A stretch of 64,000 bases of DNA, taken from Spirochaetota bacterium. Lineage in GTDB: Bacteria; Spirochaetota; UBA12135; COTS27; CBDBHE01. Location of the stretch: contig CBDBHE010000007.1 of NCBI GenBank assembly GCA_965205605.1, positions 192,001-256,000 of the forward strand, given 5' to 3'. The notes below the pieces were generated by a model. It was not told where the DNA came from, did not search any database, and was given only the letters and a program-made list of their open reading frames with translations. Shown in pieces: positions 1 to 64,000 of the stretch (positions within the stretch are counted from its first letter, which is position 1; the number at the start of each line of letters is the position of its first letter). The translations under genes were made by a program, and so were the position numbers.

Positions 1-274
1 TTTCCTTGTCTTTTTTAAGATCAGAATAAATTTCTGAAATTTCTTTTAAATCATTTTCTTCAAAATTAAAAGAATCAAGCGTTTGGGATATAAGTTCCTT
101 ATGATAGCCATCAATTATCTTCTTAGCTTTTTTGTATTTTTTTGCAATATCTTCATCTTTAATTAAACAATTTTTCTCATTGATGTTCTTTAAAGTTTCT
201 TTACAAGGCTTTAATCTAAAACGAATTGTTTTTGATACTGAATATTGATTGGTAAATCTTTCAAAACTTGACAT
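1..274 (-). CDS. cas12a: Type V-A CRISPR effector Cas12a (Cpf1), 5' end only; runs off the left edge
   Basis: Not in the ORF track. Manual translation from ATG at 274 gives MSSFERFTNQYSVSKTIRFRLKPCKETLKNINEKNCLIKDEDIAKKYKKAKKIIDGYHKELISQTL..., open for 91 codons to the edge. This matches the Cas12a N-terminal pattern F(T/V)NxYSLSKTLRF...DExRAxDYKKAKxIIDxYH. An AAAGGA SD lies upstream. Confidence 0.88.
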   Translation of the reverse strand, partial: MSSFERFTNQYSVSKTIRFRLKPCKETLKNINEKNCLIKDEDIAKKYKKAKKIIDGYHKELISQTLDSFNFEENDLKEISEIYSDLKKDKE

Positions 275-736
275 TTTATTGTTATCCTTTTAAAAAGTTA
301 AATTAATGCCTAAAAACATTTTTAGTCATTTTCTGCTTATTTCAAAAATAAAAATCAGTTTAAAAACAAAACTAGATTAGTATTTTCTTGTATCATTTTT
401 TTCTCCTTAAAACTTTTTTAGTGCTTTCTAAATAAAGAATTTGACAAAATATATTCCTTTAATATGTATTAAAAAGCAATAGAAAAAATGAATGTTTTTC
501 TAGCTGAGTGCATGATAAAAAGAAATATCTTCAATAGAACTAGGTAAAAGAAGTAGTTTAAATAACTTAAAAATATTTGTTATTTTAAGGGTGCCAAGGA
601 CTTGAAAAGAGACATAGCATTCATATTGTTGCGAAAATTTTCTGTATCTTCTGTGTCAAAAACTTAAATATTAATGAAATTTGGAAAAGTAAAGAATACT
701 TATTTTTTCAATTTAACGGATTAAACAAGGCTTTTA

Positions 737-1192
737 TTAAAAAAGCCGATGTTTAAAAGACGGCTTTAAATACTTTAGAAGTATTAGGGATACGTTACCA
801 AATTTCTTTTTTTTGTCTTCATCTACATTATTTTTAAAGTCAGGTAATGCTTTATTATCTCTATTTAGTAACTTTTCTTTACCCATTCTGTAAAAGAACC
901 TGATTCCTTTTTGTAAAAATTGATGAGAGGTATACCAACTTCTTAATCTAGTCGCTTGACCTTCATTATTTGTGTGAATGTTTTGTGATAAAGCCGTTTT
1001 TTGTTAATTCGATAACATCACACTTGATTTGATCTGACTTACTGTTATCAAGTGAGCTTAAGAATAAATACAATTTTCTATAATTTGAAATATTTCCAAA
1101 ATTCCCATATTTTATAAGCTCTGAATCTTTACCAAATTCTTTTATAAAGTAGGTCATTTTTAGCGTGAAATTGATTGGATAGTGGAAACCAT
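737..1192 (-). pseudogene. Phage antirepressor-like (KilAC/ANT C-terminal) pseudogene
   Basis: ORF 966..1157 continues after a frameshift as TNNEGQATRLRSWYTSHQFLQKGIRFFYRMG, which resembles the ANT-domain end (T-QKG--FI/Y). An SD and ATG at 1192 are followed by an early stop. Confidence 0.4.
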
Positions 1193-1199
1193 GCCTTTC

Positions 1200-2392
1200 C
1201 TTTATTTTTTGTTAAAAATTTTTTCCACAACGGTTTATAAAACTTGATTATATATCCCTTTACTCTCTCTCCAGTGATTCCTTTTAATGATAATTGACTT
1301 TACGGGTATCTTTTTATTGTCATGGTAAATAATTTCAAGTTTTATTGGTTTTGTTAATAAGCCTTCTGTCATATTTAGTAGCAATACTTTTTTCTTTATT
1401 TTCTTCGTCTAGCCCACTGATTAATCGATAAATTTCTTTTTTTTAAATATTGATTAAATAGCTCAGCATTTGCAACATCAAAAAGGTATTTTATCTGTGT
1501 TTTTGAGTATGGTTTCTCTAAATTTTTTTTTCAAACTTGATGTTCTTCCCAATAATCAAACCCTGTTTTTTGACTTAAGGGTTTTTCATTGACTTCGTTA
1601 TAATTTTTAGAACTTTTTTTTTGATTTACTTGAGTAAAATCATCACTAAGAATTTCTTACCTTCATTTTTCTTTTGTATCGATTGGATACCTAGTAAAAT
1701 CCTTTGAAAATTATTAACGTGATCGAGGATGTAAATCCTTTTAAAAAGAGAATCATGATGGTCTATTTTTTTCTTGTCATCCTCAGAAACTTCTTTTGTT
1801 AAAACACTTGAATACATCTTTTTAGCTAGGAACTCCTTAAGCCGTTCATCTAACGAATAGATAATCGCAATCGTGTCATCGTTTGCCCCTAAGATGACTT
1901 GATAAAACCTGTCGTGAACATCGTTTTACCACTTGAAGCGTTCCCTTCGATTGGTAATAAGTCCCATGGTGAGATAGTCTTTAAAGTGACGATAAGGTTC
2001 TTTGATTTTGATTTATTTTTCAAACTTCAAAACCGCTTTTTTTAGTTTTATGATTAGTTTAGGGGTGTCTTTTTCAATTAAAGCTTTTTTTAAGATATCT
2101 AACTTAGAAAACAATGTCCAGTTGGCCATAAGGGGTTAATTTCTTCTTGACTCATCCCAAGATTTTTTAATTTGTTAATGATTTTAGCTTTACTTAAAGG
2201 CTCTTCTTTAAAGGGGGGTTTTTCGTCGCCTCTATTTTTTTGAGTCAATGTTAAAGCTTCTTCTAGCATCGTCTTTTCAATTTTGGAAACATTAGAGAGG
2301 AGGAAATCTTTATCTATTTTTCTTATTTCATAAACTAGAGATAGCTTCTCTCCAATTTCATTTATTTTATCTAATTTTTCTTCTTGATTCAT
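1200..2392 (-). pseudogene. Decayed ORF(s) of unknown, probably phage, origin
   Basis: A protein-like frame runs from about 2100 through ORF 1626..1817, interrupted by isolated stops (...AVLKFEK*IKIKEPYRHFKDYLTMG...RFKW*NDVHDRFYQ...). Confidence 0.4.
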
Positions 2393-2417
2393 TTATAAAA
2401 ATCTCTTTTTTAATTTA

Positions 2418-2720
2418 TTAAGAAAACCGATCGACTTTTGTTTGATCTCTTAAACCTAAAATATTTTTAAGAAACCCTTCTTTTTTTTTAGAAACCATAG
2501 CACTAGATTTTACGTTTTTTTTCTTTTGTGGACTTACTTTTTTAAGCATAAAATCATTTATTAGAAAGTTTACACTTTTCTTTCTTTTCATTGCTAATTT
2601 CTTAAACTTTTCAAATGTTTCATTATTTACCAAAAGGCTAATTTTTTTTTCTAACTTTCCAATACGTTTATTGATTGGACGCCCCATTTTCTTTTCTATT
2701 TTTGTTTTCATTGTTTTCAT
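2418..2720 (-). CDS. Putative ribbon-helix-helix (CopG/Arc-like) DNA-binding protein
   Basis: MGRP motif, then a beta strand (KISLLVN) and two helices (NETFEKFKKLAMKRKKSVNFLINDFM). It abuts the upstream DUF1640-like gene. Confidence 0.55.
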   Translation of the reverse strand: MKTMKTKIEKKMGRPINKRIGKLEKKISLLVNNETFEKFKKLAMKRKKSVNFLINDFMLKKVSPQKKKNVKSSAMVSKKKEGFLKNILGLRDQTKVDRFS

Positions 2721-3098
2721 CTAATTAAAAAAAGCGACTTTCACCAGCAAACTTAATATCAAAAACAAAACAGCGATAACCCATTTGTTAGAGGTCTTTA
2801 AAACGGTGATATCATTTTTCACTTCGCTTATCTCTTCTCTTAAAGCATTTTTCACTTCGCTTACCTCTTCTCTTAAAGCATTTTTCACTTCGCCTATCTC
2901 TTCTCTTAAAGCACTTTTCACTTCGCTTATCTCTTCTCTTAAAGCACTTTTCACTTCGCTTACCTCTTCTCTTAAGAACCCTATGTCTTCTTTAGTAACA
3001 AGACCACTTTTGCCATTAATCGCTTCTGCTAGCTTGATAGCTTTTTTATTACTAAAGCCTTGCTCTTCTAATATTTCTACAATTTCCAATGTATCCAT
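2721..3098 (-). CDS. DUF1640/CCDC90 (Bdr-like) membrane-anchored coiled-coil protein, copy 1
   Basis: Head LEEQGFSNKKA..LAEAI, neck LVTKEDI, 11-aa repeats (LREEISEVKSA) and a C-terminal TM helix. Confidence 0.75.
   Translation of the reverse strand: MDTLEIVEILEEQGFSNKKAIKLAEAINGKSGLVTKEDIGFLREEVSEVKSALREEISEVKSALREEIGEVKNALREEVSEVKNALREEISEVKNDITVLKTSNKWVIAVLFLILSLLVKVAFFN
2813..2975. repeat. In-frame 33-bp tandem repeat, about 5 copies
   Basis: Unit ca(t/c)ttttcacttcgc(t/c)ta(t/c)ctcttctcttaaag at 2813, 2846, 2879, 2912 and 2945 (last copy partial). Confidence 0.95.
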
Positions 3099-3112
3099 CT
3101 TTCTTCCTTTTT

Positions 3113-3155
3113 TTTTATCTATATAAAAGTATATATTTATATAGATAAAAGTAAA
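3113..3155 (-). promoter_or_regulatory. Sigma70-like promoter overlapped by a perfect 15-bp inverted-repeat operator (copy 1)
   Basis: TTTTATCTATATAAA-N8-TTTATATAGATAAAA. The minus strand reads TTTACT-16-TATACT, with the -10 box between the arms. Confidence 0.7.
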
Positions 3156-3430
3156 CTACTTTTTTTATTTTAATTTTTATTCTTTTTACCCATTCTCAAA
3201 TCTCTTTACATAAATCATTCAAATACGGCTCTTTTCTATTAAAACGATTTAAAAAAATTCTTCACTATAAAACGCCTCTATGCACTTAAAAACAATCTAT
3301 TTTAAGCTCCTAAATTAAAATCAAATGATACCATATTATCTTTAGAATGCTGTTTATAAGAATTGCTTCTTTTATTTAAACTCTTCGTATTCTTTAATAT
3401 TTAGTTGTAAATAATGTTTTTTCTTAGTCT

Positions 3431-3906
3431 TTATTTCTTTCTTTTAACCCGACATCTCCCATAAAGAAGCAAGTGTCTCATCTTTTTTACAACCTTTAAA
3501 AAACCCGCCAAACTATCGGGTGCATCATCGTGCTTAATCGTTTCTCGATATTCTTTTATTTGATTCATATACGTGATGTCTGTATTTCTATCAAAATAAA
3601 TCTTACCCCTGTCTTTATACACATTGGATATAATCCGATTATGCTTATTTCCTACTGCCCTATCCTTCTTCATCGTTGGATATGATTTTGCCATTTGCTC
3701 AAACATTATCCCTTGATCCCCGTTTGTTTCAATAGATAAAGAACCACATTTAAAGGAGTTGGCAATTTGTATAATCGTGTCTTCTAAATCAACAAAAGGT
3801 TTGCCCCTCCTCTAGCACCTCCATAAATGGTGATATCCGATGATGATTTAATAAACTCTAATTACTTACCTTCGTGGGCGGTTTCAACGATTTCAAGAGT
3901 TTTCAT
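3431..3906 (-). pseudogene. Phage terminase large subunit, internally deleted pseudogene
   Basis: N-terminus MKTLEIVETAHEGK*LEFIKSSSDITIYGGARGG(fs)GK shows a Q-motif turned stop and a Walker A with a 1-nt deletion. It joins directly to an RNase H-like C-terminus (SIETNGDQG...KHDDAPDSLAG). Confidence 0.7.
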
Positions 3907-3930
3907 TTTTTTTCTCTTTCCCTTTCCTAT

Positions 3931-4008
3931 TTACCTAACAATGTATTTTGTGGTCTCTTCACCAAATCCAACCGATGACTTCGACTTTCCATAGACTCGA
4001 TCAATGAG
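3931..4008 (-). pseudogene. Terminase small subunit C-terminal fragment
   Basis: LIDRVYGKSKSSVGFGEETTKYIVR* (LDRxxGK motif) lies immediately upstream of the terL remnant. Confidence 0.45.
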
Positions 4009-4094
4009 TCATAAAACACTTGATAGAAAAAACTAAAAAGTTGTTATTTTGTTACTATAGTAGCAAAGCTTTGTTAGATTACCCATAAGATATT

Positions 4095-6140
4095 TTACAA
4101 CTTACCAACAGAAAACTCGACAATGATTTTGGTGTTAGTAACGTCTAATAAATGAATGGCAATTTTTTTGTAGTCAACGTTAGATCTCTCTTTTGGATGA
4201 GTGGGTGGAGAAGTCGACAATTTAATGGCATCCATCAAAGTAAAGCGAGCTTCACTAGGGGCGATTAACTTTAAGGTGAGGTGTTTGCCATTTTTCTCTA
4301 AAGTAATAGTTCGTTTTGATGCGTCAAATTGTACCTTTGTGCTACTTAAAATGTGAGCAAACCACCACACTTCTTTTGAAGGGGTTGTGTCCGAAAGCTT
4401 GATATTGTCAGTTAAAATAAGCTTTTTTCTTTGTGGCAAAGTAAAAGTTCGGTGAACTTTTACAGCATCTTTGTGAGCATAAGTAGGGGTTAAATCCAAG
4501 GCAGCAGTAGGGGAAGTCTCGGCTACAAACCCTTTTTGTGAATTTTGCTTTTTGGGAATATCTGCTTGCCATTTAATAAATTTAGCAACGCTTTTAACTT
4601 TTTGCTCACCTGCAAGAGAAGGGCCTATTATTAAAGTGTTGTTACCTTCTGCACGATTACGGTAATACTTCCAACGTGGGCTTTTTTCTCTTTTGCCACT
4701 CCAAAAAGAAGGCAAGCTATAATTTTCTTGTGGTAGCATGGTGATCCATCGCTCGCCTAAGGCATCCAGCACAAAACTACCCACATCCATCGTGCCGTGT
4801 GCCACTCTAGGGGTACCTCCTTTAAAAGCTACAAAAAATGCATTGGATGTCCAGTCACTTCTAAACGAAGCCACTTCTACGCGTGCATATTTTTTATCTC
4901 TACTTAAAAGAGAAGGGTTAAAATAAGATCCAGGCATCGAATATTCTTTAGGTAACCAAAATAAATGAAGTGCTTCGTGTCGATTGATTTCTATTCTGTT
5001 TTCTCCATAAGCTTCAATCAAGTCGCTCGAGTAGTGTGCTTTGTAAAAAAGGGTAGGATTTTTATACTTATCTGCCATCCACCACAAAATAGGATGGTTT
5101 TTATAAATAGGCCTACAATCAGAGTAGTTAAATATAAGGGAAGAGGGGCCCTCCATGTAAAGTGGGTACAACACCGAACGCTGAAACCCTTCAAAAGCAA
5201 AATCCAAGCCAAAATTGCTATTGAGTGCTGTCTGCAAGCTTGCTAACATTAAAATGTTGTAGCCCATACTATAATACCAATAAATAGGGCCTTCTTCACT
5301 AGCACCTTCGGGGTCAAACTTCTCCATGGCTTTACCGATGGTTAAAACACTATCTCGCACAGCAGAGTATGCCTCTTTTGTATAAGCTTCACTTACATCG
5401 CCAATGGCCAGTGCTGCCATCACCAGACCGCCATTACACACTGGGTTCCAATTGTTACTTCGACGATAAAATCCTCTTAATTTTTTTTTCTCAACATTAG
5501 AGTAGCGTTTCATCAGTGCTTTGTTAAATAAGGCAGCTTCTATTTGCTTTTTTTGTGCTTCACTCCATTTGCTATACAGCCAATCATAAGCAATCGCCAC
5601 AGCAGAGGCCATTTCGGCTGTAGAAAGAAATAATCTATCATACCAATGCGGATAAGCACACACAGCTTCTACTTCAAGAGCCAAACGATTAAAGTATTTT
5701 TCATCTTCGGTTAGTAAGTACAACACAGAAAGAGTGTTAAGTCGCCATGAAATGTAGCGTGTCTCTAAAAGAAAAAATTTTTCTGCTTTGTCAATCACAT
5801 AAGGAGTTGTCGGCATAATATACTTGTCCGCTTTGGTGCGTAATTTCACAAAGGTGTCTCTAAGTAAGCCTTTTTGCTTTATGTTTTCTCTAGCAGTTTT
5901 TAATTGATTCTCATCGATTAAAAGACGAGGATGCGATTTTTTTATTTGACGCAAAAAGGCAGAAGAAGTGGCTGGAAATTGCTTGTTTACTTTTTTCTTA
6001 ACCCACGATAGCTTTTTTTTTTTAGACCAATTAACTGAAGCCGTATCCTTAGTACAGCTCACCAATAAAAAAAATAGCATCAAAACAATGCCGACTACAT
6101 AACTTATTTGTTTACTGTGGTAAAAATATTTTTTTATCAT
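4095..6140 (-). CDS. Heparinase II/III-family polysaccharide lyase, lipoprotein
   Basis: Lipobox LLVSC; NNWNPVCNGG; EGPIYWYY; FNYSD; HxxxDxGSFVLDALGERW; YRNRAEGNNTL. Confidence 0.8.
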   Translation of the reverse strand: MIKKYFYHSKQISYVVGIVLMLFFLLVSCTKDTASVNWSKKKKLSWVKKKVNKQFPATSSAFLRQIKKSHPRLLIDENQLKTARENIKQKGLLRDTFVKLRTKADKYIMPTTPYVIDKAEKFFLLETRYISWRLNTLSVLYLLTEDEKYFNRLALEVEAVCAYPHWYDRLFLSTAEMASAVAIAYDWLYSKWSEAQKKQIEAALFNKALMKRYSNVEKKKLRGFYRRSNNWNPVCNGGLVMAALAIGDVSEAYTKEAYSAVRDSVLTIGKAMEKFDPEGASEEGPIYWYYSMGYNILMLASLQTALNSNFGLDFAFEGFQRSVLYPLYMEGPSSLIFNYSDCRPIYKNHPILWWMADKYKNPTLFYKAHYSSDLIEAYGENRIEINRHEALHLFWLPKEYSMPGSYFNPSLLSRDKKYARVEVASFRSDWTSNAFFVAFKGGTPRVAHGTMDVGSFVLDALGERWITMLPQENYSLPSFWSGKREKSPRWKYYRNRAEGNNTLIIGPSLAGEQKVKSVAKFIKWQADIPKKQNSQKGFVAETSPTAALDLTPTYAHKDAVKVHRTFTLPQRKKLILTDNIKLSDTTPSKEVWWFAHILSSTKVQFDASKRTITLEKNGKHLTLKLIAPSEARFTLMDAIKLSTSPPTHPKERSNVDYKKIAIHLLDVTNTKIIVEFSVGKL

Positions 6141-6666
6141 GACACGACCTTTTTTTCCTTTAAATTCTTTGCTCCCATTAAAAGCTATCTAATAAAGCTA
6201 TCTAATCGGCTTGCCTCCCTGTTTGTTCAAACATAAGCATCGTTGGTCTTAGATTAGATGGCTTGCAGTTCCTCTAAAATGACGTTGATTTACTTACAAA
6301 TAAGTTCATTTTCGTCCCAATTCTAACAGTAGTATACACTTTTTTTATATTTTTTTCTTAAATTAATAAATTTTTTAGTTTGGTTTTTAAGGGAATAATT
6401 TCTAAATTATTATTATTTCGTTTTATTCTTTGTATTTCTACTATAATGAAGCAAGACAAAGCGGTTTGAAATAAACATAATTTAAATAAATCGACATAAT
6501 AGCTAGCGTGTATAAGAATTAGAAAATGATTTATTTTAATAAGCTAACGGATGTAATGTTTTTAAATCAAAGTAAAGGATATAGAGAAAAAAATTAGTAA
6601 CAATGATTCTCTCGATTGGCTGTAAGATTTTTTTTTAATTTAGCTTAAATCCAACGTCTAACCTTA

Positions 6667-9456
6667 ATGTCAGAGATTATCTCCAACCCTATTTCCTTTC
6701 AAATTATTATTTGGTTATTTACGTGTATTCTATTAGTATTTTTAATGCAAGGGGGTTTTCTTTTATTAGAAACAGGATTAGTTCGCTCTAAAAACAGTAT
6801 TAACGTTGCTACCAAGAATACGGTCGACTTCGTCATTGCGATGTTGATTTTTTGGATAGTTGGCTATGGTCTCTTTGTAGGCGAAAGCTTTTATGGTTTC
6901 TTTGGTACGAGCTACTTTTTATTTAGAGAAGTAGATAATTATAAAATGGTTTTACATTTTATTTATCAAAGCACTTTTTGTGCCACAGCAGTCACCATTG
7001 TTTCGGGAGCTTTGGCGGAAAGAATCTATTCTAATGCTTATATTAAAATAATATTTTTACTTACAATCTTTGCATATCCGGTGATGGCTCACTGGGTTTG
7101 GAATGAGGCAGGATGGCTTTATCTATTGGGATTTAAAGATTATGCAGGCTCGACTGTGGTGCATAGTGTTGGAGGTTGGGCATCTTTAATTTTCTTAATG
7201 CAGATAGGTTATAGAAAAGGCCGATTCGACAACCGACAATCAAAATTACAAGCGTCTAACATTCCTCTGGCATGTTTTGGCTGTTTTATCTTGTGGGTAG
7301 GATGGTTTGGTTTTAACGGTGGTGGTGCTAGTGATAATTTTAAAAACATTCCTTTGATTTTATTCAATACACATTTATCGGGAATTTTAGGGGGGGCAGG
7401 TGCATTAGCTATCTACATGTTACGCTATCGACATGTCGACCCTATTTCACTCATTATAGGAACTTTGTCAGGTTTAGTAGCCGTTACGGCTAGTTGTAAT
7501 TTAATGGACCCCTACAATGCGGCTATGATTAGTTTTATTTCTGGTGCTCTGTCTATGTTGGGAGTTTGGTTTTTTGAAAAATGTAAAATAGATGATCCTG
7601 TATCGGCAATAGCGGTTCACTTAATTGGAGGGGTTTGGGGAACTCTTGCCTTAGCCTTGTTTGGAGATACCGCTTTATTTCCAAATGATAATTCTCGCCT
7701 GTTACAACTAGGAATACAAGCCATAGGTGTTGGAGCGTGTGGCTTATTTACCATTATTATTTCCTACATTGGCTACAAAATATTTAATTTCTTTACCCCC
7801 ATGCGTGTAACAGAACAAGAAGAGGACACAGGTTTAAATATTACAGAACATAAAGTTTCTACAGAAATCTACGACTTTTATCGCGTGTTAAACCAACAAG
7901 CCGAAGAACAAGAAAATCATGTCGTCTATACAGAAATAGGAGCGCTCGCTAAAAATTATAAAAATAGACTAGAAAGAGATCTCAACGAAAAAACACAATC
8001 ACTACGTAATTTTTTACAATTAACCCAACAAGGATTTTTGTCCTTTGGCAACGATTTTAGTATCGACATTGGATACTCTGAAGAATGTAAAAAGATTTTT
8101 GAAATAGGAGAATTAGAAGGCATGCATTTTGGAAAACTTCTTTATTCCAACAATCAACTGAAAAAGAAAGACTGGATAAATAGCTTAAACTTATTTTTTC
8201 ATAGCAATAAAAAATCTAAAATTATTTTTAAATTACTAGACGATACGCTTCTTTGGGAAAAGGATACTCCCCAACAAAAAGAATTGCAACTTCAATACAA
8301 AGAAATCAGCGAAAAAAAAGTCTTATGTATCATCACTGATCTTACTGCTAAGAAAAAACTCGAAAAACAAGTACAATCTTCTACCGACTATCAAAAAAAA
8401 TTATTGAAAGTGGTTTGTAATAATCGATTTTTTGGTCAATTTTTTGACAACGCAAAAGATTTATTGCTTTTTTATAAAAAAAGTATCCAAGATGAGCAAT
8501 TTTTAGCCCAACCGAAAAACCTTTCTAACCTTTATTTACGCACTCACGATTTAAAAGCTAATATGGGATTTTTTGGTTTTGATAATAGCCTGCTTCAACT
8601 CCATGACATGGAAAGCATTGTACTTAATGTGATAGAAAAAAAAAGCCCTCTCAATAAACGCGTGTTTAATCAACAAGCAAAAAATATTGAAGCAACTTTC
8701 AACAAAGAAATGAATTTCTTTAAAAACTCTCTAGGCGAAGAGTGGTTTGAAAATTTTGACTCCTTAATCATTTCTACAGAAAATGTAAAAGCGTTACAAA
8801 AGCTAGTAAAAGATGCTTACCCTAAAGATAAAAAACTTTTTCAAAAAATATCTTTTCTCAAAATTAAACCTTTTATAAAACTGGTTAGTTCCCTGAAACA
8901 ACTAGCTCTGGACGTAGCCTATCAATTAGATAAAAAAATCAAACCTCTTTCTGTGAAAATCTCAAAGGATTTAGTCGTGTCAAATGAAATCGCTAAACCA
9001 TTGTTGCGTATTTTCCCTCATATTATTCGAAACATGGTAGATCACGGGATCGAAAAACCTGAAAATCGAATAGAATTGAGAAAAGAAATGCACGGACAGC
9101 TTACTTTTTCCGCCGAAGAACAAACTCTAGTAAACAACAATGAAAGCAGATCTTATTACTTATTTACCTTTTCAGATGATGGGAGAGGCATTGATTTAGA
9201 AAAAATCAAAGAACTTTCTATTAAACGTGGATTACTAAAAGAAAATAACAATCCACCTGATCCCAAAGTGCTAATCTCTCATATTTTTAATGAACGATTT
9301 TCTACCAAAGAAAAAGAAACCACCATCTCCGGTAGAGGAGTTGGACTCTCTAGCTTAAAAAAAGAAGTCTATAATCTACAAGGGAAAATTAGCATCAAAA
9401 CTAAACTTGGTCATGGGACTACTCTTTTTATTAAAATACCTCAACTCATTTTTTAG
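6667..9456 (+). CDS. Ammonium transporter (Amt) fused to a PAS-like linker, an HPt domain and a CheA-type HATPase
   Basis: Amt motifs: MQGGFLLLETG, SGALAER, DYAGSTVVH, GWFGFNG, DDPVSAIAVH. HPt: THDLKAN. CheA-type boxes: HIIRNMVDHGIE, DDGRGID, FSTKE..ISGRGVGL. Confidence 0.9.
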   Translation: MSEIISNPISFQIIIWLFTCILLVFLMQGGFLLLETGLVRSKNSINVATKNTVDFVIAMLIFWIVGYGLFVGESFYGFFGTSYFLFREVDNYKMVLHFIYQSTFCATAVTIVSGALAERIYSNAYIKIIFLLTIFAYPVMAHWVWNEAGWLYLLGFKDYAGSTVVHSVGGWASLIFLMQIGYRKGRFDNRQSKLQASNIPLACFGCFILWVGWFGFNGGGASDNFKNIPLILFNTHLSGILGGAGALAIYMLRYRHVDPISLIIGTLSGLVAVTASCNLMDPYNAAMISFISGALSMLGVWFFEKCKIDDPVSAIAVHLIGGVWGTLALALFGDTALFPNDNSRLLQLGIQAIGVGACGLFTIIISYIGYKIFNFFTPMRVTEQEEDTGLNITEHKVSTEIYDFYRVLNQQAEEQENHVVYTEIGALAKNYKNRLERDLNEKTQSLRNFLQLTQQGFLSFGNDFSIDIGYSEECKKIFEIGELEGMHFGKLLYSNNQLKKKDWINSLNLFFHSNKKSKIIFKLLDDTLLWEKDTPQQKELQLQYKEISEKKVLCIITDLTAKKKLEKQVQSSTDYQKKLLKVVCNNRFFGQFFDNAKDLLLFYKKSIQDEQFLAQPKNLSNLYLRTHDLKANMGFFGFDNSLLQLHDMESIVLNVIEKKSPLNKRVFNQQAKNIEATFNKEMNFFKNSLGEEWFENFDSLIISTENVKALQKLVKDAYPKDKKLFQKISFLKIKPFIKLVSSLKQLALDVAYQLDKKIKPLSVKISKDLVVSNEIAKPLLRIFPHIIRNMVDHGIEKPENRIELRKEMHGQLTFSAEEQTLVNNNESRSYYLFTFSDDGRGIDLEKIKELSIKRGLLKENNNPPDPKVLISHIFNERFSTKEKETTISGRGVGLSSLKKEVYNLQGKISIKTKLGHGTTLFIKIPQLIF

Positions 9457-9465
9457 GAGAAAATA

Positions 9466-9951
9466 ATGATACAAGAAAACAACATCGATTACATTGCAAC
9501 ATTTATAAAAAGTAGTGCTTACATTTTTAAAGAAGAACTAAACATTCGAAAACTAAAGCGTAGAGATTTGTCTATTTCTCAAAAACCATATTTAAGCTTT
9601 CCTATTTTAGGCTTGATTGGGTTTTGGGGACAAAATTTAAAAGGACAAATTATTTATTCTGTGGCAATGCCTTTTGTGAAATGCATTACCGCCAAGATGC
9701 TACCGAATAAATTGCCCAATGATAGAAAAAAATTTGAGCATAGCTGTCTGGGAGAATTAATTAACATGATCTCAGGTCATGCAACGATTACTCTTGCCGG
9801 ACAAGATAGTATCATTCATATGACTCCCCCGGTGATTATCAATCAAGTGGAAAAATCCACAAAAATTGATTATTTAGATGCCAAAAACTTAGTGCTTTTA
9901 ATGGACTCATCGATTGGATCGATTGAAATAAATATTGGAATTAAAAACTAA
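9466..9951 (+). CDS. cheX: CheX chemotaxis phosphatase
   Basis: GLIGFWG..KGQIIY; catalytic ExxN in SCLGELINMISG; TPP motif. Confidence 0.85.
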   Translation: MIQENNIDYIATFIKSSAYIFKEELNIRKLKRRDLSISQKPYLSFPILGLIGFWGQNLKGQIIYSVAMPFVKCITAKMLPNKLPNDRKKFEHSCLGELINMISGHATITLAGQDSIIHMTPPVIINQVEKSTKIDYLDAKNLVLLMDSSIGSIEINIGIKN

Positions 9952-9953
9952 AG

Positions 9954-10310
9954 ATGAAAAAAATACTAGTTGTTGATGATTCGATGATGATGCGAGAACG
10001 CATTAAAGAGATTGTGACAAAATGTGGCGAGTTTACTATCACTGAAGCCGGTGACGGTGAGCAGGCAATTGCTCTTTATAAAGAAAATAAGCCCAATTTA
10101 GTGACCTTAGATATTTCCATGCCAGGAAAAAATGGCATAGAAGCTTTAACCGAAATCATGCAGATTGATACCAACGCTAATATAGTTATTATTAGTGCTG
10201 TAGCACAAAAGCAACTAATCATTCAGGCTATTTCTATTGGAGCAAAAGACTTTATTAACAAACCTTTTAACGAAGAAGAAGCGACAAACTTTATTAAAAG
10301 TCACCTATAA
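9954..10310 (+). CDS. cheY: CheY-like single-domain response regulator
   Basis: ILVVDDS, LDISMP (phosphoacceptor Asp), IISA and KPF; no output domain. Confidence 0.85.
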   Translation: MKKILVVDDSMMMRERIKEIVTKCGEFTITEAGDGEQAIALYKENKPNLVTLDISMPGKNGIEALTEIMQIDTNANIVIISAVAQKQLIIQAISIGAKDFINKPFNEEEATNFIKSHL

Positions 10311-10406
10311 AGAAAAGTACGATATCTTTTTTTTGAAAAAGTCAGGCAATATTTCCAGAAATAACCGTTTCTCAAATATCCCATTTCCGATTGTTTTCAT
10401 TTTTTA

Positions 10407-10748
10407 TTAAATGACTATTTTATTTAGAATAAAAACTAGTAAAGTTATTCCTATACTAAAACCAATACTCATTATTGCTAGTATCCATTTTCCAGACAAA
10501 TCTATTTTTGTTTCTATCCTTATTATGTCTTCTCTTAAAACACTTTCTACTTTATTTATCTCTTCTCTTAAATCGCTTTCTACTTTATTTATTTCTTCTT
10601 TTAAGAACCCTATCTCTTCTTTTAAGAACCCTATGTCTTCTTTTGTAGCAAGACCACTTTTGCCATTAATGGCTTCAGCAAGTTTGATGGCTTTTTTATT
10701 ACTAAAGCCTTGCTCTTCTAATATCTCTACGATTTCTAAGGTATCCAT
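10407..10748 (-). CDS. DUF1640/CCDC90 (Bdr-like) coiled-coil protein, copy 2
   Basis: The first 42 aa differ from copy 1 at one position. The stalk has two 21-bp and two 33-bp repeats, and the TM anchor differs. Confidence 0.75.
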   Translation of the reverse strand: MDTLEIVEILEEQGFSNKKAIKLAEAINGKSGLATKEDIGFLKEEIGFLKEEINKVESDLREEINKVESVLREDIIRIETKIDLSGKWILAIMSIGFSIGITLLVFILNKIVI

Positions 10749-10760
10749 CTTTCTTCCTTT

Positions 10761-10804
10761 TTTTATCTATATAAAAGTATAGTATTTATATAGATAAAAG
10801 TAAA
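10761..10804 (-). promoter_or_regulatory. Promoter with 15-bp inverted-repeat operator (copy 2)
   Basis: The same arms as copy 1 with a 9-nt centre. The minus strand reads TTTACT-17-TATACT. Confidence 0.7.
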
Positions 10805-10809
10805 ACTTT

Positions 10810-11568
10810 TTTGAAGCTCTTTTTTTTGAAAATAATAAGAATTCCAATAATGATTATTTGTGCCTCAAGAATAGTTGGAAATGCCATAGAATATTTTCCC
10901 CTTTAGTAATAACTGTCTTTTTAGGACAAATAGAGCTTGCATGGGGCTTAAAGTGCCCTATAATAAATCAAAAACCGTTTTATTGGTTCTTCTTGATTTA
11001 ATTAATTGGTTTTCAACCCCCGAATTGACATTCCCAAGCCCTCTTTTTACAGCGGTGGAAAGCTCTATACTTGTTTTCCTATCAAAAATTTTTACGGTCT
11101 TAACGCCCTTAATAAATTCACCTTTCTTATCAGGATTTTCAATTTGTTATGAGATGGTTTTTTTTAATGTCTTTAACTTTTTTTAAAACACTCGTTAAAT
11201 TTTTATCAGAGGTTTTTAGATTTTTAAGGCTTTTTTTTAGAAGCTTTTTTGATATCAACTAAGTTTTTTTTTACCCCTTTATCCCTATCCCTTAAGGGAG
11301 TCCGCAAGTCCTCCCCCTTGATCTTGAAAACGACATCACCCTATAGAGATTGCCATTTTGTTTTTTTCCTTTCCTTTCTTGATTTGTAGCAATCTTCTAG
11401 TAAATCATTAAAGTCATATTTATCTTTTACAATATCTATTCCTTTGCTTTTTGCGATTTTCTTCATTGAGACGACATAAATCTTTTTACTTTTTTCATAA
11501 AATTTATTATGAAAACATTTGAAAAAAAAAAAACAGAAGAAGCAAGCATCAACAATGCCACCACTCAC
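10810..11568 (-). pseudogene. Phage tail remnant: possible tail chaperone end plus tape-measure N-terminus
   Basis: From ATG 11356, one frameshift gives MAISIGDVVFKIKGED, a typical tape-measure start, followed by broken Lys-rich helical frames. The left boundary is approximate. Confidence 0.4.
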
Positions 11569-11720
11569 GTTTGCTTTGTGTCAAATCAAACTCTAGATGA
11601 GTTAGATCATAAAACAATTTGTTGAGTTGTATCAATGGTTGTGTGAAAAATAGGAAGCTTTAAAAAAAAGGGGGGTTGATGAATATAAAGCTGAAGATAG
11701 ATCTTTATTGTAAAAAATCA

Positions 11721-12239
11721 CTAAAACCTTTGATTGATATCAAACTCTTCTCTAGTGACATCCCCATTATCATCCTTAAACTCGAGGATGACTTTTTCAA
11801 TACTAAAATTTGTGTCCGTATCTGAGGAGTCCATTTTTGCCTCACGAAAGACAAATAAGCTGCTCTTTGCTCCAATATAATTACCACCCGCTGTAAAAAG
11901 ACTTTCACCACCGAGTTGAACATCCAGTATCTTATCAAAAACAAATGAACCCTTATTATCCATCAGGACCAAAGAGCTTAGATCTCTTTTTAGATTTAAT
12001 GTAATCTCATGAGAAAGCCGCAAAGAAGGACCATAATTTACGGCATTCCTAAAATTCGCGAGAATGCGGGGTTGTATAATTTCTAAATACTCCGCTAGTC
12101 TCATTGCTTCGGCTACGGAATCGGGCCCAGTCATTTTATCATCCTCACTACTAGTAGGATCCATGCAAGAAGTAGAATTCATACAAGAGACTAAAATCAA
12201 TAAACTTGTCATTAAAAAGATAGATGAATAATTTTTCAT
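11721..12239 (-). CDS. Hypothetical lipoprotein (paralog family member 1)
   Basis: Lipobox LLILVSC; colinear similarity to 26471..26929 and 34545..35015. Confidence 0.7.
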   Translation of the reverse strand: MKNYSSIFLMTSLLILVSCMNSTSCMDPTSSEDDKMTGPDSVAEAMRLAEYLEIIQPRILANFRNAVNYGPSLRLSHEITLNLKRDLSSLVLMDNKGSFVFDKILDVQLGGESLFTAGGNYIGAKSSLFVFREAKMDSSDTDTNFSIEKVILEFKDDNGDVTREEFDINQRF

Positions 12240-12453
12240 GTTTTACCTCTTTCTTTCTTTTAAAAAAAGAGACGATACTGTAGTATACATCATTAATTTT
12301 TAAAAAAAAGAAGTCAGTTTGCTTCTTTATTTTTTAATTGAAGAAATTCATTAAAAATAGAGAAAAAACAAGAGAATTAAAGAGATAAATGATAATATTG
12401 ATGTTAAAATGAAACTATAGGTAAATATAGGTAGATTTTTATTTAATTACTCA

Positions 12454-13281
12454 ATGAAAAACCATTTTTTTTTATTCTCGCTTTTTCTAATAATGCTTCA
12501 ACTAATGCTTCAACAAATGGTCTTGGGAAGTGGAGCAAGAGGTTCTAAGCCTAACGAAGTTTATTTTCAGACATCTTATGTTCCTGCTATTACAACAGCC
12601 TATATTAATCCAGAAGGAGAGTTTGAAAGAAGCGACGTCGTATACACAAAGAACAACATAAAGTTATATTTGAGTTACGGACTTTTTCATGAGTCTCTTT
12701 CTCTTAATGTGAGTACAGGGTTTTTGGCTCATTCTCTTCATGGAGGGGATTCAACAGATGAAAGATCAGGCATCACGGATACCGTGATAGGATTGGATTA
12801 TCGCTTTTATCAGTTTGGAGCTCTGAGTTTTGCTCTTGGGTATGATATGGGGATTCCAACAGGTGCTTTCGAAGAAGGTAGTGAGCTTAGCCTAGGAGAT
12901 GACGAGTATGATTATGCTCCCAAACTTTACACCAGCTATTATGGATGGGATTTTGTTCTGTGGTACCGATTTAGGACAGAAGGTTATACAGAAGACCTAA
13001 ATGTGAAACTGCAATACGGTCATAGTCCTTTGAAGAAATTATGGCTTACTTATGGACTTTCAGCTCAGTTTCAATTGACGAGTCTAAATCAAAGCAAACT
13101 CACTAGGTATTTAGACTTTGGAGAAGGGGTTTCGTACTTCACCCCATTTTTGTCAGTATTGTATTCGATAAGCCCCAACTTTCACATAACGTTTAATTTT
13201 GCACCTGGGTCGCTTCCTGCCCTTAATCGAAATCAAGCCGGGATTACTTACTTTAGCCCCGGTGTTGCCATTACGTTTTAA
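12454..13281 (+). CDS. Putative outer-membrane beta-barrel protein
   Basis: Signal peptide, alternating aromatic strands, GITDTVIGLDYRF motif and a terminal Phe. Confidence 0.6.
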   Translation: MKNHFFLFSLFLIMLQLMLQQMVLGSGARGSKPNEVYFQTSYVPAITTAYINPEGEFERSDVVYTKNNIKLYLSYGLFHESLSLNVSTGFLAHSLHGGDSTDERSGITDTVIGLDYRFYQFGALSFALGYDMGIPTGAFEEGSELSLGDDEYDYAPKLYTSYYGWDFVLWYRFRTEGYTEDLNVKLQYGHSPLKKLWLTYGLSAQFQLTSLNQSKLTRYLDFGEGVSYFTPFLSVLYSISPNFHITFNFAPGSLPALNRNQAGITYFSPGVAITF

Positions 13282-13294
13282 TTTTATAAGAATA

Positions 13295-13689
13295 CTAAAT
13301 AAAAAAACTTAGAGGTGTGTTGTATACGCTTAGTTTTCCAAGAGAATTAGCTTCATCGTGATGAGGACAGACAAAAATTCTAATCTGTTTATCATTTACT
13401 TCTCTTTTAGGGATACCTTACCAGTGCCATTGTTTAAAAAATCCTTTACCGTGTAAAAGGCATTTTCTTTTAGTTGAAACATTTAATTTTCCCTTTTTAT
13501 TATTTTTATAAGGTGTTTATTTAACAAGCCTTTAAGTTCACGAGCGATTAATTGATAGGCCTTTTTGTCATTAAAAAACAAATTAATAGGTTTATTTTTA
13601 CGCTTTACATTGATTTCACCAATGAGAATTTCTTTTACATTTAATTTAATGTCTTGTGTTCCTGTACGATTATTGATTTGTTTTAACAA
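13295..13689 (-). pseudogene. Phage remnant: small ORF plus a primase-type Zn-finger fragment
   Basis: ORF 13483..13689 is followed by ATG 13482. After one frameshift it reads ...IRIFVCPHHDEANSLGKLSVYN, similar to the CHC2 motif CPFHDExxxS. Confidence 0.4.
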
Positions 13690-13698
13690 GTTTAGACA

Positions 13699-13802
13699 GT
13701 CATAGGCACTTAACAGAGTGCTTTATGATATAATAAAAAATACTTTCACTCAAACATGTTGTGATGGTCATAGGCACTTAACAGAATGCTTTATGATATA
13801 AT
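13699..13802 (+). CRISPR. Type II-C mini-array: two 36-bp repeats and one 32-bp spacer
   Basis: GTCATAGGCACTTAACAGA(G/A)TGCTTTATGATATAAT at 13699-13734 and 13767-13802. Spacer AAAAAATACTTTCACTCAAACATGTTGTGATG. Each repeat ends in an extended -10 (TGnTATAAT). It sits 100 bp from the end of cas2. Confidence 0.9.
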
Positions 13803-13803
13803 A

Positions 13804-13846
13804 GATCCTTTGAAAATTCCCTTAAATGGGTGTTTTCAAAGGAATC
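13804..13846. terminator. Stem-loop between the array and cas2
   Basis: 11-bp perfect stem TCCTTTGAAAA (13806-16) / TTTTCAAAGGA (13833-43) with an inner CCC/GGG pair. Confidence 0.6.
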
Positions 13847-13902
13847 GCTTCGAAAAAATTGTTTAAAAGTATTAATTAATAAAATAATTTCTCAAAAAAA
13901 AT

Positions 13903-14235
13903 TCAGAAAAAACACAGCTGCTTAGTTCCAAAAATCTCATTTTTACTAAAATCGCCTAAAAAAATTTTCATTTTTGAATACTGTTTATCGGTTATTTTTA
14001 ATGCTCGCACACTTCCCTTTCCTGGTAAAAATTTTTCTAAACGTTTCAAATGTTTTTCAGCCGATTCATTCCCTCGACATGGTCTTGCATAGATAGAAAA
14101 TTGTACCATGGTGTAACCATCTTTAATCAAATTTAAACGAAAACCACTTGCCCTTTTTCTTTCTAAATCCGTTCCCACAGGTAAATCAAACAAAACCATC
14201 ACCCACATAAATCGAATCTCCTCGTTAGCTGGCAT
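13903..14235 (-). CDS. cas2: CRISPR-associated Cas2
   Basis: MWVMVLFDLPV...FRLNLIKDGYTMVQFSIYAR...ITDKQY, the type II Cas2 pattern. Confidence 0.95.
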   Translation of the reverse strand: MPANEEIRFMWVMVLFDLPVGTDLERKRASGFRLNLIKDGYTMVQFSIYARPCRGNESAEKHLKRLEKFLPGKGSVRALKITDKQYSKMKIFLGDFSKNEIFGTKQLCFF

Positions 14236-14238
14236 CGC

Positions 14239-15117
14239 TTAAAGCATCTTCACACAAATACAAGTCGTTTCATTTCGAATTGTTCTGTAAAAATATTCGG
14301 CAATTTTTTCGCACGCATTAATTAAAATTAAAGTTTCACCATTTAGATCACACGAAACTTGCAATACTTCCACAAGTTTTTGTCGATTTTTACGACTGAG
14401 TTCATTTTCATCTAACTGCGATTGCATCCCATAAACAAAACAATCCACAAAGGGTCTAAAAGGTTCGAAAAGATCGTCCACTAAATTAAAAGGATTAAGT
14501 TTGTTTTTGTGATGCACTCCAAGAGGTAAATAATATCCCGCTGCTGCCAAACTTCGTGCGAGTAGCGAACGAACAAGCGAGTAAACGTAGTTTAATGCTG
14601 CATTTTTTACGGTGTCTTCTGAGCGTATAAAATCTTTTCCAAAAAGAGCTTTCCAGTATCGTTTAGCTCCGATCGCTTCTAAATTTCCTTGGTCACCACT
14701 GGTTACTTTTTTGCTGAGCTTCAAAAGAAAATCTGCATCGCTGAGGTCAAGGAGTGATAAGACACAAGATTGATTGTAAAGTTTTGTTTTAACAATCTCT
14801 CGCCAAAGTTGTTTTTTTTGGGGAACGGTTAAGGCATTTTGCGCTTCGTAACTTTGAAGAGGACGAGAGTACCCTAAATAAGGAAGATAAAGCCCAGAAG
14901 GTAGATGATCTTTTGTACAAACCAGCAGCGGGACTTTGTTTTGGGCAAGCTCGCTCAATAAAGGCACTGTAAGACTAATCTGAGGATGATCGACTACCAC
15001 ACAGGCAAGGTCTTCGACTGCAAAAAAAAAACGGGTTTCTTTTTGAAAAATGCTTAGCTGTTTATTGTTTAGTCGCAAAGAAGAAGGGTTGGTTAAATGT
15101 AAAACACGCCATGCCAC
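14239..15117 (-). CDS. cas1: Type II CRISPR-associated Cas1
   Basis: MAWR start; EAIGAKRYW; NAALNY; GVHHKNKLNPFNLVDDLFEPFRP. Confidence 0.95.
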   Translation of the reverse strand: MAWRVLHLTNPSSLRLNNKQLSIFQKETRFFFAVEDLACVVVDHPQISLTVPLLSELAQNKVPLLVCTKDHLPSGLYLPYLGYSRPLQSYEAQNALTVPQKKQLWREIVKTKLYNQSCVLSLLDLSDADFLLKLSKKVTSGDQGNLEAIGAKRYWKALFGKDFIRSEDTVKNAALNYVYSLVRSLLARSLAAAGYYLPLGVHHKNKLNPFNLVDDLFEPFRPFVDCFVYGMQSQLDENELSRKNRQKLVEVLQVSCDLNGETLILINACEKIAEYFYRTIRNETTCICVKML

Positions 15118-15137
15118 TTTTGACTTTTAATCCTAAG

Positions 15138-18100
15138 TTAAAGTTCTTGTCTACGGCTTAAAGGCTCTTGATGATGTTTTTTAATGGGATGCACTTCTCC
15201 CAAAGGATTAACCTCAAATTTTTTAAAAACTTTAAAATGTTGTATCCCAATACCCTCCATAATACCTTTATTGACTTTGGGTTCTTTTCTAATTTGATTA
15301 AGAGCGATCTCTTCAAAGATATTTTCTTTTTGATTGGCTTCATACGATTTATTCTCATCATAAGGCTTACGATGAAGATGATACCCATCATGTCCTTTAA
15401 CACTAATAGCATTAGTACTAATATTAAAATCATTGTAATACATTCGATATAAATAAAGCTGTTTTTTTCCTTGTTCTTTTGTATCACCCATACGAGTAAA
15501 CTCAATTAAATCACCTCGATACAAGCTAAAAAAAAATGTATACCCTGCATCATCTGTTAACTCGATTTTTCTTTTTATTTCTTTTCGTGGCAGCTTAAGC
15601 TTAGAGACATCACTCATGTAAAGAGGAGCTGCAAAGTATTCGTTTTTTGAACTTGTATAAACATCGATTCGAAGCATTGTAGCTGTGGCATAGCGACCCA
15701 GTATCTTTTCTTTTCCACTTTTTTGGAGGCGTTTATCCCGTACCTCAAAGCGTGGTTTTTTTTGTGGAAGAGGAATGCGTATCGCGTAAATAAGTGTTTG
15801 TTTTTTACCAATTTTCACAAAGAGTCTATTATCTTGGATTTCATTTTTATCAATCCCTGGAGCTTTATTTCCTGTTTCATCTTTTTTTTTGGATTTTTTT
15901 TTTATTTCACCAAAAGATTTTTGAAATGCTTTTTTATCCGTGAGATTTATCGGATCAAACCCTCTTTCTTCAAGTCGCTCGAAAATCGCCTTATAAATTA
16001 AATACTGAGGATGTGTTTGATTGTATTTTTTTGACTCTTTTGTAAAATTTTCCCAAAAAGGTTTTGTTAAGTTTTTTATGTCTACACGATGCCAAACAAT
16101 TTTATTTTTGTACGAGTAAAGGGTTTCTTCGTGTACCTGCCCTCTTCGTCGTCTTCTAACAAAACGAGAAACAAAAATTTTCCTAACCTGATTAACAAGA
16201 TCTTTAGCAAAGGCATCCCAAGGAAGTAAAAACTCTTTTTTCTGCTCAGGAGTCAGTTTATTTAACTCACTCGCTTGATAAAAACGAGTAATCTTCTGTA
16301 CCATCGAAGGATTAGTCAATGCGACAATTGTTGCATCAATGGCATGGTGTTTGTCGCTGCCTTCTCGATTTTTAGTGATGGTTTCTATCTCTTCTTTAGT
16401 CGCACTAAGGCCAGCTTTACCAGCATCAGCAGCTTTTTTGAGAGATCCAATCCATCGTTTTCTTAGAAATCCTGTTACCTGTCCATTTGTAGTAAAAACA
16501 CGTTGTTTTTTTTTACCATTAAGCAAAGGTTCTTCATTATAAAGACATTTAAGATAGTTCATTACAAATCGAGCAATGTAACGTGTATCATTGATATTAC
16601 GTTCAAGAAAGCCCTCATTATTGTAATTTTCTCTAAGAAGGCGTTTAACTTTTACTTCTTTTATTTTATTATTTTTTTGAAACCCAAGGATAAAATTGCT
16701 AAATTTTTCCCAACGTTCTTTATCTTGCCCAAAATATTCATAAGGAATTCTATTGCCTTTATTTTGGTTTTCAGAAGTATAAGAAAGCACTTTATTGTTT
16801 AAACTGTCATCTTGACTGCGACTTAAAGGCAAGATGTGATCAATTTGAAAATTCTCAATATTATTTACAAACTCTTGGCTTTCAATTCTCTTCATCGAAT
16901 AAATACAATGTTGATCTTGCTGTTCTTTCCAGAAACGATATTTTAAAAGCTCTTCTCCTCTAGGCTGTCGCTGAAAAAGACTTTTAAAATTTTTAACAGC
17001 GTCTGCTTGAATCTCTCGAAACTTTTTTTGTCCCTCTTCGATTTTTTTTCTCTCAATAGCTCCCTTGCCAATCTCTCGTCCAGTTTCAATTTTAATAAAA
17101 TCTGGTCTACCATGTTTTTTGATGATCGCATTAACAACTTTACGAACCTGTGTCACTGATCGAAACGCTACTGGATTCATTGAGATAGCTTCGGCTTTAG
17201 GATCATTTTGATCGACAACTGGTAAATTGCCTTTTTTATCCAATTCCCAATCTTTCAAAATACCACCAGAAGAATACCCTGCTTTACGACATGCCTTTGT
17301 ATACACTTCACCTGCTTCAAGATGTGGCAAAATCTTTTTCATTGCCTTAAAAGAAAGATTTAAAACCTTATCAAAATCAAGTAGATTGGTTAACTTAATT
17401 AAATCTTTATCTTTAATACCCCTTTTAGAAAGTTCTTTTTCTACACTTATAGGATTTTTATAATAAGTGGCAACCTCGGCAAGTGTGTCTAAAGTTTTAA
17501 TATCAGTTTTTAAAGATTCCCAAATGATAGAAGGAATTTCTTCAGTAATAACATCTTTTATTTGCCAATAAGCAGGCATTTTAGCAAAAATTTCTTTTTT
17601 TTCATTTTTTTTTTCTACCTCTTTAAAAAGTAAATTTTGATCTAATTTTAATAATTTTCGAACTTCTGAATACTTAATTTCTTTTTTTTCATTTAAAAGA
17701 CAATTTTTAATCTTTTTTTTATCTTCTTTTGAAAATGATTTTTCTTCTTCAGGCGAATAGGCACTAAAACGAACATTATTCAACCTTTGATACAACGTTA
17801 TCAGTTCGGCTGTTGGAGAACTTTTAGGAGCTCTTTTTTCTTTTGGCTCATGCACACAATATCCAACCATGTTATAAATATCTTTCATGGGTGTTTGATG
17901 AAAAAAAATATCATTTACGTATTCTTTTTCAAAGGCATCACTTAAGATTTCTTTATTGCCAAAATCTCTTTGTTTGCTAAAAATGACTTCCAGTTCTTCT
18001 TTTAGAAGCTTTCGAAAAGGTGTTCGAGTATAGTGTCCTTTTTTATTGCGTTTAGCAAAACGATACGCCTCATCCTTATCAAAAAGATCGCCGAGTGTTT

Positions 18101-18623
18101 GATAATTTTTAATTTCGATGGATGCCTCTATTTTTTCACCCGCTTTTTTTATCTCACCTATTTCTTCCTTTTTTTCTTTAGGCTCATGTTTGCGATTTGA
18201 TAAAAATCCACGATGCTTAACAAAATAATAAAAAAGGACTATCAATTCTTTTTTACTAAGTTTTTCACTTAATGCTTTTACTCGGAGTTTCCATGGGTTG
18301 TCTTTTTTTTCGTCGTAAGATTCACGAAGTTCATCAAATAAAAAAGACTCTTTATCATTTAGGAAGCCATGTTTGATTAAAAGTTTTTTTGTTTTTTCAA
18401 GGCGTTGTCTTCGTCTCTTAAGTCGTCTACGAGCAAGACGTTTTTCTCGACGATTTTTATTGAGTGATTCTTTAGTTTTAGAGTCTTCGAGAGCTGGAAA
18501 ATGACGAACTCCCATATCAATGATGCTTTTATTATCTTGCTCATTTTTACCTTGCTCATTTATAAGACTCCAGCCGATAGAAGTAATCCCTAAATCCAAT
18601 CCTAAAATTTTTTTCGAATTCAT
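15138..18623 (-). CDS. cas9: Type II-C Cas9, 1161 aa, with catalytic residues intact
   Basis: RuvC-I LGLDLGITSIGW; Arg-rich bridge helix; RuvC-II IKIETGRE; HNH IDHILPLS..DDSLNNKVL..NQNKGN; RuvC-III KHHAIDA. No csn2 or cas4 in the locus. Confidence 0.97.
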   Translation of the reverse strand: MNSKKILGLDLGITSIGWSLINEQGKNEQDNKSIIDMGVRHFPALEDSKTKESLNKNRREKRLARRRLKRRRQRLEKTKKLLIKHGFLNDKESFLFDELRESYDEKKDNPWKLRVKALSEKLSKKELIVLFYYFVKHRGFLSNRKHEPKEKKEEIGEIKKAGEKIEASIEIKNYQTLGDLFDKDEAYRFAKRNKKGHYTRTPFRKLLKEELEVIFSKQRDFGNKEILSDAFEKEYVNDIFFHQTPMKDIYNMVGYCVHEPKEKRAPKSSPTAELITLYQRLNNVRFSAYSPEEEKSFSKEDKKKIKNCLLNEKKEIKYSEVRKLLKLDQNLLFKEVEKKNEKKEIFAKMPAYWQIKDVITEEIPSIIWESLKTDIKTLDTLAEVATYYKNPISVEKELSKRGIKDKDLIKLTNLLDFDKVLNLSFKAMKKILPHLEAGEVYTKACRKAGYSSGGILKDWELDKKGNLPVVDQNDPKAEAISMNPVAFRSVTQVRKVVNAIIKKHGRPDFIKIETGREIGKGAIERKKIEEGQKKFREIQADAVKNFKSLFQRQPRGEELLKYRFWKEQQDQHCIYSMKRIESQEFVNNIENFQIDHILPLSRSQDDSLNNKVLSYTSENQNKGNRIPYEYFGQDKERWEKFSNFILGFQKNNKIKEVKVKRLLRENYNNEGFLERNINDTRYIARFVMNYLKCLYNEEPLLNGKKKQRVFTTNGQVTGFLRKRWIGSLKKAADAGKAGLSATKEEIETITKNREGSDKHHAIDATIVALTNPSMVQKITRFYQASELNKLTPEQKKEFLLPWDAFAKDLVNQVRKIFVSRFVRRRRRGQVHEETLYSYKNKIVWHRVDIKNLTKPFWENFTKESKKYNQTHPQYLIYKAIFERLEERGFDPINLTDKKAFQKSFGEIKKKSKKKDETGNKAPGIDKNEIQDNRLFVKIGKKQTLIYAIRIPLPQKKPRFEVRDKRLQKSGKEKILGRYATATMLRIDVYTSSKNEYFAAPLYMSDVSKLKLPRKEIKRKIELTDDAGYTFFFSLYRGDLIEFTRMGDTKEQGKKQLYLYRMYYNDFNISTNAISVKGHDGYHLHRKPYDENKSYEANQKENIFEEIALNQIRKEPKVNKGIMEGIGIQHFKVFKKFEVNPLGEVHPIKKHHQEPLSRRQEL

Positions 18624-18657
18624 TTTTTTTATATAAGTTTAATTTTTTTAAAGTAAA

Positions 18658-18666
18658 TGTTACAAT
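18658..18666 (+). promoter_or_regulatory. Extended -10 promoter for the tracrRNA
   Basis: TGTTACAAT, 6 nt upstream of the anti-repeat, overlapped by the palindrome GTTACA-A-TGTAAC (18659-18671). Confidence 0.6.
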
Positions 18667-18672
18667 GTAACC

Positions 18673-18802
18673 CTGTTAAGTGCTTGTGATAATTGTTAAA
18701 TTATTAATAAGCAAGGTATACCGTATCCTTATCCTTATCCTTTGGCAAAAGAGACCGGTGGCATGCCATTCTTGTGATGTCGTCTCTTCTGCCTTTTTTT
18801 TT
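18673..18802 (+). ncRNA. tracrRNA
   Basis: CTGTTAAGTGCTTGTGAT (18673-90) pairs with repeat nt 1-18 over 18 bp, three of them G:U. Nexus-like AAGGTATACCGT at 18713-24. Terminal hairpin GGCAAAAGAGAC/GTCTCTTCTGCC followed by T9. Confidence 0.85.
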
Positions 18803-18968
18803 CAATTAAATTTTAAAAGACTTGGCAAAAAAAAAAGAAGTGAAAATAAACGAGTCTTGTTTATTTTCCAAGATTTTTTTTTGTTTATAAAAAGACAAAC
18901 TCATAAAGATTTTACAAATTTTTTTAAAGGTATGCTAGGGTTATTTAATATCATTATAAGGAAAGTCT

Positions 18969-19718
18969 GTGTTTAAAATCCCATTAAAAATTACAGATCA
19001 ATTTAAAAAGAATTATAATAAAATTAAAAAAATACTCGAAATGTATCTAGCTGAAGATAAAAATGAAGCCGATACCGTCAGAGTTGTGATTAGTATTTTG
19101 GTGGATATGTTGGGCTATGATAGATATAGTGAAATTACAGAAGAGCAAAGAACCAGTAGGGGGTATTGTGATTTAGCGATTAAACTTAACGATAAAATTA
19201 AATTACTTATTGAAGTCAAAGCTATTGGGGTAGACTTGAAAGAAGCTCATCTTAGACAAGCAGTGCAATATGGTGCAGAAGAAGAAATTAATTGGATCAT
19301 TCTTACAAATGGAAAAGACTGGCAAGTGTATAAGTTGCCAGGTAAAAAATCAATTGATCGGGAACTAGTGATGAATTTTTGTTTTTTAGATATCTCTTTA
19401 AAAAAAGAAGAAGATCAAGAAAAATTATTCATTCTTTCCAAAAGTGGTATCGAAAAAGGCCTCTTGAAAGAATTTAATGATTATTCTCAAGTCGTCAATA
19501 AATATTACATTGGAACGATTATTAGAAGTGATTCGTTTGTAAAAAGTATTGCTAGAGAATTTAAAAAATTTAGTATAAAAAATAAAATCGCAGATTCTAA
19601 AATAAAAAAAATCTTAGAAAATGAAGTTGTAAAAAGAGATATTATTGAAAGTAATAAAGGCCAAGAAGCCATTTCTAAATATAATAAAATCTTAAAAAAA
19701 AAGCTACTATCTATCTAG
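18969..19718 (+). CDS. Stand-alone HsdR N-terminal-type PD-(D/E)XK nuclease-domain protein
   Basis: NEADT..LGYD..EI..E; CDLAI; LIEVKA; QAVQYG; WIILTNGKDWQVY. Confidence 0.8.
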   Translation: MFKIPLKITDQFKKNYNKIKKILEMYLAEDKNEADTVRVVISILVDMLGYDRYSEITEEQRTSRGYCDLAIKLNDKIKLLIEVKAIGVDLKEAHLRQAVQYGAEEEINWIILTNGKDWQVYKLPGKKSIDRELVMNFCFLDISLKKEEDQEKLFILSKSGIEKGLLKEFNDYSQVVNKYYIGTIIRSDSFVKSIAREFKKFSIKNKIADSKIKKILENEVVKRDIIESNKGQEAISKYNKILKKKLLSI

Positions 19719-19941
19719 TAAGACGTTTTGTTTGAGTGTCTTTTCACTTAAACAAAGGTGATACTTAAAATTAATCTTTCTTAAATTAGGATTTTTTAGT
19801 TTAGGAAAGCTTGAAAAACACTAATTATTTTTTTTCATAAAATAGCTTAATGTCTTTAAAAGAAGTATAATTATTTGATACTTTTACAAAGAAGTGTTAA
19901 AAAAAATTACCTGATTATTTTTGTTAAAGATTTAATGATTA

Positions 19942-22900
19942 ATGATTGAAAAACTGATTTCTTGGTTTGAAAGTCGGCATTTACTGGTTAACTTTATCTT
20001 TATTGGTGTTATTATTAGTGGTTTAATTGCTTGGAATAAAATAGGGAAAGAAGAACTACCCAATGTTACTTTTGAAAATTTTCGCATTGGTGTTAGGTGG
20101 TCGGGAGCTTCTCCAGAGGACGTTGATCGGTTTATTATTATTCCCATTGAAAAAGAAATCAAGGGATTGGATGATATTGAATCAATAAAAAGTATTGCTC
20201 AATTAGGTTCTGCTTCTCTTAATTTATCGATTTCTGCTGACTCAGAAAAACTAGAAGATGTGGTGGAAGACATTAAAGAAGTTGTCAATAATGTTTCTTT
20301 ACCTTCCGATGTTGATGATCCAACATTTAGGCAATTTAAGACTTCAAAAAAAGCAGTAATAGATTTGTGGTTTTATTTTGAAGGAAAAAGTCTTCTCGAT
20401 GATGTGTCTAGGGAACAAGTTCAAAAACGGGCAAGGGCTTTAGAAAATCAGTTGATTTCTTTGCCTTCGGTTAGTGGTGTTAATCGATCGGGTTTTTTAC
20501 AAAAAAATGTATCTATTTGGTTAAACCCTGATAAACTGATAAAAAATGGAATTTCTATTTCCGAAGTTAGTAGTGCTATTAAGAAAAATCACAGCAGAAC
20601 TCCCGCAGGAACCATTCGTGCTGATTGGAACAGAAATGAGTTTACAGGTAAAGGAAAAAAACAAAAAGAAAACAGAAGAAATAAAAAGGAAAAAAGAGCT
20701 TTCCAAAGAGAGGATAACCATACCAAGTCGACCAAGTCGAAAAACATAAAAATTATTGAAAACACTAACTTTCGAGGAAAAAGAGAAATACGTAAAATTC
20801 GTAGGAAAAGTCCGGAAGCAAAAAATATAAAAGTCGTCATCAATGCTGAATTTCAAACCATTGACGAATTAAAAAATTTAGTCATTCGTTCAGATTTTGA
20901 GGGGAATTCAATTTTATTAAAAACGCTAGGGAGCGTTAAAAAAGGATTTGAAGAAAAAAAAAGTATTTTTAAAATGAACGGTTGTGAAGCAGTCCGAATG
21001 ACAATAACAAAAACTTCAAAGACAGGAATCATTGAAGCAGTAGAAGAAATTAAAAAAAAAGTAAAACAATTTAGAAAATCAAACTCCAAAGACAAGCCAA
21101 TTAAAATAGTCCTTGTCGATGACGAATCAAGGGATGTAAAAAATAGACTTTCATTAGTTATCTCTAATGGGGCTATAGGATTTGGATTAATTTTGATTTG
21201 TTTGCTTTTATTCTTAAATTGGAAAGCTGGATTTTGGGTAGCTATGGGACTACCTTTTTCTTTGTGTTTTACTTTATTTTTTACTTGGGTATTTGGTTAT
21301 TCTATTAACAATATTACTTTATCGGCAATTATTGTTGTTCTTGGGATGGTTGTAGACGATGCGATTGTTGTTTCTGAAAATATTGTCCGCTATGAGGAAA
21401 TGGGAATGAATAACAGGGAAGCATCAATAAAAGGTACCAAAGCTGTTTTTTTACCGATTTTTGCTAGTATTACAACCACTTGTGTTGCGTTTGTGCCTTT
21501 ATTTTTTTTTGGTGGAAGAATGGGAAAAATGGCGAGCTTTATGCCAATGGTTATTTTCCTAATGCTTTGTGGTAGTCTTTTTGAATCACTTTTTTTACTT
21601 CCTGCTCATATGTCCAATAAAATTCCAAAATGGAGCCTTGGGATTCTTTCTTTTGGTCTTTTACCGCTTGTTCAAACACTTATTGCTAAGAAAAAAAAAC
21701 AAAAATCTTCTCAATCAAAACATTGGTTTTTAAAAGTTGAAAAAAATTACGAAATATTTTTAATTCATTTACTTAATCAAAAAAAGTGGGTTGCTATAGG
21801 AGCGGTGATAATGACTCTTGTGACATTTTATCTTTTTGAAAATAAAATGAAATTTCAAATGTTTCCTCGAGAAGAAACCACTCAATTTCGCCTTTCTGGA
21901 CAAATCCCAACAGGAGCCAATAAAATAACCACTTCGAAGATGACTCAAAAAGTAGAAAACATTTTTAAGTCTTATTTGGGAAAAGAAGTCATTGCTTATG
22001 AAACAAGAATCGCCCAAAGTAGAAGAGGAAATGCTGCAAGAGACAATGCTTTTTCCATAAGAATCGAGATTACCCCCAAAGAAAAAAGAAAAAAATCATC
22101 TTCACAACTTAAAAAAGAATGGGAAGAAAAAATCGCTAAACTCGAAGGATTTGAAAAGATATCATTTTCTCGATCTTGGTTTGGAGCTTCTAGTGGAAAT
22201 CCTATAGAAATCTTAGTACAAGAAAATAATGACAATTTAAGAAAAGTATTAACTGAAGAACTTTATAAAAAGATGCTCGCCTACCCTCATTACACAAACT
22301 CAGAAATTGAAAGAGAACTCCTCGATCCAGAATTCACAGTAACCATCGATCGAAACATGGCTTCTCGCTTAGGCATTAGTCCTTCTTCAATTATTGAGTT
22401 GTTTAGAACTATTGTAAATGGCAGCACTTTATTTGAAATCCCTTCCGATGATGATGAAGATATTCCTTATATTTTGACAGTGAATCCAAAAGAAAAAAAT
22501 AACATAGAAAAAGTATTAAATATTCATATTAAAAACAATAGTCGTTACTTAGTGCCAATTAAACAAATGGTGCAAGTAAAAACCAATATGTCAGCAAATA
22601 CTTTGAACCGTATTAACTATAAACGCACTAGTGTCGTTTATGCCGATATTAATTCTAAAGGTGGAAAAACACCTGTAGAAACAGCAGAATATTTTGAAGA
22701 AAATGTTTTTCCAAAATTATTAAAAAAATACCCTTCTTCTGCATTGGTTTTTAAGGGAGAAGTCGAAGATACTAGAAAAGCCGGAAATGAATTTAAGTTT
22801 ACGATTTTAATCGTTATTGCCATGATCTATGTGATTTTAGCCTTACTGTTTAATTCTCTTTTTAAACCTTTAATTATTATGATCACGATTCCATTTGGTT

Positions 22901-23319
22901 TTGTAGGAGTAATTTTTGCCTTGTTAGCACATGGAAACACCGTTTTTGGGTTTTTTACCGTTATTGGAATATTGGGATTATCGGGAGTTGTCATCAATGA
23001 TGCCATTGTCATGTTGACTAAACTAGATGCACAATATGATCACTCTAACAAAGATTTAAAAAAAGTGCGCCTTCAAATTGCTTCGATTGGAAGCTCGAGA
23101 TTACGGGCTGTTTTATTAACAACTATCACAACAGTGGTCGGATTATTTCCAACAGCTTATGGCATCTTAGGATTTGATTCTTTGCTTTCGGATATGATGT
23201 TAGCGATGGCTTGGGGATTGTTGTTTGGAACCCTAATTACTTTAATTTTAATCCCATGTCTTTATTGTTTTATAAAAGAGTATCACTTATCTGTGAAAAA
23301 TTATTTTAAATTTCGCTAA
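19942..23319 (+). CDS. RND (AcrB/AcrD/AcrF family) permease
   Basis: GASPEDV; GMVVDDAIVVSENI; GVVINDAIV; RLRAVLLTTITT; 12-TM layout. Confidence 0.92.
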   Translation: MIEKLISWFESRHLLVNFIFIGVIISGLIAWNKIGKEELPNVTFENFRIGVRWSGASPEDVDRFIIIPIEKEIKGLDDIESIKSIAQLGSASLNLSISADSEKLEDVVEDIKEVVNNVSLPSDVDDPTFRQFKTSKKAVIDLWFYFEGKSLLDDVSREQVQKRARALENQLISLPSVSGVNRSGFLQKNVSIWLNPDKLIKNGISISEVSSAIKKNHSRTPAGTIRADWNRNEFTGKGKKQKENRRNKKEKRAFQREDNHTKSTKSKNIKIIENTNFRGKREIRKIRRKSPEAKNIKVVINAEFQTIDELKNLVIRSDFEGNSILLKTLGSVKKGFEEKKSIFKMNGCEAVRMTITKTSKTGIIEAVEEIKKKVKQFRKSNSKDKPIKIVLVDDESRDVKNRLSLVISNGAIGFGLILICLLLFLNWKAGFWVAMGLPFSLCFTLFFTWVFGYSINNITLSAIIVVLGMVVDDAIVVSENIVRYEEMGMNNREASIKGTKAVFLPIFASITTTCVAFVPLFFFGGRMGKMASFMPMVIFLMLCGSLFESLFLLPAHMSNKIPKWSLGILSFGLLPLVQTLIAKKKKQKSSQSKHWFLKVEKNYEIFLIHLLNQKKWVAIGAVIMTLVTFYLFENKMKFQMFPREETTQFRLSGQIPTGANKITTSKMTQKVENIFKSYLGKEVIAYETRIAQSRRGNAARDNAFSIRIEITPKEKRKKSSSQLKKEWEEKIAKLEGFEKISFSRSWFGASSGNPIEILVQENNDNLRKVLTEELYKKMLAYPHYTNSEIERELLDPEFTVTIDRNMASRLGISPSSIIELFRTIVNGSTLFEIPSDDDEDIPYILTVNPKEKNNIEKVLNIHIKNNSRYLVPIKQMVQVKTNMSANTLNRINYKRTSVVYADINSKGGKTPVETAEYFEENVFPKLLKKYPSSALVFKGEVEDTRKAGNEFKFTILIVIAMIYVILALLFNSLFKPLIIMITIPFGFVGVIFALLAHGNTVFGFFTVIGILGLSGVVINDAIVMLTKLDAQYDHSNKDLKKVRLQIASIGSSRLRAVLLTTITTVVGLFPTAYGILGFDSLLSDMMLAMAWGLLFGTLITLILIPCLYCFIKEYHLSVKNYFKFR

Positions 23320-23333
23320 AGACAAGACAAAAA

Positions 23334-24749
23334 ATGCGATTGTTCCTCTTAAGTTTATTTTTTTTGATCTTCTTTCTTCTGTCAGTTTTTTCTGAAAACA
23401 ATACCTCAGTAAACATCCCAAACCCTACCAATGGTTCAGTCTTAAATCTAAATGAATACATTCAATTAACAGCAAGCAATTCTTTTTTTGAAAAGTTTTT
23501 AATCGAAGAAATGAAAATCAAGTATCGTTTGATTTTAAAAATAGATCCTTCTGACTTTATTCTTTCTAGTAAAGGCGAATATATTCTTTCTTCTCCCAGA
23601 CCAGGGACTACTTATCAAAATAGTGAAATTGGAATTTCTTTAAGCAAACTGTTTTATCTTTCAGGAACAAAAGCTTCAATCGATTTAACTAAGGGACTTC
23701 CTTCGCTTTCATCAACGGAAAGTCATTCTAAAGCAAGTTTTCGAATATCACAGCCTATTATAAAAAATGCTTTTGGTAAAATTAATCAAGTCAAAAAACA
23801 AATTGCAGGAAGAGAAGTTGATATTGCTCGCTATCAAGTAGTAGAAGCTTATGAGGATTTTTTTTCTGCTCTAATAAAACAATATTACAATTGGTATTCT
23901 GCTAGTGAAGCATGGTTACTTGCAATTAGATCTTTAAAAGAAACCCAGTTAATATTAAAAACAATGAAGAAAAGATTTAAATTAAATGTCGCTGATAAAA
24001 GCGATATTAATAAACTTTTGTTGCAACAAGCCAATAAAAAAGCATCGATACTTCAAGCTAAAAATAGATATAACGAAATCAATTTTGAAATCCATAAAAT
24101 GTTGAGTCAAAAAAATAACAAGTCTTACTTTCCAAGTTTTGAAAATTTTGAACTTTATCAGGTGGAAAATCTAGAACTAGATAAAGATAATTTTTTAAAA
24201 AAAAGCAGAACCATTAAAATCTTAAAAAAATTAGAAAAAAATAGTGAAAACAGTCTTCTCATTGCAAAAAACAATCTTCTTCCTTCAACAGAGCTTTACA
24301 TGGCTTTTCAAACTTTAGGTGATGATTATTCTTTTTGGGGAAATGCTCAAAACATTCAAACAGGAGTTTCTTTAAATTGGCCCACTTGGAGCAAGCAAGA
24401 TAGAGCTAAAGAAAAAATCGCACAACTCAATCTGCAGCAAGTCAAACTCAATTCTTATAATACCAAACAAAATCTTAAAACTTCTTTAAGCAAATTAATA
24501 AGTGCCATAGAAACAAAAAAACAAATTATTATTCTTGAAAAAAATAAAGAACAATTAGCAAAAAGTGTCTTGATCGAAGAAGAAAAACTTTATCGACAAG
24601 GACGATCATCTATTAATGATTTACTTCAAGCGATTAACCAGCTCAATTCAATTCAATTTAACAATATTAATAGCCAAGTTGATCTCGAAATTTTAAAAAT
24701 TGAATGGCTACGAATCACCGATCAGTTAGTTTTAAAAAAAATTAATTAA
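23334..24749 (+). CDS. TolC-family outer membrane factor
   Basis: Signal peptide; ISQPII; YRQGRSSINDLLQA repeat motif; directly follows the RND gene. Confidence 0.8.
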   Translation: MRLFLLSLFFLIFFLLSVFSENNTSVNIPNPTNGSVLNLNEYIQLTASNSFFEKFLIEEMKIKYRLILKIDPSDFILSSKGEYILSSPRPGTTYQNSEIGISLSKLFYLSGTKASIDLTKGLPSLSSTESHSKASFRISQPIIKNAFGKINQVKKQIAGREVDIARYQVVEAYEDFFSALIKQYYNWYSASEAWLLAIRSLKETQLILKTMKKRFKLNVADKSDINKLLLQQANKKASILQAKNRYNEINFEIHKMLSQKNNKSYFPSFENFELYQVENLELDKDNFLKKSRTIKILKKLEKNSENSLLIAKNNLLPSTELYMAFQTLGDDYSFWGNAQNIQTGVSLNWPTWSKQDRAKEKIAQLNLQQVKLNSYNTKQNLKTSLSKLISAIETKKQIIILEKNKEQLAKSVLIEEEKLYRQGRSSINDLLQAINQLNSIQFNNINSQVDLEILKIEWLRITDQLVLKKIN

Positions 24750-25486
24750 TTAAATTGATTCGACGAAATACACTTAATCAAAAAAATAAAGATGATAGAG
24801 ATCAAACAAGCGATAAGCGTATTGCAACTATCAATGAGCTTAAGAAGGTTGTAGATAAGTTAAAAGAAAATTTTAAGATGATATATGAATACAAAAATTA
24901 CTTCATAGACGTGAATTCATACAAGCTTCTATTAAAAGAAGGAAGCATTTTTTTTGATACGGTATCTTTTTTTTAAAAACTAAAGTATCATGACGTTTTT
25001 TTTATTATAAAAGGACTAAAAGTCTTTTTCTTTAAAACAAGTCTCTTTTTTTCTAAGAAAACTTGATTATCTGTTAAGGCTTCTAACTTCATTTTTCGAC
25101 TAGATTTTTTTGATTTCAACTAAAATAGCAAAATTGGAGTCATTTTCTTTTAAATGATTATTTATTTTTTGAGTTAAATAGTATTGTCTAGTTTTGAGCT
25201 CGAGACTGGTTTTTGTATACTCACCCATTAGTAATTCTCCTTGTATCAGCTTCACTGGATTCTCTGCTTTGATAATATTCAATGTTGGATTCATATTTTT
25301 AAACTAGCGCTTTAAGCTTATTAAGTCTTTCATTATAGTTCTTTTGGAAGAAAAATAGTTTGAAGAAGTGAAGCAAAAAAACAACTCAATAAAGTAACCT
25401 TTGAAAATAATTTAATTTTTCTTCATTATATATCTAATATACCTAAAATTAATATTAATTTCCTAAGAAAACATCATTCCTATACT

Positions 25487-25950
25487 TTGACTAGTACAGA
25501 AAATAGAAATGATCCACTTCCAAAAATTTCTAAAAAAATAGAAAGAGAAGCTTTTGAAGCGGGTGCAGAGTTATTGTTTCCCTTAAAATCTTTTGTTGAA
25601 GGCTCTCAAGATTTTCCTAGCAATTTTGAATCTATTAAAAAAATAGCAAAAAAATATAAAGCTTCTTTTGAAGCAACTTGTATTCGATATGCCCAGACGC
25701 ATCAAGGAAAAGTAGGAATGATGGTTGTTATTAGAAATGATGACAGGAAAAACTCTTTTGAAATTAATCAAAATGAAAAAGAGTCTTTCTTATCTGATTC
25801 TTTCGAAAATCAAGATACTATCAATCAAGAGATTTTTTAAAAGTTAAATATTGTTCTTGTTCTAAGTTGTTTTCTCATTTCATTAAGGCAAATACGGAAA
25901 TCAGAGATGGAAGCTTAATTGACGAATGTTATCAAAAAAAAAGAAACAAT
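25487..25950 (+). pseudogene. ImmA/IrrE metallopeptidase C-terminal fragment
   Basis: EREAFEAGAELLFP...IAKKYKASFEATCIRY. The HExxH-bearing N-terminus is absent and the frame shifts near 25840. Confidence 0.6.
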
Positions 25951-25954
25951 TACT

Positions 25955-26330
25955 GGGGAAAGTGCGGTGCTAAAATGATAGGAAGCTCTGCAAAATCAGG
26001 AAAACATTTTTATTACGCTTGCCATAACTACATTAAAAAAGGCAAAAATGTCTGTGACACTAGGTTTATCAATAAAAAAGAAATAGAAACGCTCATCATT
26101 AGCAATCTTAAAACTCATGTTTTCACAGAAGGAAATCTGAGCAAACTTTTGAAAATTATTAAACAGGAAAAGAAGGGGCATCAAGAAGAATCTGTTTTAC
26201 AAATACAAACATTAGAGAAGCAACTAGAAACTTTACAAGCGAAATTAGACAAACTTTACTAAATATTAGAAACAGGAAAACTTGATTTAAATGCTCTTGC
26301 TCCTCGAATTAAAGAATTCAAACATCAAAC
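25955..26330 (+). pseudogene. Large serine recombinase Zn-ribbon/coiled-coil fragment
   Basis: KCGAKMIGSSAKSGKHFYYAC..YIKKGKNVC...IETLI, then a coiled coil with in-frame stop LDKLY*ILETGKLD. Confidence 0.7.
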
Positions 26331-26470
26331 ATGGGTTTATTTTTAAATAGTTTATCTTGAAGAAATAGCCATCATTTTTTTTAAATTTAATAGAAAAAAA
26401 AAACTCATGTAATTGATCAAAGTTCTACTATTCTTAATAACAAATCTTTTAAAAAAATTGAGGACGTTAT

Positions 26471-26929
26471 ATGAATACCTATTATTTTTATTTTAAAAAA
26501 TTAATCTTGATGCCAATTTTGCTCATCTTAATCTCTTGTTCTGAGATGGTAGAGCCTGAAATTTCTGAACTGAGTGATTTTATTGAAATCGGAGAAGCCG
26601 AAGTAGGTAATTTTCAAGTTATTTTTAAACGTGTTTCCCGAGATGCTACTCATAGAGTTAAAATAAAAATAAAGGAAGACCTGAGTGTTATCATACTTCA
26701 AAATGATGAAAATTTTTTATTTTCTCTTATAAGTGATCATGTTATGAATTTCAATTCTTTGAATCCGATTGAGAAAGATCAAGAAGTATTTATCTATCGC
26801 CAGAAGGTAATGGGTTCAATGTTTGACACATTGAGAGATTTTAAAATTAAATATGCCGAAATAAGTTTTTATGATAATAACAGATTAGTTCGTAAAAAGT
26901 TTATACTCAATAAAAAGTATGAATTATAA
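26471..26929 (+). CDS. Hypothetical lipoprotein (paralog family member 2)
   Basis: Lipobox LLILISC; LSDFIEIGEAEVGNF is identical to the same segment in 34545..35015. Confidence 0.75.
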   Translation: MNTYYFYFKKLILMPILLILISCSEMVEPEISELSDFIEIGEAEVGNFQVIFKRVSRDATHRVKIKIKEDLSVIILQNDENFLFSLISDHVMNFNSLNPIEKDQEVFIYRQKVMGSMFDTLRDFKIKYAEISFYDNNRLVRKKFILNKKYEL

Positions 26930-27347
26930 AGCTCCCTACCTTTTTAAAGCTTGGTATTTTAACGTCCCTTATCGATAAAAAAACTCGGTGTTTTAGTTTA
27001 GAGAAAATGCACCTAAATCGAAATGGACTCACTCAAGACTTTTTTTAGGTAACCTTTCATTTGAAAATGACAAAATCAGTGAAAAGAAAAAAATTAAAAC
27101 ACTCCGTCGTTATTAGCACACGCAAGTGCCGCAAAGACAACCCATGACGATGTTTCAAAAGAATTAAAACCGAATTATAAGGTGATGGTTTTCATTTTAT
27201 CAAACTTCTGAAAACATGATTCCTTTAGCTAACACGCCAGACTACTTCCATTATTTTTAGCAAAATTGCTTGATGTTCCAATATTCTAGCGGAGTAACCA
27301 AAAAAGAATCCCCAATGCAAATTTGATCATTATTTTCTACGTACTTT

Positions 27348-28508
27348 TTAACCATCCACTTCCACTTTACGGTCTTGGAGAAAATTTTTAAACCTTCCTA
27401 AAAATTCAAGTTGCTGATCAATCTCAACCTTACTTTTAGAATCAAGAAGGGTGAAATATTCCCCATATATAATAAATCGCTTGGCAATTTTAATACCTAC
27501 CTCTATGGATAAACACGGTTTTATAAAAACCTCTGATTTGTTAGCAGTAACTCTAAAAAAATTTTCTTGATTAATTTTAAAAACATATTCAGGAAAAATA
27601 AACTGAAGAAAATTCACACCTCCTTCTAAGGTAACAAAAAATCCTACAGATTCATCAAGTTGAAGACCTGCCGTAAATCCAAAAAAAATGAGAATATTCA
27701 CATAATAAAAACCACCCTTGATGTTGACATCAATTTCATTATTTCAAAACGCAATAGAAGTATTTTCTTCTTCAGGGCTTAAGATATCGTCAGCTCCAAC
27801 ATTAATCAAAAAATAAGCTTCTTGAGGTTTTATTGGAATGAGTAAATATTGATACCTAATCCCAACATTAAACCCCGTTAAAATATTTAAAGGATAGCCC
27901 AAACGACTGTTTTAATTTGCCTTCATCTTCTGAATGATTGGTTTTTATCACAAGTTAATAAACTCATGATTCTTTTTTATTAAAATTGTTTTTGAAGTTC
28001 AACCATTAGTTTTCTGTTACCATTCCCAACAAGATTCCCCTCTGTTTTATAATCACTTGTTTCTTCCGTATAAGAATCCCAAGCAACTTTTATGATTCCA
28101 AATCCAAATACTAATGTGTAAACACCTATGCTGAGTACTGGATCTAGATCATCACGAAAGAGAGTGGCATCTTCATCGCTGAAGCCTATTTATTACTAGC
28201 CCTGTTACGGACAAAATTAGCCCAAATAATAAAAAGAAATCTGTCAGAATAAAATGCGTTTCTGGTAACAAACCAAAAAAATCCCACATTATTCCATCCT
28301 CCATTAGTTTATAAAAATCACTTTCATTCATCAGTTTTGTGCTTCCAAAAGCAGCCCATTTTTCTATAATCTCCTTCTCTTAAAAGCGGTTTCAAATTTA
28401 TTTTTTATTTGTTGTATTCTACAATTTGTTTTCTATCTAGTTCTTAACTAAAAATAGGGATTGTAATCAAGCAAATCGATACAAATATATATTGATGATT
28501 GTTTTCAT
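27348..28508 (-). pseudogene. Fragmented exported/outer-membrane protein gene
   Basis: SD plus a signal-like start (MKTIINIFVSICLITIPIFS*), then several frame-switching protein-like segments ending in ORF 27348..27701. Confidence 0.45.
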
Positions 28509-28705
28509 TTTTTTCTCCTAATTTTTATGATTTTTTTAAAAATCAAAAATAGGGTCTTTATATTAAATTGATATCTGCTATAAGATCATGGTTTTTATTT
28601 AATTTAAAGAAGCTTTCCAAATTGCCAAGCAAATCAACTGTCTCGTTGTCAATAAAAATCGAAAAATATTGATGTTATAATTTATTTTAATTAAAAAACA
28701 AAATC

Positions 28706-29098
28706 ATGGAAAATCGATTTATTACTTGTCTCAATTGTATTGATGGTCGCACTCAAATCCCACTTTTGGGATGGCTCAAACAAGAAACAAAGATAGCGTA
28801 TGTTGATTTAATCACCGAACCTGGTATCAACGGATTACTAAGTAAAAACGATGCTTATCAAATAAAAAGTGTTTTAAAACGAATTGATATTTCTATCAAG
28901 ATGCATGATTCAAAAAAAATTTTTATTGCAGGGCATTCTGATTGCAAAGGGTATGTGGCAAATGAAAAAGAGCATAAAAAAGCCATTACAGATTTAAGCA
29001 AGTATCTTAAAAAAAAATACCCCTTTATGGAAATAACAGGTCTTTGGATTTCTCTTTTAAAAGAAAGTACTCCTATTGAGAAAGTGATGATTCTTTAA
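28706..29098 (+). CDS. Small beta-class-like carbonic anhydrase
   Basis: CIDGR; ITEPG; GHSDC Zn ligands. Confidence 0.75.
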   Translation: MENRFITCLNCIDGRTQIPLLGWLKQETKIAYVDLITEPGINGLLSKNDAYQIKSVLKRIDISIKMHDSKKIFIAGHSDCKGYVANEKEHKKAITDLSKYLKKKYPFMEITGLWISLLKESTPIEKVMIL

Positions 29099-29407
29099 TT
29101 TTTTTTTAATCTCTTTTGACATCAAGTTTAAAGTAATCAGCATTGCTGAAAAAAAATCAAAGAAAGTGAAAAGCTCTTCATCAGCTTTATTCTAATACAC
29201 AATTTTTGTATGAAGATGAACAAGAGCTTATTATTTTCTTACAAAATATAAAATTAATAGATACAGGCTGATTTTCAAAGAAGTAAGCAAAAATCTGACA
29301 ATATCCTTTTCTTTAGATATTTATGACTCCTTTTTGTAAAGAGACCTCTTTTAAAAAAAATAAGAAAGCACGGACAGACTATCCAAAGAAAGATAGATTA
29401 TTATTTA

Positions 29408-31735
29408 TCATAATAAATTAAAATCCTTTGATTGGTTCCCAACTCTGATAGTAAAATCTCCTTCTTCAAGAATTAAATTTCCTTTTTCGTCTGGAAAGGA
29501 TAAATCTTTTATAGGATTAATAGTGAATTCGATTGTTTTATTTTCATTGGGTTTTAAAAATATTTTTTGAAAATAAAAAAGCTTTTTAAAAGGTCGATTA
29601 TAAATAGTACTAACCTTATCAGAGATAAAAAACAACACATTTTCTTTTCCTTCTTGTTTGCCAATGTTTTTAATATTTACAGTTCCTTTGATAACTTCAT
29701 TTTTTTTTATGTCATTTTTTTCAAGAGTTAAACTAGAATAATTAAAGTCAGTGTAACTTAATCCATGCCCAAAAGAATAAGCAATTGCCTTATGATAAAA
29801 ACGTTTTTTTATATTTTTATGGACTAGAATAAAGTCTTCTTTTTTTTGTTTTTTCTTAACATTATAAGGAAGATAACTCCTTGCATGACTTGGATAGCTA
29901 AAAGAAAGTTTTCCACTGGGGTTAATACGACCTCTAATGATATCCGCTATAGCATCTGCTCCATATTCTCCTGGTAAACCAGCAAACAAAACTGAACGAG
30001 GCTCTAGTCCATCTCTTATAATATAACCATAAGTGTTAGGTCTCCCTTCAATAAGAAGTAGAATACAATTTTTATTAGCTCTAGAAGCAAGTCTAATAGT
30101 GGTTTGTTGCTCTTTAGTTAACTCAAGATCATAAGTATTACCCTCACCTTCAGCATATGGTTCATCTCCAGAGGCAAGGATCACATAATTTGCCTGTTTA
30201 ACTGCCTTTAAAAAATTTTGCTGTTCTAATTTTGTACTAACTTTAGGCTTGTCTAACAATCGAACTTTCGACTGCTTAAACCTATCTTTTATTGCTGTAT
30301 AAACGGTGTGCATGTCACTAGAAAAAAATCCTTCAGGTCCTCCCTGCCATTTTAGTGCCCAACCACCACATAAGTTTCTTTTGGAATTAGCACTAATCCC
30401 AGTGACTAAAATAGTTTGACCACGTTTGTCATTAATCGGTAACAAACTACCATTGTTTTTAAGTAAAACAATGGACTGATGAGCTGCTTCTAATGCTTTT
30501 AGTTCATTTTCTTTAGTACCAATTCTGTAATGAAATTTTTTATTGGGATACGGATTTTCAAAAAGTCCTAATTTAAATTTTAACCTAAGAATACGCTCTA
30601 CAGAGGCGTTGATACGTTTTTCTGAAATAACACCTTCTTTAACAAGAGTGAATAAGTCTCTCCCAAAAGAATCGCTATAAGGGACCATACTCATATCGAT
30701 CCCTGCTTTAATAGCAAGTGTTACTGCTTCGAGATTATTTTTGGCGAAACCATGTTTATTATGTAGCTGAATAATGTCTTTCCAATCAGTGAGAACAACC
30801 CCTTTAAATTTCATTTGTTTTCGTAGCAAGTCAGTTAAAATTGCCTTTGAAGCATGAACAGGAACTCCATTAATACTACCACTATTGATCATGACCGTTT
30901 CTAATCCCGCGTCAAAAACTGCCTGAAAAGCAGGTCTATGAAATTCCTGTAAATATTGTGGGCCTATGTAAGCTTCCTCTCTATCAAAACCTGTCCTTGG
31001 TACAGAATACCCGAGAAAGTGTTTGGCAGTTGCCGTCAAACGAGTAGTCACTAGTTTATTACCAGCTTCTATTCCTTTCACATAACCTACTCCCATTTTA
31101 CTAGTTAGGTAAGGATCCTCTCCAAATGTTTCATAGGCACGTGACCAATAAGGCTCTTGCATCAAGTCAAGAAGTGGGGCAAAATTCCAATGTGTCCCTA
31201 AGTGAGATGTTTCTAACACGGTCACTTTAGCCATTTCAAATGCTAATTCAGGATTAAAGCTATTTGCTAATGCATTTGCTTGGGGAAACATCGTCCCCCC
31301 TCTCACATAAGAAGTCCCATGGATGTTATCGATCCCAACGATAAGTGGTATCGATAAGCGAGATTTTTCCATCGCTATTTTTTGTAATTCATACAAAAAA
31401 GTTACAAGTTTATCGGGGGTAGATGAACCAGCTACCAAAAATGAGCCAACCTTTTCTACAAGAATCCTTTGTTCTGCTTTTTTGAAGTCCACTTTGTATT
31501 CGCCTTTTTTCGAACCAGCTTTTTTCAAATGAATGGTTCGATGGCTTAATTGAGTCATTTGCCCTATTTTTTCCTTTACAGTCATTTGTTTTAATAGATT
31601 GTTTACCCGTTTTTCAATCGAAATTTTGGGATCTTTATAAAGAAATTTGTTTGATTTTTTATTAAGCGGAATCGATGCACTATGTAATAAACCAATAAAC
31701 AAAAAGCCACTAGTAATGATATTTTTTGTACTCAT
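29408..31735 (-). CDS. GH3 beta-glucosidase (BglX-like)
   Basis: EKIGQMTQ; DNIHG; ETFGEDPYL; AKHFLGY; nucleophile in VLTDW; PSGKLSFSYP; C-terminal Fn3-like domain. Confidence 0.93.
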   Translation of the reverse strand: MSTKNIITSGFLFIGLLHSASIPLNKKSNKFLYKDPKISIEKRVNNLLKQMTVKEKIGQMTQLSHRTIHLKKAGSKKGEYKVDFKKAEQRILVEKVGSFLVAGSSTPDKLVTFLYELQKIAMEKSRLSIPLIVGIDNIHGTSYVRGGTMFPQANALANSFNPELAFEMAKVTVLETSHLGTHWNFAPLLDLMQEPYWSRAYETFGEDPYLTSKMGVGYVKGIEAGNKLVTTRLTATAKHFLGYSVPRTGFDREEAYIGPQYLQEFHRPAFQAVFDAGLETVMINSGSINGVPVHASKAILTDLLRKQMKFKGVVLTDWKDIIQLHNKHGFAKNNLEAVTLAIKAGIDMSMVPYSDSFGRDLFTLVKEGVISEKRINASVERILRLKFKLGLFENPYPNKKFHYRIGTKENELKALEAAHQSIVLLKNNGSLLPINDKRGQTILVTGISANSKRNLCGGWALKWQGGPEGFFSSDMHTVYTAIKDRFKQSKVRLLDKPKVSTKLEQQNFLKAVKQANYVILASGDEPYAEGEGNTYDLELTKEQQTTIRLASRANKNCILLLIEGRPNTYGYIIRDGLEPRSVLFAGLPGEYGADAIADIIRGRINPSGKLSFSYPSHARSYLPYNVKKKQKKEDFILVHKNIKKRFYHKAIAYSFGHGLSYTDFNYSSLTLEKNDIKKNEVIKGTVNIKNIGKQEGKENVLFFISDKVSTIYNRPFKKLFYFQKIFLKPNENKTIEFTINPIKDLSFPDEKGNLILEEGDFTIRVGNQSKDFNLL

Positions 31736-31789
31736 TGCAATATTTTAACATCTATTTTTTATACAAAACTCTTTTTTAAAAAAAATTTT

Positions 31790-32032
31790 CTACATCTTCT
31801 CTATTTTTTTAATAAGATCGGAAAAATTAATTTTAAGTTCTTTAAAAATAGTTAATAAAGTAAAGATGCCGTGATTTTTTTTAAACCCCTTTGATCCTTC
31901 CAACATAGAGATTTTAGAATGACTGACGTTAGTTCTTCTGGCTAACTCTCTTTGAGAGATATTTATTTTAGATCGATGCTTGCCTATTTCTTCGGCAATT
32001 AAAACATTGGCTTCCTCAATATCTATTTTCAC
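31790..32032 (-). CDS. XRE-family HTH regulator
   Basis: ISQRELARRTNVSHSKISMLEG. Confidence 0.75.
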   Translation of the reverse strand: MKIDIEEANVLIAEEIGKHRSKINISQRELARRTNVSHSKISMLEGSKGFKKNHGIFTLLTIFKELKINFSDLIKKIEKM

Positions 32033-32091
32033 TTCTTATTTTACCAACACTAAATTGAGTAGAGTGATAAGAGGGTTGCCGACATATTTTT

Positions 32092-32901
32092 ATGAAGACA
32101 AAAAATCTATTTTTTTTATTTTTTTCTTTAAGCCTTTTTTGTGAAAAGGTAGCAGCAGATATTGATCGTGAAGAGATATCTTATTCTTTTAATTGGCAGA
32201 GAAATGAAGTTAAACTAGGAAAAGTAATCAAAGTAAACATTCCATTGGCACCGATATTAATAGGGGGATTTATTGAGCTTAGAAATGTCAAAGATAATGC
32301 TTTTAATAAAAGTATTTACCCATTTCACAATTGGAGAGGTTTTTTTGATTTTTCGTTTTTAATTTATGAAAAAGAAGACTTTAATTTTAGTATTGGCTAT
32401 GAGCACGAAAGTTCTCATTCAACAGGTGGTATTATTTACAAGCATCTTTATGATGGAAAATACCGAACTACTAATTTGAATGGTTTTTATTGTCGCTTAG
32501 GGTTTAATTTTTTAAATCTCAAGCTCATTAGTTCGGTCATTTATTACATGCAAGGATCAAATCGTCCTGAAATTCAAAATTTATATGTCAAAGATGATGG
32601 CCTCGAAGCAGATATTGGTTTTGATTGGAAAAAAAACAATTGGTTGTTAAGTACTTTTTACCGACAAATCTTTAATTCAAAACCTTATTATATTGCCGAA
32701 ATCATCGAACGTGAAACCCTTATAACAAGAACCATAGACGATCTATCAGCATTTAATGCCACTTTCACTTTGTCAATAAGAGCTGGCTATGAGATAAAAA
32801 ATTATGGTTTTTATTTAAAATATATCATTGGAAACCCAAAAGGTTTTTATGATTCTAGAGAAATTGATAATAAATTGTTTTTTGAGATCATCTTTTTTTA
32901 A
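32092..32901 (+). CDS. Hypothetical outer-membrane protein
   Basis: Signal peptide, EHESSH motif, aromatic strands and a terminal Phe. Confidence 0.5.
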   Translation: MKTKNLFFLFFSLSLFCEKVAADIDREEISYSFNWQRNEVKLGKVIKVNIPLAPILIGGFIELRNVKDNAFNKSIYPFHNWRGFFDFSFLIYEKEDFNFSIGYEHESSHSTGGIIYKHLYDGKYRTTNLNGFYCRLGFNFLNLKLISSVIYYMQGSNRPEIQNLYVKDDGLEADIGFDWKKNNWLLSTFYRQIFNSKPYYIAEIIERETLITRTIDDLSAFNATFTLSIRAGYEIKNYGFYLKYIIGNPKGFYDSREIDNKLFFEIIFF

Positions 32902-32905
32902 AATA

Positions 32906-33160
32906 TTAATTTACATTCCCCCATGACCGATGAAAACAGTATTTTCAACACACACCCCTTCGCCTATAAAAGAATGCAAAGAAAAAAAAATCCAAAAATA
33001 TTTGACAACGTTATCCACCATTATATTTTTTGAATCTCTACAAAACTATCAATCTTACTCTCATCCCCAATAGAGCATCCATAAAGATTAATAAAATGAT
33101 AACCTTTAACATTTTTTCCAAAATTAACATTATTAATTATGACTGTGGGATTTTCTTCAT
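32906..33160 (-). pseudogene. Hexapeptide-repeat sugar acyltransferase remnant
   Basis: Not in the ORF track. MKKIPTVIINNVNFGKNVKGYHFINLYGCSIGDESKIDSFVEIQKI* and, downstream, HSFIGEGVCVENTVFIGHG. Confidence 0.65.
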
Positions 33161-33276
33161 TTAACAAATCCATTTAAAATTCTTTGATATAAATTCAAAC
33201 ATTTCAAAGTAATATATAAGACAACCAACTCAATTAGCAAATTAAAGCTTAAAAATTATTTCAAATCATTATTTAA

Positions 33277-34374
33277 TTGAAAATGTCAGTGGTGGGAATC
33301 GATGGATATGGGTTTTTTCAAGTCTCTGGCACCGGCGTGCTTCTTAGGCATTTGACCCAATATTTCAGTCAAAACTCGACTCAACACAAGTACATGCTTT
33401 TAGTTCCTAAAAGAAATCAAAAAACCATCCCTGATTACCAAGATTACCTTAGTAATTCGTGCCAATTAAAGCTCATCGGCAGTCATCAAGAAACATACAA
33501 AGATTGGCTAAAGCTTTTATGTCAAAGAATTAAACCTTTAAAAATTGATCTTCTTTTTTTCCCTTCAAAATCAATCCCAAAAAATGTGACCCTTCCTTTT
33601 GTTTGTATCATCCATGACCTGATGCACCTTCATCTTAAAGAATTTTACTTTCGATTTACCTTAAAAAAAACCATTAATCAATCCCTAAAAATAGCTCAAA
33701 AAGCCCATTATATCGTAACCGTTTCTAACTTTTCAAAACAAGATATCATCCATAAAACAAACCTCCCCCCTGAAAAAATAAAAGTCATTTACAATGGGAT
33801 TTCTTCTTTTAAAACAAAAAAAACTAATAAGTTCACCAACATAAAAAAAAAATACATTCTGTATGTGGGGGACTTGCGTCAAAGAAAAAATGTCTTAACT
33901 CTGGCTAAAGCTTATTTAAATCTTCCAGACTATTTAAAAAATGAATACCATTTTGTGATGACAGGAGTTGGGAAAAAAGCTCATAAAATTAAAAATTGGT
34001 TTGTAAAAAAAGACTTAGAAAATCACCTTCATTTAGTCGGTGTTTTAGAAGATCATGCCCTTAGAGAGCTTTACAAAAAAGCTAGCTTATTTGTTTTCCC
34101 TTCACTTTTTGAAGGCTTTGGATTACCGATTGTTGAAGCTCAAAGTTTTGGAATCCCTGTGATTTGTGGCAAACACTCTTCACTTCAAGAAATAGGGGCA
34201 GAAAGTGTTTTTTGGGCCGATATAAAATCAACAAAAGCCCTCTCAAAAGCGATGAAGTCTGTTTTAGATGATCGTAATTTACAAAAAAAATTAAAAAAAA
34301 TAGGACTAAAAAATAGCCACCGATTTAGCTGGAAACAATCCGCCAAAAAATATGAAGCCCTTTTTAAACTTTAA
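33277..34374 (+). CDS. GT4 glycosyltransferase
   Basis: IHDLM; RKNV; FVFPSLFEGFGLPIVEA; FSW. Confidence 0.92.
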   Translation: MKMSVVGIDGYGFFQVSGTGVLLRHLTQYFSQNSTQHKYMLLVPKRNQKTIPDYQDYLSNSCQLKLIGSHQETYKDWLKLLCQRIKPLKIDLLFFPSKSIPKNVTLPFVCIIHDLMHLHLKEFYFRFTLKKTINQSLKIAQKAHYIVTVSNFSKQDIIHKTNLPPEKIKVIYNGISSFKTKKTNKFTNIKKKYILYVGDLRQRKNVLTLAKAYLNLPDYLKNEYHFVMTGVGKKAHKIKNWFVKKDLENHLHLVGVLEDHALRELYKKASLFVFPSLFEGFGLPIVEAQSFGIPVICGKHSSLQEIGAESVFWADIKSTKALSKAMKSVLDDRNLQKKLKKIGLKNSHRFSWKQSAKKYEALFKL

Positions 34375-34544
34375 AACCATGTTAATGCTTAAAGTCTCTA
34401 AAAATAAAAAATTATCTTTAAAAACCGCTTCTTTTTTCCCTTTTCTTTAGCCATATTTCTTTTTATGTATCATCCTTATTTTTAAAAAATTGCTGCTATC
34501 ATAATGATTGATAAATATTAAAATATCAAACTTACAAAGATGCG

Positions 34545-35015
34545 TCATTCTAAATTAAAATTTTGATCTAAAAGAAAAATTTTACTAACAAAGCGATTGC
34601 CATCAATAAAAGAAAAATTGACTTGTGTCACTGTAAAATTACTCAATGTGTTGAAATCCGAGCCCATCAGACGATAGATAGATATTTCTTGATCTTTTTT
34701 AATATCATTTAAATCACCTCGAACAATATGTTCATTCCCTATCAAACTAAAAAAAAGAACTAAACCCTCAGTCGTAAAAGATAAATCTCGTAGATCTCTG
34801 TTTATTTTTACTTTAATTCTGTGAGTACAAGATTTAACAGCCTGAAAATTACTAACCATAAAATTACCGACTTCAGCCTCTCCGATTTCGATAAAATCAC
34901 TTAAATTAGGGTCGGATTCTGCTATTTCACTAGAATCAGGTTCCGTCATTTCCATACAAGATATTAAAATCAATAAGCTTATCATCAAAAAAAAAAATTT
35001 CATTCTATTCTCCAT
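34545..35015 (-). CDS. Hypothetical lipoprotein (paralog family member 3)
   Basis: Lipobox LLILISC; strong similarity to 26471..26929. Confidence 0.75.
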   Translation of the reverse strand: MENRMKFFFLMISLLILISCMEMTEPDSSEIAESDPNLSDFIEIGEAEVGNFMVSNFQAVKSCTHRIKVKINRDLRDLSFTTEGLVLFFSLIGNEHIVRGDLNDIKKDQEISIYRLMGSDFNTLSNFTVTQVNFSFIDGNRFVSKIFLLDQNFNLE

Positions 35016-35487
35016 TTAATTGAAATGATTGGTTTAACGATCCCCCAACATTTAAGGTTGTAGGAAGACATTAAAACCTTTTATGGTAATCCACTTCGTT
35101 TCTTATCAAAGTGTTATTTCACCATCAGCCAAACTCTTAAAATTTTGTGTTTTTTTTCCTACCATGATTCCTAATCATAGTAGAAATTAGATAAGTGTGT
35201 TGTCTAATTATAAAGACCTATTAAAATGTCAAACTTACAAAGAAAGGTCAAGTCATTCATAAACTAAAACTTTGGCTTTAAAGGAAACATTAAAAACTGA
35301 GGCATTCTTTACAAATTAAATAAAATCGCTTCAAAAAACACTCGCCTATTTAAAACAACTTTCATTTGCTCCCATTTGTTTCCTAGGGGAATCTTTTATA
35401 AAAAAATAACGGAATCTTTAAAATAATGCTCACTGAGAAAATGTTTGTAAAAAGAAATTTGATTTTTAAACGATCAATTCATATTTT

Positions 35488-36198
35488 TTATTTCTTGATT
35501 ATTTTCACATAAATATGGATGTAATAATCTAAAAAAAATGCTTTTCTTTTTCTAAAAAATACTTTCAAAAAAAGTTTATCTAAAAAAAAAGAGACTATCC
35601 ATATGAAAAAAACGATTAATTTCAATTTGAAAAAACGACTATAAATATTTGCCGCCACAACAAAAGGACCAAAACCAAGATTACAAATCTCAAAGTCACA
35701 CTTTTTTTCATTCAATAGTTTAATAAATGCTTCGTGACTAATTCTAAAATAATCGTTAGGAGCTCCATGAAATTGATGAGTAAAAGGAATGATGATGTGA
35801 ATATTCGTATCCTTTTTTGCAATACGTAAACACTCATCAATAAATTGGTTATAATTGAAAATATGCTCTAAAACATTGAAAGCAAGCACCGTATCATAAT
35901 GATCATCCTTCAAAAGAAATTTATCTTCGAGATTCATATTAACAACATTTTTGCCTTTTGAATAAAAATCACAAAATGTTTTTTTTGTTGCCGCATTCTT
36001 TATGAATGGATAATAACTTTTTTTTGAAGACCCACTACCAAGATCAATCGCATTACCAACCATTGTGATATTTTTTTTAATAAATAAATTTTGAATCACC
36101 CTCCCAACAGACCTACCTTTAAAACATTCCTTAAAGTAAACGAATAGATATTTTAAGATACTAGGATTGTAATAAGAGACTTTTGGTTTAATTTGCAT
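35488..36198 (-). CDS. Class I SAM-dependent methyltransferase
   Basis: IDLGSG; YDTVLAFNVLEHI; PF..HGAPNDYFR. Confidence 0.8.
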   Translation of the reverse strand: MQIKPKVSYYNPSILKYLFVYFKECFKGRSVGRVIQNLFIKKNITMVGNAIDLGSGSSKKSYYPFIKNAATKKTFCDFYSKGKNVVNMNLEDKFLLKDDHYDTVLAFNVLEHIFNYNQFIDECLRIAKKDTNIHIIIPFTHQFHGAPNDYFRISHEAFIKLLNEKKCDFEICNLGFGPFVVAANIYSRFFKLKLIVFFIWIVSFFLDKLFLKVFFRKRKAFFLDYYIHIYVKIIKK

Positions 36199-36347
36199 GA
36201 TTTCTTTTAATCATCAAGTCAATTTAAAAAAAATGAAACCCATTTTTAAAAATAAATTGACTCTTTAATAAAAGAATTAATGATGTTTATTTTCATGCTA
36301 AAATATTTTTCTTTTTTTGAAGGAAGACGAAAGGAGAAAAATCTATT

Positions 36348-37250
36348 TTGAAAAAAAAATTTATCATTACCATAAGCTTTTATTTTTTGATCATAGTGGC
36401 TTGTAGTAAAGACAGGGCTGAAAACAATAAAAAAATTATTTTAGTGAGCATTCCCCCACTAAAAAATTTTGTTGAAAAAATAGCTGAAAACCATTTTGAA
36501 GTCCAAGTGATGATCCCAAAAGGATATGACCCTGTGACATATGATCCTTCTCCTAAAAAATTGATAACGATAAAAAAAGCTAGCCTTTATTTTCAAATCG
36601 GCTTACCTGCTGAAAAAAGATGGACTTTTAAAATCAAACAAGAGTACCCAACTCTAAAAATCATCGACCTAAAAAAAAATATTGCCTTAAGAAAAATGAA
36701 TCAACGCTTCATCAAAAAAACAACTCAAACTCAAAACCTCTCCCACACACACAACCACAATTCCTACGATCCTCACATTTGGCTCAGTCCCACCATCGCA
36801 GGGCATTTAACAAAAACCATTTACAACCACCTTTGTGAAATACATCCAGAAAATCAACAAATCTATCATGCAAATCTAAACCGTTTTTTAGAAGCTTTAG
36901 AACAATCAAAAAAAGAAATTCGATCAAAATTAAAAGCTGCTCACCTCAAAGAAATCATTGTCTTTCATCCTTCTTGGGGATATTTTGCAGATGAGTTTAA
37001 CTTTAAACAAATTGCTATCCAAGCAGATGATAAAAACCCATCTGCAAAAAACTTAATTTTTGTTTTGGATTTGATTGCCAATAAAGGAATTAAAACTATT
37101 TTTACCCAAAAACAATTTGATCAAAGATTTGCAAAAACAATTGCTAAAGAAATCAAAGTGAAAATAATGATTTTAGACCCTTTAGCCGAAGATTACACTC
37201 AAAATCTCTTGAAAGCAACTCTTGCCTTTACAAAAAGTAAAAAAAATTAA
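36348..37250 (+). CDS. znuA: Zn ABC transporter substrate-binding lipoprotein
   Basis: Lipobox IVAC; His-rich loop; DPHIWLSP; FHPSWGYF; LDPL. The first usual His ligand (PHxYEP) reads PVTYDP. Confidence 0.85.
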   Translation: MKKKFIITISFYFLIIVACSKDRAENNKKIILVSIPPLKNFVEKIAENHFEVQVMIPKGYDPVTYDPSPKKLITIKKASLYFQIGLPAEKRWTFKIKQEYPTLKIIDLKKNIALRKMNQRFIKKTTQTQNLSHTHNHNSYDPHIWLSPTIAGHLTKTIYNHLCEIHPENQQIYHANLNRFLEALEQSKKEIRSKLKAAHLKEIIVFHPSWGYFADEFNFKQIAIQADDKNPSAKNLIFVLDLIANKGIKTIFTQKQFDQRFAKTIAKEIKVKIMILDPLAEDYTQNLLKATLAFTKSKKN

Positions 37251-37319
37251 CTGGCTTATTTTAAAGTAATTTTAAATTTACTTAAAATGATAAGACAATA
37301 AGTGAGTGGCCCTTAAAAA

Positions 37320-38076
37320 ATGACGTCAAAAAAAAAAACAATCCATTATTTTTTGCAAAAATCTCTCTTTTGCTTATATCAAGAAAAACGTTATTTTAAA
37401 AGATATCAACTTAAATATTTTAAAAAACGAATTGATTGCTATCATTGGGCCCAATGGAGGGGGCAAAACAACGTTTCTCAAACTTATTTGCGGCCTTTTG
37501 CAACCTCAAAAAGGAGAGCTTCTAATTTTTGGAGAAAAACCAAATCATCAAAATTATACCTCTAAAACCATGAGTTATGTGCCTCAAAATATTGCTAAAA
37601 AATCTCAAATCCCCCTTACTGTCCAAGAAATTGTCTTATCTGGCTTATTAAAAAAATCTTCCCTATTTCCAGGATACACCAAAAAAGAAAAAGAAAAAGC
37701 CAAAAATATTTTAGGAGAAATGAATCTTTTAAATGAAAGTAAAAAGCCTTTTAACGATCTTTCTTTAGGTTTGGCAGAATGTGTTTTAACTGCCAGGGCT
37801 CTCGTCAGTGAGCCTAATTTACTGCTTTTAGACGAGCCTACTTCTTATGTCGATATTAAAAGAAGCCAAAAAATTTTAGATTTATTAAAAAAAAAAAGTC
37901 AAAAAACAGCTATTTTAATGGTTTGCCATGATATGAGTTTTGTTTCTGCTTATGTGACAAAAGTACTTTGTATCAATGAGAGTGTTTCATTTCATAAAAC
38001 AGAGCGAATCACAGAAAAAATAAAAAAAGATTTGTACCAACCTAAAGTAAAAATAGTAAAGCATCGTTGTCAGTAA
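37320..38076 (+). pseudogene. znuC: Zn ABC ATPase, frameshifted in an A11 run after codon 3
   Basis: The frame of ORF 37432 extends upstream (KQSIIFCKNLSFAY...GPNGGGKT) to the A11 at 37328-38. ATG 37320 is in frame only with A10. The ABC signature is degenerate (LSLGLAE). Confidence 0.7.
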
Positions 38077-38098
38077 AAAAATTGTTTTAAAAAAAAAG

Positions 38099-38920
38099 AT
38101 GAGTTTTTTAGAAGTATTATTTCATTATTCGTGGTTTCAATATGCTTTTATAGCAGGGGTTTTATCGAGTGTCGCTAGTGGGATCACAGGACCACTTGTG
38201 ATTTCAAACCGGCTTTCATATTTAAGCGGAGGAATGGCTCATGGGGTCTTAGGAGGAATGGGGATCGCTCATTTTTTTAATCTCTCTCCTTTATTAGGCG
38301 GGGGAGTGTTTGCTTGCTTAATGGCATTTTTGATGAGCATCATGAAAACTCACTTTAAAGAAAATGAAGATGTTCTCATTAGTGCTTTTTGGACGATGGG
38401 GATGAGTATTGGGCTTATCTTTATTTTTCTAACCCCTGGCTATCAAGTCAATCTTTTTTCTTTTTTATTTGGAAATATTTTGATCATTTCAAAAAACACT
38501 TTAATGTTACTTGGGATTTTAGATATTGTTATCTTATCAGTTTTGATTATTTTTTATAGGCAAATTATGCTAGTTTCTTTTGATCAAGACTTTGCTTTAG
38601 TACGAGGGATTAGGAGTCATTTGATTTATTTACTCATCCTTTTAATGATCTCTCTTACCATTATAACACTTGTTTTTTCAGTAGGGCTTATTCTTGTGAT
38701 TGCCTTGATGACAATACCGGCTTCTATTTCAAAACTAGTCGTTAATAATTTTTTTAAAATGATGCTGTGTTCATTTACCATTACTTTAGTAACAACGATT
38801 TTAGGGTTTTTATTTTCGTATCAATACAATTTGCCCACCGGAGCAACGATTGTTTTAATTTTATCGTTTTTATATTTTTTGTCTTTTTTTATCTTAAGAA
38901 AAAAACTAAAAAGATTTTAA
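38099..38920 (+). CDS. znuB: Zn ABC permease
   Basis: AHGVLGG; FLFGNIL; SFDQDFA..RG; VGLILVIAL. Confidence 0.88.
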   Translation: MSFLEVLFHYSWFQYAFIAGVLSSVASGITGPLVISNRLSYLSGGMAHGVLGGMGIAHFFNLSPLLGGGVFACLMAFLMSIMKTHFKENEDVLISAFWTMGMSIGLIFIFLTPGYQVNLFSFLFGNILIISKNTLMLLGILDIVILSVLIIFYRQIMLVSFDQDFALVRGIRSHLIYLLILLMISLTIITLVFSVGLILVIALMTIPASISKLVVNNFFKMMLCSFTITLVTTILGFLFSYQYNLPTGATIVLILSFLYFLSFFILRKKLKRF

Positions 38921-39264
38921 ATTCTATCAAGATCGGCTTTTTTCTTGCTTGCCCTTCTTTTATGCTTCTTGTATAAAATAACGACCCATTTCGATAAGTT
39001 TCTTTTTAAAATGACTGGCTTTTACTTTGATCATAAACTCCTATTTTTGAAATCAAAACAAACACACTCAAATTAAATGAATCCTCAAAGTTTTTTTTAA
39101 CAATAACAAGCGTGTATTGCTTTTTGTTTTCAGTGTCCCTCCCAATACAATAGTGCCGCTAATAACATGGCCTACTAAATGGTGTCATGCCACGATGTCC
39201 AAACAAAAAATCGTTTTCTTTAATCATTCACAGAAAAATATAAAGATAAATCCTTATATTCGTT

Positions 39265-39636
39265 TTATTTTTTAGGAGACCTTTCAATAGAAACCACATC
39301 AAACCCATTGCCTTTAATTAGCTTATTAATTTTTTTATCAGAAAGCTTTTTGTTAGCTTTCAAGAAAATTTTAACAAAACTCTTTTTAAAATCGACATTA
39401 ATAGAATCTACCGCTTTTTGTTTTTTAAAAGTTTTATTAAGTCCTGTTGCACAAAAATCACAAACCAACCCCTTAACATAAGTCGTAATAACTTCTCCTT
39501 TTTGTTGTTTATCGGCTTCTTTTGCTTGCAAAACAACTGACACAAACGCCATCAAAGATAGCGAAAAAATTAAAATAATTAATTTATTTTTCATAAGTTT
39601 CTCCTTTATTTTAAAAAATTTTTTAAAAACGAACAA
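39265..39636 (-). CDS. Exported heavy-metal-associated (HMA) domain protein
   Basis: Signal peptide starting at MKNKL (likely true start); GLVCDFCA metal motif. Confidence 0.8.
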   Translation of the reverse strand: MFVFKKFFKIKEKLMKNKLIILIFSLSLMAFVSVVLQAKEADKQQKGEVITTYVKGLVCDFCATGLNKTFKKQKAVDSINVDFKKSFVKIFLKANKKLSDKKINKLIKGNGFDVVSIERSPKK

Positions 39637-40261
39637 TAAAATTAAAAACAGGGTCTCCCCGGTGGCTCACCCCTATTTCCCATAAATAATAACTAAAAAA
39701 CATCCTAATAATCGGTGTAAAAACAGGGTCATTTTTAAACGTATCATAACTAAACTCTACCATCAACCACGTGTGTAAAGACCCAAACTTAGCAACATAA
39801 GGCGCTATACCCAAACGAGCTTGTTGGTATAAAAAAAAAGAATCCACCGTTTCAATTGCTTCTCCTTCAATGTCATAACTCACAAAAAACCGCCTTGTTT
39901 CAAAGTCACCTGCAAAACTGACCGCTCCTTTTGGGGAATAAGCTGACTCAAAAATATCAGAAACAACCCCCACTTTTATTTTAGAATACATATTCATCTG
40001 AGAGTAAATCGTATTATACCTAAAAAGGAGTTGATTCCACTGAAACAAAAAGTGATAAAGGGCATCAAGTTCATTAGAAGCTTGAGGACTCCGTTCTACC
40101 ACTCCCCCTAAAGAAGTAAAAGCCGTCGGTGAATAATGAATATGTAAGCGATTTCTATCTTGATTATTCCACCCCATGAGCGTCCACCCATCAGGATAAG
40201 AAACAGCTCTAGACCATGCATGGACACAAATTAAAAATAAAAAAATGGCTAAAAATTTCAA
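39623..40261 (-). CDS. Hypothetical outer-membrane protein
   Basis: Signal peptide; AVSYPDGWT; RLGIAPYV; HTWLM; terminal RF; adjacent to the HMA gene. Confidence 0.65.
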   Translation of the reverse strand: MKFLAIFLFLICVHAWSRAVSYPDGWTLMGWNNQDRNRLHIHYSPTAFTSLGGVVERSPQASNELDALYHFLFQWNQLLFRYNTIYSQMNMYSKIKVGVVSDIFESAYSPKGAVSFAGDFETRRFFVSYDIEGEAIETVDSFFLYQQARLGIAPYVAKFGSLHTWLMVEFSYDTFKNDPVFTPIIRMFFSYYLWEIGVSHRGDPVFNFIVRF

Positions 40262-40332
40262 TAATCAATAATCAATACTCTTATAGAAAAACAACTTGTT
40301 TTATCTTGCTATTAAAAACACTTCCCTTATCA

Positions 40333-40878
40333 TCAATACATTTTCCTAATCGCACAAACTTTATTTCGCTTTTGCGAGAAAAAAAACCCTTGATTCCAAT
40401 AACTAACCGCACTAAAAAGATGATTCCCATTTTTAAGCTCTTCTTCTTTATCTCCTTCTTTATCTTCTTCTTTATAAGCAAGATACTTTATCTTTAAATT
40501 CATTGGCGCTTTATCATCATGAAAAATTTTTTCTCGCTTACGATTAAATCGATTCCATTTTTCAATTCCTTGAAACCCCTCCCCTTCATCTTCAACAATA
40601 ATTTTAGCGAGTTTTTTTTCAAAAAGAAAGTAGATTTTTACTTTTTTTTCAAGAAAACAATCATTTCCATGAATAATAGCATTTTTAATAAGTTCAGTAA
40701 TTTGCTCTTCTAAAACCTTAATATCTTGATAATTTTCATCAAGTGCGTACTCCATCACATATTTTGCATATTCTCGTATCTTTTTATAATCACTGTTATA
40801 TTGAACAAATTGCATTTTTTCAATATTCCAACAAGGATCTTGATCATTTGCTAATAAAATAAAAATATTTTGTTTCAT
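40333..40878 (-). CDS. RsbW-like anti-sigma factor / HATPase
   Basis: ELIKNAIIHGN; VEDEGEGF. An AAGAGG SD favours the start at 40878 (MKQNIF). Confidence 0.7.
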   Translation of the reverse strand: MKQNIFILLANDQDPCWNIEKMQFVQYNSDYKKIREYAKYVMEYALDENYQDIKVLEEQITELIKNAIIHGNDCFLEKKVKIYFLFEKKLAKIIVEDEGEGFQGIEKWNRFNRKREKIFHDDKAPMNLKIKYLAYKEEDKEGDKEEELKNGNHLFSAVSYWNQGFFFSQKRNKVCAIRKMY

Positions 40879-40906
40879 TTTTGACCTCTTGAATTTTTTA
40901 TATTGA

Positions 40907-42395
40907 TTACATTTTTTTAAGCACAATAATTGTTTGATCGTCAGTTCTTTCACTATTCCCTCTAAATATTTCTAGGTCTGAAAAAAGTTTTTCTGTAAAA
41001 ACAGAAGGCTCAAGCTTTGCATTTTGAGAACAAAACATAAGTAATTTTTCATAACTATAAAACTCTTTTTTTTGATTTCTCTCTTCATGCAAACCATCTG
41101 TGTAATAAATCATTAATTGATTATCATTAATTTTTTTTTTGGAAGTCCCGTAAATGACTTCTTCATCAATACCTACTAAAGGACTAATATCCTCTTCTTC
41201 AGTCATATTAACAATTTTTTTTGTTTTTGCATCCACTAAAATTGGCGAAGGGTGTCCCCCACTGATGGTTTCGACCTCCATTTTTTCTAAATCAATCACA
41301 CTATAAGCCATTGTAAAATAAAACCCTGTTCCTTGAAACATCGAATAAAAGCCTCTATTAATTTTGTCAACAAAAACAACCGGTTTATCTAAAAAATTTT
41401 TAAAACTATTAAACCAAAATTTAAGTAAAAGAGACACTAATCCCGCTGCCACCCCATGCCCTGATATATCCGCTAAAGCCACTACCACTTTCTTTTTATT
41501 AATAGGTATCACTTCCCAGTAATCCGCTCCAATTTCAAAACTAGGTCTTGACTTAATAGAAGCATTAAAGTTTAAAATTTGCATATTTTTATTACTTACC
41601 ATCAATTTTTCTCTGATGTTTTTAATCAAATTAATTTCATGCTTAAGCTTTTCTCTAAAAGTATTAAGAGTTTTATTTTGCTTATAAATATTACTCAACA
41701 ACACAATAATCAACACCACCACCAAAAGATTGGCCAGTCGCAAAACCATTGTAATATAACTAAATCGAGCTGATATGGTATTAAAATCTTCATTAATATC
41801 ATAACTACTTTTCATCAAGTCCCCCCGGTAAAGCTGAGTGACTTGAAAGATTTTAGAAAAAGCCAAATTCTCTTCTTGCCTTAGTTTCGAAATAAAAAAG
41901 ATGTTTGGCCTTTCAAATAATTTTTTTTCATTATAATCCAGTGTTTTATCAATGACTTTTTTATACTCAAGCCATCTCATCAAAAGATCTTCTTGAACCT
42001 TTATTAACACTTTTTTATCATCCCCTTCTATAAAAATCTCCAAACTGTAAAACTAAAGAATCAATTTGCTCTTTAACGAATTTAATCACACCGGCACTTG
42101 TCTTTCTTTTTTCAAAATCCTTTATAGCACCAATATCTAAAAAGTCTTTAGATAGTAAAGATCGCACAAATTGTACTTTTTCAACCACCAAATCAAAATA
42201 CCAAGTCGGCCTCACAACATTTTTTTGAAAATTATTAACAATCTCCTGAGATTGCCTAAAAGAAGAAATAGAATAAAAATAAGCTAAAAAAATAATTAAA
42301 ATGGCAAAAATAGAAATAAAAACAATTAAAAGAGCATTTTTATTTGGTTTTTTTTTTAAAATATTTAAATTAAATATTTTTTTTATTTTTTTTTT

Positions 42396-42399
<4 letters not shown>
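40907..42399 (-). pseudogene. Membrane-bound SpoIIE/RsbU PP2C phosphatase with two frameshifts in the 5' part
   Basis: PP2C motifs GADYW, ADISGHG, GGHP, YTDG and DDQT are present. The N-terminal TM is reached from ATG 42399 only via A11 to A10, and there is a second shift near 42030-42050. Confidence 0.7.
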
Positions 42400-43402
<1,003 letters not shown>

Positions 43403-43440
43403 CTAATTTTTTTAAATCAATTTCCCAAAAAGATAACAAC

Positions 43441-43492
43441 ATTGAATTAATTAATATTATAATTATAATTATAATATTAATTATAATTCAAT
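43441..43492. repeat. Almost purely A/T 52-bp near-perfect palindrome
   Basis: ATTGAATTAATTAATATTATAATTATAATTATAATATTAATTATAATTCAAT is self-complementary apart from a 2-nt bulge. It lies between divergent hemB and dcd. Confidence 0.8.
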
Positions 43493-43534
43493 AAAAGTTA
43501 ATTTATTATTAAAACATGCTTTTTTTTTTAAAAA

Positions 43535-44080
43535 ATGATTTTAGCCGATAAAACCTTAAGAAATCTTATTTTAACAAAAAAATTACTCATTAATCCCATT
43601 GATGAGCACTCCATTCAGCCCGCTTCGATTGATTGTCGACTAGGAATGAATTTTTTAATTGCTAATGACAAAAAAATGCAAGCCATTACCATGAGTTCAA
43701 AAATTATCTATGAAGAAGTCAAAGCAAAAGAAATCACCCTCCCCCCTCATTCATTTTTACTGGCAACGACAAAAGAATACATTAAGCTTCCCCATAATAT
43801 TACGGCATTTGTAGAAGGAAGAAGCTCGATTGGACGGATTGGTCTTTTTATTCAAAACGCAGGATGGGTGGATCCTGGATTTGAAGGGCGCATTACTTTA
43901 GAGCTATATAATGCTAACTCCTTACCAATTTGCTTACAAGCTGAAAGGCGCATTTGTCAACTTGTTTTTTGTCAAATGGATCAAGCCGCTGAAAACCCTT
44001 ATCGTGGAAAATATCAAAAACAAAAAACAACCGAAGGCAGTCTTATTTTTAAAGACAAAGAAATCCAAAAAAAAAATTAA
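43535..44080 (+). CDS. dcd: dCTP deaminase
   Basis: IQPASIDCRLG; EGRSSIGRIGL; AGWVDPGFEGRITLE; YRGKYQ. Confidence 0.95.
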   Translation: MILADKTLRNLILTKKLLINPIDEHSIQPASIDCRLGMNFLIANDKKMQAITMSSKIIYEEVKAKEITLPPHSFLLATTKEYIKLPHNITAFVEGRSSIGRIGLFIQNAGWVDPGFEGRITLELYNANSLPICLQAERRICQLVFCQMDQAAENPYRGKYQKQKTTEGSLIFKDKEIQKKN

Positions 44081-45099
44081 AAAGAAACGAGATCCTTTGC
44101 TTTAAGAATTGCAAGCGCAAGAGAGGTGGCCTTTGCCTGATACTTCCCTGCTATATCATAAGCTGTGCCATGATCGACAGAAGTCCTCACTATTGGTAAA
44201 CCCATTGTCACATGCACCGACTCTCCTTGAGCCAACATTTTAAAAGGAATTAGTCCCTGATCATGATAACAAGCCACCACCACATCATACCTTCCTCTTC
44301 TTACAAGCCCAAAAGCACTATCGGCACAAAGAGGCCCTTCAATTTCAAATCCTTTTTTTTGTAACAAACCAATTTCTTTTAAAAGCAATCTTTCTTCTTT
44401 CCCAAACAGCCCTTCTTCTCCTGCATGGGGATTAAATCCCATCACCCCAATGGGCTTGTTAGTCTTCAAAATCGTTTTGAGGTGAAGGGCATTTAGAAGG
44501 CTTGTTTTTATCTTTTTAGGCGTTAAGGCTTTGGGCAAATTTTTAATGGAAACATGGGTGGTGATTAAAATAAGATTAAAAAAAGAAGACAAAAAACACA
44601 TGGATACTTGTTTGGCTTTAAAGCCTTTTTCATAAAAAGCCGTTTGATCTTTAAAATTAGATTTAAATAAATAAATCGCTTTTTTATTTACAGGAGCTGT
44701 AATCACTCCATGGTAATTGTTTTTTTTCAAAAGATTCAAACTTGTTTCAAGAGATATCAAAGCAATTTTACCTCCTAAAAGAGACCTCTTTCCAAAATCC
44801 ACAAGTTGTGTTTCTAAAGGCAAAACACAAATCAAAAAAAAATATTTTTTTTGATTTGTAAGATGACGCAATATTAAAACTCCTTTTTCATCGATCCACT
44901 CAAAAGGAAGTTGCCATCTATCAATGAGACGATCAAAATGCACCTTAGACCCAATGACTGAAAGCGTAAAAAAATGATTTAACTGTTTTTGAAATTGATT
45001 GATGATCGGTTCTTTAGAAAATGTTTGATCGAGCAACTTAAGACAAATTTCATAACCAATACCAGCAGGATCTCCTGCGGTAAGAAGAAATTGTTTCAC
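44077..45099 (-). CDS. pdxA: 4-hydroxythreonine-4-phosphate dehydrogenase
   Basis: GDPAGIG; TAPVNK; NPHAGE; YHDQGL; RTSVDHGTAYDIAG. Confidence 0.92.
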   Translation of the reverse strand: MKQFLLTAGDPAGIGYEICLKLLDQTFSKEPIINQFQKQLNHFFTLSVIGSKVHFDRLIDRWQLPFEWIDEKGVLILRHLTNQKKYFFLICVLPLETQLVDFGKRSLLGGKIALISLETSLNLLKKNNYHGVITAPVNKKAIYLFKSNFKDQTAFYEKGFKAKQVSMCFLSSFFNLILITTHVSIKNLPKALTPKKIKTSLLNALHLKTILKTNKPIGVMGFNPHAGEEGLFGKEERLLLKEIGLLQKKGFEIEGPLCADSAFGLVRRGRYDVVVACYHDQGLIPFKMLAQGESVHVTMGLPIVRTSVDHGTAYDIAGKYQAKATSLALAILKAKDLVSF

Positions 45100-45109
45100 A
45101 ACTTATCAG

Positions 45110-45529
45110 TTATTCTTTTTCATAAAAATCAAGGATTGATTTTTTTGTTGGAAGATTATTTTTTCTAGAAAGAAAACAATGCCCTTCGTATAAAACACCA
45201 TTTTGCATAATCAGCTCTGGGGCTTCAATATCTCCTAAAACTTTAGCGGTTGATAACAACAAAATAAGGATTTTTGCTTTGATTTTTCCAATCACAACCC
45301 CTTCAATAATAATACTATCAGCCACAATATCTGATCTTACTTTTCCAGTAAGTCCAATGGTCAAAAGATTGGCTTCGATGAGGTCGCCTTCATATTTACC
45401 ATCAATATGTAGGTTTCCTTTGGGTTTTAATTTTCCTTTAAAAAAACTATTTGTCCCAATAATGTTTTCACTTTCTTTCCCAAAAACTTGAGAAGAAACG
45501 ATTTTTTTTTTCCATTTTTTTTTTTCCAT
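45110..45529 (-). CDS. Bactofilin
   Basis: IIG...FKGKL..GNLHIDG.YEG; IGLTGKV; AKVLGDI beta-helix repeats. Confidence 0.88.
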   Translation of the reverse strand: MEKKKWKKKIVSSQVFGKESENIIGTNSFFKGKLKPKGNLHIDGKYEGDLIEANLLTIGLTGKVRSDIVADSIIIEGVVIGKIKAKILILLLSTAKVLGDIEAPELIMQNGVLYEGHCFLSRKNNLPTKKSILDFYEKE

Positions 45530-45717
45530 TTTTTTAAATAATCATCCTTAAAAAGCTCTAAAAGCTAGTTGGATTATAATATTAATGCCAACTATTTGCA
45601 CATTATCGTTTTAAACAATAGGAAATATCTAAGAGAAATAAGAAAAAAAAACCAGACCTCTAAAAAAAATCAAAGTTGTTTTTAGGGATCTGGTATTAAA
45701 AAACTTAAGCGATTTTA

Positions 45718-47322
45718 TTAATGTAAAATAGAATCAAATGTATTGGCAGAAGAACCTTTCAAAACTCGAGCATACTTCTGGGGTATTTTTGATCCTAAGA
45801 AAGCACTTTCTTCAAGGTAAGGGAATAAATCTCCATAATTTCTTACTTCATTCAAACTAAGGCGTTTCATAATATGCCATCGCTTTAATCTTTCATGAGT
45901 GCTCAGACCCATAGCTCCTAAAAGCTCAGCAACAGAATGTAGCGTTTCTTCTTGAAAATTAGCCACACGTACTTTTTTAGAATTAACATGGATTCCTTTA
46001 TATAAGTTTGGATCTTGAGTTGCCACTCCTGTGGGACATGTGTCTGTATTACACTGCAAAGCTTGAATACACCCTAAAGAAACCATAAAGGCTCTTGCAG
46101 AATAACAAAGATCGGCTCCTAAAGATAAAAATCTGACAATATCAAAACCTGTTGTAATTTTTCCAGAAACAATGATCTTGATTTTATCTCTAAGTCCAAA
46201 TCCTATAAGAGCATTTTCTAAATCAATGAGCCCTTCTGTGATAGGAGTCCCAACAGAATTACTAAACTCCAAAGGAGCCGAGCCTGTCCCCCCTTCAGCT
46301 CCATCAATGGCAATGTAATCAGGGCTAATGCCTGTTTGTACCATCGCTTTACAAACCGAATAAATCTCTCTTCTTTTCCCAAAACAAACTTTAAATCCAA
46401 TTGGTTTTCCACCTGAAAGCTCTCTAAGTTTTTCGATAAATTTCATTAGCTCAACTGGATTAGAAAAAGAAGAGTGACTCGCAGGAGAATAAACCGTTTC
46501 ACCTGGTTTGACATTTCTAATCTTTGCAATTTCTTCGGTGACTTTAGCACCAGGTAAAATGCCTCCTTTTCCTGGTTTGGCACCTTGAGAAAGCTTAATT
46601 TCAATCATTTTTACTTGAGGGGCATGAGATTTTTCTTTAAAAAGACCTGGATCAAAATTCCCATCTTTATCTCGACACCCAAAATAAGCAGTCCCAATTT
46701 GCCAAATAAGATCCCCTTCATTTTTCAAGTGATAAGGACTAAGCCCTCCTTCTCCTGTATTATGAGCAAACTTTCCTATCTTAGCACCTCCATTAAGAGC
46801 CATAATCGCATTTCGACTTAAAGCACCAAAACTCATTGCTGAAATATTTAAAAGAGAAGCATTATATGGACGCATACATTGATCGCCACCTATCTTGACC
46901 CTTAAAGTACTTTGATCGACTTTCTTAGGCACTAATGAATGATTGACCCATTCGTAGCCGACTCGATTTACATCAAGACGAGTCCCAAAAGGCATCGTAT
47001 CTAAAACTTTTTTAGCTCTTTGATAAATAACACTTCTTTTTTCAAACGTTAATGGCGCTCCATCAGAGTTGCTTTCTACAAAATACTGATGAATCTCTGG
47101 TCTAATTTTAAGCAACAAATAACGCATATGCCCTACAACAGGAAAGTTTCTTAAAATTGTATGGTGTTTTTGAAAAATATCATGAAGCCCGATGATCGTA
47201 ATAGGAATGACCGGTAACAATAGTAACAAAAAATACGGTTCTTTCTTGAAAAAAGCAAGCCCAATACTTGTACAAAAAGCAGCTATATTAAATAAATGAA
47301 ACAATGTTTTAATTTTATGCAT
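45718..47322 (-). CDS. FMN-binding glutamate synthase family protein
   Basis: SAMSFGALS; HNTGEGG; EIKLSQGAKPG; GGTGSAP; CIQALQCNTDTCPTG. Confidence 0.92.
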   Translation of the reverse strand: MHKIKTLFHLFNIAAFCTSIGLAFFKKEPYFLLLLLPVIPITIIGLHDIFQKHHTILRNFPVVGHMRYLLLKIRPEIHQYFVESNSDGAPLTFEKRSVIYQRAKKVLDTMPFGTRLDVNRVGYEWVNHSLVPKKVDQSTLRVKIGGDQCMRPYNASLLNISAMSFGALSRNAIMALNGGAKIGKFAHNTGEGGLSPYHLKNEGDLIWQIGTAYFGCRDKDGNFDPGLFKEKSHAPQVKMIEIKLSQGAKPGKGGILPGAKVTEEIAKIRNVKPGETVYSPASHSSFSNPVELMKFIEKLRELSGGKPIGFKVCFGKRREIYSVCKAMVQTGISPDYIAIDGAEGGTGSAPLEFSNSVGTPITEGLIDLENALIGFGLRDKIKIIVSGKITTGFDIVRFLSLGADLCYSARAFMVSLGCIQALQCNTDTCPTGVATQDPNLYKGIHVNSKKVRVANFQEETLHSVAELLGAMGLSTHERLKRWHIMKRLSLNEVRNYGDLFPYLEESAFLGSKIPQKYARVLKGSSANTFDSILH

Positions 47323-47358
47323 GATTTAAATCTCCTTATATCAATGAATAATTTTTTT

Positions 47359-48996
47359 TTAAATAATGTCTATTTTCGATTTCAATTCTTTAATAAGCAC
47401 TTTCTCATTTTCAGAATAATCAACTGGAAGCTCAATTAAATGAACTCCTTTACTATTTATGGCTTTTTGAAGGGTTTCCTTATACCCTTGTGTTGATTTG
47501 ATTCGATGGCCACTAGCCCCATAACTTTCAGCATACTTGACAAAGTCTGGATTTCCAAAATCAAGACCAAAGTTTTCAAAATCCATTCCTGCTTGCTTCC
47601 ATTTAATCATCCCATAAGCGTCATCTCGCAAAATCAGTACCACCAAATCTAGTTTAAGTCTAACAGCTGTTTCAATTTCTTGAGAGTTCATCATAAACCC
47701 TCCATCCCCACAAATAGCCATTACTTTTCGATCTGGGGACACGATCTTTGCTCCCATCGCCGAAGGTAGCCCCGCACCCATCGTTGCAAGAGCATTGTCT
47801 AAAAGGACTGTATTAGGGCCATAAGCCTTATAATTTCTAGAAAACCAAATCTTATAAACCCCATTATCTAAAGCAATAACCCCGTCATCTGGCATGATGT
47901 CTCTTGTGTCTTGAACAATTCGCTGAGGAATTAATGGAAACCTATCTTCTTTTGATTTTTCTTCTATATGAATTTCAACGGCTCCTTTGACTTTTTTAAA
48001 ATAATTCATTTCCCAATTAGCAGGTTTAACCCCTTCTTTAATTTGCCAAAGCCCATTGGCAATATCCCCTACAACTTCTAGTTGAGGAAAGTAAATTTCG
48101 TCCACTTTAGCAGAAAAATAATTGATATGAATCACTTCTTTCCCTCCTTTTTCCATAAAAAAAGGTGGTTTTTCGATGACATCATGACCGACATTTAAAA
48201 CAAGATCTGCTTTATCAATGGCACAATGAATATAATCTCCTGAAGAAAGAGATGCCGTTCCTAAACATAAAGGATGCCTTTCATCAATGACCCCCTTACC
48301 CATTTGAGTGTTAAAAAAATAAATTCCTGTTTTTTCAATGAGTTGTTTTAATACCTTAGAAACCATATAACGATTGGCTCCAGCTCCAATTAAAATCAAA
48401 GGATATTTGGCAAATTGAAGCATTTCAATCGCTTTTTTAATGGCTTTAGGTTCTGCAACAGGGCGTCTAGACTTGGTGGGTTTTATGAGTTCAGCGTCTG
48501 TTTTTTCAGCAGCAATATCTTCGGGCAACTCTAAATGAACCGCTCCTGGTCTTTCTTCTTGAGAAAGCCTAAAGGCTTCTCTTACCAAAGAAGGAATCGT
48601 ATTGCCATGGACAATTTGCTTGCTCCATTTGGTAATGGGCTTCATCATTTCAACAATGTCTACAATTTGAAATTGCCCTTGTTTACTTTTTTTTACAGGT
48701 TTTTGACCTGTGATCATTAAAATAGGCATCCCCCCTAATTGAGCGTAAGCTGCAGGAGTGACAAAGTTGGTCGCTCCAGGCCCTAAAGTCGATAAACAAA
48801 CACCCGCTTTCCCTGTCAACCTACCATAAGTCGCTGCCATAAAAGCAGCTCCTTGTTCATGACGCGTTAAAATAAGCTTGATTTTAGAATCTTTCATCGA
48901 ATCCAAAAAATCTAAATTTTCTTCCCCGGGGATTCCAAATAAATACTTTACCCCTTCATTTTCCAAAGCTTTTACAAACAAATCTGATGCCTTCAA
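47359..48996 (-). CDS. Acetolactate synthase large subunit family ThDP enzyme
   Basis: FGIPGEEN; RHEQGAAFMA; TLGPGATN; GDGGFMMN. Confidence 0.92.
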   Translation of the reverse strand: MKASDLFVKALENEGVKYLFGIPGEENLDFLDSMKDSKIKLILTRHEQGAAFMAATYGRLTGKAGVCLSTLGPGATNFVTPAAYAQLGGMPILMITGQKPVKKSKQGQFQIVDIVEMMKPITKWSKQIVHGNTIPSLVREAFRLSQEERPGAVHLELPEDIAAEKTDAELIKPTKSRRPVAEPKAIKKAIEMLQFAKYPLILIGAGANRYMVSKVLKQLIEKTGIYFFNTQMGKGVIDERHPLCLGTASLSSGDYIHCAIDKADLVLNVGHDVIEKPPFFMEKGGKEVIHINYFSAKVDEIYFPQLEVVGDIANGLWQIKEGVKPANWEMNYFKKVKGAVEIHIEEKSKEDRFPLIPQRIVQDTRDIMPDDGVIALDNGVYKIWFSRNYKAYGPNTVLLDNALATMGAGLPSAMGAKIVSPDRKVMAICGDGGFMMNSQEIETAVRLKLDLVVLILRDDAYGMIKWKQAGMDFENFGLDFGNPDFVKYAESYGASGHRIKSTQGYKETLQKAINSKGVHLIELPVDYSENEKVLIKELKSKIDII

Positions 48997-49107
48997 ACTA
49001 ATCTCCTTATTAAAATTATCTTTGATTTAAACCGTTAATCTTTCTCTAAGCGACTTATTAATTCAATACTCTAGAATATATATTAGATGTTATCAAAAAA
49101 ACAACAA

Positions 49108-49824
49108 CTATTTTTTAAATTTTTTTTTAGATTTTAAAATAAAAAAAGGAATTTTTAAGATCGCTTCTAAAATAATCATTTTACTCATTTTTGAAACTCC
49201 CTCACCTCTCTCATGAAACATAATCGGGATTTCTCCTACTTTAAAGCCTAATTTTTTAACTATATAGTTCATCTCCACTTGATAACAATACCCACTAGAT
49301 TTCATTACTTTAAAGTTAATGCTTTCTAAAACCTTCCTTTTATAACATTTAAATCCCCCCGTTAAATCCTTAATATCGATACGAGTAAAAAAACGGGCAT
49401 AAAAATTAGCAAAATAAGAAAGAAGGATTCGATAAATACCCCAATTACTCACACTAATCCCACTTACATATCGAGATCCAATCACCATATCAAAGTTTTT
49501 CATAGCTTCTAACATTTCTTTAATATACTTGCTATCATGAGAAAAATCCCCATCCATTTGCACAATATAATCGGTCTTTTTTTTAAAAGCTTGTGTAAAT
49601 CCATTTAAATACGCTCTCCCCAATCCTTTTTTTTTTTTTTGAAACACCAAATGTAAATGAAGATCTTTTTTCGAAAACTCTTTAACTAATTTCCAAGTCT
49701 CGTCTGGCGAATTATCATCAACAATAAAAATCTCCGCTTTAGGATAATCTTTTCTCAAATTCGGAATTAATTGTTTAAGATTTTCTCTCTCGTTATAAGT
49801 GGGAATGACAATTGAAAGAGTCAT
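49108..49824 (-). CDS. Polyprenol monophosphomannose synthase-like GT2
   Basis: IPTYNE; VDDNSPD; MDGDFSH; DLTGGF; ERGEGVSKM. Confidence 0.88.
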   Translation of the reverse strand: MTLSIVIPTYNERENLKQLIPNLRKDYPKAEIFIVDDNSPDETWKLVKEFSKKDLHLHLVFQKKKKGLGRAYLNGFTQAFKKKTDYIVQMDGDFSHDSKYIKEMLEAMKNFDMVIGSRYVSGISVSNWGIYRILLSYFANFYARFFTRIDIKDLTGGFKCYKRKVLESINFKVMKSSGYCYQVEMNYIVKKLGFKVGEIPIMFHERGEGVSKMSKMIILEAILKIPFFILKSKKKFKK

Positions 49825-50031
49825 TTTTTTTTTTTCAAAATGAAACCAATACTAGTTTTTTTTAATTAAAATTTACTTTATGATAACTTTTAAATGAGGA
49901 AATCACAACAGTGGTTTATCAAAAAAAAAATTAGAAAAAAAACGTTTTTTTTATATTTTTCCAATTAATAAAAAACATTCATGATTTTTTTATTTATTTA
50001 TGATTAACTTAAAAAACAATTTTTTTTAACC

Positions 50032-50562
50032 ATGATCGATCCTTTTTTAATCCCCAAGACAACGACTTGCAAGTCATTTAAACCCACAAAAGATCAATTT
50101 ATTGCAAGAGGAACCATTGTCATAGGTGACATTCGGCTAGACGAACAAGTCTCTATTTGGTATCAAGCTGTTTTAAGAGCCGATATTAATTATATCAAAA
50201 TCCAAAAAAGAAGTAACATTCAAGATGGTTGCGTGATTCACGTCACCAATAATCACCCTTGTATTATTGAAAATGACGTCACCGTCGCTCATCACGCCAC
50301 CCTTCACGGGTGTCACATCAAACAAGGAACCTTAATTGGGATTGGAGCCATTGTCTTAACAGGAGCTAGTATCGGAAAAGGTTCTATTATTGCAGCTGGC
50401 TGTGTTATTAAAGAAAACCAAGTCATTCCTCCCTTTTCTTTAGTCGTAGGGGTTCCTGGTAAAATTATCAAAACTTTAGACGAAAAAGCATATCAAGAAA
50501 ATTGTCATTGGGCAAAAAAATATGTTCAATTAGCTAAAATACATCAAAAAGCTCAAAATTAA
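50032..50562 (+). CDS. Gamma carbonic anhydrase family protein
   Basis: VLRAD; SNIQDGCVIH; HHATLHGC. Confidence 0.9.
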   Translation: MIDPFLIPKTTTCKSFKPTKDQFIARGTIVIGDIRLDEQVSIWYQAVLRADINYIKIQKRSNIQDGCVIHVTNNHPCIIENDVTVAHHATLHGCHIKQGTLIGIGAIVLTGASIGKGSIIAAGCVIKENQVIPPFSLVVGVPGKIIKTLDEKAYQENCHWAKKYVQLAKIHQKAQN

Positions 50563-50629
50563 ATCATTGCTAATAAATAAACAAACTTTAAAAACAGGCT
50601 TCACACCTTCATCAAAAAGATCATATAAT

Positions 50630-50656
50630 AAAGTACTTAAAGTACTTAAAGTACTT
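50630..50656. promoter_or_regulatory. Triple 9-bp repeat immediately after a -10 box upstream of accD
   Basis: TATAAT (50624-29) followed by (AAAGTACTT)x3; each unit contains the palindrome AAGTACTT. Confidence 0.5.
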
Positions 50657-50704
50657 TTTTTTTTAAAAAAAAAATTAATCAATCATCATTAAAGAGAGTC
50701 TTCA

Positions 50705-51556
50705 ATGGATAGCTGGTTTAATAAGCCTAAATACAAGAATGTAAAGATTAAAATGGAAACAGATTTCATTTCTCAAGAGACCTGGGTAAAATGCCAAGAG
50801 TGTGATTTGCAAATTTTTCACAAAGAAATTGAAAATAATCTTTATATGTGTAAAAAATGTGGTTATCATTTTCGTATCAATGCTAAACAACGCATCAAAC
50901 TTTTAATTGACCCCCATACTTTCAAAGAGTATTTTGCCAATATCACCACTATCAATCCTCTTAATTTTACCGATTCTAAAGAAAACTACCGTGATAAAAT
51001 CAAACAAAATATCAAAAAAAATAAGATGAGTGAATGCGTGATTGTCGGGACGGGAGATATTAATAAACAAAAAATTGTTTTAGCGGCAATGGATTTTAAT
51101 TTTATGGGAGGAAGTATGGGGTCTGCTGTAGGGGAGAAAATTTATCAAGCCACTCAGCTTTCTCTTAAAAAAAAGATTCCACTTGTGATTGTTTCAAGCT
51201 CCGGGGGAGCAAGAATGCAAGAAGGAATTTTATCGCTAATGCAAATGGGAAAAACCTGTGCTGGACTCGAACAAATGGAACAAGAAAATCTTCCTTTTAT
51301 TTCAATTTTAACCGATCCAACAATGGGAGGAGTCATGGCTTCTTTTGCCTCTTTAGGAGACATTATCATCGCCGAGCCTAAAGCGATTATCGGTTTTGCT
51401 GGCCCTCGTGTCATCGAACAAACCATTAAACAAAAATTACCTGTAGGATTTCAACGATCCGAGTTTTTACTCGAACACGGCTTTATTGATTGCATCGTCG
51501 CTCGAAACAATCTAAAAGAAACTCTTACTGATTTCCTTATCTTTTTTAAACATTAA
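50705..51556 (+). CDS. accD: Acetyl-CoA carboxylase carboxyltransferase beta subunit
   Basis: C4 Zn finger; FMGGSMG; SGGARMQEG; GFAGPRVIEQT; FQRSEFL. Confidence 0.96.
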   Translation: MDSWFNKPKYKNVKIKMETDFISQETWVKCQECDLQIFHKEIENNLYMCKKCGYHFRINAKQRIKLLIDPHTFKEYFANITTINPLNFTDSKENYRDKIKQNIKKNKMSECVIVGTGDINKQKIVLAAMDFNFMGGSMGSAVGEKIYQATQLSLKKKIPLVIVSSSGGARMQEGILSLMQMGKTCAGLEQMEQENLPFISILTDPTMGGVMASFASLGDIIIAEPKAIIGFAGPRVIEQTIKQKLPVGFQRSEFLLEHGFIDCIVARNNLKETLTDFLIFFKH

Positions 51557-51583
51557 TATCAATTCTTTTATCGACTTTTTTTT

Positions 51584-52528
51584 ATGTTTCGAATCTTTAA
51601 TCAATTCATTAGTTTTTTTACTTATTCCCTTAAAAAAAAGCATCTTTTTATCATGACCCCAAAAGGGAAAAAAAAAACCATTTTTTTTGAAATTTCTAAT
51701 TTAAAAATCTTAATTTTTCTATCTGCTTTTATCATTGTTATTTTCTTAATCATCCCTCATTTAGCTCAAAAATCTCAACTAAAACTAGAGATCAAACAAA
51801 CTCAGATTATTCAAGATAGCTATAAGCAAAAAATTAATAAATATAAAAAATTGATTTCTAAAAACCAATCTCAATTTGAAAAATATTCCAAAGAAGTCAA
51901 CAATATTCTCAATATCTTTGGGGACTTGGGAGAAAATAAAACTCAAACTAAACAAAAAAAAAAATATTTAGAAAGATTTTATGGAGAATACGAACTGGCA
52001 GAAAAATTTGAAACTCCCAAAGAAATTCTTGATTTAAATCAAATTCGTTTTAAAACCATTAAAGCCTTAAAAGATCTTAAAAATATTGATGATTTTATCA
52101 AAATTAGAAAAATTGTGATCAAACATATTCCCACCAAGTGGCCCATTATTGAAAATAAAGGCTATAAAACTTCTTCTTTTGGGGTCCGTAATTCTCCTTT
52201 TTTAGGGAAAGGAGCTTTTCACACAGGCGTTGATATCGCTGCCAAACCCAATACTCCCATTGTTTCATCTGCTGATGGGGTCATTGTTTTTGCTGGGATT
52301 AAAACAGGGTATGGGTTTACCGTCATCATTCAACACAAGTTTGGCTATAAAACTCTTTATGGTCATAATGCAAAACTTTTCGTACGACTTAATCAAAAAG
52401 TACGCAAAGGACAAAAAATCGCTCTTCTTGGCAACACAGGTAGGACGACCGGTTATCACCTTCATTTTGAAGTGAGGATTAATGATGTTCCCGTTGATCC
52501 TTGGCCTTACCTGACCGTGGAAATCTAA
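51584..52528 (+). CDS. M23 peptidase with TM and coiled coil
   Basis: HTGVD; YGH; HLHFEV. Confidence 0.9.
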   Translation: MFRIFNQFISFFTYSLKKKHLFIMTPKGKKKTIFFEISNLKILIFLSAFIIVIFLIIPHLAQKSQLKLEIKQTQIIQDSYKQKINKYKKLISKNQSQFEKYSKEVNNILNIFGDLGENKTQTKQKKKYLERFYGEYELAEKFETPKEILDLNQIRFKTIKALKDLKNIDDFIKIRKIVIKHIPTKWPIIENKGYKTSSFGVRNSPFLGKGAFHTGVDIAAKPNTPIVSSADGVIVFAGIKTGYGFTVIIQHKFGYKTLYGHNAKLFVRLNQKVRKGQKIALLGNTGRTTGYHLHFEVRINDVPVDPWPYLTVEI

Positions 52529-52533
52529 AAACA

Positions 52534-53022
52534 ATGTCTGTTAAAAAAATTCAAAATCAAAGCACTAAAAGCAAAAAATCAAAACCATTTCAAAAAAAAA
52601 AAACTTCCAACTCCTCTCCTTCAAACCAAACCTTTAAAGCTCATTCTACTAACCTCTTCGCTGAAAAACTCGAAATTAAAAAAGAACAAGTCAAACAACA
52701 ATTTATTGAACAAACCATCAAAACCATTGAAACCATCGGTAATAGGCTCTCCCATTACCCAACCACTGAGGATTATCAAAAGTATAAAGAAACCATTACC
52801 CTTTTCTTTCAAAAACTCATTCCAAGTGCTTATGCAATTTCTAAAAGTAGAAGCATGGTTAACCCTCAAACAATGAGACGAAAAGAATTTATTTTAATTA
52901 AAGAAGTCAATGAAGAGCTCGCCAGTCTTTTAAAAATGATTCATCAAAAACAAGCTTCTAATTTAAATATTTTAAGCAAAACCACTACCATTAAAGGGCT
53001 TCTCATTAATCTTTTAAAGTAA
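52534..53022 (+). CDS. YaaR/DUF327 family protein
   Basis: IGNRL..PT...YKE.I..F; IKGLLINL C-terminus. ATG 52534 is preferred over the overlapping TTG start. Confidence 0.75.
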   Translation: MSVKKIQNQSTKSKKSKPFQKKKTSNSSPSNQTFKAHSTNLFAEKLEIKKEQVKQQFIEQTIKTIETIGNRLSHYPTTEDYQKYKETITLFFQKLIPSAYAISKSRSMVNPQTMRRKEFILIKEVNEELASLLKMIHQKQASNLNILSKTTTIKGLLINLLK

Positions 53023-53030
53023 TTATCACC

Positions 53031-54614
53031 TTGGAAATCATCAAACATTTAAAAGAAAGAATTTCAAAAAGTTTAGAAACACTGCTTGACAAAAAAGAAG
53101 CTTTACTTGCCAATCAACTCAACATCGATTTAACTTCTCCTGACAAAAAATATGGGGATTATGCCACTAATATTGCGTTTTCTTGTGCTTCTATTTTAAA
53201 AAAAAATCCTTTTGACATCGCAAAAGCACTTTCTACTAAGATTAAAAGTCCTTTTATTGAAACCATTACTCCTCTTGCTCCGGGGTTTATCAACTTTACT
53301 TTAAATGACGCCTTTAAAACGACCTTTCTAAAAGAAATGGGAGACAAAGATGTTTTAGAAAAAATTAATTTTCATGAAGGGAAAAAAGTCCTTTTAGAAT
53401 ATGTTTCTGCCAATCCAACAGGCCCCCTTCACATTGGGCACGGTAGGTGGGCAGCCATTGGTCATACACTGGCAAACATCCTTTCTTGGACAGGTTATGA
53501 GGTCACAAGAGAGTTTTATGTCAATAATGCAGGCACACAAATAGAAGCATTAAGAGAATCGGTCCAATGTTTAAAAGCAGGCACCCCCCCCCCTTCTGAA
53601 AACTACAACGGAAAGTATCTAAAAGCCTTAAAGAATCAAGATGGCGATCCCATTGAGATTTTATTAGAAGATCAACAAAAAACATTAAAAGCGTTAGGCA
53701 TTGAGTTTGATCATTATTTTAAAGAAAGTACGTTGCACCAAACAAATGCCCCTCAAAACATCTTGGCCCTTCTTAAAAAAAAAGGTCAAACGTATGAAAA
53801 AGAGGGGGCTTTATGGCTAAAGCTCGCTGATAAAGGGGACTTCAAAGACCGTGTCTTAAAAAAATCAGACCATACGCTCACTTATTTTGCCGTTGATATT
53901 GCTTATCATTATGAAAAGCTCAAGCGAAACGTTGATCTTTTAATTAATATTTTTGGAGCAGATCACCATGGATACATTCCAAGAATCAAAGCCGCCGTTA
54001 AACTGCTTTCAAAAGGCAAAACCACCTTTGAAATCATCATCGGTCAGCTCGTGCATTTGTTTAAAAACGGCAAACCCATCAAAATGTCTAAACGCACCGG
54101 TGAGCTCATTACCTTACAAGAAGTCATTGACGAAATTGGAAAAGAAGCCACTCTTTATTATTTAACCATGCGCCCGATCAGCTCTCCTGTAGAGTTTGAC
54201 CTACAAGTTGCCAAAGAAAAAAATATTAACAATCCTCTTTACTATATTCAATATGCCCATGCAAGGATTTGCTCTGTTTTTAAAAAAGCCAGTCGAGAAA
54301 ATCTTCACTCCATTCCAAGAGAATTTTTTAATTACCACCTCATTAAAGATCCTTTAATTGACAACTTAGTGCTTTTAATGATTCAATTTCAAGCAGAAAT
54401 GATCGCTATTAGTAAGTCGTATGAAGTCCATCACTTAAATCGTTTTTTAACTAAAATGGCCTCTGATTTTCATAAAATTTACAATAAACTCACTTTTGTG
54501 AGTATCCAAGAGAGAAAAAAGACTAAGCAATATCTTTTCTTTTTAAAAGAACTTAAAATGATCTTTAAAACAGGGCTCAGTTTTATGGGAATAGAAGCAA
54601 AAGAAGTCATGTAA
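53031..54614 (+). CDS. argS: Arginyl-tRNA synthetase
   Basis: SANPTGPLHIGH; GADHHGY; KMSKR; YIQYAHAR. Confidence 0.96.
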   Translation: MEIIKHLKERISKSLETLLDKKEALLANQLNIDLTSPDKKYGDYATNIAFSCASILKKNPFDIAKALSTKIKSPFIETITPLAPGFINFTLNDAFKTTFLKEMGDKDVLEKINFHEGKKVLLEYVSANPTGPLHIGHGRWAAIGHTLANILSWTGYEVTREFYVNNAGTQIEALRESVQCLKAGTPPPSENYNGKYLKALKNQDGDPIEILLEDQQKTLKALGIEFDHYFKESTLHQTNAPQNILALLKKKGQTYEKEGALWLKLADKGDFKDRVLKKSDHTLTYFAVDIAYHYEKLKRNVDLLINIFGADHHGYIPRIKAAVKLLSKGKTTFEIIIGQLVHLFKNGKPIKMSKRTGELITLQEVIDEIGKEATLYYLTMRPISSPVEFDLQVAKEKNINNPLYYIQYAHARICSVFKKASRENLHSIPREFFNYHLIKDPLIDNLVLLMIQFQAEMIAISKSYEVHHLNRFLTKMASDFHKIYNKLTFVSIQERKKTKQYLFFLKELKMIFKTGLSFMGIEAKEVM

Positions 54615-54717
54615 TTTTTTTTTTTTATTTTTTTTAAACAAAAGAACAAAAATTGACCTTTAGAAAAAATAAAATGAATTTAGTAAAATAAAAATCTTTA
54701 AAAAAAGAAGGGGTATT

Positions 54718-55815
54718 ATGAATAAAAATAAAAAGAATCTTTTAGAAAATACAATTAAAAATCTAGAAAAAGACCATGGAAAAGGGATTGTGATGCGACT
54801 GGGAGATGAACCTTCCAATGAAATTGAAGTCATTTCATCGGGGTCACTTAGTTTAAACAAGGCGTCGGGTATTGGAGGACTGCCAAAAGGAAGAATCATT
54901 GAGATTTATGGACCGGAGTCATCTGGAAAAACAACGATTGCTCTTCATGCGATTGCTGAGGCTCAAAAAACAGGTGGCCTTGCTGCCTTTATTGACGCCG
55001 AACACGCCTTAGATGTCCATTATGCCAAATCCATTGGGGTTGATACAGAAAACCTGTATATTTCTCAACCAAATAACGGAGAACAAGCTCTTGAGATTTT
55101 AGATGAACTCATTTGTTCTCATTCTTTAGATATTATTGTCATTGATTCCGTAGCGGCACTAGTGCCTAAAGCAGAAATTGAAGGCCACATGGGAGATGCT
55201 CAAATGGCTCTTCAAGCCAGGCTCATGAGTCAAGCTCTTAGAAAAATCACAGGTTCTGTTTCTAAAACTAATACTTGTGTTATTTTCATCAATCAGCTTC
55301 GGATGAAAATTGGAGTCTTTTTTGGTAATCCAGAAACCACCACAGGTGGCAATGCTCTCAAGTTTTATACATCGATGCGTCTTGATATTAGAAAAATTGA
55401 AACGCTTAAAAAAGGAGATGAAATCATCGGATCTAAAATCAAAGTCAAAGTCGTTAAAAATAAATTAGCCGCTCCTTTTAAGCTAGCTATTTTTGAGATT
55501 TATTATGGAGAAGGGATTTCAAAAATATCTGAAATCTTAAACTTGGGTGTTGCAGAGGGAGTGATCGAAAAATCAGGATCATGGTTTTCTTATCAAGGAG
55601 AACGCTTGGGTCAAGGGCTGGAAAATGTGAAAAAACAACTCAAAGAAAATCAAGCTCTTTATAAAACCATCGAGCAACAAGTCATCAACTCTCAAAAAAT
55701 AGACTCTAAAAAACCAGTCGATCAACCAAAAATAAAAAACCTTAAGCCTCCCCCAAACCTCTCCGATCAAATCGAACAAGATAAAACTAAAATGAATAAA
55801 AATACTTATTTCTAA
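54718..55815 (+). CDS. recA: Recombinase A
   Basis: GPESSGKTT; DSVAAL; [10 protein letters not shown]; [15 protein letters not shown]. Confidence 0.98.
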
Positions 55816-55820
55816 AACAA

Positions 55821-57029
55821 ATGCAAACAGAATCTATTTTCTACGACCAAGACTTGGATTTCCCAATCGGCTACCAAGCTTTAAGTCTCCCTTTAGGGAT
55901 TAAACAAAAAAAAAAAGAAGACTCTTCTATTTTAACAACCTTAGATAAAATGACAGTTTGCGCTTGTTTTTCCCAAAATGACTTTAGATCGGTTGCTATT
56001 GAAGATACTTTATCCAAAATCAACTCTCCTCAAAAAATTATGGCTGTTTTTTCCGGTAACGCCAATGCCTGTACCGGTAAAGCCGCTAAACAAGCCGTCG
56101 ATACCCTTTGTGAATCTCTGGCAACTCTTTTTACCTGCTCTTCAAAAGAAGTCATTCTTTCTTTTACAGGTCTTGTCGCTTCTCCTTTTCCTACTCAAAA
56201 AGTACTCAAAGGTTTATCCAAGTTAAAAAAAAAAATCTCTCAAAATAAAAAAACAGCTTTTTTTTCTAAAGGCATCCTCACCACCGATAGCAAAGAAAAA
56301 AAAATCGCTTATAAAACCACCTTCGAAGGAAAAGAAGTCCGTTTTGCCGGCTGTGTCAAAGGAGCGGGGATGATTCATCCCAATATGGCAACCATGCTCG
56401 CTTTTATCACAACCGATCTAGACATCTCAAAAAATGATTTAAATGAAATCTTAATAGCAAGCTTACAAGACTCTTTTAATGCCATTTCTGTCGATGGACA
56501 AACTTCTACCAATGATAGCTTTTTTTTAATCGCCAATGGAGAAAGTGGAGCTTGTTATCAAAAAGCAAAACATCAAAAAAAACTTGAAACCATTATTTCT
56601 AAAATGAGTCTTTATTTAGCAAAAGAAATTGTCACCCACGCCGAAGGAGCCAGTAAACTAATCCAAATCTGCGTTAAGCAAGCTCTTTCTAAAAACAGAG
56701 CCATTATTGCCGCTAAAAGCATTGCCACTTCTCTTTTATTTAAGACCGCTATTTTTGGAATGGATCCTAACTATGGACGTATTTTAGTCGCTCTTGGAAG
56801 TTGTGGTTTGGACTTAAAAATTGCTAATATTTCTATCCTTTTTGGCCCCCACCTTCTTTTTGCTAATAACAAGCTCGCTGAAAAAAATCTGAAAAAAGCA
56901 AAACAATATTTACAACAAAAAGAAATCACCATCACTATCAAACTCAGCGAAGGTAAATCTCAAACTTCCTTTTATACCTGTGATTTATCTTACAATTATA
57001 TCAAGCTAAATAGTGAATACCCAACATAG
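55821..57029 (+). CDS. argJ: Ornithine acetyltransferase
   Basis: SGNANACTG; KGAGMIHPNMATML; DGQTSTND; EGASK; CDLS. Confidence 0.93.
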   Translation: MQTESIFYDQDLDFPIGYQALSLPLGIKQKKKEDSSILTTLDKMTVCACFSQNDFRSVAIEDTLSKINSPQKIMAVFSGNANACTGKAAKQAVDTLCESLATLFTCSSKEVILSFTGLVASPFPTQKVLKGLSKLKKKISQNKKTAFFSKGILTTDSKEKKIAYKTTFEGKEVRFAGCVKGAGMIHPNMATMLAFITTDLDISKNDLNEILIASLQDSFNAISVDGQTSTNDSFFLIANGESGACYQKAKHQKKLETIISKMSLYLAKEIVTHAEGASKLIQICVKQALSKNRAIIAAKSIATSLLFKTAIFGMDPNYGRILVALGSCGLDLKIANISILFGPHLLFANNKLAEKNLKKAKQYLQQKEITITIKLSEGKSQTSFYTCDLSYNYIKLNSEYPT

Positions 57030-57039
57030 TTTTTTTTAG

Positions 57040-57430
57040 TAACGATATACTTTTTTCTACTAGCTTTATCCGAAAGGATATTGATAAAAATAAAAGAAAA
57101 ATTTAACGAAATCAATAATAAAGTTTTTGTTTAAAATATAGATTGATTTTTTCAACCCATATTGACACACTAAAAAACCTTTTCTCCCCTATCAAGATGA
57201 GGCTGTGCTTAAAGCTATTGAAGAGCCATTTTTAACCACTTGATTAGTACTTGATAAGGCAGGCTACTTTTATTGTAAAAAATTGTAAAAAAAAAACAAT
57301 ATGGGGTTCGTTATTATCTAGTAGGAAATCGAAGCCACCTTTTAGGAGTCGATTGTGTTTATAGAGCAAATAACCTACTCGAAGAAATACAAATAACCAA
57401 CGAAAGGATCATCACTTTAATTAAATTTTT
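57040..57430 (+). pseudogene. Decayed ORF of unknown function
   Basis: Protein-like frame with stops: PYQDEAVLKAIEEPFLTT*LVLDKAGYFYCKKL*...GVRYYLVGNRSHLLGVD. Boundaries are approximate. Confidence 0.35.
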
Positions 57431-57636
57431 AATTTTTTTCATAATCTTTTAATAACTTTTTTATTTAACATGTTACCTATTTAAGATAGGATTTATTTAA
57501 TTTCAAATAAATTAATACATTCCTATTTTTTTTTAAAAAAAAGTACTCTTTTAATCATTTTTTGATTATATTATTTTTTAGAAGATAAAAAAATAACGTT
57601 AAACAAAAATAACATTAAACAAAATAAGGAACCTCT

Positions 57637-57963
57637 ATGACTAATGAAAAAATTAAAATATTAAACGAAGCTAATTTTAAAGACCATATTGAAAAAGGAG
57701 TTACTATGGTTGATTTTTGGGCCGGGTGGTGTGGTCCTTGTCGAGCTCAAAGTCCAATTTTAGATCAAATAGCCGAAAAAATACAAGATGAACATGTTTC
57801 AATTTGCAAAGTGAATGTTGATGAAAATCAAAAAATTGCTCAAGAATATGAAGTCATGAGCATTCCCACCATTGTTTTATTTAAAGATGGAAAAGTCAGT
57901 AAGCAGCTCGTTGGACTGCAAGAAGAAGAGATTTTAGAAAAAGCCATTAATGAAATAAAATAA
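57637..57963 (+). CDS. trxA: Thioredoxin
   Basis: WCGPC; SIPT. Confidence 0.95.
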   Translation: MTNEKIKILNEANFKDHIEKGVTMVDFWAGWCGPCRAQSPILDQIAEKIQDEHVSICKVNVDENQKIAQEYEVMSIPTIVLFKDGKVSKQLVGLQEEEILEKAINEIK

Positions 57964-58089
57964 TTTAATTTATTTATTCTTTTTTTTTTTCTTAAAAAAA
58001 ACTCAAGAAGTTTTTTAACAAGACGACAAAGTATAAAAAGATCTTTACATAAAAATGTAAAAATTTTTAAAATTGATATCAAGTCAATC

Positions 58090-60564
58090 TTGTTGAACCC
58101 TAAAAAAACAAAACATTATCTTTTTATAGGAACTGGCATTATTCTTTTTTTAATGTTTGCCTCGTATGAAAATGGCAATTTAAAAAGCAATCTATTTGGG
58201 GCGTTTGGGCACCATACTTCTCATTTTTTAGTCCACAAAGTGTGGGGGCTGACGGCTTTTTTTTTTCCGTTTGCTTTTTTTTTCATTGGGTATCAAGGGC
58301 TAAAGCAAAAATTAGATATTAACAAACTACTTTCAAAACTTTACTTTGGATTTTTATTTATTTTTAGTTTAAATCTTTTTTTACTCAACACTCCCTTAAT
58401 CAACACTTCTTTTTCAGGTTTATTTACCATGGTTTTTCATGCCTTTTTAATTAACTTTTTTGGGGAATCAAGCAAACCCACCCTCGGATCTCTTTTAATT
58501 GAAAGCATGGTGCTGTCTCTTTCTTTTATTTATTTTTATAAAAGCTTTAGCTTTTGGTTTAAAAAAATGGATCAAAAAGAATGGGTGAGCTTTGTCAAAA
58601 ATAAACTCCGTCAGTCAGGTAAAAATATTAAATCGTTATCAAAAGATATGAAGCTAGATAAAGAACAAATTGATCCAAAATTATTACAAGATTTTCCTTT
58701 GATTGCCCGTGTGAGAAGAGATGATCAAGGGATCATTTACCCTTATCAAACACTAAAAACAACCGAAAACTCCCCCCCCCAAACCAAAGTTTCTACTGAA
58801 GCCAATCAAACTTTAAAGGACTCCCAAGCACTAAAAAATGACTCTCTCGATACTTCAGATTTCTACCTCTCAAACATTTCTTATGAGCATGAAACAAATT
58901 CACAAGAAGCAATCGATATTGATTTAAGTCTTAGTAAGTTGTTTTCAACAAAAAAAAAAATTAGTCTCTATGAATCTGAGACGGAGCCTGTAAACAACCC
59001 CCTGCTAAATGACCCTTCTCTTATTGTAAACCATCAGAACGAACAAGTTCCAAAAAAAACAGACCCTTTAGAAAAAATGCCTCTTGTTTTAAACCTTTTT
59101 GAAACAGAAACCCATGAGTATGCTTTGATCATAAAAAACTTGAAAGCGAATACCAATCTTTTAGTCAAGATGCAAACCTCTGTAAATCAAAATTCTCATA
59201 AAAATCATTTAATCATTAAAGAAGTTTCGAAAAAATTAGAAGAAACCATTCGTCAATTTGGCATTGATACAAAAGTCGTCTCTGTTTCTATAGGCCCTGT
59301 GATCACTCAATACGAACTAACCGTTGAGCCAGGGGTTAAGATTTCTAAAATTGTCAACCTTTCAGATAACATCGCTCTTTCTTTAGCAGCCAAATCGATA
59401 CGAATCGTAGCTCCTATTCCAGGAAAGTCGGTCATTGGCATTGAAGTCCCTAACTTAAACAGAGAAAATGTTTTTTTACGAGATATTGTAGAAAGCCAGC
59501 ATTTTAAACAAACTCATTTTACATTACCGATTGCCCTTGGGAAATCTCTTTTTGGCAAAGCGGTGATCACTGATTTAAGAGACACGCCTCATTTACTGAT
59601 TGCAGGAGCAACAGGGAGTGGAAAATCAGTTTGTGTCAATTCGATTATTTGTTCACTACTTTTTAAATGCTCCCCCAAAGAAGTGCGATTTTTAATGATT
59701 GATCCTAAAATGGTCGAGCTCAATATCTATAACGGCATCCCCCACTTACTTTGTCCTGTCATCACTAATCCCAAACAAGCATCTGCTTCACTACGGTGGG
59801 TCCTCCAAGAAATGGAAGCTCGCTATTATTTATTAGAAAAATATCAAGTCAGAAGCATTCATTCTTACAATAAGATTATCAAAGAAAAAAAAATGTTTCA
59901 AACAGACCCTGAACAAAAAATCGGCACCTTACCTTATATTGTCGTCATTATTGATGAGTTTGCTGATTTAATGATCACCTCTAAAAAAGAAGTCGAAGAT
60001 CACATCACAAGACTCGCTGCTATGAGTCGTGCCATTGGCATTCACTTGATTTTAGCCACTCAAAGACCTAGTGTTGACGTCATTACAGGTGTCATCAAAG
60101 CTAACTTCCCATCAAGAATCGCTTTTCAAGTTCCTTCTAAAATTGACTCAAGGACTATTTTAGATACCGGTGGTGGAGAAAAATTACTCGGTAAAGGGGA
60201 TATGCTTTTTCAATCCGTCAAACATTATGCCCCTGAGCGCATTCAAGGAAACTTCCTCTCTGATGAAGAAGTCCATCAAATTACTTCTGATTTGAAAGAT
60301 AAAACTAAAGACTATCCCCAAAGTAATTTAATTCATCTTCCAAAAGACAATCTTAATGAAGCCTCTTCGGTAGGCGAAGTTGATGATGTGCTTTACGAAC
60401 AAGCTTTAAAAATGATTCAACATGAAAGAAAAGTTTCTGCTTCTTATTTACAAAGAAAATTAAAAATAGGTTATAATAGATCAGCTCGCTTAGTGGAAAT
60501 GATGGAAGAAAGAGGTCTCATTGGACCTGCTGATGGGTCAAAACCACGAGAAATTTATTTATAA
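58090..60564 (+). CDS. ftsK: DNA translocase FtsK
   Basis: N-terminal TMs; PHLLIAGATGSGKS; IDEFADL; LATQRPSVDV; gamma domain LQRKLKIGYNRSAR. Confidence 0.96.
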   Translation: MLNPKKTKHYLFIGTGIILFLMFASYENGNLKSNLFGAFGHHTSHFLVHKVWGLTAFFFPFAFFFIGYQGLKQKLDINKLLSKLYFGFLFIFSLNLFLLNTPLINTSFSGLFTMVFHAFLINFFGESSKPTLGSLLIESMVLSLSFIYFYKSFSFWFKKMDQKEWVSFVKNKLRQSGKNIKSLSKDMKLDKEQIDPKLLQDFPLIARVRRDDQGIIYPYQTLKTTENSPPQTKVSTEANQTLKDSQALKNDSLDTSDFYLSNISYEHETNSQEAIDIDLSLSKLFSTKKKISLYESETEPVNNPLLNDPSLIVNHQNEQVPKKTDPLEKMPLVLNLFETETHEYALIIKNLKANTNLLVKMQTSVNQNSHKNHLIIKEVSKKLEETIRQFGIDTKVVSVSIGPVITQYELTVEPGVKISKIVNLSDNIALSLAAKSIRIVAPIPGKSVIGIEVPNLNRENVFLRDIVESQHFKQTHFTLPIALGKSLFGKAVITDLRDTPHLLIAGATGSGKSVCVNSIICSLLFKCSPKEVRFLMIDPKMVELNIYNGIPHLLCPVITNPKQASASLRWVLQEMEARYYLLEKYQVRSIHSYNKIIKEKKMFQTDPEQKIGTLPYIVVIIDEFADLMITSKKEVEDHITRLAAMSRAIGIHLILATQRPSVDVITGVIKANFPSRIAFQVPSKIDSRTILDTGGGEKLLGKGDMLFQSVKHYAPERIQGNFLSDEEVHQITSDLKDKTKDYPQSNLIHLPKDNLNEASSVGEVDDVLYEQALKMIQHERKVSASYLQRKLKIGYNRSARLVEMMEERGLIGPADGSKPREIYL

Positions 60565-60596
60565 ATCTAAAAAATATCAATTTTTTTTAAAATCTA

Positions 60597-61334
60597 ATGA
60601 AACCATTTGTTTTTTTCATTCTCTTAATCATTAATATTTTATTGGCTAATAATAAAGCTAATAATGAAATATCACTAACAGAACCTCGTGATATTGTTAA
60701 ACTAATGATCCATAAATACAATTCTTACAAAAACTACGAAGCCGCTTTTAAAGAAATCAATCAAGGTCGTTTTCGAAAAGGAAAAATTTTTCTTAAAAAA
60801 CCTGAAAAATTATACATTCAATACTTAAGTGGCCGTAAGCCTACCATCGAAATCTTTGTTTCTGCAAGCAAACTATATGTTTATTTCAAAAGAATTCAGA
60901 TTGTTTGTGAACAAGATTTAAACCTCATAGAAGATAAAGAAAAAATCTTTAACTCAAAGACAACTTCTTTAAATCGACTCATCAAACGCTATCATTTTGA
61001 ATTTGTTAGTTCAAGGAAAGCCATTGATGTTTTAAGCCCACAAGAAAAAATTAAGTTTAATTCTTATCAAAATCTCAAAGGTTATCACCTAAGATTAACC
61101 TCAAAAGATGTTTCTTTAGGGCTTGCCAATATGGAGCTTTGGGTCAGTCCCGCAGGTCTCATTATCCGTAGTAAAGCCATTTCTATTGATAAAAAAGTGA
61201 CTGATATTTTATTTTATAATATCAAAATTGGTGGATTTATCCCCAGTAGTAAATTTGAATTTGAAGTACCAATCACCGCTCAAATCGTCAAAAATACCCT
61301 TATGGATTTAAACGAAACTCAAAAGAAAAACTAA
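60597..61334 (+). CDS. lolA: LolA-family lipoprotein carrier
   Basis: Signal peptide; GKIFLKKP.K..I.Y; FEFEVP; position directly after ftsK. Confidence 0.7.
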   Translation: MKPFVFFILLIINILLANNKANNEISLTEPRDIVKLMIHKYNSYKNYEAAFKEINQGRFRKGKIFLKKPEKLYIQYLSGRKPTIEIFVSASKLYVYFKRIQIVCEQDLNLIEDKEKIFNSKTTSLNRLIKRYHFEFVSSRKAIDVLSPQEKIKFNSYQNLKGYHLRLTSKDVSLGLANMELWVSPAGLIIRSKAISIDKKVTDILFYNIKIGGFIPSSKFEFEVPITAQIVKNTLMDLNETQKKN

Positions 61335-61338
61335 AATA

Positions 61339-62490
61339 ATGGAAGAAAAATTAGTTAGCACAATCTTAAAACAAGCCAGACTTAAACAAAATATTAATCT
61401 ATCAGACCTCTCCACAAAAACTAAAATCCCAACCAATATTTTGAAACATATTGAAAATGGAGCCTATACAAACACCCCTGCAAAAGTCTATCTCTATGGT
61501 TTCGTTGAAAACCTTTGTGAATACTTCCTTTTAGATGAAAAAATCATCATTGAAAAACTTAAAAACGAAATCAAAACCAACGAAAAAAAAGAAGAAAAAG
61601 AAGCTTTAAACACCATTATTAACCCAGAAAAAACATCTCTTTTAGAAAAAGTAAACTGGTTAAAACACAAGCTTCAAATCAGCTTTTACTTTTTAACTAA
61701 AGATAAAAAAAGACGAATTATTACTTCATCCATCTTAGTCATTTTAATCTTCATCTTTCTTAGTACCCAAAGTAAAAACCCAACCATTCTTGAAATCAGT
61801 GAAAACCACAAAAAGAACACTTATAAAATGCTACAAAAAACAGGGACTTTTGATTTGAAAATTAAAGATTCTGTTGAAATCAACCATCAAGAAATAAAAG
61901 CAATCTTTAACATTCAAAGCGTCGAAAATGATATTATTTTTATTAAAATCAATGAAACTGAGCAAAATATTTATTTAAAACTCAATGAAAGGTTCTTTGT
62001 CGACATTAATGAAGATGGTCAAAATGATATCGAATTACACCTTAAAGAAATCATTGAAAATTCTTTAAAATTACAGTTTAATGTCCTCAATTATGAAGCA
62101 CAAGAGCTTAGTTATGAAGAAATCTGGGTAACAAAAAAACCCATTACTGTGGGAAAAAATTATACTCTTCTAAAATACCAAAAAAAAACACCCATCGAAA
62201 TCTATTTAAAAGCTCAAAGACAACCTAGCTATGTTAGTTATAACATTGATGGGAAACGACAAAACTCTAAAAATATCAAACCAGGCGAAGATTTAAACAT
62301 TGACGCTGAAGAACATATCGAAATCCAATTAGGAAATTATCGTTCTCTTATTATCATGATTAATAAACAACCCATTGATTTAACCTTAGAAAACAACACC
62401 AAGTTTAGTATCACCAAAATTATCAAATGGCTCGCTGATCCTAATAATGAAACTAAATTTAATCTCATTATTAAAGATTACGTTAACTAA
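61339..62490 (+). CDS. RodZ-like HTH membrane protein
   Basis: LKQARL...TKI..LKHIENG...YLYGFV; single TM; position in the ftsK-lolA-rodZ-pgsA block. Confidence 0.75.
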   Translation: MEEKLVSTILKQARLKQNINLSDLSTKTKIPTNILKHIENGAYTNTPAKVYLYGFVENLCEYFLLDEKIIIEKLKNEIKTNEKKEEKEALNTIINPEKTSLLEKVNWLKHKLQISFYFLTKDKKRRIITSSILVILIFIFLSTQSKNPTILEISENHKKNTYKMLQKTGTFDLKIKDSVEINHQEIKAIFNIQSVENDIIFIKINETEQNIYLKLNERFFVDINEDGQNDIELHLKEIIENSLKLQFNVLNYEAQELSYEEIWVTKKPITVGKNYTLLKYQKKTPIEIYLKAQRQPSYVSYNIDGKRQNSKNIKPGEDLNIDAEEHIEIQLGNYRSLIIMINKQPIDLTLENNTKFSITKIIKWLADPNNETKFNLIIKDYVN

Positions 62491-62493
62491 CTC

Positions 62494-63183
62494 ATGTTTT
62501 CTTTTCCCAATTTACTTACTTTTTCACGGTTTCTCATTGCCCCTTTTTTCGTGTATTTTCTTTTAAGTGAAGCAAGTTTTCAAAGCGACATCTTTAGACT
62601 CCTATTGGTCCTATTTTTATTTACTCTTGCCGCTTTTACTGATTTTTACGACGGGTATTTTGCTAGAAAAAAAAAAAAAATCTCTAAATTAGGCACTTTC
62701 CTAGACCCTTTAGCTGACAAGGTTCTTATTTTAAGTGCTTTTATTAGTCTTTTATTTGTAAAAGAAATTTATCTTCCTGCTATTTTTGTAATCCTAATTT
62801 GTTTTCGTGAGATCGTGATTACCTTGATCCGGTGTTTTGCTTTAATCAAGAACAAGCCCTTGAAAACAGAATATCACGGAAAAGTTAAAACCGCCTTTCA
62901 ATTTATTTCTCTTGGGATGACTTGGCTTTATTTATTTGCCTACACCTTAATTATCAACACCAAACCTTTTAAAGACTTCCTCTTATCAAACCCTATTTCT
63001 GATACTGATTTTCACCCCAACTTACTCATTGAAATCAATGAAAGTCTCCAGATCACTTCTAAATGGAGCTTTTTAATTTTAAAATGGCTCCCTTCTTTTT
63101 TTCTAATCATCAGTTGTGCGATCACGCTTTATTCAGGATATCAATACATTTTGATTAACCGAAAGTTCATTATAAAAAAATAA
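62494..63183 (+). CDS. pgsA: CDP-diacylglycerol--glycerol-3-phosphate phosphatidyltransferase
   Basis: PNLLTFSR; TDFYDGYFAR; GTFLDPLADK; GKVKTAFQ. Confidence 0.93.
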   Translation: MFSFPNLLTFSRFLIAPFFVYFLLSEASFQSDIFRLLLVLFLFTLAAFTDFYDGYFARKKKKISKLGTFLDPLADKVLILSAFISLLFVKEIYLPAIFVILICFREIVITLIRCFALIKNKPLKTEYHGKVKTAFQFISLGMTWLYLFAYTLIINTKPFKDFLLSNPISDTDFHPNLLIEINESLQITSKWSFLILKWLPSFFLIISCAITLYSGYQYILINRKFIIKK

Positions 63184-63203
63184 TTTTTATTTTCTTTTTT
63201 TAA

Positions 63204-63692
63204 ATGAAAAAAATCATTTCTTTTGTTTCTATTAATTTTGTGACGTTAGGAGGAATTGGGTTTTTTCCAAAAGCACCCGGTACGATAGCCTCTTTAGTCG
63301 CACTAATTTCATTTGAATGGATCAAAATTTTTTTATTAAATTATTCTCGATTTTTTTTATTGAGCTTTATGATGTTAATCATCATCTTTGGCACACTCTT
63401 ATCTCATTATAGTGAAAAACGATTTTTTAAATCAAAAGATCCTTCTAGCATTGTCATCGATGAATACGTTGGGATGATGCTTTCAACTTGGCTACTGCCG
63501 TTTGAAAAAACATTCAAATCTTACGGACTCCTTGTTTTAGCTTTTTGCTTATTTCGCTTTTTGGATATTAAAAAACCATTTTTTATCTCAACGGTTCAAA
63601 AAATAAAAGGAGGACTTGGCATTATGATAGACGATCTTATCGCAGGTGCAATAACATGCTCCGTAGTAACCCCTCTTTATTTTCTTTTTTAA
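63204..63692 (+). CDS. pgpA: Phosphatidylglycerophosphatase A
   Basis: APGT; DPSSIVIDE; FRFLDI.KP; GGLGIMIDDLIAG. Confidence 0.93.
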   Translation: MKKIISFVSINFVTLGGIGFFPKAPGTIASLVALISFEWIKIFLLNYSRFFLLSFMMLIIIFGTLLSHYSEKRFFKSKDPSSIVIDEYVGMMLSTWLLPFEKTFKSYGLLVLAFCLFRFLDIKKPFFISTVQKIKGGLGIMIDDLIAGAITCSVVTPLYFLF

Positions 63693-64000
63693 TCTTTCTG
63701 TTTCTTTTTCTGGTTATTTTTTTCATTAAAGAGCTTGGTAACGTGCTTTTTCAAACACCAAAAAAGTTTCTAACAGCTTTTTCTCAAGTCTCCCTCCTTT
63801 TGCAACCCACCCTTGCTCTCCTTTTACTCCTTGAAACCATTTAAATGTGTCGAGTCCATGAAGACTTTCTTCCAATCCCAACAAATGAACCAAAACTATC
63901 AAAGCACATAAACCCACTTTTGTTTCAAAACAAGCACTCAAACACAAACGAATGTCATTTTTTTTGGCTAATTTTTTTAAAAAAAGAATTCTTGAAAACG

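Follow-up and report, generated by a model that had tools for sequence, protein, structure and literature searches.

Signalling proteins built on ammonium transporter (Amt) domains are a recent field. Two transducers have been characterised, the histidine kinase of Ks-Amt5 and the diguanylate cyclase of Sd-Amt1, and the authors in this field expect further Amt-based systems. The kinase of Ks-Amt5 is of the classical HisKA type. Published passages describe Ks-Amt5 as an Amt fused to a histidine kinase (PMC5764959) and Sd-Amt1 as an Amt-HAMP-GGDEF protein (PMC11152129). According to passages of the latter paper, both proteins mainly bind rather than transport ammonium, transport does occur in some proteins that carry the ammonium-receptor (AmR) N1/N2 signature, and this signature is put forward as QX6EX15NX2D[F/T]X54-60TX2[S/T]. 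The searched passages of the two papers make no mention of ‘CheA’, ‘Hpt’ or ‘chemotaxis’.

CheA-like kinases without CheW have been little studied. Adebali et al. are said to have described, in 2017, class III histidine kinases (HKIII) that have their own sensor, an Hpt replacing the DHp domain, a CheA-like catalytic domain and no CheW. They reportedly have no Pfam-detectable dimerisation domain, share an operon with CheX and a single-domain response regulator, occur in genomes that carry pilT, a type IV pilus marker, and are tied to type IV pili as a non-flagellar output. The described proteins presumably include DR_1227 and DR_0577 of D. radiodurans. Passages of PMC6501615 agree with the non-flagellar, type IV pilus link of this class.

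Here we describe a locus of a Spirochaetota bacterium (genome of 1.7 Mb, 91% complete, with a single MCP) that may couple ammonium directly to a CheY signal, with no chemoreceptors in between. On balance, we think it probable that the locus is a self-contained spirochaete ammonium-sensing phosphorelay, with the flagellar switch as its likeliest output.

Domain architecture of the Amt-kinase, CheX and CheY

The 64-kb window, that is, the whole stretch of DNA analysed, contains a gene for a 929-aa kinase followed by cheX after 9 nt and cheY after a further 2 nt (Table 1). From N- to C-terminus, the kinase comprises an Amt domain followed by a coiled coil and a PAS-like domain, then a CheA P1-type HPt, a short P3-like hairpin and a P4 ATPase domain. 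The initial annotation had proposed this gene layout and an Amt-HPt-CheA-type fusion with retained twin histidines, a coiled-coil/PAS-like linker, an HDLKAN motif in the HPt and no CheW domain, and had noted the absence of MCP, CheW, CheR, CheB and GlnK nearby. The ORF coordinates agree exactly, and the searches and model described below bear out the remaining points. No MCP, CheW, CheR, CheB or GlnK gene lies inside the window; the genome’s copies all map elsewhere. The operon is surrounded by a heparinase-like gene, hypothetical genes and CRISPR-Cas9. Among the adjoining genes there is no flagellar, nitrogen or motility gene, which counts against a motor output, and no sigma-28 or sigma-54 promoter match was found upstream, which also counts against our proposal.

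Table 1 Positions in the window of the three genes and of the kinase domains and motifs
Feature	Residues and motifs	Position	Strand	Basis
Amt-PAS-HPt-P3like-P4 sensor kinase gene (P0001)	929 aa	6667..9456	+	ORF, translation, Pfam, NCBIfam, homologues
Amt channel/receptor domain	16-397; H166/H318, W145, D158, F104, F216	6712..7857	+	Pfam, E 3.9e-104
N1/N2 signature	Q28-x6-E35-x15-N51-x2-D54-F55-x54-T110-x2-S113	6748..7005	+	Regex, residues 28-113
Conserved Amt C-terminal/junction segment	380-408; RVTEQEEDTGLNITEHKVSTEIYDFYRVL	7804..7890	+	Invariant column runs, Amt-fused relatives
Predicted coiled-coil signalling helix	423-453	7933..8025	+	AF2 helix 24-54 (model numbering)
PAS-like domain	455-558	8029..8340	+	AF2 secondary structure; conserved columns in 88-sequence alignment A2
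HPt (CheA P1-like) helical bundle	586-695; His627, K630, E649	8422..8751	+	Profile match to CheA P1
Short P3-like hairpin and P3-P4 junction	704-735	8776..8871	+	Profile vs T. maritima CheA P3P4 4xiv; AF2
CheA-type P4 ATP-binding domain	N box HIIRNMVDHGIE at 785, G1 DDGRGID at 837, G2 SGRGVGL at 888	8875..9444	+	
cheX (P0002)	161 aa; S93-x3-E97-x2-N100, P121/P122	9466..9951	+	Pfam CheX, NCBIfam CheX_Thtogales
cheY (P0003)	118 aa; D8, D9, D53, S81, F100, K103	9954..10310	+	Pfam REC; PDB matches

The Amt domain matched Pfam Ammonium_transp (PF00909) with 349 bits against a cut-off of 23.2, and TIGR00836 with 363.4 against 343.3. The twin histidines H166 (TVVHS) and H318 (AVHLIGG), together with F104, F216, W145 and D158, align to the twin His, Phe gate and Trp/Asp recruitment site of E. 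coli AmtB. The equivalent of AmtB S219 is Gly220, which counts against the proposal. The N1/N2 signature was matched in full in the 929-aa protein. The genome’s second Amt, with a P-II/GlnK gene downstream, did not match the regex, and the strict regex was also unmatched in most Amt-fused relatives (P0005, P0006, P0008, L095, L097 and L098); the signature is thus not constant across the Amt-fused family, which also counts against the proposal. Among solved structures, 8qj3/8qpf (E 7e-95) and 6eu6 (E 2e-79) lie closest to the domain, and A. fulgidus Amt-1 and E. coli AmtB rank behind them. The PDB listing labels these closest structures simply ‘Ammonium transporter’; they presumably correspond to Sd-Amt1 (8qj3/8qpf) and Ks-Amt5 (6eu6).

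Fused C-terminally to the Amt is a cytoplasmic transducer (residues 400-929), for which an AlphaFold2 (AF2) model was obtained with a mean pLDDT of 88.8. Beyond the signalling helix, the PAS-like fold comprises two strands, four helices and three strands, and Q455-G456-F457, S471 and C474 are conserved family-wide in alignment A2. Pfam’s Hpt model had no match in the 929-aa protein itself, a point against the proposal. A profile built from 88 members of the family matched CheA P1 (1tqg at E 7e-10, and residues 10-105 of E. coli CheA) and CheA P3P4 (4xiv, E 5.7e-73). Within the HPt, alignment A2 shows K630 and E649 as invariant and H627 as at least 90% conserved, and in alignment A3 each of these residues reaches at least 90%; their spacing (+3/+22) is that of the aligned E. 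coli CheA P1 residues. His627, where the HDLKAN motif begins, is the predicted phospho-acceptor.

The profile alignment to T. maritima CheA P3P4 begins at chain residue 14 of 4xiv, and in the AF2 model the P3-like hairpin (704-732) amounts to only a pair of short helices, 14 and 11 residues long (model 305-318 and 323-333). This reduced hairpin was missing from the initial annotation. No match to PF02895 (H-kinase_dim) was found. The P4 domain is covered by Pfam HATPase_c (residues 785-926) and NCBIfam CheA models (728-925), and matches the CheA P4 chains 1i5d, 1i58 and 6mi6 in the PDB at E values of about 1e-21. A Foldseek search with the AF2 model returned CheA P3P4 4xiv as the best match, with TM scores of up to 0.91 on P4 chains. 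PF01584 (CheW) had no match in the protein and the chain stops where P4 stops; the genome’s three CheW matches are all on a different contig, C4.

The 161-aa protein matched Pfam CheX (PF13690) with 36.1 bits (cut-off 27), and in an alignment with T. maritima CheX (1squ) its ExxN site (E97/N100) and P121/P122 fall at equal spacing. The 118-aa protein is a single REC domain (Pfam Response_reg, E 4e-28), with T. maritima CheY as its top PDB match (E 1.5e-31) and B. burgdorferi CheY3 at E 7e-21. Its D8, D9, D53, S81, F100 and K103 supply the acidic pocket, phospho-Asp, Thr/Ser, aromatic switch and Lys positions of a CheY. The catalytic motifs of kinase, CheX and CheY are all intact.

Conservation of the fusion and of the cassette

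The Amt-kinase fusion is common to about 20 related protein clusters, chiefly from spirochaetes, with orthologues in the named species Rarispira pelagica and Gracilinema caldarium. Amt and HATPase_c domains were present in all 22 aligned relatives, Pfam Hpt in 14 of the 22 and HisKA in one; L103 is a separate HisKA-type Amt kinase. No full-length match to the 929-aa protein was found in eight genomes of the same order, which counts against the proposal. The junction motif is conserved across the Amt-fused relatives, and the architecture is repeated in independent assemblies. A possible misjoin of Amt and kinase at about nt 7900 had been raised as a concern; a Logan contig, possibly from the source sample itself, bridges the junction (7730-8735) with 0 differences. 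The fusion is real.

All three proteins, kinase, CheX and CheY, have their orthologues in a cassette with conserved gene order. In 25 of 29 spirochaete-type loci cheX directly follows the kinase gene, and in 24 of these 25 cheY is also present; the other four loci stop at a contig edge, so the order is kept in every locus not cut by a contig end. P0002 shares 34-41% identity with cassette CheX proteins from 26 spirochaete loci, and P0003 shares 44-55% with cassette CheYs versus 31% with the genome’s che-cluster CheY. Among Amt-fused spirochaete loci, L095 and L097 have cheY-cheX directly upstream of the kinase gene (by Pfam) and a PAS-adenylate/guanylate cyclase gene directly after it. L096, L098 and L099 have ORFs matching in size and position, the CheY-like ORF being confirmed by BLAST.

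The cassette belongs to a large family of CheW-less HPt/CheA-type kinases, each fused to a sensor and accompanied by CheX and a single-domain regulator, in which one kinase core bears many different sensors. It is a widespread chassis whose sensor slot is filled here by an Amt, and in its features it matches the HKIII class. The initial annotation’s interpretation as a receptor-independent three-gene circuit gains partial support from the conserved cassette, the neighbouring cheY and cheX of other Amt-fused versions, the AmR signature and the intact motifs. The annotation knew of no characterised example, without claiming verified novelty; the design is less unprecedented than it implied. Only the Amt input appears undescribed: a description of an Amt input to such kinases was not found in the literature.

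A proposed ammonium relay and its output

We propose that the Amt would serve as a receptor for ammonium in the manner of Ks-Amt5 and Sd-Amt1, in which NH4+ would pass the twin histidines and fill the N1/N2 pocket, and movement would be relayed through the conserved Amt C-terminal segment, the coiled coil and the PAS-like domain to the CheA-type core. P4 would phosphorylate His627 of the P1-like HPt, and the phosphoryl group would then pass to Asp53 of the adjoining CheY. The adjoining CheX would hydrolyse CheY-P, so that the signal would follow the current ammonium level. Judging from Ks-Amt5, ammonium would increase phosphorylation. Since the kinase has no P5/CheW domain, no chemoreceptor array would be involved. 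We consider this relay, from ammonium to CheY-P with CheX as the reset, to be likely, and infer its ammonium dependence and phosphotransfer partners.

As the likeliest output, CheY-P would bind the flagellar switch protein FliM, which is present in the genome (N-terminal LSQDEIDKLL), and motility would then depend on ammonium. We favour the flagellar switch because P0003 is the genome’s closest protein to T. maritima CheY (112 bits versus 66 bits for the che-cluster CheY; the third single-domain REC protein is Spo0F/DivK-like) and no PilT-type ATPase was found. PF00437 (PilT/PilB-type ATPase) had 0 matches in the 91%-complete genome, but was found in 13 of the 14 reference genomes searched as a control. 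This assignment is tentative, falling slightly short of an even chance. With no methylation-type adaptation, the response would be kinesis and not classical adapting taxis.

Amt proteins are trimeric, and CheA-type kinases are known as dimers. Together with the short P3-like region, this poses an oligomeric puzzle that counts against the proposal. It seems rather unlikely, if conceivable, that spirochaetes have a chemoreceptor-free route to the motor in which an Amt trimer drives an HPt/P4 kinase without a CheA-style dimer or a CheW-receptor array, and P0003 is the main motor CheY. If so, ammonium would be a dominant steering cue, read without methylation-based adaptation.

The relay could also run as proposed with CheY-P controlling a different protein, such as a class III nucleotide cyclase or other second-messenger enzyme, and setting physiology instead of swimming. 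The cyclase gene after the kinase in L095 and L097 hints at such a non-motor output, a cyclase gene also lies 4 nt upstream of this genome’s che-cluster CheY, and both the type IV pilus link of HKIII and the lack of an adjoining motility gene fit the same picture. However, the operon in the window has no adjoining cyclase, the genome yielded no PilT-type ATPase, the T. maritima CheY that P0003 resembles is motor-binding, and a dedicated fast phosphatase is generally known as typical of signalling on behavioural time scales. We regard an output other than the motor as rather unlikely.

It is improbable that the Amt is chiefly a working transporter and that the kinase, instead of sensing the binding of external ammonium, either uses its PAS-like domain to read a cytoplasmic cue such as redox or nitrogen status or works like a transceptor that reports transport flux. 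All of the transport residues are kept, the PAS-like domain with its at least 90% conserved Cys is present whatever the N-terminal sensor, and transport is reported for some signature-bearing proteins; but a separate Amt-GlnK pair is available for uptake, the N1/N2 signature is complete, and the closest structures are presumably those of Sd-Amt1 and Ks-Amt5, which are reported mainly to bind. We see a slimmer chance still that CheY and CheX serve the canonical chemotaxis cluster on contig C4, either providing its motor CheY and the matching phosphatase or acting as a sink for phosphate, leaving the Amt-kinase as one of two inputs or as cross-talk. That cluster has no CheX of its own, and P0003 is closer than its CheY to the motor CheYs of T. 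maritima and B. burgdorferi; against this stand the gene order and orthology of kinase, cheX and cheY, which spirochaete loci keep as a unit, and the gene spacing of 9 and 2 nt. An assembly chimera or decaying gene, for which no supporting point was found, has virtually no probability, contradicted as it already is by 929 codons open in frame, the recurring architecture and junction motif, the bridging contig and the retained catalytic motifs.

If the proposed ammonium relay is correct, it would be a third type of sensor-Amt transducer, one that plugs ammonium into chemotaxis-style CheY/CheX signalling. The CheW-less CheA-like kinases would gain their first member whose ligand is obvious and chemically defined, and the whole class would thereby become testable in vitro. 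The relay also raises the question of how a CheA-type core switches without receptors, CheW or a full P3, and makes the trimer-versus-dimer problem directly addressable.

Comparison with described systems

Like the HKIII proteins, the Amt-kinase carries its own sensor, an Hpt and a CheA-like kinase on one chain without CheW, in an operon with CheX and a regulator. It differs in its Amt membrane receptor, in its flagellated spirochaete host, in whose incomplete genome no pilT-type ATPase was found, in having no soluble stub chemoreceptor nearby, and in a short P3-like hairpin that aligns to CheA P3. With canonical CheA (class II, P1-P2-P3-P4-P5) it shares the P1 H/K/E constellation, the P3-P4 junction and the P4 N, G1 and G2 boxes; unlike CheA, it lacks P5/CheW and P2, has a reduced P3 and bears a transmembrane sensor on the same chain. 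In passages of Berry et al. 2023 (PMC10782961), CheW is present in 100% of the CheA set, and because it has no CheW domain the 929-aa kinase is not a CheA by that definition. The CheX and CheY resemble the B. burgdorferi CheX-CheY3 (3hzh) and T. maritima CheX/CheY pairs in CheX fold family, ExxN site and Thermotoga/Borrelia-type CheY, but are encoded with a sensor kinase and not in a CheA-CheW-MCP operon. Finally, the protein shares with Ks-Amt5 and Sd-Amt1 an 11-TM Amt with twin His, the N1/N2 signature and C-terminal helices leading to a cytoplasmic transducer. Where those proteins carry a HisKA kinase or a diguanylate cyclase, this one uses an HPt-P4 kinase of the CheA type, encoded together with a CheX and a CheY of its own.

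Domain anatomy and recurrence of the Amt-kinase

ORF calling returned the three genes of the initial annotation, with gaps of 9 nt between kinase and cheX and 2 nt between cheX and cheY. The kinase P0001 begins with the full Amt channel that had been read from its sequence: residues 16–397 match Pfam Ammonium_transp (E 3.9e-104), TIGR00836 (amt) scores above its cut-off, and the twin histidines are present as H166 and H318. Residues 785–926 match Pfam HATPase_c, and NCBIfam CheA models cover residues 728–925. The HPt motif HDLKAN was located at residue 627; the Hpt model of Pfam has no match on P0001 itself. We aligned residues 400–929 with 87 homologues and searched the PDB with the resulting profile, which matched the HPt domain (P1) of CheA (T. 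maritima 1tqg, E 7e-10; E. coli CheA residues 10–105) and the P3P4 dimerisation and ATPase regions (4xiv, E 5.7e-73), the latter from chain residue 14 and thus including P3. Across the 88 aligned rows K630 and E649 never vary, and at least 90% of rows keep H627; these residues align to the H-x-x-K of E. coli CheA P1 and the Glu 22 residues further on.

Features of the Amt-kinase locus and its surroundings.
Feature	Position	Strand	Details
Amt-kinase (P0001)	6667–9456	+	929-aa ORF
cheX (P0002)	9466–9951	+	161 aa; Pfam CheX 36.1 bits (cut-off 27)
cheY (P0003)	9954–10310	+	118 aa; Pfam receiver domain
Long helix (coiled coil)	P0001 residues 423–453		AlphaFold2
PAS-like fold	P0001 residues 455–558		AlphaFold2; two strands, four helices, three strands
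Helical bundle bearing H627	P0001 residues 586–695		AlphaFold2
Two short helices	P0001 residues 704–717, 722–732		AlphaFold2
P4 fold	to the C-terminus of P0001		AlphaFold2
N box HIIRNMVDHGIE	P0001 residue 785		CheA type
G1 box DDGRGID	P0001 residue 837		CheA type
G2 box SGRGVGL	P0001 residue 888		CheA type
Tandem 33-nt repeats	10511–10609		three copies, 70–100% identity; within the two small ORFs below
Small ORF	10407–10748	-	overlaps the next; weak coiled-coil (CCDC90-like) match
Small ORF	10411–10782	+	
51-nt direct repeats	13685–13803		two, 68 nt apart, just past cas2; may be a minimal array or tracrRNA region
Type II CRISPR-Cas	13903–18623	-	Cas9 (1161 aa; HNH, RuvC_III), Cas1, Cas2

An AlphaFold2 model of residues 400–929 has a mean pLDDT of 88.8, and its best Foldseek match is CheA P3P4, with P4 chains reaching a TM-score of 0.91. 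Neither P2 nor the CheW-like P5 domain was found in P0001. P4 ends the chain and the CheW matches of the genome are confined to contig C4, in agreement with the kinase described as free of a CheW domain. Judged from sequence, the CheA-type HPt/P4 core lacking P5, the CheX and the CheY are intact. The PAS-like domain (8029–8340) has a signature of its own in the 88-row alignment, with G456 and S471 invariant and Q455, F457 and Cys474 (8086–8088, in a GYSxEC motif) at least 90% conserved; its conserved residues are kept whichever N-terminal sensor is present. Cofactor binding or a role as second input is possible for this domain.

The initial annotation had asked that reads support the junction between channel and kinase near nt 7900. 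Logan contigs from one sample span 7730–8735 with 0 differences; this sample may be the source of the window, so the independent evidence comes from homologues. HMMER, run exhaustively against 1.84 billion representatives, recovered full-length relatives of about 905–950 aa. The named members, from Rarispira pelagica and Gracilinema caldarium, are annotated just as “ammonium transporter” or “histidine kinase”. The architecture is recurrent: all 22 aligned Amt-fused proteins (P0001 among them) carry both Ammonium_transp and HATPase_c, with Pfam Hpt in 14 and HisKA in one, and H627, K630 and E649 are each at least 90% conserved. The Amt-linker junction itself (residues 380–408) is among the best-conserved stretches. 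Five GTDB spirochaete genomes (L095–L099) encode an Amt-kinase; a search of eight genomes of the same order gave no full-length match. We conclude that the Amt-kinase fusion is real and recurrent. Match spans had also suggested fusions at loci L053 and L055; these were rejected as tandem paralogues.

A kinase-CheX-CheY cassette with exchangeable sensors

With residues 400–929 of P0001 as the query, 4384 of the 8000 proteins scored had E ≤ 0.001. At the N-terminus these carry sensors such as HAMP, Cache, 7TMR-DISM, NMT1, PAS and others, and some have a fused CheX; the ESM Atlas holds the same variety of sensors on this kinase core in several phyla. Conservation of the cheX and cheY neighbours, raised as a check in the initial annotation, was surveyed in 29 spirochaete-type loci (L001–L028, L077). 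A CheX-like ORF (about 155–160 aa) directly follows the kinase in 25, and in 24 of these a single receiver ORF (about 118 aa) lies about 400–640 nt past the kinase stop, giving the same gene order as in the window. The four incomplete loci stop at a contig edge, with 148 (L004), 53 (L015) or 0 nt (L027) left past the kinase or, in L028, 84 nt left past cheX. The window CheX is 34–41% identical to the cassette CheX proteins over its full length, and the window CheY is 44–55% identical to the cassette CheYs, versus 31% to the CheY of the genome’s own che cluster.

In Amt-fused spirochaete loci cheY and cheX, in that order, precede the kinase and a PAS-cyclase comes after it, as Pfam confirms in L095 and L097. 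For L096, L098 and L099 the same order was read from the sizes and positions of the ORFs, and BLAST confirmed the CheY-like one. The PAS-adenylate/guanylate cyclase gene stands right after the Amt-kinase at L095:8715–9809, where the two overlap, and at L097:8740–10176. With the cyclase beside cheY on contig C4 taken into account, spirochaete che-like modules seem to be linked repeatedly to cyclases.

The kinase of Bacillota often has a fused CheX and a REC gene after it, and Bacteriovoracales have many paralogues, mostly orphans; the CheX HMM was built from short ORFs and sees the spirochaete CheX subtype only, which makes the counts for other phyla lower bounds. Three genomes of predatory bacteria (Bacteriovoracales/Halobacteriovoraceae), to which loci L053 and L055 belong, have 6–7 loci each of the CheW-less HPt/CheA-type kinase; some of these are tandem, and most lack an adjoining cheX or cheY. 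The kinase-CheX-CheY cassette is a family chassis carrying many sensors.

A FastTree phylogeny of the C-terminal module (85 rows, one canonical CheA outgroup, SH-like support only; P0148 excluded for its short match) places P0001 in a 12-row clade (support 100) of six Amt-fused kinases and six with HAMP or other sensors, whose sister (support 99) is a spirochaete non-Amt cassette clade. Other groups of Amt-fused kinases lie elsewhere in the tree. At least 3–4 changes of the Amt label are required, so sensors have been exchanged on this chassis. The kinases nested in the Amt-fused clade (P0009–P0013 and P0015) have HAMP or no recognised sensor domain, and some share a contig with Amt-fused paralogues, as do P0006 and P0009 on a contig of 861,530 nt; this points to recent sensor swapping on one kinase core.

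The Amt half and its genomic setting

Among solved Amts, 8qj3/8qpf (E 7e-95) and 6eu6 (E 2e-79) come closest, nearer than the transporters Amt-1 of A. fulgidus and AmtB of E. coli. These three top entries are listed in the PDB search just as “Ammonium transporter”; we take the first two to be Sd-Amt1 and the third Ks-Amt5. Passages of Pflüger et al. 2024 (PMC11152129) propose a receptor signature for the N1/N2 ammonium-binding pocket, QX6EX15NX2D[F/T]X54-60TX2[S/T], which a regex search found exactly in P0001 residues 28–113 (Q28, E35, N51, D54, F55, T110, S113). The same regex has no match in the second Amt of the genome (contig C7, 443 kb), which has a P-II (GlnK-type) gene directly downstream; the genome thus has an ordinary uptake pair besides a sensor-type paralogue. 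In most Amt-fused relatives one or two positions depart from the strict regex, so that it does not match. On these residues, the Amt half of P0001 looks like a receptor. The signature is also matched by a classical Amt-PAS-HisKA-HATPase-REC protein of 959 aa (L103:5980–8859, from a MAG titled “Actinomycetes bacterium”), whose neighbour is a REC-REC-PAS-HisKA hybrid kinase.

The assembly (1.69 Mb, 8 contigs, 91% complete) has three matches to FlaA (PF04620), a family found in 0 of 14 control genomes, and the nearest homologues agree with its spirochaete identity. FliM is present, with the N-terminus LSQDEIDKLL. The one canonical che cluster, on contig C4, encodes a cyclase, CheY, Hpt, a CheA core, CheW, CheB, CheR and the sole MCP of the genome. 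Its make-up (C4:25263–33574) is out of the ordinary. The cyclase, of class III, is encoded 4 nt upstream of cheY; CheA comes as two proteins, a separate 170-aa Hpt and a 648-aa core that holds two CheW domains; and the 208-aa CheB lacks a receiver domain. Three of the genome’s seven receiver domains are single-domain proteins. P0003 is its best match to T. maritima CheY, at 112 bits versus 66 bits for the C4 CheY, and also matches B. burgdorferi CheY3; the third is Spo0F/DivK-like.

The operon lies among unrelated genes (heparinase-like, hypothetical and Cas9-Cas1-Cas2), and base composition, inspected for signs of a horizontally acquired island, is unremarkable. A sigma-70/terminator scan gave 20 sites against 19.6 expected, which is chance level. 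Neither a sigma-54 nor a + strand sigma-28 promoter was matched in 6141–6666, the sole nearby sigma-28-like site lying on the - strand at 6203–6229.

Proposed circuit and comparison with known systems

The receptor-independent ammonium circuit of the initial annotation gains partial support from the receptor-type Amt, the intact motifs and the conserved cassette; ammonium sensing and the relay steps we infer. NH4+ in the N1/N2 pocket would move the coiled coil and the C-terminal segment of the Amt, and these movements would alter the geometry of the PAS-like domain, HPt and P4. H627 would take up a phosphoryl group and hand it on to CheY at D53, and CheX (E97/N100) would reset the CheY signal. 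Kinase phosphorylation in Ks-Amt5 is described as enhanced by ammonium in passages of PMC11152129, and by this analogy ammonium should raise CheY-P. We speculate that a trimeric Amt may be better served by an HPt core with reduced P3 than by a DHp kinase, for which dimerisation is obligatory.

The flagellar switch is the favoured output for CheY, put at slightly under even chances; the main rival is a cyclase or other target. A predicted complex of FliM(1–60) with CheY scored 0.01, which counts neither for nor against binding. A flagellar output lacking methylation-type adaptation would amount to ammonium kinesis, not adapting taxis.

An Amt-HPt-CheA-type protein is not described in the literature searched, and term searches in two papers on Amt receptors and in a review of Amt proteins gave no mention of one; the supplementary tables of PMC11152129, with its fused modules, and of PMC10782961 might list such an architecture. 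P0001 is not a CheA, since CheW accompanies 100% of the CheA set in the passages of Berry et al. 2023 (PMC10782961). In architecture and partners it agrees with the class III histidine kinases (HKIII; Adebali et al. 2017), whose features are in part set out in a citing passage. It differs from them in its Amt input, in a genome without pilT (no PF00437, PilT/PilB-type, ATPase in the 91%-complete assembly) and in its flagellated spirochaete host. P0001 can be described as an Amt receptor, of the kind represented by Ks-Amt5 and Sd-Amt1, joined to an HKIII-type relay.
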